A stretch of DNA of 33,133 nt, from positions 1-33,133 of the IMG/VR virus record IMGVR_UViG_3300006893_000016; one strand, given 5' to 3'. Position numbers and translations under genes: made by a program. Source of the DNA: a virus (lineage: Duplodnaviria > Caudoviricetes). Below, piece by piece: positions 1-33,133 of the stretch. How positions within the stretch are numbered: the stretch's first letter is position 1; the number at the start of each line of letters is the position of its first letter. The notes under the pieces are model-generated. The model searched no databases and was not told where the DNA came from. It saw only the letters and a program-made list of their open reading frames with translations.

Positions 1-9
1 AAAGCGATC

Positions 10-225
10 GTGAGCTGGACGGTTTGCCCTGAATGTTACGAGGGAGTTCACGCTCACTGCATCGGTTCCGGGTGTTACTGCGACTGTCAGTTGGGAGATG
101 ACGCCGAGGACGAGGACGAGGATGAGTATGAATATTTAGATTGCGCCATGGACCGAACCGGCGCGTGCGGCAAGGCCGGCAGCGAGGAATGTGAATTTGA
201 GTGCCCGTACAACAACACGAATTGA
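10..225 (+). CDS. Small Cys-rich, acidic hypothetical phage protein (possible metal binding)
   Basis: CPEC, HC..C.CDC and CAMDRTGACGKAGSEECEFECP clusters separated by a D/E tract. Confidence 0.65.
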   Translation: MSWTVCPECYEGVHAHCIGSGCYCDCQLGDDAEDEDEDEYEYLDCAMDRTGACGKAGSEECEFECPYNNTN

Positions 226-234
226 GTGCAAGAA

Positions 235-453
235 ATGAACTTCGGCGCCTACTTCCGATCGCTCGCTAAAAATAAATGGTCGCGCTTCGCTCACTGCGCC
301 TTCTGTTCGATGAAGGTCGAGAGAATTTGCGACGGCACGCGCAACAGGCAGCCGTGATACTCGGCCATTTGCAAAAAGCATGTGCGTCGCATTGGCGACA
401 AGGATTTCTGTCCCGATTGTGCTCCACAAGGGACCGAGGAAACGAAAGGATAA
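235..453 (+). pseudogene. Zn-finger-like small protein interrupted by in-frame TGA at 355-357 (pseudogene or recoded)
   Basis: Manual translation [71 protein letters not shown]; Cys/His pattern continues across the stop. Confidence 0.55.
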
Positions 454-457
454 CTGG

Positions 458-664
458 ATGGAACGAGGCACTGTGAAGTGGTTTAACGCTACAAAGGGCT
501 ATGGCTTCATCGCTCCGGAAGGTGGCGAGAAAGACGTATTCGTGCACTACTCCGGAATCAACAGCGAGGGCTACCGCACCTTGCAGAACGATCAGCGCGT
601 CACGTTTGAGGTGCAGCAAGGCGACAAGGGGCCACAGGCGGTCAATGTGAGGGTGACGGACTAA
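458..664 (+). CDS. csp: Cold-shock domain protein (CspA family), 68 aa
   Basis: [15 protein letters not shown] (RNP1), DVFVHYS (RNP2), KGPQAVNV; AAAGGA upstream of ATG 458. Confidence 0.97.
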
Positions 665-677
665 CTGAGGGCGTGGC

Positions 678-1088
678 ATGACGAAGCGTGATGTGATCCT
701 TCGTTTGCGTGACGGCAAGACAGCGGTATTCCCATGTAAGTTTTCTCGCGAGCGAGCGGAAGGAATTCTCAGTGCGCGCATGCCTTCATTGCTTGCCAGA
801 ACTACGTACGGCCAGATCACTTTATCTAAACTCGTTGATCGGATGGAGTTTCACGGTTGGCGATGCCGGTACTGCGGTTGCGATTTCCAATTGAAAGTTA
901 TTCGGTGCTTCGGATCGGGACCTGGACGGCCTCGGCAGTACCTTGATTTTTATGGGATTGAGCTTCGTGTTGACCATGTTATTCCAGTGGCTCGCGGCGG
1001 ATCGAATTGGCCGGCCAACCTGGTGCCGGCGTGCAACTCCTGCAATTCAAAAAAACACGCGAAGTTGGTGGAGGAATTTCGGAACTGA
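678..1088 (+). CDS. HNH endonuclease
   Basis: CRYCG ... VDHVIPVARGGSNWPANLVPACNSCNSKK. Confidence 0.93.
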   Translation: MTKRDVILRLRDGKTAVFPCKFSRERAEGILSARMPSLLARTTYGQITLSKLVDRMEFHGWRCRYCGCDFQLKVIRCFGSGPGRPRQYLDFYGIELRVDHVIPVARGGSNWPANLVPACNSCNSKKHAKLVEEFRN

Positions 1089-1099
1089 GGGAAGTCTGG

Positions 1100-2149
1100 A
1101 TGCCGAAACGGATTATAGATGGCGAGGCTGTCTGGGGTAGCGACAAGCTCGCCAAATGCGAAATTTGGGCTCGCAGGGAGTATCCCTGGTTGTATCCGCT
1201 CGCGGATGCCAATGGGTGCTTCGAGCTAACGAACTTGAGAGTGTTATGGGGTAAGGTCGCCGCTAATCGGCCTGATCTTACTATTCATAGACTCCAGGAG
1301 GTGTTTGAGCAGTTTACCCGTCATGGTTTGCTTTTCACCTGGACCACAAACGGCAAATGCTACGGGCATTGGACGAAGAGCGAAGGTCGGTTGCCACCAA
1401 AATCAGAGCGGAGTCGTCATAAATCTCTCGCACCTGACATTCCGGTAGGCGAACTTGCAAAGTACCTCAACTCCTTTGAAATCAAAGAGGTCAGTAATGT
1501 AGTCGACTCAAGTAGTGAATTTGCACATATTTCCACAGGTGCCACCAGTAAGACAAGAACAGAAATAGACGTAAAACCGAATAAATCCATTAAAACCAAT
1601 GAGGTCAGCAACACAGTCGACCTAGGTCGCGACTTGGTATTGGATTTGGATTTGGTTAAGGAAAAGACTTACGCTCATGCAGTTTCCTCAAGATCAGCAG
1701 AAAAGGAAACTGCAGGAGCTAGGCCATCTGATCTTAAAAAAGTAATTCAAAAAGCGGCAAGAAAACTCACCCCAACCAATGGCACCGGACCTGGGCAAAC
1801 CCAACGCGCCCACCTGGAAGCTGGCATCTTCCGCAAGAAAGTTGATGCCGCCTACTTCGACGCCACCCAGGCGCATATGGGTCCCGACCAGTGCATCCAG
1901 GAAGCGATCTTTATGGCCTCACTAACCCTCCTCGGCAATCGTTCGGTTGAGCTGCGAGGACTCACCGACAAACAACTCAGCGCCGCAGCTTGGGACCGAC
2001 TCAAGGGCGGCATTGGCACGATCCATGAGTTAAAAAACTTCGACGTGCGCCGCAAGCAGGTGGTGGCTGTGGCTGTTAGGTCGGTCACCGACGTGGCGAT
2101 GGAATTCTGGAGTGCGCATGAAACCCACCAGAAAGCAACCTCACCGTGA
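1100..2149 (+). CDS. Putative phage replication initiator / replisome organizer
   Basis: N-terminus MPKRII..WGSDKL...LYPLADANGCFE resembles initiator N-domains; disordered middle with repeats; GAGGG upstream of ATG 1100. Confidence 0.6.
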   Translation: MPKRIIDGEAVWGSDKLAKCEIWARREYPWLYPLADANGCFELTNLRVLWGKVAANRPDLTIHRLQEVFEQFTRHGLLFTWTTNGKCYGHWTKSEGRLPPKSERSRHKSLAPDIPVGELAKYLNSFEIKEVSNVVDSSSEFAHISTGATSKTRTEIDVKPNKSIKTNEVSNTVDLGRDLVLDLDLVKEKTYAHAVSSRSAEKETAGARPSDLKKVIQKAARKLTPTNGTGPGQTQRAHLEAGIFRKKVDAAYFDATQAHMGPDQCIQEAIFMASLTLLGNRSVELRGLTDKQLSAAAWDRLKGGIGTIHELKNFDVRRKQVVAVAVRSVTDVAMEFWSAHETHQKATSP

Positions 2150-2293
2150 GGACGTGGAAGGGTGTGAAGTTATTGTTTTCTACAACTTACATCAACTCAC
2201 ATTGGACTACTTGACTTTCCACGCACGACAGTGCGATAGAGTTCACCTGATTTGACCGTGGCTCAGAGAGGGCTGCGGATAAGGAAAATAAAA

Positions 2294-2791
2294 ATGAAGC
2301 CAAGGTCACCTAGAGTTCGGTTGGAAGTTACGGATGAATTGATTCAAGCGGCAGTACCGAAAGACTCTAATCACTGCATGATCGCAGAGGCGGTGAAAAT
2401 AGCTTTTCCTGAAGCCCGCGCGATCGCGGTGGATTTAGCTACGATTCGTTTCAGTGATCCCAAAAAGCAATTACGTTATACGTACATGACTCCCCGCATC
2501 GCGCAAGTGGCCTTGGTAAATTTTGACCAGAAGAGAAAACCAGAGCCGTTCACATTTTTGTTGAGAGGCGCACAGGTCACTCACGTGGGCAGGAAAACTA
2601 CCGACACTAAGCCACGTTCAGAGGCTCAGAGGAAGGCAACCAAGAAAGCATCCCTGGCATTTAGAAACGGGAGAAAAGGTGGGAATGTACCTGATCGCGT
2701 TGGCGGTAAAACACCTCCACTACAAAAATCTTCCGATAATCTGCCGTTCAGCCGACGCAGAGCATTTGGGCTTAGAGGGTTAGAGCTATGA
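2294..2791 (+). CDS. Hypothetical basic protein
   Basis: AAGGA upstream of ATG 2294; ATGA coupling to next gene. Confidence 0.7.
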   Translation: MKPRSPRVRLEVTDELIQAAVPKDSNHCMIAEAVKIAFPEARAIAVDLATIRFSDPKKQLRYTYMTPRIAQVALVNFDQKRKPEPFTFLLRGAQVTHVGRKTTDTKPRSEAQRKATKKASLAFRNGRKGGNVPDRVGGKTPPLQKSSDNLPFSRRRAFGLRGLEL

Positions 2792-3183
2792 AGAAGGCGA
2801 TGAAATTGAACGGCGGACTGCTTGAAGTGAGTTGGTGGGTTGCTGTGGTTTTGAAAAACCGCGTGGCGCCACTGCGTTGCTACGTAGGTCAGATTCAAGC
2901 GAAAGAAGAATATGGGATACGAATTACATGCGTAGACTGGATCAGTGGGTCGGCCAGCGGGCAGGATTTATACCTTCCGCTGGAGTCAATCGAATCAGCT
3001 CTCGTCGCTACTGATGACCATGACTTAAAAATGTTTCTGGAAGCCGCTGCAAAATGGCAAGAGGTATTACCAGTGCCTTTTGAATTTCTCAGCGGCGATG
3101 AGAGGGAGGCTCGCAACAGAGAAGTCCTCGACAGCATCCCATCTCTCACAAAAGAAAAAAATGAAGAAAAAGAAGCCATCTAA
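2788..3183 (+). CDS. Hypothetical protein
   Basis: 131 aa ORF overlapping neighbours on both sides. Confidence 0.65.
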   Translation: MKKAMKLNGGLLEVSWWVAVVLKNRVAPLRCYVGQIQAKEEYGIRITCVDWISGSASGQDLYLPLESIESALVATDDHDLKMFLEAAAKWQEVLPVPFEFLSGDEREARNREVLDSIPSLTKEKNEEKEAI

Positions 3184-3745
3184 AAAGAAGAAGCCTCCTC
3201 AGAACAGGAAAGAAACAGGAGAATTCATCGCCACTAGCAAAGAGGACACCGACTATCAAACCGAGGCTCTGCGCATCGCAGAGGAATTTGCCGATAGCGA
3301 TGCAGAGACAATAAGTTTAGTAGATCAACTAGATGATTCGGAAGGCAACCCGGTGCAAGGCAAGCCAAAACGATTTAAGCCTGGCGAGTCTGGTAATCCA
3401 GCCACACGTTTCAAACCAGGCCAATCTGGCAACCCCGGTGGCCGTCCAAAGAAAACAAAAATCACTGACGCCTATCGCGCGTTACTCGAAGATCCGCTCC
3501 CCGAATCAATGGAGATAAAATTATTTGGCGAGGTCAAAGGACGCTCGTGGGCAGAAGCGATCGCGATGGGGCAAGCGCGGCAAGCAGTTATCGGCAAGTC
3601 ACCGGCGGCCGCGGAACTGCGCGAAGCTACTGAAGGTCGCGCGCCACAAGCGATTTTTATTTCCGGCGAACTAGACTTGAACATCGAGAACGTGGACGCA
3701 AAGATCAAGCAGTTGGGTGATAGAATTCGCGAGCGGAAAAAATGA
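3161..3745 (+). CDS. terS: Terminase small subunit-like protein (DUF5681-type motif)
   Basis: Tandem RFKPGESGNP / RFKPGQSGNPGGRPK; AAAELREATEGRAPQ; upstream of terL; start uncertain. Confidence 0.75.
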   Translation: MKKKKPSKKKKPPQNRKETGEFIATSKEDTDYQTEALRIAEEFADSDAETISLVDQLDDSEGNPVQGKPKRFKPGESGNPATRFKPGQSGNPGGRPKKTKITDAYRALLEDPLPESMEIKLFGEVKGRSWAEAIAMGQARQAVIGKSPAAAELREATEGRAPQAIFISGELDLNIENVDAKIKQLGDRIRERKK

Positions 3746-3999
3746 TGGTAAATGAGATCGAACACATCAAAGATATGATCGCAAACAATCCCGAACTTGT
3801 TCGACGGATGCTCGAGGATTTACTCTCACGGGGAGAGTGTTTCGTGCGTATCACGCAAACCGCAGCCGCAGTATTACCAAGTACATCGATGCACAAAACC
3901 AGTGATGGTTATGAGCAAATTTACGGGTCGTCTTCAATAAAATTCAAGCGATCAGAAATTCTCTGTCTATCTCGCGAGGCGATGTACTTACCGAGATGA
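3742..3999 (+). CDS. Hypothetical protein
   Basis: ATGA overlap with terS and with next ORF. Confidence 0.5.
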   Translation: MMVNEIEHIKDMIANNPELVRRMLEDLLSRGECFVRITQTAAAVLPSTSMHKTSDGYEQIYGSSSIKFKRSEILCLSREAMYLPR

Positions 4000-4172
4000 G
4001 CAGCCAACTTCGCGAAGGTGTGCTGGCCTTCACTTTTTTGTTTCTAGGCCTCGCGATATTCCTGTTCGGCATGTATCGGGCAGTCAACAAAAGTCATTAC
4101 CGATACACGGACGACAAAGGTTGTAAGCATTTCGACGAAGGCTACATCGAGAGAATCGAGTGTAGAAATTGA
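3996..4172 (+). CDS. Small single-TM protein, 58 aa (not in ORF track)
   Basis: MSSQLREGVLAFTFLFLGLAIFLFGMYRAVNK...; ATGA overlap, GAGG upstream. Confidence 0.55.
   Translation: MSSQLREGVLAFTFLFLGLAIFLFGMYRAVNKSHYRYTDDKGCKHFDEGYIERIECRN
4014..4039 (+). terminator. Weak intrinsic terminator-like hairpin between terS and terL
   Basis: GAAGGT-gtgctg-GCCTTC followed by ACTTTTTT; lies inside a small ORF. Confidence 0.25.
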
Positions 4173-4185
4173 GAGAGGAGAGCTA

Positions 4186-4398
4186 GTGAAGACTATGCGG
4201 TTGGCGTATTGGGGCTCTGCCAATAGTGATGCAGCCAATTGTTGCCTTTGTGGAGAGCCAGTTCACACATGGGATGACGATTTGGCTTACCTGCTGCCAC
4301 TACGCGACTATAAGGCCACTAAACCCGAAGTAGATTGGAACTCAGACGTCGTATGTGCGGTTTGTAAGTCGTGCTTTCAAAAACATCCAGCACCGTGA
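4186..4398 (+). CDS. Small Zn-finger-like hypothetical protein
   Basis: CCLCG ... VCAVCKSC; GAGGAG before GTG. Confidence 0.6.
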   Translation: MKTMRLAYWGSANSDAANCCLCGEPVHTWDDDLAYLLPLRDYKATKPEVDWNSDVVCAVCKSCFQKHPAP

Positions 4399-4401
4399 TC
4401 C

Positions 4402-5979
4402 ATGCACCTCCTCACCGATGACGAGCTCGCTCTAGCCACTCAAGAAGAAAAACTTGAATATCTTCGCCTACTCGAATCGCGTGAAGCGGTTGTTGACGCG
4501 CACGAAGCCTCCGAAGATTTAACCGTCTTCGCACGTGGCGCCTGGCAAGTCCTCGAAGCAACCACCGAAATGAAATGGAACTGGCACCTCGATCTGATCT
4601 GCGAATATCTGTCGCTCCTTCGCTCACACAAGTTAAACAGGCTGATCGTGAACGTACCACCGCAAACTATGAAGTCGCGCCTGTGCACCATAATGTTTCC
4701 GGTGTGGTGCTGGACGAAAGATCCGACGCGCCGGTATATGGCTTCAAGTTACTCGGAAGGCTTGAGCACTGACCATTCCCTCGAGCGCCGCATGCTGGTG
4801 CAGTCATCGTGGTTTCAAACGCTCTGGCCAAACAGGATCCGCCTGGCCAGTGATTTGAATCGCGTAACCGAATTCAAGAACACGCGCGGCGGCCGAATGT
4901 TTGCGACGTCGACTGCTGGCACGGCGACCGGCAAGGGCGTTCATGGCATCGTGGAAGACGATCCACAGAATCCGCAGCAAGCGGAAAGCGAAACAGAGCG
5001 CAAATCCGCTAACGACTTCCACGATGGCACGTTGTCGACTAGGTTTTCTGACCGCGACGCATTTTGGCATTTGATCGTAATGCAGCGCTTGCACATCGAT
5101 GACCTCACCGCGCACGTGCAGGCCAAACTTCCTGGCGCGTGGACGATCATCTCGCTGCCGATGGAAGCTGAGAAAGACGAAGAGTGGACGTTTCCAATTA
5201 GCGGTCGCGTGGTGCATCGCAAGCAAGGTGAGTTGCTGTGGCCTGCGCGCTTCGACGGGCCATCGGTAAAAGAAATCGCGACGGAGTTGGGCCCGTATCG
5301 CGCCGCCGGCCAGCTACAGCAACGCCCAACGCCGGCTGGCGGCATTATCATCCAGCGCAACTGGTTCAAGTATTGGAATCAAGGCAACGTGCCACCGAAG
5401 TTCGACGAAGTACTTCTCTCGTTCGACATGAACTTCGGTGACACAAAAAGCAAGACGCCGAGCTTTGTCGTTGGCCAGGCCTGGGGCAGAGTCGGCTCGC
5501 GCAAATATCTGCTGCACGAAATTCGCGGGCTATGGTCATTCGCGCAAACCATTCCTCAAGTGCTGGGATTAGTCGGAGCGTTTCCCACTGCCGGCTACAA
5601 ACTCGTCGAGAAGAAAGCCAACGGTGCGGCAGTGCTGTCATCACTCGAGGAAGTTGTGAGCGGCTTGATGGCGATAGAGCCTGACGGCAGCAAAGAAGCG
5701 CGCATGTACGCAGCGTCGCCGGATTACGCAGCTGGCAACGTGTACGTGCCCGATCCGGCGATGAAAGGCTACGAATGGTCGCTGCAGCATATCGAAGAAG
5801 TTTGCCACTTTCCGCAAGAGCCGAATGACCGTGGCGATGCGGCCAGCCAAGCGGTAAACTTCTTTAGGCGCAATCAATCGGGGTTTTTGAATTGGCTGAA
5901 AATCGATCAGGCCAAGCGGAATGCGGAGAAAGAAACGCAGGGCAAGTTGCCGGTGCCGTTTGCGATTCGGAGGGCGTGA
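4402..5979 (+). CDS. terL: Terminase large subunit
   Basis: LIVNVPPQTMKS (Walker A variant), IVEDDP (Walker B), VMQRLHIDDL, RNase H-like SFD...EKKANG...NDRGDA. Confidence 0.97.
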   Translation: MHLLTDDELALATQEEKLEYLRLLESREAVVDAHEASEDLTVFARGAWQVLEATTEMKWNWHLDLICEYLSLLRSHKLNRLIVNVPPQTMKSRLCTIMFPVWCWTKDPTRRYMASSYSEGLSTDHSLERRMLVQSSWFQTLWPNRIRLASDLNRVTEFKNTRGGRMFATSTAGTATGKGVHGIVEDDPQNPQQAESETERKSANDFHDGTLSTRFSDRDAFWHLIVMQRLHIDDLTAHVQAKLPGAWTIISLPMEAEKDEEWTFPISGRVVHRKQGELLWPARFDGPSVKEIATELGPYRAAGQLQQRPTPAGGIIIQRNWFKYWNQGNVPPKFDEVLLSFDMNFGDTKSKTPSFVVGQAWGRVGSRKYLLHEIRGLWSFAQTIPQVLGLVGAFPTAGYKLVEKKANGAAVLSSLEEVVSGLMAIEPDGSKEARMYAASPDYAAGNVYVPDPAMKGYEWSLQHIEEVCHFPQEPNDRGDAASQAVNFFRRNQSGFLNWLKIDQAKRNAEKETQGKLPVPFAIRRA

Positions 5980-5980
5980 A

Positions 5981-6217
5981 ATCTCTAGATACTCTCACGA
6001 TTGGGACGACGTGGGCTTTTGCCGAGAATGTTCGGCGATGCGTTGCAACAAGATAGTTTGGTCTTACGACCGAGCGCGACGGTGCCTAAATCCAACAACT
6101 GACCGCAGTGGAGCGTTGGTCGACGTCACGAAATGTTCCCTTCATTGCGAACTAGAATCGCTAGATTTGGATGACCTCCAGAACACGCCCTACACTAATT
6201 CCTTGACGCGCCACTAG
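5981..6217 (+). CDS. Small Cys-rich hypothetical protein, start unclear (possible ATC)
   Basis: HDWDDVGFCRECSAMRC...CSLHC; GGAGG at 5969-5973. Confidence 0.4.
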   Translation: MSRYSHDWDDVGFCRECSAMRCNKIVWSYDRARRCLNPTTDRSGALVDVTKCSLHCELESLDLDDLQNTPYTNSLTRH

Positions 6218-6232
6218 CGGTGTCAGTACTCT
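6203..6232 (+). promoter_or_regulatory. Candidate sigma70-type promoter upstream of portal
   Basis: TTGACG - 18 nt - TACTCT about 100 nt before the portal start. Confidence 0.35.
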
Positions 6233-6336
6233 CCAATCCAGTGCACCAGCCGGCGACTCAGGAACGCCGAGCAGTACGATTGCGGTGAGTTCATTAACGC
6301 AGTAGCTTCCGCCCACACTTCCACAGGTTTTACACA

Positions 6337-7875
6337 ATGGCTCTAGCCCTCATCAAAGCGGGCTACGGCAAAGAGACGCCGTTAGAGCGCGGCCTCCTCG
6401 CACGTTTCACGCAAGGCGCGATGGCGGAGATCCAGAACGTCAATCCGCAAAACTGGTTTGGACCTGGCCAGCCGCTTCGCAAAATTGCTCCCACCGGCGT
6501 GCAGCCGCGCGTCTTCGATTACTCCACAAATATCAATCTTGACTACACGCCTAAAGCACACGAAGGCGCACCGTTTGCCCTGCTGCGCGAACTCGCGGAC
6601 TCTTATCCGCTGCTGCGCTGCGTAATCGAAACGCGCAAAGATCAGGTCTCACGTGTTGGGCATTCCTTCACCCTGCGGCAGAAGACTGGCGAAAAGCCAT
6701 CGCAACTCAAAGAGCGTGCTGCATCGGATGCGCGCATCGATGCGTTAAATGAATTCTTCGATAAGCCTGACGGCGAAAGTAATTTTGCCGATTGGCAGCG
6801 CATGATCCTCGAGGATACGTTTGTCATCGATGCACCTGCGGTCACACCGCGGTGGCGTAATGACGCCAAAGTTTATGGCTTCGATGTGATCGACGGCGCG
6901 ACCATCTCGCGCGTGATCGATGTGAACGGCCGCACGCCTGTAGCCCCCGACACCGCATATCGTCAGATCATCAAAGGCATGCCATCGGTTGACCTGATGC
7001 AGCCGGCGCCGCAGTTTTCCAAGCGTGACCAACTGTTTTATTTTCCACGCAACATTCGCACCAATCGCCTCTACGGTTATTCGCCGGTGGAGCAGATCGC
7101 GCTCACGATCAATCTTGGACTGCGCCGGCGAATCTTCCAGCTGCAGTACTACACCGAAGGCACGATTCCGGATGTGTTCATCCAAGGTCCGGATGGCGCA
7201 AGCGAAACCACACTGCAGCAGCTCGAGACCATGTGGAACGAAAAGTTCAACACCACGGCCGCGCGCCGCAAAGCCAACTGGATCCCCTTTGGCTCAAAAG
7301 TCACGATGGCCAAAGAAGCCGTACTCGCCGACATGATGGACGAACTCATCATTCGCGAGGTCGCTTACGCGTTCAGTATCAGCCCAGGATCGCTGGTCAA
7401 GATGGTGAATCGCGCTTCTGGCCAGCAAATGAGCGAAGACGCGAAAGCCGAAGGCCTCGAGCCGATACTGTTTTGGTTCAAAGGGTTCATGGACGGACTG
7501 CTCGCATTTCTCGGCTGTCCCGATATTCAATTCGAGTGGGGAACATATACGCGCGAGAATCCACTACAGCAAGCGCAGATCGACCAGATTTATCTTTCCA
7601 CCGTCGACTCTGAAGGCCACAGCGTCAAAGTAGCGAACGAAGTCCGCGAGAGCATCGGCCTGGAAGAGATGGACTTTACCGCGCAGGACGAAGCGAAAGC
7701 CCAAGAGATGCAAGACCAGCAGCTTCGCGAAGAGCAGACCGACCGTGCTGATACCGCTCGTCCAAAGTCTGCCGACTTAGCTCGAGCAGCTCTAAAAAAA
7801 AACGGCATCGGGTTCAGGCTGGCGCAGAAACGCCACGGTATGTCGCGGCAGTCAAGCGCACGAAGGGATTACTGA
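6337..7875 (+). CDS. Portal protein
   Basis: 512 aa after terL; LRCVIETRKDQV, IDGATI, LYGYSPVEQ, ANEVRESIGL. Confidence 0.93.
   Translation: MALALIKAGYGKETPLERGLLARFTQGAMAEIQNVNPQNWFGPGQPLRKIAPTGVQPRVFDYSTNINLDYTPKAHEGAPFALLRELADSYPLLRCVIETRKDQVSRVGHSFTLRQKTGEKPSQLKERAASDARIDALNEFFDKPDGESNFADWQRMILEDTFVIDAPAVTPRWRNDAKVYGFDVIDGATISRVIDVNGRTPVAPDTAYRQIIKGMPSVDLMQPAPQFSKRDQLFYFPRNIRTNRLYGYSPVEQIALTINLGLRRRIFQLQYYTEGTIPDVFIQGPDGASETTLQQLETMWNEKFNTTAARRKANWIPFGSKVTMAKEAVLADMMDELIIREVAYAFSISPGSLVKMVNRASGQQMSEDAKAEGLEPILFWFKGFMDGLLAFLGCPDIQFEWGTYTRENPLQQAQIDQIYLSTVDSEGHSVKVANEVRESIGLEEMDFTAQDEAKAQEMQDQQLREEQTDRADTARPKSADLARAALKKNGIGFRLAQKRHGMSRQSSARRDY
7794..7803 (+). other. Candidate -1 frameshift/slippage site (A9C; A AAA AAC)
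   Basis: CTA AAA AAA AAC in portal frame; -1 frame open 7752-8609. Confidence 0.7.
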
Positions 7876-8609
7876 AGAGATTTTTCGCCCATGAGAACAA
7901 GCGCTTCATTGCCGAATTCAGTAAGGCTACAAAGGCTGCGGACCCCGAAGATCCGGACAGCAAGATCGATAACCTGCTCGACTCCTGGGACGCCATTGCG
8001 GACCCGCTTGCGCATGAACTCGATAACGTCTTCCGCGAATCAGCCAGCACTGCGCGATCCGAGTTGGATGCCACTGATCGTGTCGAGCTCGTGGTTCTCA
8101 ACAAAGCGGCTCGCAATTTCGCTCGAAAGCGCGCAGCTGAAATGGTGGGGAAGAAATGGGTGAACGGCCATCTCGTCGACAATCCGCGAGCGAAGTGGGC
8201 CATCACAGATACGACTCGCGAAGTACTGCGCGAGGCAGTGAAGCAGGCGTTTTCTCAAGAAGGGGGGGCGCCTGCGGATCTGTCGAAGCGGATCGAGGAG
8301 AGCGGCATCTTCGGGGAAGCGCGCGCGGAAATGATTGCGCGAACGGAGATGGCGAGAGCGCAAGTCGAGGGCGCGCTCGTAACCGCTGGCGAAGTGGGAG
8401 TGATCGCGAAACGTTCGGAGCTTTCGAATGACCACGAAGGCCAAGACGAATGCGATGAAGCCGCCGACCTGGGTGTCATTGCCATCGACGACGATTTCGG
8501 TGAGCACGGCAGCGGACCGCCATTCCACCCGAACTGCGCGTGCGCAATTGTGTTCCTCACTGCGGCCGATGCGGAAGCCCAGGAGTTCGTTCATGCAGAG
8601 GCGGAATGA
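7800..8609 (+). CDS. Head morphogenesis / minor head protein (SPP1 gp7, Mu gpF family), probably expressed as portal -1 frameshift extension
   Basis: RAEMIARTEMARA and GPPFHPNCACAI motifs; frame open with no ATG/GTG/TTG between 7752 and TTG 8064. Confidence 0.85.
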   Translation, partial: KRHRVQAGAETPRYVAAVKRTKGLLKRFFAHENKRFIAEFSKATKAADPEDPDSKIDNLLDSWDAIADPLAHELDNVFRESASTARSELDATDRVELVVLNKAARNFARKRAAEMVGKKWVNGHLVDNPRAKWAITDTTREVLREAVKQAFSQEGGAPADLSKRIEESGIFGEARAEMIARTEMARAQVEGALVTAGEVGVIAKRSELSNDHEGQDECDEAADLGVIAIDDDFGEHGSGPPFHPNCACAIVFLTAADAEAQEFVHAEAE

Positions 8610-8914
8610 AGGAAACCGCCCACGCCATTCGCACTTTTCCAATCACCAGTGGAGAGTGGACGCCGATAATCGCACCCATCAATTGCGACTACTACGCAAT
8701 CCTCGGAACGGTCGGTGGGGTAGCCGTAATTCACTCGACGGACCCAGACAATCCGCAGGCGCAGCATGTACTCGGGTCCGGGGGATGGTACGCACTGGTC
8801 GTACCGAAGAGCAAATTTTCAGGCAGGGAATATAGGTACCAAACGTCGGAGACGGTCGTGTACGTAAAGAGCACCGGGGGCGACGACCAAGTGATCATAG
8901 AGTTCATTTATTGA
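8606..8914 (+). CDS. Small beta-rich protein, possible capsid decoration/spike base, 102 aa
   Basis: ATGA overlap with gpF, GAGG SD; alternating hydrophobic beta pattern. Confidence 0.65.
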   Translation: MKETAHAIRTFPITSGEWTPIIAPINCDYYAILGTVGGVAVIHSTDPDNPQAQHVLGSGGWYALVVPKSKFSGREYRYQTSETVVYVKSTGGDDQVIIEFIY

Positions 8915-8926
8915 AAAGGTAAAAAC

Positions 8927-9094
8927 GTGCAAGGAATTTTGCACCAACAGCCACAACATCCGTTGAGTGAATCGATCGAGCGGCATCACTTCGTTTGGTT
9001 TCTCGCGGTCGGATTTTGTGCAGGACTAGGATGGGGGCTTGCGCATGAAATAATTGCGCTGGCTTTGTTCGTAGGGTCTCGATGGTTCCGATAA
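8927..9094 (+). CDS. Small membrane protein, 55 aa (not in ORF track)
   Basis: MQGILHQ...FVWFLAVGFCAGLGWGLAHEIIALALFVGSRWFR; AAGG before GTG. Confidence 0.5.
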   Translation: MQGILHQQPQHPLSESIERHHFVWFLAVGFCAGLGWGLAHEIIALALFVGSRWFR

Positions 9095-9109
9095 TGAAGA
9101 GGCAAAAAA

Positions 9110-9823
9110 ATGTTTGATCCATTGAAAAGGTCATGGCGAGCCGTAACGCTCGCGGTCATGTTGATGTTAGGTATCGTGCTGATCAGTAGCGCGCAACTGC
9201 AGCAATCAGGCGGCACTGGCAACACAACCATTACCGGCGCTCTGCCAACTGGTTCGAATGTCATCGGCCACGTCATCGCGGATAGCGGCAGCACCACTGC
9301 GGTTACAGGGACTGTTTCCTCTACCCAGTCTGGTACGTGGACGGTGCAACCAGGAAACACCGCGAACACGACAGCGTGGAAAGTGGACGGTTCCGGTGTC
9401 ACGCAACCCGTATCCGGTACGGTCACGACCACGCCAAGCGGCACGCAAACTGTCGCTGGGACCGTTACCGTCAATGCCCTGCCCACCGGCTCCAACGTGA
9501 TCGGCACGGTCAACTCGATTCCGAAAACAGCTTGCGGCAACACGGTGGCCTCGCAGGCACTCGCCGCGGTACCCACTTCAGCGACGGCAGTTTTCACTTC
9601 GACGACCTGCTTAATGGCGGTCATTCTAAACAATACCAACGGCTCTACGGTGACGGTGACAGTTACAGACAACGCAGGCACGCCGGTCAACGACGTTTTA
9701 ACCTTCACCATTCCAGCAAATTCGCAACTGATTCAGCCGCTCTACGGCGTGGCGTTCACTACTGGTATGAAGTGGTCCGCGTCTGGCACTGGCGTAACTG
9801 GAGCTGCACTGGGCTACCAATGA
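9110..9823 (+). CDS. Signal-peptide-bearing Thr/Gly/Val-rich fibre-like protein with C-terminal beta domain
   Basis: KRSWRAVTLAVMLMLGIVLISSA|Q leader; ALPTGSNVIG twice; VTGTV/VSGTV/VAGTV repeats. Confidence 0.8.
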   Translation: MFDPLKRSWRAVTLAVMLMLGIVLISSAQLQQSGGTGNTTITGALPTGSNVIGHVIADSGSTTAVTGTVSSTQSGTWTVQPGNTANTTAWKVDGSGVTQPVSGTVTTTPSGTQTVAGTVTVNALPTGSNVIGTVNSIPKTACGNTVASQALAAVPTSATAVFTSTTCLMAVILNNTNGSTVTVTVTDNAGTPVNDVLTFTIPANSQLIQPLYGVAFTTGMKWSASGTGVTGAALGYQ

Positions 9824-10275
9824 GACTTATTTTAACTCTCGGATTACTTTCGATCTGCGCATGGACGTCTAGCGCACAGGTCAATAATTCCGCGCCAGCG
9901 CAGGTGCAGATCACGACTGCTGGTGGCAATCCCTGCCTAAATCCCGCCTCTATCTTGAACGCCGTCCTCATAAGTACCTCGGGCACATCTTCCGTTCAGA
10001 TGGTCGCCTTGAGCGGCACGACCAAAATTTATCCGTGCAGTCTAAATGTAGTGGGAGTGTCAGGAACCAGTCCGACATTTTCAATTGTGTACGGAACTGG
10101 GACGGCCTGCGCGACCGGCCAAACCGTTTATCTTGGCGCGTGGACGACAACCGCGAACACGGTTTATCAGTTTCACGGCCCGTTGCCGCCGACGCCCGCA
10201 GGGCAAGCGCTCTGCTATTTGGATACAGGAACAACGCCGATTCAGCGAGTGACTTTGAGTTATGTGCAGCAATAA
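9820..10275 (+). CDS. Signal-peptide-bearing small beta protein, 151 aa
   Basis: ATGA overlap; MRLILTLGLLSICAWTSSA|Q leader; four Cys in mature part. Confidence 0.8.
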   Translation: MRLILTLGLLSICAWTSSAQVNNSAPAQVQITTAGGNPCLNPASILNAVLISTSGTSSVQMVALSGTTKIYPCSLNVVGVSGTSPTFSIVYGTGTACATGQTVYLGAWTTTANTVYQFHGPLPPTPAGQALCYLDTGTTPIQRVTLSYVQQ

Positions 10276-10287
10276 AAAGGAGGAAAG

Positions 10288-10566
10288 ATGAAGCCAAGCA
10301 TCGGAAGGATCGTGGTCTATGTTGAGAAACACCAGTTGGACGACGAACCAATCGAAAAGGCCGCAATAATTTCGGGAGTCAATGAAAACGGTTCCGTAGA
10401 TCTGCACGTCTTTCAGCCGGTAACTTCTAGCGCCCATCGCGGTTCGCCCTACACGCCAGTGACCTCGGTCGGTCGCATTACTTTCAGCGAGGGTAAAAAT
10501 CCTGGTTGCTGGCACTGGCCACCGCGAGTTGACGAATCAAGCAGACCGGAACCGAAGGAGAAGTAA
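10288..10566 (+). CDS. Conserved-type phage hypothetical protein (PSIGRIV...WHWPPRV)
   Basis: AGGAGG SD; terminal motifs typical of a widespread small phage family. Confidence 0.85.
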   Translation: MKPSIGRIVVYVEKHQLDDEPIEKAAIISGVNENGSVDLHVFQPVTSSAHRGSPYTPVTSVGRITFSEGKNPGCWHWPPRVDESSRPEPKEK

Positions 10567-10586
10567 TTCTGAAAAAGACGGTGTAC

Positions 10587-10955
10587 ATGATCGCGTCGCT
10601 GCAAGCCCCAACAATCTACATCGGTAGGGACACTTGGGTGGCTTACCAACGGAGCAAAGCAAAAGAGTTCGACACCAAGGAAGAAGCTGAACGATACCTT
10701 GGAAATCTAAATGTGTCGAACGCTTGGCAAGTAGTTTCGCAAACAACGGAGGCAGCAATAGGAGGCAGCGACATGATCGTAACTTACCTAGTGGTGCTCC
10801 TGGCCATAATCGGCGGGCTCATCTACCTGCTCGTTGGCACGAGGCAGCCTGCCACACAGGTGGAGATGCGCTTGGCGGAAATCGGCCGGATCACCTTCTG
10901 CTGCGCGATGTTCGCCATTTGCTTTCACTATGCAGCGATGCTGGTGCGCTTATGA
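10587..10955 (+). CDS. Hypothetical protein with in-frame internal start at 10773 encoding a 60 aa two-TM protein (holin-like possible)
   Basis: GGAGG before ATG 10773; two hydrophobic segments. Confidence 0.55.
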   Translation: MIASLQAPTIYIGRDTWVAYQRSKAKEFDTKEEAERYLGNLNVSNAWQVVSQTTEAAIGGSDMIVTYLVVLLAIIGGLIYLLVGTRQPATQVEMRLAEIGRITFCCAMFAICFHYAAMLVRL

Positions 10956-11173
10956 AAAACCCAAGAGCGCAAGGGATTGCAGCCGTCCCATCAGTTCCAG
11001 CTCCACAGGCAGCGCAAGACCAGAATTTTCTATTCACGCTCATCGGGCGTCAGGCTGCGCAACTCGCGTTTACGAATCAGCAGATGCAGATACTCACCGC
11101 TGAGAATGAAGCGTTGAAAGAAACACTGGCGAAGCGAGACTCTTCGCCTGGAAATACAGGAGCAGCCTCATGA
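10952..11173 (+). CDS. Small coiled-coil protein
   Basis: ATGA overlaps both sides; heptad QMQILTAENEALKETL. Confidence 0.7.
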   Translation: MKNPRAQGIAAVPSVPAPQAAQDQNFLFTLIGRQAAQLAFTNQQMQILTAENEALKETLAKRDSSPGNTGAAS

Positions 11174-12210
11174 CCGCACGTTCGCGAGATTGGAATAAAC
11201 AGTTCCTTGGTGACCAAGGCGCAGGCGGATCAGTGGGCTATGTCACCGCACCAGCTGCAGGCGACGCAGCTGCAGGGAAGTTTTTGAAGGCGGATGGAAC
11301 GTGGGCGATTCCGAGTGGTGGTGGTGGTGGCACTCCCGGTGGCTCGAACCAGCAAATCCAGTTCAACGATGGCGGAGTGTTTGGGGGCAGTAGTGGATTT
11401 AGATTTGACCGCGCTCTTATCGCAGCTAGTTTAGGTCCAGGGTCATCGGTACCGGGGACAACGACGGGTACAGTGGACTCTCAAATTTTCAATGCACTAA
11501 GCCTTCTTCCTCCGCAAACAGCACTACCAAATACTCTTTTGACTACCGCTTATTTTCCAGATGTTCCTACCGGAGTTGTTTCAAATTTAGCTGTTGGGAC
11601 TCTTGCAGATTATGTTGGAGGTATCGATGCTGTAAATATTTGGGGTACTTACAGTGAGGCAACAACAACAACAAAGCCAACGAGTTTAGGTGCTCTGATT
11701 GGTTTGATAGGTGAAGCCGATTGGTACGGTTCAGGGAATGCGTTATTTATAGCTGGTATAGATGGTGAAGCATTCAACAATGGTACAGGGGGAGTGGATT
11801 CAAGCAGTCAATTGGCCGGAGGGTCGTTTACCGCTGACAACCTTGGCTCTGGAATAGTAGCGAATGCTTTCGCAATTATTACCTACGATACAGGCGGCAC
11901 TGGCCCGGCGACAAACTTTACGAGTATCCAGGTACAGTCTCAAAGTAATCCCACAATTGTTAATAAAACTGGATTGGAGATTCAGGATGTAGCGGGAGCT
12001 ACAACTAATTCCGCGATAAAGACAGGACTTGGGAAAGTCCAGTTTGGGGATTTCTTCACCACGCACGCTAACGCCGCACCCGCAGACGCACTGCTCTCCG
12101 CAGGCGAAATAGCTTTCTGGTTCGACAAAACAAACGGCGCATCGAAGTTGATGCTCAAAGCGAAGCAGGCGGATGGAACGGTTAAGACGGCTCAAGTAGC
12201 GTTAGCGTAA
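11170..12210 (+). CDS. Fibre/spike-like protein in head module
   Basis: APAAGD..KFLKADGTW and PGGSNQQIQFNDGGVFGG fibre motifs; Gly/Ala/Thr-rich beta body. Confidence 0.75.
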   Translation: MTARSRDWNKQFLGDQGAGGSVGYVTAPAAGDAAAGKFLKADGTWAIPSGGGGGTPGGSNQQIQFNDGGVFGGSSGFRFDRALIAASLGPGSSVPGTTTGTVDSQIFNALSLLPPQTALPNTLLTTAYFPDVPTGVVSNLAVGTLADYVGGIDAVNIWGTYSEATTTTKPTSLGALIGLIGEADWYGSGNALFIAGIDGEAFNNGTGGVDSSSQLAGGSFTADNLGSGIVANAFAIITYDTGGTGPATNFTSIQVQSQSNPTIVNKTGLEIQDVAGATTNSAIKTGLGKVQFGDFFTTHANAAPADALLSAGEIAFWFDKTNGASKLMLKAKQADGTVKTAQVALA

Positions 12211-12399
12211 AGGAGGAAGTTGATGCACGACTGTTCACAAGGAAAGCACCGCTGGTTGTCAGAAGAGCCAAAGGAAGTAATTTTTATTACGATTCGGTCT
12301 GGCGACGAAGACTTCAACTTCGATATTTGTTTGGAGTGCTGTCAACTAAGAAGATTGCCGGTGGGAACGGTGAAGACGGCTTCAGTAGCTCTTGCGTAG
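12175..12399 (+). repeat. 36-bp imperfect direct repeat (12175-12210, 12364-12399)
   Basis: 29/36 identical; GTVKTAQVALA* vs GTVKTASVALA*. Confidence 0.85.
12223..12399 (+). CDS. Small Cys/His protein, 58 aa (not in ORF track)
   Basis: AGGAGG SD; MHDCSQGKHRW...CLECC...GTVKTASVALA. Confidence 0.6.
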   Translation: MHDCSQGKHRWLSEEPKEVIFITIRSGDEDFNFDICLECCQLRRLPVGTVKTASVALA

Positions 12400-12418
12400 T
12401 TAAAACTCAGGAGGAGGA

Positions 12419-12604
12419 ATGAAAGCAGCCATGTCCACAGAAAAGCATCACGAAACGAAAGAGGCAATTCAGGAGAAAGCGAAGCCTAACATTCGCGAAC
12501 TATTGGCAGATGGTGTTGTATTCATTTCAGCGATCCAAGCGCAAAACGAGCACACGCGCGAATGGGTGCGCAAGGCGAAAGAAGTATTGGGCCACCACGA
12601 GTAA
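12419..12604 (+). CDS. Small hypothetical protein
   Basis: GGAGGAGG SD; helical 61 aa. Confidence 0.6.
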   Translation: MKAAMSTEKHHETKEAIQEKAKPNIRELLADGVVFISAIQAQNEHTREWVRKAKEVLGHHE

Positions 12605-12617
12605 CTGAGGAGCTTCG

Positions 12618-14003
12618 ATGCCCGAGACACCCGACAAACTGAACGGACACAAGATCGGTAGCGTGAAATATCTCAGCGCTGCGATCAAGAGTGTCGAGGA
12701 ACGTGACGACGGTCTGTATGTCGAGGGCTGTCTAGCGGCTGAGGAAGTGGACGGCGCCGGCGAAGTGATGGACTGGGAAACTTCACTCCCGCACTTCAAA
12801 TCGTGGAACGCCTATTTCGCGGAGAAGACTGCCAACGCTGAAGGCGGTGTGAGTGTTGGCAATCTCCGCGTGATGCATCAGTCGCGCGGTCCAGTGGCCG
12901 GAAAATTCGTCTCAATGAGCTACGACAACGCGGCGAAGAAGGTCGCTGTCGTCGCCAAAGTCACCGATGAAGTTGAGAAGAAGAACGTGCGCGAAGGCCT
13001 ATACACCGCCTTCTCAGTTGGCGCGAAGTATCTGAAAAAGTGGTACGACTCAACGCTCAAAGCTGTGCGCTGGACCGCTGGACCATTCGAGGGATCACTC
13101 GTGGATTATGGTGCGATTCCGAGTACCAATGGATTCACCTACCGCAGTCTCGATGGCAAAGAAGAAACAGTCACTTTCGATGGCGGTCGCCGGGCGCTGC
13201 GCGAAGCCTTCGAAGCCACCGGCAAAACTATCAGCACCGTCGAGGAAGACCGATTCGTGGTCAGCGCCGCGAAAGGCCTATACGGCGTTTCGAGTTTCGC
13301 GCAACTCATGTCCGAACTCGTGTCGCTGCGAGCCTCACTCAAGTATGAGCGCGAGTCTGAAGGCGACGATTCGCCGGTTACTGACCGCGTGTCCGAAGCC
13401 ACCGACGAACTTCTAGAATGTCTCGCTGCCTATACTCAGGAGGAAATCAGCGAGGAAATAACGAACGCAAAATTAACCACAAAATCAAAGGAGAGTGCGA
13501 TGGCAGACCTGGTAGAAATCACGAAAAAGCGAGATCAGTTGAGGGCGGAACTGGCCGCGGCAGATGCAACGTTCAAGGCTGCCGGCGGCAAGGATAAAGA
13601 GGAAGAAGACACTGAAGAAGAAAAGAAGGCCAAGAAAAAAGCCAAGGACGACGAAGAAGAGAAGAAAAAGAAAGCTAGCAAGTCTGCGGGCAATGGCGAC
13701 CAAGGCGATGGCGAAGTGGCTCTCAAGCGCGCCGATGTCGAGCAGATGGTGAAGGCTGCGGTCAGCGAAGAACTGAAATCCGTGAACGAAAGCCTCGGCA
13801 TCATCGCGGAAGCGGTCAAAACATTTGGCGCTGCACCAGTGGCGAGCAACGTCAACACTCGCGGCTTCGTCGTGACCAAGGACGAAGACACCAAAGAAAA
13901 AACCGCGGCTAAATCTGTCGGCGAACTCGCTGGCCAGGGCAAGACTCGCGAAGCTATTGGAGAAATGCGCAAGCAGCCGGCGTTCATCGCAGGCGGTCGG
14001 TAG
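12618..14003 (+). CDS. Prohead protease fused to scaffolding domain
   Basis: NLRVMH, YTAFSVG, EGSLVD (HK97-type protease motifs); charged helical C-half; precedes MCP. Confidence 0.85.
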   Translation: MPETPDKLNGHKIGSVKYLSAAIKSVEERDDGLYVEGCLAAEEVDGAGEVMDWETSLPHFKSWNAYFAEKTANAEGGVSVGNLRVMHQSRGPVAGKFVSMSYDNAAKKVAVVAKVTDEVEKKNVREGLYTAFSVGAKYLKKWYDSTLKAVRWTAGPFEGSLVDYGAIPSTNGFTYRSLDGKEETVTFDGGRRALREAFEATGKTISTVEEDRFVVSAAKGLYGVSSFAQLMSELVSLRASLKYERESEGDDSPVTDRVSEATDELLECLAAYTQEEISEEITNAKLTTKSKESAMADLVEITKKRDQLRAELAAADATFKAAGGKDKEEEDTEEEKKAKKKAKDDEEEKKKKASKSAGNGDQGDGEVALKRADVEQMVKAAVSEELKSVNESLGIIAEAVKTFGAAPVASNVNTRGFVVTKDEDTKEKTAAKSVGELAGQGKTREAIGEMRKQPAFIAGGR

Positions 14004-14080
14004 AAGAACAGCACGGATTTACAATTCGAAGATTTTTTCAGGCGACCCCCAGCGCCTGCATCCTTTGAAGGAGAAAAGAA

Positions 14081-15604
14081 ATGCAGGCACAAGGACTTAC
14101 GCAAGAAACGCTCGACGCCCTCAAAGCTATGCGGGGCGCGGGCGGCGCGGCCTATAAGGACATTACGACCGCGCTCGGTTACATCTCGTACGATCTGCAG
14201 CCCGTAGTCGATCGCACCTTCCCGAACATCACTCCGTTACGCAATGAAGTTCCACGCGTGAAGGGCAAGGGCGGGAATTCTACTCACTGGAAAGAAGTGT
14301 ACGCCATCAACGCCAACGGTCTTTCCCTTGGCGTTTCGGAACGTAACCGCAACGCGGCGGTCACGACGCAATTGCGCGACCACTTCGCGAAATATGCGGA
14401 GCTGGGCTTCGAAGACTTCGTGACCTGGAAGACTGATCAAGAAGCGCTCGAACTGACTCCGGACGTAAAGTCCATGGCCGTCGAGAATCTTTTGTATGCG
14501 ACGCTGCAAGCCGAAGAGAAAATTCTCCTGTGGGGCAACACTGGCGTTGGACCCAGCGGCAACTTCCCGGCGCAAGGTGGCGGCAACGGCATCGCACTTG
14601 GCATCGCTCCAACTCCGGTAGCGACCCTCGTCGCCGGCGGCGCTATGACCGCACAAGCAACCACCGTGTTCGTGGTTGCGCTCACTCCCGAAGGTTTCTT
14701 CAATTCTTCCATCGCTGGTGGCGTGCCCACTGTCGTCACGCGTGACAACGTAGACGGCACCAGTGACACGTACGGCGGCGGGAGCTCGCAGCTTTCTGCG
14801 GTGTCGAACACCATCACCACTGCCGGCGGCAATCTTTCCATTAGCGCGCATTGTGCGGTTGTGAAGGGTGCTGCAGGTTACGCCTGGTACGTTGGCCTGC
14901 TTGGTAGCGGCGCTGCAGGTGCACATCTTGCCGCGATCACCACCATCAACAGCGTGCTGCTCGTCGCAGATCCACTTGGCACTCAGGTTGCAAGCGTGGC
15001 CTCGGCGGACAATTCCGGAAACGGAATCATCTTCGACGGCTACATTTCGCAAGCGCTCAGCGGCGGCGGATTGTTCGTATCCCAGGCGACCGGGACCGAC
15101 GGCGTTGGTACCCCACTCACCGCAGACGCCTTCGGCAACATCAACGAATTCGAGACTGACTTCCAATATTTCTGGGACAACTACCGCCTGCAGCCCGACG
15201 ACATTTTGATGAGTGGGCAGGAAATTAAAAATGTCAGCAAGAAAATCGTGAACAGCGGCGCATACCGCGTCAATGTGACCGGCGAAGGATCTAAAGGCGA
15301 CCTTTCGGGCGGCAGCTTAGTGCGTAGCTACCTGGGCAAGTTCGCGATGGGCGGCGGTAAAGAAGTAACGCTGACGCTGCACCCGAATATGCCTGCTGGG
15401 ACGATCTTCTACCGCACCAAGAAACTGCCCTATCGCGTGCAGGGTATTGCGAATCTCGCGCAGATCCGCACGCAGCAAGAGTGGCGGCAGGTGGATTGGC
15501 CACCGGTTCATCGCAGCTGGGATTACGGCATCTACGCGAACGAAACGTTCGAGATGCATTTCTCGCCGGCGTTCGGCGTGCGCACCAATATCGCCAACGG
15601 ATAA
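14081..15604 (+). CDS. Major capsid protein with large internal insertion
   Basis: AAGGAG SD; TPLRNEVPRV, EEKILLWG, PDDILMS, LTLHPNMPAGTI; strong codon bias. Confidence 0.88.
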   Translation: MQAQGLTQETLDALKAMRGAGGAAYKDITTALGYISYDLQPVVDRTFPNITPLRNEVPRVKGKGGNSTHWKEVYAINANGLSLGVSERNRNAAVTTQLRDHFAKYAELGFEDFVTWKTDQEALELTPDVKSMAVENLLYATLQAEEKILLWGNTGVGPSGNFPAQGGGNGIALGIAPTPVATLVAGGAMTAQATTVFVVALTPEGFFNSSIAGGVPTVVTRDNVDGTSDTYGGGSSQLSAVSNTITTAGGNLSISAHCAVVKGAAGYAWYVGLLGSGAAGAHLAAITTINSVLLVADPLGTQVASVASADNSGNGIIFDGYISQALSGGGLFVSQATGTDGVGTPLTADAFGNINEFETDFQYFWDNYRLQPDDILMSGQEIKNVSKKIVNSGAYRVNVTGEGSKGDLSGGSLVRSYLGKFAMGGGKEVTLTLHPNMPAGTIFYRTKKLPYRVQGIANLAQIRTQQEWRQVDWPPVHRSWDYGIYANETFEMHFSPAFGVRTNIANG

Positions 15605-15615
15605 AACAGCTTTCC

Positions 15616-15723
15616 GGCGTTATGGCTCTCGTTCTCCTGGGGGAGGGCAGACTTGGCGCCGCGAATTCGACAGAGGGGCTGGCAGAGATCCTGAGTCAAA
15701 GTCAGCCCTTCGATCGAATTTTT
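15616..15723 (+). terminator. Two tandem stem-loops after MCP, second followed by T-run (terminator/stabiliser or ncRNA)
   Basis: GGCGTTA/TGGCGCC + GCTCTC/GAGGGC; AATTCGA/TCGAATT + GAGGGGCTGGC/GTCAGCCCTTC. Confidence 0.55.
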
Positions 15724-15943
15724 AAGAGGAACTCATTTATGCAGGCACATCAAGAGCGAGTCGTTAACGAGAAGAAAGAGTTGGACGAGAAGCGAGAGAA
15801 ACTTGGCACCTTCATCGAAGGTAAGATTTTCCAGACTCTGTCGCCGGAAGAACGTAATCGACTGGAGCGACAGGCGATTGCAATGACGACTTACTCAACG
15901 ATTCTCGGCGAACGCATTGCGGCATTCTCGAATTTTTAAGAGG
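15714..15943 (+). repeat. Exact 16-bp direct repeat TCGAATTTTTAAGAGG (15714-15729, 15928-15943)
   Basis: Direct comparison; brackets ORF 15739-15939. Confidence 0.9.
15739..15939 (+). CDS. crAss001_48-like small helical protein, 66 aa
   Basis: MQAHQERVVNEKKELDEKREKL..FI....F..L...E..RLERQ..AM..YSTILGERIAAF pattern; GAGGA SD. Confidence 0.75.
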   Translation: MQAHQERVVNEKKELDEKREKLGTFIEGKIFQTLSPEERNRLERQAIAMTTYSTILGERIAAFSNF

Positions 15944-15949
15944 GAATGA

Positions 15950-16741
15950 GTGGATCTTACGGACTTAGCCACGATCAAGAAGTATCTGAACCTGACGACG
16001 ACTTCGAGCGATGCCGTGCTGGCGTTTTTGGTGTCTTCACAGAGTCAGGTGTTCTATGACGAGATTGGACGACCAACGCTGGAAGCGGCCAACGTTACAG
16101 AAGTTCGCGACGGTCAAGGGTCCGACTTCATGCAGTTGCTGACTTATCCAGTAAATAGCTTTAGCTCACTTCAGATCGATTCCACACTAGTTCCAGCATC
16201 GAACGCATGGAACACATCGGGCTATCAGTTTGACGCTCTCGGCAAGGTCAGCCTAATCGGCTATCGCTTCTGTCTCGGTCGCAAAAACGTGGTGGCTACT
16301 TACAATGCCGGCTACGTGCCGGTCCCGGTGACTAACGAACTCCAGACCATTCCCGCTGGCACGCTGACGATCTTCGCTGCGCAATCCAACTGGCGCGCCG
16401 ACGTTAGCGTTAACTTTTTCATTGGTGGCGCGGCACTTACTCCAGTAGTCGGAGCTCCCGCTGCCGGTCAGTACTTCGTGCAGAACGGCGTGTATCTCTT
16501 CAACGTCGCGGACGTCGGCAAGCAAGTCCTGCTCAACTACAACCGCGCTGGCATTCCCATGGACGTCGTGCAGGCGGTCAACGAAATGGCTGCTATGCGT
16601 TATCGCCAGCGCGATCGCATCGACACCGACAGCGTGAGCATTGGCGGCACAGTTACGACTTACTCGAAAGACGATTACCCGAAAGATGTTTGGCGGGTGA
16701 TTAAAAAGTATAAGCGCTATTTCTTCGCGCCGGGATTCTGA
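15950..16741 (+). CDS. Head-tail adaptor (gp6/gp15-like) with inserted beta domain
   Basis: DLTDLATIKKYL, NVVATYNAGY, IPMDVVQAVNEMAAMRY, VIKKYKR. Confidence 0.82.
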   Translation: MDLTDLATIKKYLNLTTTSSDAVLAFLVSSQSQVFYDEIGRPTLEAANVTEVRDGQGSDFMQLLTYPVNSFSSLQIDSTLVPASNAWNTSGYQFDALGKVSLIGYRFCLGRKNVVATYNAGYVPVPVTNELQTIPAGTLTIFAAQSNWRADVSVNFFIGGAALTPVVGAPAAGQYFVQNGVYLFNVADVGKQVLLNYNRAGIPMDVVQAVNEMAAMRYRQRDRIDTDSVSIGGTVTTYSKDDYPKDVWRVIKKYKRYFFAPGF

Positions 16742-17217
16742 TGATTGAATTCGAACTACGCGGCGACACTCAGATTATCGCGAGGATCTCGCGCACAGCG
16801 GATATCGTCTCCGCGGAGATCATGCGTGCGCTGAATACCGTGAACACGCAGCTGCAGCGCCACATTCAAAGCGACAAGCTATCCGGCCAGGTGCTGAACT
16901 CGCGCACCGGCAATCTCAAGCGCTCGATCGTGCAGATTCCCGCAACGAATGAAGGTGGCTCGATTGTTGGCGGCGTCGGGATGGGAGCGGAGGCGCCGTA
17001 CGGACTCGCTCACGAATTTGGCGCCCACATCCCGGAGAGAGTGCCAGTTAATTCAAAGGCCTTGCATTGGATTGGAGTGAGCGGCGAGGAAGTTTTCGCC
17101 ATGCGCGCGCGTGCGTTCGATCTTCCTGAACGCAGCTTTATGCGCAGTTCGTTTGAAGAGTTCCGCGATCGCATCGAGGCGGATATCCGCGCGGCGGTTC
17201 ATGAGGCGGCAGTATGA
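16741..17217 (+). CDS. Neck / tail completion protein (HK97 gp10-like)
   Basis: RTGNLKRSI, PYGLAHEFG, PERSFMRSS. Confidence 0.85.
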   Translation: MIEFELRGDTQIIARISRTADIVSAEIMRALNTVNTQLQRHIQSDKLSGQVLNSRTGNLKRSIVQIPATNEGGSIVGGVGMGAEAPYGLAHEFGAHIPERVPVNSKALHWIGVSGEEVFAMRARAFDLPERSFMRSSFEEFRDRIEADIRAAVHEAAV

Positions 17218-17693
17218 CGAACACCTACACGCCGCCAACGCGTGAGCAGATTTACCAGGCGTTCTTTGCGCTAGTTTCTAGCGTGCAGATCGGCTCACCG
17301 CCAGCACTAGCGTTCAAGACCACAAGTCGTCGCCTCAAATCGTGGAATCAGGTTGCTGGCGAAGAGAAGCCAGCGTTTTACCAGTTGCTCGGCGCTGACA
17401 GTTTCAAGAAAAGCTATGGGATGCCCTATGCCAACAAACTTGGCCTAGAGCTTTTCCTGTTTGTACAGCAGCCCGACGACAACGACCTCATTAGCCCGCT
17501 TCTAACGAACTTGGTGGACCTGGTGGTCGCCGCGCTCCAACCGGCCGCTACGGATGAACTACAGACGCTTGGCGGCCTAGTTTACGACGTGTCCATCAAG
17601 GCCGCAGACCATCGCGAAGGGCTGATGGGCAACGACGCTTTTACTGTTATGGCAGTTGAGATTTCCACCGGCGGTTTACAGCCGGACCACTAA
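17214..17693 (+). CDS. Tail terminator-like protein
   Basis: TREQIYQAFF, QTLGGLVYD; position before tube. Confidence 0.7.
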   Translation: MTNTYTPPTREQIYQAFFALVSSVQIGSPPALAFKTTSRRLKSWNQVAGEEKPAFYQLLGADSFKKSYGMPYANKLGLELFLFVQQPDDNDLISPLLTNLVDLVVAALQPAATDELQTLGGLVYDVSIKAADHREGLMGNDAFTVMAVEISTGGLQPDH

Positions 17694-17705
17694 GGAGGAA
17701 ATAGA

Positions 17706-18470
17706 ATGGCACCACCTACAATCGCTCCGCTGTACAGGTTCGGCGCAGGCCAGTTTTGGTGTAAGCCGAATGCAGGTGACCTAGTAGCAAATCCAACGCC
17801 GATGCGCCTCGCGACGCTTCAGGAAGTCAACATGGAATTCTCCGCAGAAATGAAAGAGCTCTACGGCGAAAACCAATATCCCGAAACGGTGGCGATCGGC
17901 AAACGCAAGGTCGCAGGCAAGGCCAAGATTGGTCGCTGGAACACCACAGCGCTCAACCAGATGATGTTCAGCGGCACGCAAGGCACCGGGATGGACGTTG
18001 TCAAGGTTAATGAAGCGGCCGCGATTCCTGCCACACCGTTTCAAGTCACGGTTAGTGGCGCAGCTACTTTCGTAGAAGATCTTGGCGTCACCTACCAGAA
18101 CGGCACTCCGTTCATTCGCGTCGCGTCCGGTCCAACGGTAGGTCAATACAGCGTCAACGAAACCACTGGCGTTTACACGTTCGCCGCAGCCGACACACTC
18201 GTGAACGTGCTGATCACTTACACCGATGTGGTGTCTGCGACCGGCACCACGTTAGAAATTGACAATCAGATTATGGGCTACGGTCCGGTGTTCCAAGCTG
18301 TCTTCCGCGCCGCCTTCCGTGGGCAGGAATGCAACATCGTGCTGCAGGCCTGCATTGCCGGGAAACTTTCGCTGCAATCCAAAGTCGATGACTTCACTGT
18401 TCCTGAAATAGATTTCTCAGCCTTCCAGGACCAGAACGGCAAGGTCGGCTTCATTTACAGCACCCAGTAA
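17706..18470 (+). CDS. Major tail tube protein
   Basis: AGGAGG SD; KELYGENQYP..VAIGK, DDFTVPEIDFSAF; upstream of TAC/TMP. Confidence 0.85.
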   Translation: MAPPTIAPLYRFGAGQFWCKPNAGDLVANPTPMRLATLQEVNMEFSAEMKELYGENQYPETVAIGKRKVAGKAKIGRWNTTALNQMMFSGTQGTGMDVVKVNEAAAIPATPFQVTVSGAATFVEDLGVTYQNGTPFIRVASGPTVGQYSVNETTGVYTFAAADTLVNVLITYTDVVSATGTTLEIDNQIMGYGPVFQAVFRAAFRGQECNIVLQACIAGKLSLQSKVDDFTVPEIDFSAFQDQNGKVGFIYSTQ

Positions 18471-18658
18471 AAAGGAGGAAAGATGAAAGACGAAAAGAGT
18501 GCGTGCGGGAAACCCGAAGAGGCTTGTACGGACGAGAAATGCAAAACGCACGGCGACGCGGTTCAGAAGCGCTTTCGCAGGACGCATGTCTACGCTAAGA
18601 AGCAAGAAGTGGCGCCAGTAACTGAAGAATAATTTATACCGTTTACAGCACCCAGTAA
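18454..18658 (+). repeat. Exact 17-bp direct repeat TTTACAGCACCCAGTAA (18454-18470, 18642-18658)
   Basis: Direct comparison; duplicates the 3' end of the tube gene. Confidence 0.9.
18483..18632 (+). CDS. Small Cys-containing protein, 49 aa (not in ORF track)
   Basis: AGGAGG SD; MKDEKSACGKPEEACTDEKCKTHG... Confidence 0.55.
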   Translation: MKDEKSACGKPEEACTDEKCKTHGDAVQKRFRRTHVYAKKQEVAPVTEE

Positions 18659-18751
18659 CACACCCCACGAGTGCTGTGCGGTCCGGGCTGCGTTTCTTTG
18701 GGAGAGGCTACGCAGCCTGGACGCTGCTTCTGCAACCTGGCGGCAAAGCTT

Positions 18752-18964
18752 ATGCCTTTGACGATGGAGCAGATTAAATTCTTGGCGGTTACGGAAGCCA
18801 TGGCTAGAAACAACGGCGACAAGTCGGCGGCGGCAAAGGAACTGGCAATCGGAAGAACGACGCTGTATCGAATTATAGGAATGATTCACAGGAAGGCACG
18901 CATGTCCGAATCACCTGAAGACGAATCGACGAAAGGAAATTCGAAATGCTTCTGCTACTTCTAG
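18752..18964 (+). CDS. Stand-alone Fis-type helix-turn-helix protein
   Basis: AMARNNGDKSAAAKELAIGRTTLYR matches Fis/NtrC C-terminal HTH; start may be 18671. Confidence 0.75.
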   Translation: MPLTMEQIKFLAVTEAMARNNGDKSAAAKELAIGRTTLYRIIGMIHRKARMSESPEDESTKGNSKCFCYF

Positions 18965-19128
18965 TGCTGTTGCTGGTGTTTGGATTTGGCGGCGGTTACG
19001 TCGGAAACCGGCGGTGGGGTCCGGACGACGGAAGCTGGCACGAGGGCCCAGGCATCGGGATTTTCGGGATTGTTCTGTTAGTCCTTTTGGTCATCTTTCT
19101 TGTCGAAAATCTGCATGTACTGCGCTAG
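18946..19128 (+). CDS. Small two-TM membrane protein (DUF3309-like)
   Basis: MLLLLLVLLLVFGFGGGY...RRWG...GIGIFGIVLLVLLVIFL; AAAGGA SD. Confidence 0.65.
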   Translation: MLLLLLVLLLVFGFGGGYVGNRRWGPDDGSWHEGPGIGIFGIVLLVLLVIFLVENLHVLR

Positions 19129-19140
19129 GGGGCTGCCACT

Positions 19141-19503
19141 GTGCCAGAAGCTAAACCTAAATTCGAAGGCGTAACCGTGAAGCTCGCGGGAAATACGTAT
19201 GTAGTCCCACCGCTGAGCTTTAAGAACTGGACCGCGCAGGAGCCACTTATACGCGATTTCTGGAAGGTACGCGAAAAGGTGCTCGAGGCAAAAGACGACA
19301 AAGCGTTAATCGATAATCCGTTCATCACCAAATACATTCCGATCGTGCAAGCCGCGATCATGCAAAACCACCCGGATGCGCCTATCTTCGCGGACGTCCT
19401 GACGCTCAAAGACATACCGGAGTTTTCCAATGCTCTTGCGGCAGCCCTAGTCGATGACCAGGAAGAGCCTGCACCGGGGGAAGCACGAGCGGCCACGAGG
19501 TAG
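19141..19503 (+). CDS. Tail assembly chaperone (gpG-like)
   Basis: VKLAGNTYVVPPLSF; ends ...PGEA with G GGG GAA slippery site. Confidence 0.85.
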   Translation: MPEAKPKFEGVTVKLAGNTYVVPPLSFKNWTAQEPLIRDFWKVREKVLEAKDDKALIDNPFITKYIPIVQAAIMQNHPDAPIFADVLTLKDIPEFSNALAAALVDDQEEPAPGEARAATR

Positions 19504-19844
19504 AAAAGTACAGTTGGGGCGATATCTACGCCTTACTCGTGACCGCGACTGGATGGAACTGGGAATACATCGACGACTACATGACCATGCCGCGATTCCA
19601 GAAGCTCACGAGGTACTGGCTAAAGTTTCCTCCACAGCATTTGTCGCTGGCATCGATCAAGTCCGCACTCGGAATAAAGCCAGCTGAACGCAGCCGACGC
19701 ACCGGCACAGACAACGAATACGTTCCACCTGAACTGCAATCCAGTAGAGATATCACGAACTTGGTGGTTGCTTCTCCCTTTGGCGACGCCTTCGGGATGA
19801 AGCAATTGAAAGTCATTCAAATCGATAGCCGAAAGAAAACTTAG
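19476..19844 (+). CDS. Tail assembly chaperone -1 frameshift extension (gpT-like)
   Basis: GGGGGAA at 19476-19482; -1 frame reads GSTSGHEVEKYSWGDIYALLVTATGWNWEYID...PPQH to TAG overlapping TMP start. Confidence 0.85.
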   Translation, partial: GGSTSGHEVEKYSWGDIYALLVTATGWNWEYIDDYMTMPRFQKLTRYWLKFPPQHLSLASIKSALGIKPAERSRRTGTDNEYVPPELQSSRDITNLVVASPFGDAFGMKQLKVIQIDSRKKT

Positions 19845-22800
19845 TGAGCGACACCATTCTCGAACTGATGACACGCGTAGACGTTGAGCCGGTCAAGACG
19901 GCTATGACGGAAGCGGCTACCGCCGTATCCAACTCCACGTCAAAAATGAAGACGGACATGGCTTCGTTTAATGCGACCAGCATGGCCGCGAACGAAGGCG
20001 TCGTCGATTTCATGTCGAAGCTGCCACCGGCGTTCATCAAGGTCGAGGCCGGCGGAGTTTTCGCCTTTGAGCAAATCAAACGCCGCGTCATCGAAGCCAC
20101 CAGCGAAGTTGGCGCTCTGCGTCAAGAAATCCTGACCACCGATGACACTGCCAAACTCGCACAGCTGAACGCACAACTAGATCAGGCGCGCGCACGCATG
20201 ACCGCTGCACGCACCGAAATGCGCGCGATGCGGCTAGAAATGACCGAAACGCGTGAGAAGGCGGACCTACTGGGGGAGTCTGTCGGCGTAAAGATTCCTG
20301 GCGCGCTGGGCCGCATGCTCGGCCAGATGCCTCAAATCCAATCAATCATGAACGCGGCCTTTGCTCCGATCATGGTCTTGTTTTTCGTGGAAGCTATCGA
20401 GCATGCAATAGAGGGCATTGCCAAGCTGGCGCGTGCTATAGGCGGTTTTGGAGAAGAGGAGAGAAAGGCATTTGAATCAGCACTTGATCACAATCAGAAA
20501 CTAATCCTCTCCAATCTCGAACTGAAGGAAAAACTAGAAGCGATCAGTATCATCGGTAAAGAAGGCTCGACCAAATATGCGGCCGAGGCGAAGAACGCGG
20601 CAGCCGCCGCAGTAGATCAAGCCGCTGAACTCGCACGAGTAAACCGTGAACTGCCAAAGATGCAGGAGCAGGTAAACCGCCTCTCCTTAAAGAAGAAGAT
20701 CGGCCTCGACCCGCTCGACTACGCACCTTGGGATATAGCGTTCACATTTATCAAGCGCGGATTAGACAACACAGGCGAAGAATTGGAAGCAGCTCAGGCG
20801 AAACTGCGTCGCTTTAATGAGACACGCGACCAACTCGAAGGGAAGCTGCGCGAGCGCCCGGTTGAGGCCGGGAAAGCAAAAGCTGAAGAAAAAGTTCGCG
20901 GTGGCGACGAGGCTCGTGAGGTGCAGAGGGCAAACGTAGAAGCACAGAAAAGCCTCCAGACCGAATACGTCAACTTTTACGAACAGGGCCTGCGGCGAAT
21001 GTATGCTGACGACAAGATTACCCTGGCGGACGAAGTTGCTGGCGAGAAGGAAGCTGTTCTGGCTCGCCTTGAGATTGAACGAACTTACGCTGCCCAACGC
21101 AAACAGCTTCTCGCTGCCGAAGCTGCTGCGCATCCGGGGAAAAACGTACAACCACAGGTAATCGCTGTTAACACGCAACTCGCGGACGCGGAACTGCGCA
21201 CCAGATCAGAGATTGCCGCCATTGATCAGCGCTTCGACAAAGAAACAGAAAAGCAGCGCGACGCTGTAAACCTCGCAACTGTTAAAGCGGCTAAGTCGGC
21301 CGCGGACTCCGAGATTGCCGTAGTAGAAGAAACGTCAAGACGAAAATTCGCGAACGGGCAAATCGTCCTCTCAGAACTAACGGCAATCGAAAAGGCAGCC
21401 GCCAACCAACGCATTGATGAGCAGCGAGCTGTCGTGCAAGAGGAACTCCGCGCCGCCGAGCAGGAGCCTGAGAAGAAAAAGGCGCTGATCATCAAGCTGA
21501 ATTCGGACCTCGAGAACCTCGAGCGCGAACGCATCACGAAAATCGACGCCATCGATATCGAGGCCGAAAATCGCAAGCGCGCGATTTTGAGTATCGAAGC
21601 AGAGTCAGCCAAGGTACATCAGCAAAGTCTACTCGAAATCGATCGCATTGGAATTGAGACGCGCGCGAATCTTGGACTGATCAGCAACAGCCAACGCCTT
21701 ACGCAGCTGAAGGCTATCACCACGCAGGAGTACCAACTCGAAAGGGAAGCGATAGAGAAGAAGAAATCTCTCTACGCTGAAGGCACCACACAATTCGTAG
21801 AGGCGGAAAAAGAACTTCAGCAGATCAACGACAAGTACAGCAAGCAAATGGCAGAAGATGACGCCAAGGCATTGAAGGAACGATTGGCTGCGTGGGAAAA
21901 ATTCGACCATCAAATAGTAGACAGCTTTTCTGGCGCGGTCGGAGAAATGCTGCGCCATCAAAAGACTTTCGGCCAAGCCATGGCTGCTGCCTGGAACACC
22001 ATGGTCGTCGACTTCGCGCAAGCCATGGCGAGAAAACTGGCGCAGTGGATTCTCACGCATACGTTGATGAAAGTTGTCAGCCAGATTTTCCACCTCGAAG
22101 AACTGACCAAGCAAACCGTAGCAACCTCGGCTGAGACTGGAGTCGTTGCCGCAGGTCAAGTGGCGCAGGTTGCAGCTGTGGCAACCGGTCAAACTGCCCA
22201 GACCGCTGCCGTCACTACGGGTAGTTCAGCTCGTGCGGGTGTCGGACTACTCGAAGACATCAAGAGCATCGGAAGGGCGGCCGCCACTGCTGCAGCTCAC
22301 GCGTTCAAGTGGGTTATGGAAGAAGTGCCATTTCCCGCGAACGTCGCGCTGGCTCCCGTAGTTGCGGCGGGAGCTTTCACCGCAGTCATGGCGTTCGGGT
22401 CGATCGCTTCTGCGGCCGGTGGTATGGAAGTAACTCACGACCAAGTGGCCGCGCTCCACAAAGATGAAAAAGTTCTGCCCGCCGCGTTCAGTCGGGATCT
22501 GTCGACGGCTATTGGTGGTTCCAGCTCTAAGGGAATTGGAATCCCAGCGATCGCCGGATCTCTTAGTTCACTTGGTGGTGGCGTAAGTCAGTTGCGCTCG
22601 CAGATGTCGATGCTGCAATCATCTTCCGCGTCAGATTCCCGCTCCAGCTCTTCTTCCACGACAAACAAAACGGTCAACAGTCATGCATCCGCTGCTGGCG
22701 GCATGGACGTCACGCATGACCAGATGGCGATGGTTCACAAGGACGAAATAGTTCTACCTGAATCGATCGCACAGAACTTCCGATCGATGCATGGTGCCGC

Positions 22801-23005
22801 TGGGGCTGGAGGAGCGGCGGGAGCAGCAGGAAGTTCAGGTGGTAGCGGGGGATTCGGTTCGTCTGTCACGAACAACAAAAATGTCACTCAGCACATTCGC
22901 CCAACGATAGTCGTCAACCATCCTGGTGAGAAGGTGAGCCAGGAAGACATCGAGAAAGCCGTGCTCAAAGGCGTGCGGAGGGGAGCAATTCAGACCTCAT
23001 TCTAA
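19844..23005 (+). CDS. Tape measure protein
   Basis: 1053 aa, Ala/Glu/Lys helical; hydrophobic VIAPVVAAGA-type segment; AMVHKDEIVLP C-terminal motif. Confidence 0.93.
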   Translation: MSDTILELMTRVDVEPVKTAMTEAATAVSNSTSKMKTDMASFNATSMAANEGVVDFMSKLPPAFIKVEAGGVFAFEQIKRRVIEATSEVGALRQEILTTDDTAKLAQLNAQLDQARARMTAARTEMRAMRLEMTETREKADLLGESVGVKIPGALGRMLGQMPQIQSIMNAAFAPIMVLFFVEAIEHAIEGIAKLARAIGGFGEEERKAFESALDHNQKLILSNLELKEKLEAISIIGKEGSTKYAAEAKNAAAAAVDQAAELARVNRELPKMQEQVNRLSLKKKIGLDPLDYAPWDIAFTFIKRGLDNTGEELEAAQAKLRRFNETRDQLEGKLRERPVEAGKAKAEEKVRGGDEAREVQRANVEAQKSLQTEYVNFYEQGLRRMYADDKITLADEVAGEKEAVLARLEIERTYAAQRKQLLAAEAAAHPGKNVQPQVIAVNTQLADAELRTRSEIAAIDQRFDKETEKQRDAVNLATVKAAKSAADSEIAVVEETSRRKFANGQIVLSELTAIEKAAANQRIDEQRAVVQEELRAAEQEPEKKKALIIKLNSDLENLERERITKIDAIDIEAENRKRAILSIEAESAKVHQQSLLEIDRIGIETRANLGLISNSQRLTQLKAITTQEYQLEREAIEKKKSLYAEGTTQFVEAEKELQQINDKYSKQMAEDDAKALKERLAAWEKFDHQIVDSFSGAVGEMLRHQKTFGQAMAAAWNTMVVDFAQAMARKLAQWILTHTLMKVVSQIFHLEELTKQTVATSAETGVVAAGQVAQVAAVATGQTAQTAAVTTGSSARAGVGLLEDIKSIGRAAATAAAHAFKWVMEEVPFPANVALAPVVAAGAFTAVMAFGSIASAAGGMEVTHDQVAALHKDEKVLPAAFSRDLSTAIGGSSSKGIGIPAIAGSLSSLGGGVSQLRSQMSMLQSSSASDSRSSSSSTTNKTVNSHASAAGGMDVTHDQMAMVHKDEIVLPESIAQNFRSMHGAAGAGGAAGAAGSSGGSGGFGSSVTNNKNVTQHIRPTIVVNHPGEKVSQEDIEKAVLKGVRRGAIQTSF

Positions 23006-23730
23006 TGAGTAACTTAGTCTATCCCGGAGATCTGCGCGGCCTGACCTGGACACGCATCAAGACCGCTGAAAACAGCACGGGGCTGCAGCGATCTAGCAGT
23101 GCGGACGAAACGCGTATCGCCAATTATCTGAATCCGATCTGGCATTGGATATTGATGTACAGCGTGCTCTACGATCGGCCAGGACAACTGATTCCCGGCT
23201 ACAGCGTGCCCGACTATCGCTACCTGCAAGGTTTCTTTCTCGCTCGCCAGGGCATGTTCGATGATTTTCTGTTCTTAGATCCCAGTGATTATTCCATTGG
23301 GCCCGCCATACTTACTGGCGGTGGACCGAATCCGCTGGCGCAACTTCAAGTTGTCAACGACGGCGCTGGCAATTACTACAGCCCGATCCAGCGAAACTTT
23401 GGCGGCCTCTTCTATGAAGATGTGACCGATCTGGCGACAGGCATCACGGTATTCGCTAACGAAGCGCTGCAGGCGAATCCAGCGGACTACACCATTCTAG
23501 GTCCGGGCCTCGCGATACCTGGTGCATCGTTCTCCGGCCTCTATCTCAAGTGGACCACTGCACCGGCCACGCCAGTCACCGCACAATTCAATTTCTATTT
23601 CCGCGTGCGGTTTGAAAGTGACACGCAGGATTTCGAGCAGTTACAGCACGACCTTTTTGCCATCGGTGGCGATGGTGGTGTCAAGGGCAGCGGCGAACTG
23701 AAGCTCATGAGTGCTCGGAGGAACGCATGA
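23005..23730 (+). CDS. Distal tail protein (DUF2460-like, GTA-type)
   Basis: LQGFFLARQGMFDDFLFLDPSD, VTAQFNFYFRVRFESD; follows TMP. Confidence 0.85.
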   Translation: MSNLVYPGDLRGLTWTRIKTAENSTGLQRSSSADETRIANYLNPIWHWILMYSVLYDRPGQLIPGYSVPDYRYLQGFFLARQGMFDDFLFLDPSDYSIGPAILTGGGPNPLAQLQVVNDGAGNYYSPIQRNFGGLFYEDVTDLATGITVFANEALQANPADYTILGPGLAIPGASFSGLYLKWTTAPATPVTAQFNFYFRVRFESDTQDFEQLQHDLFAIGGDGGVKGSGELKLMSARRNA

Positions 23731-25532
23731 GACGCGTTGCCCTTTTCGTGGTTATTTTATTTCTCGCGCCGCGCGCCTTCTCCCAAACGATTTCAAACAT
23801 TTCTCCTCCCGCGGCCATCGTCGGTGGCGCGCAGTTTACCCTCACAGTTACTGGAAGCGGCTTTGCCGGCGGTACGACGGTCTTGTGGAACGGCTCGCCA
23901 CTCGCCAGCACTTTCGTCGCTTCGAATGTGATGACTGCGATTGTGCCTGCGGCCAATATCGGTGCGGTAGGCGCTGCGCAGATCACCGTTCTTGTCGGTT
24001 CTACCGTTTCGAACGGGCAAGTTTTTCAGATCCTCTCGCCAATCGGACAAGTGACATCGTGGACGCCAACAATTTTCACTGCTGGCGTCAGTACCAACGT
24101 CACGGTGTACGGAGTGGGATTTACTTCCAGCGCGGTGATTTATTTCGACTGGCTCGCAGTCAGTACGACTTTCGTTTCGTCGAGTCAGTTAAACGGGTCC
24201 GTTCCAAACACGGCCATCGCTACCAGCGGACCGCACTCAATCATCGTCATCAATGGCGCTGTTTCGTCACCGGCCAAGGCTCTTGCAATTTCCCCACGCA
24301 CAGTGGCGTTTCCAAATCAAGTCGTGAGTACCACGAGCTCAGCACAAACCGATACGGTGACAAACATCGGCAGTGCGACGGTCACCTTTTCGAGCTTTAC
24401 GATTGGCGGCGTAAATACTTCCGACTTTGCAATTTCGGCGAATACTTGCGGCGCGACACTGGCAGCTTCCGCGAGTTGCGTAGTCTCTCTGACCTTTACT
24501 CCAAGCAGTACGGGTGCGCGCACCGGCCTTTTGTCGGTGGCCAGCGATGCGGTTGGCAGCCCTATATCCGCCAAACTGACCGGAACTGGTATTGCCGGCT
24601 CAGGCTCTACGGTCAACATCAATCCGCTCGCGCTTAATTTCGGAAACGTAACCTTCACTTCAAATGCCAGCCTCACGTCGGTGGTCACAAACTTCGGCAT
24701 CGCGGGATCTCCGAATTACACAATCACCTCGATGGTCCTTGGTGGGGCAAACTCCGCGGACTTCAATAGCAGCACCAGCACTTGCGCGACGGCAACGCCA
24801 TACGCGCCTGGGGTCGGATGCAACGTCAACGTGGTTTTCACGCCGTCATCGGTGGCGGCCAAAGTCGCCACGCTCACCATCACCGACAACAGCAACACCA
24901 GCCCGGAAGTAATCGCATTGTCGGGGAACGGAGTAGCCCTCGCGCCGGGCGCAAATATTCTGCCCGTGTCGTCAATGGTTTTTGGAAATGTGCAGGTGAG
25001 CACCACGTCGGCGCCTATCACCGTGAACTTATTCAATGGCGGAACTTCCAATCTGTCGATCAGTTCAGTGGCGCTGAGCGGGACCAATTCTGCGGACTTC
25101 ACGCTGATAGGCGGCGGCTGCTCGAGCTCGACGGTCCTCCCTCCTGGCCAGCTTTGCCCGCTTACGGCAACCTTCACGCCATCACTCACGGCCACAGAGT
25201 CTGCCGTGATCACAGTCACCGATAACGCCACAGGAAGCCCGAGAACGGTCGCGCTTCATGGCACCGGCATTTCTACCGCGCATTACATGGCACTCACTTG
25301 GACGGCAAGCAATTCTCCCAGCATTGTGGGCTACAACGTTTATCGCGGTAGCCAGAGCGGCGGACCGTACTCCCTGCTGACGCCTGCTCCCGTCAACGCG
25401 CTGGCATATACCGACAGCGCAGTCATCTCTGGGAGCACTTACTTTTACGTGGTCACTGCGGTGGGCACCAATCCGCCGTACAACCCTGCCGAGAGCCTTA
25501 ATTCGGTTGTGGTCAGTGGGACGATCCCATGA
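23727..25532 (+). CDS. Exported multi-Ig protein: signal peptide, 2 IPT/TIG-like, 3 choice-of-anchor-D/ASH-like domains, C-terminal FN3 lacking strand A
   Basis: MRRVALFVVILFLAPRAFS|Q; FTLTVTGSGF; three FGNV...DF...C....C.V.V.FTPS repeats; LTWTAS...GYNVYR...YTD...YFYVVTAV. Confidence 0.85.
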   Translation: MRRVALFVVILFLAPRAFSQTISNISPPAAIVGGAQFTLTVTGSGFAGGTTVLWNGSPLASTFVASNVMTAIVPAANIGAVGAAQITVLVGSTVSNGQVFQILSPIGQVTSWTPTIFTAGVSTNVTVYGVGFTSSAVIYFDWLAVSTTFVSSSQLNGSVPNTAIATSGPHSIIVINGAVSSPAKALAISPRTVAFPNQVVSTTSSAQTDTVTNIGSATVTFSSFTIGGVNTSDFAISANTCGATLAASASCVVSLTFTPSSTGARTGLLSVASDAVGSPISAKLTGTGIAGSGSTVNINPLALNFGNVTFTSNASLTSVVTNFGIAGSPNYTITSMVLGGANSADFNSSTSTCATATPYAPGVGCNVNVVFTPSSVAAKVATLTITDNSNTSPEVIALSGNGVALAPGANILPVSSMVFGNVQVSTTSAPITVNLFNGGTSNLSISSVALSGTNSADFTLIGGGCSSSTVLPPGQLCPLTATFTPSLTATESAVITVTDNATGSPRTVALHGTGISTAHYMALTWTASNSPSIVGYNVYRGSQSGGPYSLLTPAPVNALAYTDSAVISGSTYFYVVTAVGTNPPYNPAESLNSVVVSGTIP

Positions 25533-27103
25533 TGAAGAGATTTTTTTTATTTCTGGCGATGCTGATGGTCTGCGCGATCGGAGCGCAAGCCACAAATCGC
25601 TTTGTCACCGAGACCGGAGCCAACGCGGGGAGCTGCACAAGTGGCGTAATTTCTCGGGCCACGTTCAATAGCACAACGCTGTCTCCCGACGATGTCGTGC
25701 TGTTTTGCGGAACGATTGCCGGGGAAGTGGACCCGCAGAGCAGTGGCACTTCTGGACATCCCATTGTTCTAAAGTTTGATACCGGCGCGAAGTGGTCTGT
25801 CACTGTTCCTAGTTTCAGCCAGTTCTTATATCTTGCTGGGCTATCCTTTATCACGATAGATGGTGGCACTCCCTGCGGTAAGGCGTCGCTCACTTGCAAC
25901 GGGCAGATCACCTACACACAGATGGGTTCAGCGTTCGGTTCCGGCGACGGTACCCACGTAGCCATCGTCAGTGGGGCGCACGACATCGAGATTAAGAATC
26001 TGGAGTGGGGGCCATTTTATCTGCATACCCCGCAATCCGGGTATCCACCCAACAATTACGATTCGGCCGCGACCATCTACGGCAATAATCCCGGCGCGAA
26101 CATCCACATTCACGATTGCAAATTTCACGACAACGCCTGGACGATCAACCTATTTGGAAGCGCCGGCACCAGCCAGAATTACGAAATAGACCATAACTAC
26201 TTTCAGCACACCTCGCATGGCGTGAACCTTGGAACCTCAGGCGCGGTATCTTTCGGCGGTCTGAAATTCCACGATAATTTTATTATGGACCCGGTGAACT
26301 GGGACCAGACCAACGGCAGCTTCCACCACGACGGGCTGCAAATCACCTGCACTACTACGCCCTGCACAGTGACGAATATACAAATCTACAACAACACCTT
26401 TGGTGGTGACTGGGGATGCACCAATACCTCGCCCATTTTTCTGGAAACGCATGAAGGCTCTTCTCTTCTAGTCACGAATGTCACAGTGTTCAACAATCTC
26501 TTTCAGAACGCGAACACCAGCAGTTGCGGCTGGGCCAACGGCGTCAATCTGCTCGGGCATTCAGGCGTCGCGGCCTACAACAACACCATAATTTGCGCGT
26601 CTCCTTTTGGCGGTCTCGGACTGCAATTTGGAGGTTCGGGCGCGGATTCAAGAAACAACATCGTCACCGGCTGCCAACTAGTAGCGGGAACCGGCAACGA
26701 ACCCACCACCATCGGAACTCTGAATTACAACCTATACGCCAACTGGATTATGGGCGGCGGCGGCAACGCCTTCTCGTGGAACGGTACAAGCACAAGCGGT
26801 GCTGGCCTCGCCTCGCAATTAACAAGTTGGAAAGCACTCATAGGTGGTGGCGTTGAAGCCAATTCCATCACCGCTACCGGTGCTGGATTGAACTCCGATG
26901 GCACGCTGGCATCCAATTCCCCGGCAATCAATAGCGGCACTAACCTTACCTCGCTGGGTATCGCCGCGCTCGACTTTGATAAAAACGGCAACCCGCGGCC
27001 GAATCCCGGAAACTGGGATATGGGCGCATTCAACAACGGCGCGGCGCCGCCTCCTCCGGTGCAGCCTGCTCCACCAACAGGACTCACCGCGGTGCCACAT
27101 TGA
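25529..27103 (+). CDS. Exported right-handed beta-helix (pectin-lyase-like) protein with C-terminal Pro linker + PPTGLTAVPH
   Basis: Signal peptide ...IGAQA|T; Asn-ladder repeats (IYNNTF, VFNNLF, AYNNTI); SPAINSG...DKNGNPRP...WDMGAF. Confidence 0.85.
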   Translation: MMKRFFLFLAMLMVCAIGAQATNRFVTETGANAGSCTSGVISRATFNSTTLSPDDVVLFCGTIAGEVDPQSSGTSGHPIVLKFDTGAKWSVTVPSFSQFLYLAGLSFITIDGGTPCGKASLTCNGQITYTQMGSAFGSGDGTHVAIVSGAHDIEIKNLEWGPFYLHTPQSGYPPNNYDSAATIYGNNPGANIHIHDCKFHDNAWTINLFGSAGTSQNYEIDHNYFQHTSHGVNLGTSGAVSFGGLKFHDNFIMDPVNWDQTNGSFHHDGLQITCTTTPCTVTNIQIYNNTFGGDWGCTNTSPIFLETHEGSSLLVTNVTVFNNLFQNANTSSCGWANGVNLLGHSGVAAYNNTIICASPFGGLGLQFGGSGADSRNNIVTGCQLVAGTGNEPTTIGTLNYNLYANWIMGGGGNAFSWNGTSTSGAGLASQLTSWKALIGGGVEANSITATGAGLNSDGTLASNSPAINSGTNLTSLGIAALDFDKNGNPRPNPGNWDMGAFNNGAAPPPPVQPAPPTGLTAVPH

Positions 27104-28251
27104 AAACTAAACTCCTTCTCATCGTCGTACTAGCTCTCGCATTGGCTGCTGGAGCGCGTGCGCAGGCGCTCATTTCCTCTGGCCCGATAACGCTCTCGGG
27201 GCAGAACGGTACCATCATCCAAGGCTTACACATAACCAATCCCACGGGTGCGTGTGTAACCCTGACCAGCTCCACGAATATCATCATCCGCAGGTCGGAG
27301 ATCGGGCCATGTAACGGAAACGCTATAAGGATCAGCGGTGGAAGCGGCAACGCAGTCTATGACAACTACATTCATCCAGAGACACTGAACGGCTCCGGAT
27401 GCTGTGACCACGACGACGGGATTTTTGCTTCGGGAACGTCCAGTCTTACGATTCAGGGCAACGTCATTGCTTATAGCGAGTCCAACATTGAAGTTACGGG
27501 AAGCAGTACCGTCATCGCCACGGGAAACTTTCTACTAAACCCCAGAGGACCATTTCCCAGAGGACAGAACTTTCAGGCGTACACCGGCAATAGCAACATC
27601 ACCGTTCAAGACAACTATGCTCTGTCGAGTACAGACACGAGCAAGTACACCTTCGCTGAAAATCAGGAAGACTCCATCAATTTTGGTTTGACCAACGGAA
27701 TTATTGCGCAGAGAAATTACGTCACCGGTGGGCACAGTCTTTCGGGCTGCGGGATAATCGCGGACGACGGAGCCAACAGCGCCCAATTTAGAAGCAACCG
27801 CCTTCTTGACACTGGCCAGTGTGGTGTCAGCATAGCGGATGGAACCAACCAAATCGTTGACAGCAACAAGGTCTATAACACAACCCCCGTGGTGGGGGGT
27901 GGCAACACCGCCATCATGACCTGGAAGCAGTACACCAATCCCTGTGGTCCGACAACGGTTTCCAACAATATAGCAGACGAAATCAAGCCTGACGGCTCGC
28001 ATTCGGGCTTTTGGGACGGCGGTGGGTGCTCTACCACGCTGAGTGGCAACACCTTCAGCCAGCCAGCAGATGCTTTACTGACTCCGATCGGCACCGTCTT
28101 TGCACCTCCGTTAATTCCGCCGATACCAAAGGATTGCGTGGCGGTTTCTCCCTATACAAACAACACGACCACGTCTTCCTGCTCCAACTTCACTCCTCCT
28201 TCAACGACGCGCCCCAACCCACCTACAGGCCTGACCGCGGTGCCACATTGA
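27071..28251 (+). repeat. 33-bp direct repeat at gene junctions (27071-27103, 28219-28251)
   Basis: 30/33 identical, exact 18-bp core ACCGCGGTGCCACATTGA, mismatches synonymous. Confidence 0.92.
27100..28251 (+). CDS. Second exported beta-helix protein with C-terminal PPTGLTAVPH
   Basis: TTG start overlapping TGA; signal peptide ...AGARA|Q; repeats VYDNYI, IQGNVI, VQDNYA, VSNNIA; many Cys. Confidence 0.85.
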   Translation: MKTKLLLIVVLALALAAGARAQALISSGPITLSGQNGTIIQGLHITNPTGACVTLTSSTNIIIRRSEIGPCNGNAIRISGGSGNAVYDNYIHPETLNGSGCCDHDDGIFASGTSSLTIQGNVIAYSESNIEVTGSSTVIATGNFLLNPRGPFPRGQNFQAYTGNSNITVQDNYALSSTDTSKYTFAENQEDSINFGLTNGIIAQRNYVTGGHSLSGCGIIADDGANSAQFRSNRLLDTGQCGVSIADGTNQIVDSNKVYNTTPVVGGGNTAIMTWKQYTNPCGPTTVSNNIADEIKPDGSHSGFWDGGGCSTTLSGNTFSQPADALLTPIGTVFAPPLIPPIPKDCVAVSPYTNNTTTSSCSNFTPPSTTRPNPPTGLTAVPH

Positions 28252-29171
28252 GAACCATGATCGGCGGCGACGGCTTAGACACAACTGCGGCCACGAAAGC
28301 GTACCTCCTTTCGCACAATCAGTTATTCCTCGCAAATCTTTTTATGATCGGCGACCTTGAGGATCCCGCCGCGCAGCTTATTTGCGACTGGGAAGCACCG
28401 CTCTCCTGGCCGGTGTATGGAACATTCAAGCCAGGCGTCACGAAGCGCGGCCAGATCACTTCGGAAATTGGACTTAAAGTCGCCGCACTGGATCTTGAGT
28501 GGAGCCCTCCAGTCACAGCGTTTACCACGGACGTCGCATCAGCGAATCCTTACCAGCTCGCGCAACTGGGTTTCTATGACAACAAGATTGTGCGTATGTG
28601 GCGAACGATCATGCCCACGCCTGGAGATGCGAATACTTATGGCGCATGCATCTTGTTTGGTGGACGCGTCGCAGACTGCACGGTAGAGCGCGGGAAGATC
28701 AAATTCACGGTCGACAGTTTCCTTGACGTAGTGAATCAGCTCGTTCCGCCGAACGTCATCGAAGTAACGAACACACTCGCGAATTATAAAGGCGCGACTC
28801 CGGTACTAGCTGACGGTGAGACCGTCGTCCCCACGTTCACTATTGCCGCAGGCAGTAACGCGACAAACCTTCTCGGCATCTGTACCGCGCCGACCGCCAA
28901 TAAAATCTACGGCGACAACAAATTGCAGTTTGGATACGTGGTTTTCACTTCCGGAGCGCTTGCAGGATTCTGGAGCGCGATCGCCACCAGTAATAATTTC
29001 CAGCCCATACCGGGCGGTCCGCACTACAACCAGATCATCGTGTACAGCCCGTTTCCCTGGGATCCAACGCCAGGCGATACCTTTTACGTTTCCACACACT
29101 TTCCGATCGAGCAGGCCGATGGCAGCTATGTTGGATTTCCTTTCGTGCCCGCTCCGGAGACGGCTTTATGA
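28248..29171 (+). CDS. Tail tip hub protein (DUF2163/BR0599-like)
   Basis: TTG 28248 overlaps upstream TGA; LFGGRVAD, PTPGDTFYV, YVGFPFVPAPETAL. Confidence 0.8.
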   Translation: MRTMIGGDGLDTTAATKAYLLSHNQLFLANLFMIGDLEDPAAQLICDWEAPLSWPVYGTFKPGVTKRGQITSEIGLKVAALDLEWSPPVTAFTTDVASANPYQLAQLGFYDNKIVRMWRTIMPTPGDANTYGACILFGGRVADCTVERGKIKFTVDSFLDVVNQLVPPNVIEVTNTLANYKGATPVLADGETVVPTFTIAAGSNATNLLGICTAPTANKIYGDNKLQFGYVVFTSGALAGFWSAIATSNNFQPIPGGPHYNQIIVYSPFPWDPTPGDTFYVSTHFPIEQADGSYVGFPFVPAPETAL

Positions 29172-29206
29172 AAATTATTTATAGAAAACCTTGAGGACAC
29201 TGCCCG

Positions 29207-29710
29207 ATGCCCGGAGTTCCGAGCACGCTTACAAAAATTGGTAGCCGCGAGCACGTTGTCATGGAGGCGCGTTCATGGCAGGGCACGCCATACCACTTGG
29301 GCGGACGCGTGAAGCGCGCTGGCGTGGATTGCGGAACGTACCTCATGGAAGTGCTGATCGCTTGCAGTCTAGTCACCAGGGCAGAGTTTGAGGACTTAGG
29401 TTTCTACGGTCACGACTGGTTCTGTCACGAAACCTCCGACCCGAGACGCTACCTCCGCATGATGATGCGCCACGCGGAGCTTGTGATGGAAGGCGTGGCC
29501 TACGTTTCCACGCGCACCGAACCAGGCAATCTCGTTCTATCCAAAGTCGTTGACAGCAAGCACTACAACCACGGCGGCATCGTCACCGAATGGCCACGAG
29601 TGATGCACTGTGTCGCGGAGACGGGTGTAGGCGAAGTTGATGCGACCACCGACCCGCTGTGGTGCCCGCAAAAGGTTGCCATCTTCGATCCTTGGAGGAA
29701 GCCATCTTAG
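29207..29710 (+). CDS. NlpC/P60 tail peptidase
   Basis: ARSWQGTPYHLGGRVKRAGVDCG ... HGGIV ... MHC. Confidence 0.92.
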   Translation: MPGVPSTLTKIGSREHVVMEARSWQGTPYHLGGRVKRAGVDCGTYLMEVLIACSLVTRAEFEDLGFYGHDWFCHETSDPRRYLRMMMRHAELVMEGVAYVSTRTEPGNLVLSKVVDSKHYNHGGIVTEWPRVMHCVAETGVGEVDATTDPLWCPQKVAIFDPWRKPS

Positions 29711-32700
29711 GCGGTAAATCACAGGCATCTACGCGGCCGACGGCACTCGGGTCGATGCTGCAGTCGTCGACTTACGGGGCGACGATCCCGATGGTCATCG
29801 GAACGACGCGCTCACCCTTTCTGCCGATCTGGGCCGCTGACCTGCGCATTGGCGCCAGCGGGAAAAAGGGTAAAGGCAAAGGCAAAAAGGGCCCTCCAAC
29901 GTATGTCGAAAACATCGACATGCTCATCGGTTCTAATCCCATCCTGAACGTGCTGCAAATTTGGTTCAACGCAGTGCGATACCCGCTGAACTTCCTCACG
30001 CAGGATTTCCCGCCGGTTGCAGGACTGGTTCCCACGGTCTTCACCATTTCGGATCCCAATTTTTACGCGTTGGTTGGCGTAACGATTTTTGAATTAGGCG
30101 ACCTGCCCGGCACCTTCAATGATTACGGTGCCCAGGGACCGGTCAACTACAACCGAGCTGGCCAAGAGTGGCCGATGTGGAATGCCTTCCAGGTTGGCCC
30201 TGATCCCATCAACGAGTCAGGCTACCGCTTCACTCCCTACACCTATCGTTGGAATCCATCGTTCGGACCTACTTTTCAGGTGGATGCGGATCTGGGCGGC
30301 AATGTGGTTCTCCTCGGAACCGTGCGCGCTTACTACGCGCAACTATCAGCGGTCATCAAGCACAAAACGCCGCTCGCACAGGCCAGGCTGACATTTGAGA
30401 ATCAGCTTGGCAACGGTCCGGAGTTTGCCAATTCTTCGCGACCTGGACAGCAAATTATTTACCCGCAGTACGCCGGCTGTGGCTCACCGAACATTGACCT
30501 TGGAAGCTCTGGCGCAATCCCCAGCCTTCGCCCTGAAGTGCAAGGTTCATACACCATGTACCCGCGGGGCGATGTCGATTTCACCGACATGATCGAATCG
30601 GTGGTGCGCAGCGGCGTGCTCCATACTGGTTACGAGCTCGCGGAGATTCAGCGCGGCGTTAATTGCTGCGAGTTTCCCGGCCCGATTCAGAAAAAATATC
30701 AGTATCAGCCTGACGGTGGCGTGCGATTCCTCCCGCCCGACTACATCGTCACTGAAGGTAACTACATGCTGGTGTTCGCGCGCCGCAGAGACGACGGCAC
30801 CCCGCAAGCCATCTCCGACACGGCAGGGAATAGCTGGATCTCACTCTATTCTGGAGCGACTAACGGTGCGCAGATAGACGTCTGGTACGCGATCCACAAC
30901 GGCGGCACGCTCACGTCCATCCACGTCACGCCCAGCGGTTTCGATATGGGATTTGAGTTTTACGAAATGGGCGGCGTCGACACGCTCGACAGCTTTCAAA
31001 TGTTCACCGGCACGACGAAGAGTCCCATCGGATCTATCGCGACCTCGAACGAAGCTGGCACCCCCGCGTTCGCGATGGCGTTTTTCGATTGCTACATACA
31101 GTCAGGCAGCGCACCGCAGCGCATCTGGCGCGATCTGATTCCAAAGTCGGTCATGGGCACGCTTACCGGCTCCTTCTATCGAACCGTTTATTTTCCGGGC
31201 GCGCTGACTTTCCAGATGCCCAACGCTTTTGGGACCGCGCAACCTTGGGCGCTGTTCATGATCGCCTTCAAGAATTCGCAGCCCGTTCCGTACGTGAAAG
31301 CGCTCGGAAATATCTTGGATGAGGACGCGCTCACACTGACGCGCAATCAGTGTCGAACTGGCGGATTATTCGGCTCCGTCTCGATGGATTCGCAACGCAA
31401 GGCCAGCGACTGGCTGGCGGACTTCGCCACTTGTGCCAACGCCGTGTATGTGTGGAGCGGCGACAAACTGAAAGTTATCCCGCGCAGTGAGGTCAGCGCC
31501 ACTGACCGTGGCGCGATCTACATTTCACCGACTGCCGCAGGCCCGGTTGCGGACTTGAGCGAAAAGGATTTCATCGCCGATAGCAGCACGCCTCCGGTCA
31601 CAGTGAAACGCACGGCCCAGGTGGACCTGCCAAACATCCTGCAGATCGAGCACCTCGACAGAAACTCCGACTACAACCAATGCGTTACTTCGCAACCGGA
31701 TGCTGCTTCAGTGGCGCTCTACGGCCCGCGCAAAGCCTCGCCGCAAACGCTGCACATGATTCAGGACCCGGTGATTGCGCGGAAAATTCTTTCTATCCAA
31801 ACGCGCCGTAACGCTTACATCCGCAATACCTACAGCTTCAAACTCAAGACGCAATGGGTGCTCCTCGAGCCGATGGATTTGGTGACGCTCACGGAGCCGC
31901 TGCTCGGCCTAAACAAATTACCGGTCCGGCTGACTAAGGTCGCGGAGAACGACAAATTCGAACTCGACTGTGAAGCTGAGCCGTTTCTCTATGGTGTCCA
32001 CGCACCAAACGTGCTGACGGCGACGGCGCCGCAACCGAACTCCACATTTCAAAACATCATCGCAGATCCCGGCAGCGTCAATGTGCCCCTCATCTTTGAG
32101 CCACTGCCCCGGCTGTATGGGAGCCTGCCGACAGCCCAATTGTGGGCGGTGGTCTCCAGCCCGAATCCTGCTTACGGAGGTTGCCTTGTCTATGTCTCAA
32201 CGGATGGTGGCGGGAGCTACAACCAAATTCAAGATCCCAAAGCAGCGGGAATAATAATCGGCAATGCCACCACTGGCAAAGTTGTCACCGACTGGCCTGC
32301 TGCGGCTGATCCCGATACTACTAACGATCTCTTGCTGGACCTCACGGAAAGCAACGGTTCACTGCAGTCCATCAGTCTCATTGATGAAAATAATTTCATA
32401 GATCCTTGTTACGTTGAAGGTGCAGGAAGTCCTAGCCCTACAGTAAATGGTGCAGCTCAAACCAGCGGTTTCAACGACCCACCTCCGCCTCTTGAGTGTG
32501 CTTTTACTAGCGTCCCCAATGCTGCGATTATCAATGCTGGTGGTCCCAACACAGGCCAAAGCCAACAAATTTTCGTCGTGGGACATTTCCGCAGTGGCTA
32601 CTATTTCGCCAACGGTCCATCTGGAGGAATGGTGCAGGCCCCGTGTTTGTGGACTCCATCTCCCCCAGGCCGCTGCGTACGCATCAACATCGGGCGTTGG

Positions 32701-33133
32701 ACCACGCAATGCTGCAACTCATTAACTATCTTCAATCAAGGATCGGCGCTCGGCACAGTCTACGATCTGGAAATGGCAGCTATTTCCGTGGCCAACGGCG
32801 GTCCAGCTACTTTCGGTTTGTTTTTCGGAAACACTACGGACTGCTTTGGAATTATTCACGGAGAAGAATTTGCAGGCACAGTAGTCGTACCGATTTTTGG
32901 ATCGTGGTCGTTGTGTATGATTTATGTCCCCCCACATACACCTGGAAATCCCGGCATCGTTATCGCGCTTCTGGACGGAGCGATTACCATGACGCCTGCT
33001 GGTTGGGCGCATCCTGCTCCGACCGATGCAGGGTATTGCGGAGTGTTCTGGAAGTACGCCACGCAACCAGACCCTGCCGGTGACAATTACGAACTGATGA
33101 CCTACGCGGTCGCCAACCTGACCGCGCAAAGTA
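29704..33133 (+). CDS. Large tail tip / central fibre protein (GTA-type phage tail family), 3'-truncated by window; not in ORF track
   Basis: Manual translation shows no stop from 29641 to the end (over 1140 codons); SSTYGATIPMVIGTTR, QRKASDWL...VWSGDKLKVIP, LLEPMDLVTL, YGGCLVYVSTDGG. Confidence 0.9.
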   Translation, partial: MLGGKSQASTRPTALGSMLQSSTYGATIPMVIGTTRSPFLPIWAADLRIGASGKKGKGKGKKGPPTYVENIDMLIGSNPILNVLQIWFNAVRYPLNFLTQDFPPVAGLVPTVFTISDPNFYALVGVTIFELGDLPGTFNDYGAQGPVNYNRAGQEWPMWNAFQVGPDPINESGYRFTPYTYRWNPSFGPTFQVDADLGGNVVLLGTVRAYYAQLSAVIKHKTPLAQARLTFENQLGNGPEFANSSRPGQQIIYPQYAGCGSPNIDLGSSGAIPSLRPEVQGSYTMYPRGDVDFTDMIESVVRSGVLHTGYELAEIQRGVNCCEFPGPIQKKYQYQPDGGVRFLPPDYIVTEGNYMLVFARRRDDGTPQAISDTAGNSWISLYSGATNGAQIDVWYAIHNGGTLTSIHVTPSGFDMGFEFYEMGGVDTLDSFQMFTGTTKSPIGSIATSNEAGTPAFAMAFFDCYIQSGSAPQRIWRDLIPKSVMGTLTGSFYRTVYFPGALTFQMPNAFGTAQPWALFMIAFKNSQPVPYVKALGNILDEDALTLTRNQCRTGGLFGSVSMDSQRKASDWLADFATCANAVYVWSGDKLKVIPRSEVSATDRGAIYISPTAAGPVADLSEKDFIADSSTPPVTVKRTAQVDLPNILQIEHLDRNSDYNQCVTSQPDAASVALYGPRKASPQTLHMIQDPVIARKILSIQTRRNAYIRNTYSFKLKTQWVLLEPMDLVTLTEPLLGLNKLPVRLTKVAENDKFELDCEAEPFLYGVHAPNVLTATAPQPNSTFQNIIADPGSVNVPLIFEPLPRLYGSLPTAQLWAVVSSPNPAYGGCLVYVSTDGGGSYNQIQDPKAAGIIIGNATTGKVVTDWPAAADPDTTNDLLLDLTESNGSLQSISLIDENNFIDPCYVEGAGSPSPTVNGAAQTSGFNDPPPPLECAFTSVPNAAIINAGGPNTGQSQQIFVVGHFRSGYYFANGPSGGMVQAPCLWTPSPPGRCVRINIGRWTTQCCNSLTIFNQGSALGTVYDLEMAAISVANGGPATFGLFFGNTTDCFGIIHGEEFAGTVVVPIFGSWSLCMIYVPPHTPGNPGIVIALLDGAITMTPAGWAHPAPTDAGYCGVFWKYATQPDPAGDNYELMTYAVANLTAQS

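Follow-up and report, generated by a model that had tools for sequence, protein, structure and literature searches.

In the tailed phage (Caudoviricetes, with Acidobacteria-like genes) recorded as IMGVR_UViG_3300006893_000016, three consecutive genes separate the gene for a distal tail protein from that for a baseplate hub-like protein. ("The window" is the whole stretch analysed, positions 1-33,133 of that record, 33,133 nucleotides.) They encode a "stalk" that ends in an incomplete FN3 domain, the "socket", and two "cargos" that end in the same short peptide, the "plug" (see the table below). As the initial annotation had it, stop and start codons overlap in this three-gene set, by 4 nt in each case (ATGA, ATGA, TTGA). 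It had also given all three proteins signal peptides, and Kyte-Doolittle hydropathy is consistent with this: hydrophobic, signal-peptide-like N-termini are found in 3 of the 12 late genes checked, namely these three (peak values 2.96-3.59 vs ≤1.9), and each of the three proteins contains 6-12 Cys. No membrane anchor is visible in this phage's stalk, no chaperone or usher gene adjoins the module (its neighbours are tail genes), and no promoter or interpretable terminator signal sets the cassette apart from the genes around it (one promoter-like site vs 3.7 expected). A search of sequencing runs for the phage DNA matched one DNA dataset and listed no RNA dataset.

Table. The three-gene module, its proposed joint, and the flanking tail genes
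Feature	Position	Strand	Composition or basis
DUF2460 distal tail protein (Dit) gene	23005-23730	+	Flank, outside the module
Stalk protein, 601 aa	23727-25532	+	Signal-peptide-like start; 2 choice-of-anchor Z/IPT; 3 choice-of-anchor D (ASH-like Ig); C-terminal FN3 socket
Socket: FN3 domain lacking strand A (residues 519-601), class-marking His at W-6	25281-25529	+	AlphaFold2; 3mpc match; class statistics
Cargo 1, 524 aa	25529-27103	+	Signal-peptide-like start; predicted Pel9A-like beta-helix; choice-of-anchor Q; Pro-rich linker; plug
Plug 1, PPTGLTAVPH: orphan FN3 strand A, C-terminus of cargo 1	27071-27100	+	
Cargo 2, 383 aa	27100-28251	+	Signal-peptide-like start; Cys-rich right-handed beta-helix; linker; plug
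Plug 2, PPTGLTAVPH: C-terminus of cargo 2	28219-28248	+	
Baseplate hub-like protein gene	28257-29171	+	Flank, context only; true start 28257

The FN3-like domain of the stalk begins at H519 (CAT at 25281), 4 residues past the strand (506-515) that closes the third choice-of-anchor D domain, and the AlphaFold2 model (pLDDT 89) places no strand between the two. That the stalk ends in an FN3 domain without strand A is thus upheld, and the possibility that the upstream linker supplies this strand in cis is rejected: the model has none there, and the upstream sequence has a strand-A score of -13.6. What remains is FN3 strands B, C, E, F and G; B carries the Trp, and Tyr motifs are present in both C and F. 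The Pfam fn3 model does not match the socket; its closest solved relative by sequence is the Clostridium thermocellum FN3 domain of PDB 3mpc (E 8.6e-9), the match beginning at residue 17 of 3mpc, and the socket having no counterpart of the part that precedes. A permuted relative is also closest to 3mpc by fold (TM 0.71). A fold search with the whole stalk yielded nothing beyond generic Ig arrays, for example those of ciliary ASH proteins.

The two cargos are, as had been noticed at the outset, dissimilar proteins with an identical C-terminal decapeptide: apart from the tail they have nothing in common (best BLAST E 0.10, tail only), and the two plugs differ at three synonymous sites and at no amino acid. 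When a strand-A profile, whose training set contained both cargo plugs, was run on the 163 closed ORFs of at least 60 aa in the window, only the two cargos scored (33 bits; next, -2.1). Cargo 2 matches Pfam Beta_helix; cargo 1 has a choice-of-anchor Q domain and no Pfam match, and its structural neighbours are Pel9A-like beta-helices (TM about 0.75, predicted models). Fold and gene neighbourhood suggest depolymerase or glycan-binding activity for both. The plug is an optional add-on across unrelated cargo families: it ends 10 of 11 matches in the cargo 1 family and 28 of 120 homologues among the matches listed for cargo 2 (a narrower first regex had undercounted these at 8/120). A read-through or frameshift fusion is rejected for the window, since the plug genes come after the socket gene.

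How well do the two halves fit? Among 172 related FN3 domains strand A is present in cis in 74 and absent from 98; 87 of the latter are C-terminal, and 89% of them begin with His at W-6. In complete domains the spacing from Leu to Trp is canonically 13 (50/74). Residue for residue the plug agrees with FN3 strand A, ending five residues past its conserved Leu (Leu+5) in 36 of 38 strict plugs (read by eye from 39-nt matches, about a quarter of them confirmed as long-ORF ends), and the socket begins two positions further on. With a plug that ends at Leu+5, a socket that begins at W-6 and a canonical spacing of 13, plug and socket together miss a single residue, the one in the A-B turn. In its strands B, F and G the socket keeps the hydrophobic residues that complete domains have there. 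The departures from canonical FN3 (V followed by H/Q/N in the plug, His and I/V-P in the socket) would cluster near the same end of the domain, suggesting a structural link.

The co-occurrence of strand-A-less FN3 domains and plug termini in other genomes is also found. In one acidobacterial family 27 of 29 genomes with a plug have a socket, against 34 of 92 others (Fisher 6e-8, kinship and genome size uncorrected), and half of the plugs (18 of 36, with at most 2.6 expected) have a socket no more than 50 kb away, in exopolysaccharide loci. A test set beforehand took socket genomes without a strict plug: all five (four of four chosen blind) had one 8-56 kb from a socket, while exopolysaccharide loci of only 1 of 9 socket-negative genomes had one, the DNA searched by profile scoring being unequal, at 778 kb vs 546 kb. 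(Relaxed DNA patterns alone perform at chance level, and profile scoring of DNA was used in their place.) The chromosome of one genome (G221, locus L411) has the order of the phage: socket, plug cargo, plug cargo. A module spread throughout the Acidobacteria is rejected: the plug pattern matched 39 of 201 genomes across the phylum, mostly by chance, and only G001 and G174 proved real on reading; the module is therefore lineage-restricted.

Among viruses, and this counts against the pairing, only 5 of 28 distinct C-terminal sockets have a plug-ended gene in the flanks examined; one is this phage, and two are small permuted proteins. In the related phage L256 the slot between Dit and hub is filled by two sockets and an unrelated plug cargo; at loci L181 and L257 the stalk is present with no plug beside it, and the L257 stalk sits outside the Dit-hub context. 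The permuted phage proteins (90-94 aa, no signal peptide; an example is L243:7998-8282) consist of strands B-G followed by the plug, which is unpaired in the monomer model; chains are thereby implied. Cultured-phage records contain only two weak matches.

Taken together, the three genes probably constitute an exported tag-and-anchor module joined by a split FN3 domain, the binding itself being predicted. The C-terminal peptide of either beta-helix cargo would supply the strand A that the terminal FN3 domain of the stalk lacks, slotting into that domain; each cargo would be held non-covalently at the far end. Export would presumably be by Sec; strand insertion should need no chaperone, and a socket should accept one cargo, the two being interchangeable. 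FN3 strand A starts at the end of the domain opposite to the start of strand B, a geometry that would place the cargo distally on its stalk. Completion of the domain in trans, as the initial annotation proposed, is thus supported as a prediction by the missing cis strand and by the co-occurrence and linkage of the two termini. Its picture of heads docked on an Ig stalk fares less well as a tail structure: phage tails assemble in the cytoplasm, and signal-peptide-like starts make assembly onto the tail there unlikely. Nor does the attribution to a phage tail operon stand entire: the genes do lie between Dit and hub, but homologues of the module are mostly chromosomal. Its native place is in the Wzx/Wzy exopolysaccharide loci that some Acidobacteria have; there, stalks or lipoprotein anchors most likely display beta-helix proteins that bind or modify polysaccharide. 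In the phage it is most likely a cassette of captured genes that works on the envelope or capsule of the host; plug-tagged host proteins might dock on the phage socket as well, and a role in the tail is doubtful.

Could the plug be a C-terminal sorting or processing signal, PEP-CTERM-like, for other machinery, with the strand-less FN3 domain merely co-inherited in exopolysaccharide islands? Genes of these loci do find their best NCBIfam matches in XrtA/PEP-CTERM-system families (all below cut-offs), the plug of cargo 1 follows the choice-of-anchor Q domain, the usual place of an anchor, and two draft genomes (G207, G223) have a plug and no detected socket. Yet the plug has no PEP motif, transmembrane segment or basic tail, is nearly absent from the exopolysaccharide loci of the socket-negative relatives, is carried by permuted proteins that have no signal peptide, and fits strand A in register with the socket, all of which makes a sorting signal highly improbable. 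Could the socket, conversely, be a self-sufficient six-stranded or self-pairing FN3 domain, and the plug a partnerless remnant of a truncated one? Sockets outnumber detected plugs and often have none within 10 kb (only 3 of 79 chromosomal socket loci do), and parts of the socket are modelled with confidence even with strand A missing. Against this, a remnant would not be expected to end at a common position across unrelated families, as these plugs do; the socket retains the hydrophobic residues noted above, seemingly plug-less genomes yielded plugs on closer search, and the two plug copies here differ only synonymously, although ribosome-binding constraints could contribute at these three sites. 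We consider this reading improbable.

A different proposal keeps the docking and moves it to the virion: the exported proteins, released at lysis, would attach to the baseplate and serve there as receptor-binding or depolymerase heads that can replace one another. (It concerns the site of action and not complex formation.) Translation of the cassette is coupled to that of Dit, and the Dit-hub interval is its place here, in L256 and in L181. Phage Tuc2009 uses sheet completion to fix an accessory carbohydrate-binding protein on its baseplate (PMC4742702). What makes a virion role unlikely, if still worth serious consideration, is that the stalk and both cargos share signal-peptide-like starts, which the nine further late proteins checked do not have, and contain 6-12 Cys each, that their homologues are mostly proteins of chromosomal exopolysaccharide loci, and that one phage stalk (L257) lies away from Dit and hub.

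A tag-and-anchor module would be in familiar company. Cohesin-dockerin, PEP-CTERM and the type IX secretion C-terminal domain each use a portable C-terminal module to attach carbohydrate-active proteins to a surface scaffold, and PEP-CTERM is tied to exopolysaccharide loci, as the plug module is. If binding holds, the split FN3 joint would play a comparable role by other chemistry: in the model there is no folded dockerin, calcium-binding repeat or transmembrane segment, and no need of a transpeptidase. It would then be a general route of surface display in the abundant Acidobacteria of soil and peat, would account for choice-of-anchor D and Q proteins that end without a recognised anchor in their genomes, and would make the ten-residue tag a simple marker for cargos acting on acidobacterial exopolysaccharide. 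Plug and socket would, moreover, form a peptide tag and catcher of natural origin.

Two features of donor-strand complementation are found here, an acceptor domain without one strand and a separate chain with a sequence- and register-matched peptide; insertion of the donor into the acceptor groove is predicted. In chaperone-usher pili, the Pam pili of CPR bacteria (PMC13278184) and archaeal AbpX fibres (bioRxiv 10.64898/2026.01.04.697558), a strand from another chain completes an incomplete beta-sandwich, and one joint can build anchor, shaft and tip. The module described here differs in its FN3 fold and in its donor, a decapeptide free at the C-terminus of unrelated cargos, and its main use looks like tagging more than the building of a pilus; chaperone-usher pilins lack strand G and donate N-terminally, whereas here strand A is missing and the donor is C-terminal. 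In Tuc2009 a C-terminal extension of one of the partners BppU and BppA completes a sheet in the other's titin-like domain, attaching a carbohydrate-binding module; there a 25-residue hairpin of the scaffold is taken up by the cargo, the two being a single dedicated pair with no signal peptides described (PMC4742702), while here the donated element is one strand, it comes from the cargos, and many families of them use one tag. The link of obscurin-like-1 Ig3 with the myomesin linker, a trans-complemented Ig-like domain stable to about 135 pN, is a eukaryotic Ig domain with an internal linker as its donor and one specific partner (PMC5222588). A literature search at the level of titles and abstract beginnings of openly available papers found no earlier description of a split FN3 joint of the kind predicted here.

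One can go further, tentatively, and think of a chaperone-free construction kit made from this one joint: socket-only anchors and stalks, socket-then-plug extenders that would polymerise head to tail into fibres, and plug-only tips, with which Acidobacteria would decorate their capsules and phages would build appendages or capture and redirect tagged proteins of the host. In such extenders a cargo, for instance an ice-binding domain, would sometimes lie between socket and plug. If binding holds, the permuted forms point to FN3 fibres of a new class that assemble themselves.

The window, a virus record of 33,133 bases, carries genes for terminase, portal and head-tail connectors, a tape-measure-sized ORF, a DUF2460 distal tail gene (Dit), a gene for a hub-like protein and another for an NlpC/P60-like protein, and, cut by the record end, a tail-tip ORF. 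Between Dit and the hub-like gene lie three genes joined by overlapping stop and start codons. The first encodes a "stalk" of 601 aa: a pair of choice-of-anchor Z domains, three of choice-of-anchor D type, then an FN3-like domain (nearest solved relative, 3mpc). The second and third encode cargo 1 and cargo 2, β-helix-type proteins that share no sequence similarity and end in an identical decapeptide, PPTGLTAVPH. The overlaps and the shared ending had been noted in the initial annotation and hold up. It had also assigned signal peptides to all three products: among 12 late genes checked, none but these have hydrophobic, signal-peptide-like starts.

That the FN3-like end of the stalk lacks strand A (the "socket", for which the decapeptide would be the "plug") is borne out by an AlphaFold2 model (62 sequences, mean pLDDT 89.4): the third D domain's final strand (506-515) leads directly to strand B (521-524), and the model has no strand A in cis, the upstream linker supplying none. 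A search with the FN3 region found 350 homologues. In the 120 of these that were listed, strand A, called by a motif rule (the window's three proteins included in the sets), is present in cis in 74 and absent from 98 of 172 FN3 domains. Of the 98 strand-less domains, 87 are C-terminal, and 89% open with a His six residues ahead of the conserved Trp. In complete domains the strand-A motif Leu lies 13 residues before that Trp (50/74), and 36 of the 38 plugs among 131 listed cargo homologues stop exactly at Leu+5; by this spacing and end position, plug and socket together make a whole domain minus a single A-B turn residue. The plug is optional in the cargo families, occurring in 28 of 120 listed cargo 2 homologues and in 10 of 11 for cargo 1. 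The two copies in the window, with three synonymous differences and identical last 18 nucleotides, share an origin; protein-level constraint is weakly suggested. Phage-type sockets carry an NPPY-like insertion in the F-G loop (also in those of L256, a related phage) and phage-type plugs end in Pro-His; both features differ from most chromosomal pairs, and together may constitute a specificity code.

Chromosomal socket loci number 79, in Terriglobia and relatives, and only three have a plug within 10 kb. The cassette's close chromosomal relatives are nearly all from Acidobacteriota, from which we infer an acidobacterial host. Across the phylum (201 genomes sampled), plug-pattern matches are mostly chance; the real plugs are in G001 (acidobacterial) and G174, both among the six genomes with socket-profile matches of at least 85 bits. 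Within G001's family (121 genomes) the socket is found at E 1e-20 or better in 61 and a strict plug in 29 (38 matches judged by eye, among 82 listed). The co-occurrence anticipated by the initial annotation is evident: 27/29 strict-plug genomes have a socket, versus 34/92 others (Fisher 6e-8, kinship ignored), or 24/26 versus 32/90 (2e-7) without the centre genome and the unpublished G210, G222, G233 and G314. Of the two strict-plug genomes first scored as socket-negative, G221 turns out to have a divergent socket, immediately followed by two plug-ended cargos, a layout as in the phage. G207 stays an exception, as does G223 (see the control loci below), a plug being present in each and no socket found. 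For half of the plugs in socket genomes (18/36) a listed socket lies no more than 50 kb away, at most 2.6 being expected (35 socket matches fall outside the list, plugs of one locus are not independent, and kinship is again ignored). Where plug and socket are linked, the region is a Wzx/Wzy exopolysaccharide cluster containing flippase, polymerase-like, chain-length, tyrosine-kinase and sugar-transferase genes. (Surveys should exclude a conserved FN3 protein of ~400 aa that has its strand A in cis; it is seen at L375, L377-L380 and L408 and in most Acidobacteria searched, and matches the socket profile weakly.)

The DNA around the sockets of five genomes without a strict plug was fetched and every ORF end scored with a strand-A profile; all five yielded plug-ended long ORFs 8-56 kb from a socket, at 14-23 bits, with the next ORF at most 1.4 (four genomes were blind; the G002 stretch was picked from a pattern match). 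Might the plug be a generic tag of exopolysaccharide loci? Among 1,481 ORF ends in ten such loci (546 kb) of nine genomes scored socket-negative, taken as controls, a single plug turned up, in G223. The difference in recovery (Fisher 0.003; blind genomes only, 0.007) ignores kinship and compares stretches of unequal length, that of G231 being only 16 kb.

Most likely, the stalk and both cargos are exported, and the socket takes up the free strand A at a cargo's C-terminus, which completes the FN3 domain and holds the cargo at the stalk-distal end; that cargos are interchangeable and active we infer. For the phage, the module's chromosomal origin and the signal-peptide-like starts make the host envelope or capsule, in our view, a likelier site of action than the tail; the fixed position of the cassette beside Dit would suit a possible role of stalk and cargos in the virion after lysis.

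Other phages vary the arrangement. The Dit-hub slot of L256 holds two sockets and one plug-ended cargo unrelated to cargo 1; that of L181 holds a stalk alone, and L257 has a stalk with no plug adjoining. Across 79 viral loci, a plug-ended gene lies within the fetched flanks for 5 of 28 distinct C-terminal sockets, four of the 28 resembling divergent complete repeats. The phage socket thus usually has no plug of its own nearby, which weakens the notion that the phage must encode both halves; host cargos may be captured. Some sockets (L046, L072, L183, L185; by eye) start like lipoproteins or end in a membrane helix and would supply anchors; small lipoprotein-like proteins that consist of hardly more than a socket are candidate membrane anchors. 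Signal-peptide-like ORFs, unusual for virion modules, are also numerous in the late regions of several of L007-L010, L181, L194, L211 and L243.

Strand complementation between chains is known in pili (PMC13278184 and, for AbpX, bioRxiv 10.64898/2026.01.04.697558), in the Tuc2009 baseplate (PMC4742702) and in obscurin-myomesin (PMC5222588); plug and socket would work in like manner and belong to none of these. Literature searches, judged by titles and the starts of abstracts, found no paper describing a portable strand-A tag of FN3 type, whether bacterial or phage-borne. The plug-socket pair is a real, lineage-restricted module, and likely a new variety of donor-strand docking.

The search of viral loci also brought up permuted phage proteins, with strands B-G ahead of the plug in one chain: the score picked out eight, and several more were recognised by eye. 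One of them (94 aa) has, in its model, an FN3 core and 14 final residues that are confident yet unpaired. By FN3 geometry the short link after strand G should not let the plug fold back, so that these proteins would chain head to tail: the small ones are candidate self-polymerising fibre or decoration proteins, and those with an ice-binding-like domain could form chains of such domains.

Coordinates of features in the window and in fetched loci (L-numbers)
Feature	Location	Remark
Dit	window 23005-23730	DUF2460
Stalk	window 23727-25532	
Cargo 1	window 25529-27103	
Cargo 2	window 27100-28251	
Hub-like gene	window 28257-29171	
NPPY-like insertion	window 25470-25484	socket residues 582-586
Small, nearly socket-only lipoprotein-like proteins	L046:10251-10598, L072:10260-10613, L080:10241-10624, L083:3944-4354	convergent to adjoining stalk genes
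Small permuted FN3 phage proteins	L243:7998-8282, L245:7998-8282, L247:2833-3105, L212:825-1100, L217:8118-8396, L244:12596-12940	~90-95 aa, no signal peptide
N-terminal socket, ice-binding-like domain (PF11999), plug-like C-terminus	L239:4786-5970, L244:7998-9440	two phage proteins
Other FN3 permutation	L239:7806-8198	order F-G, B-E, plug
Fis-family helix-turn-helix ORF	window 18671-18964	tail region
crAss001_48-like ORF	window 15481-15939	3' of putative capsid gene
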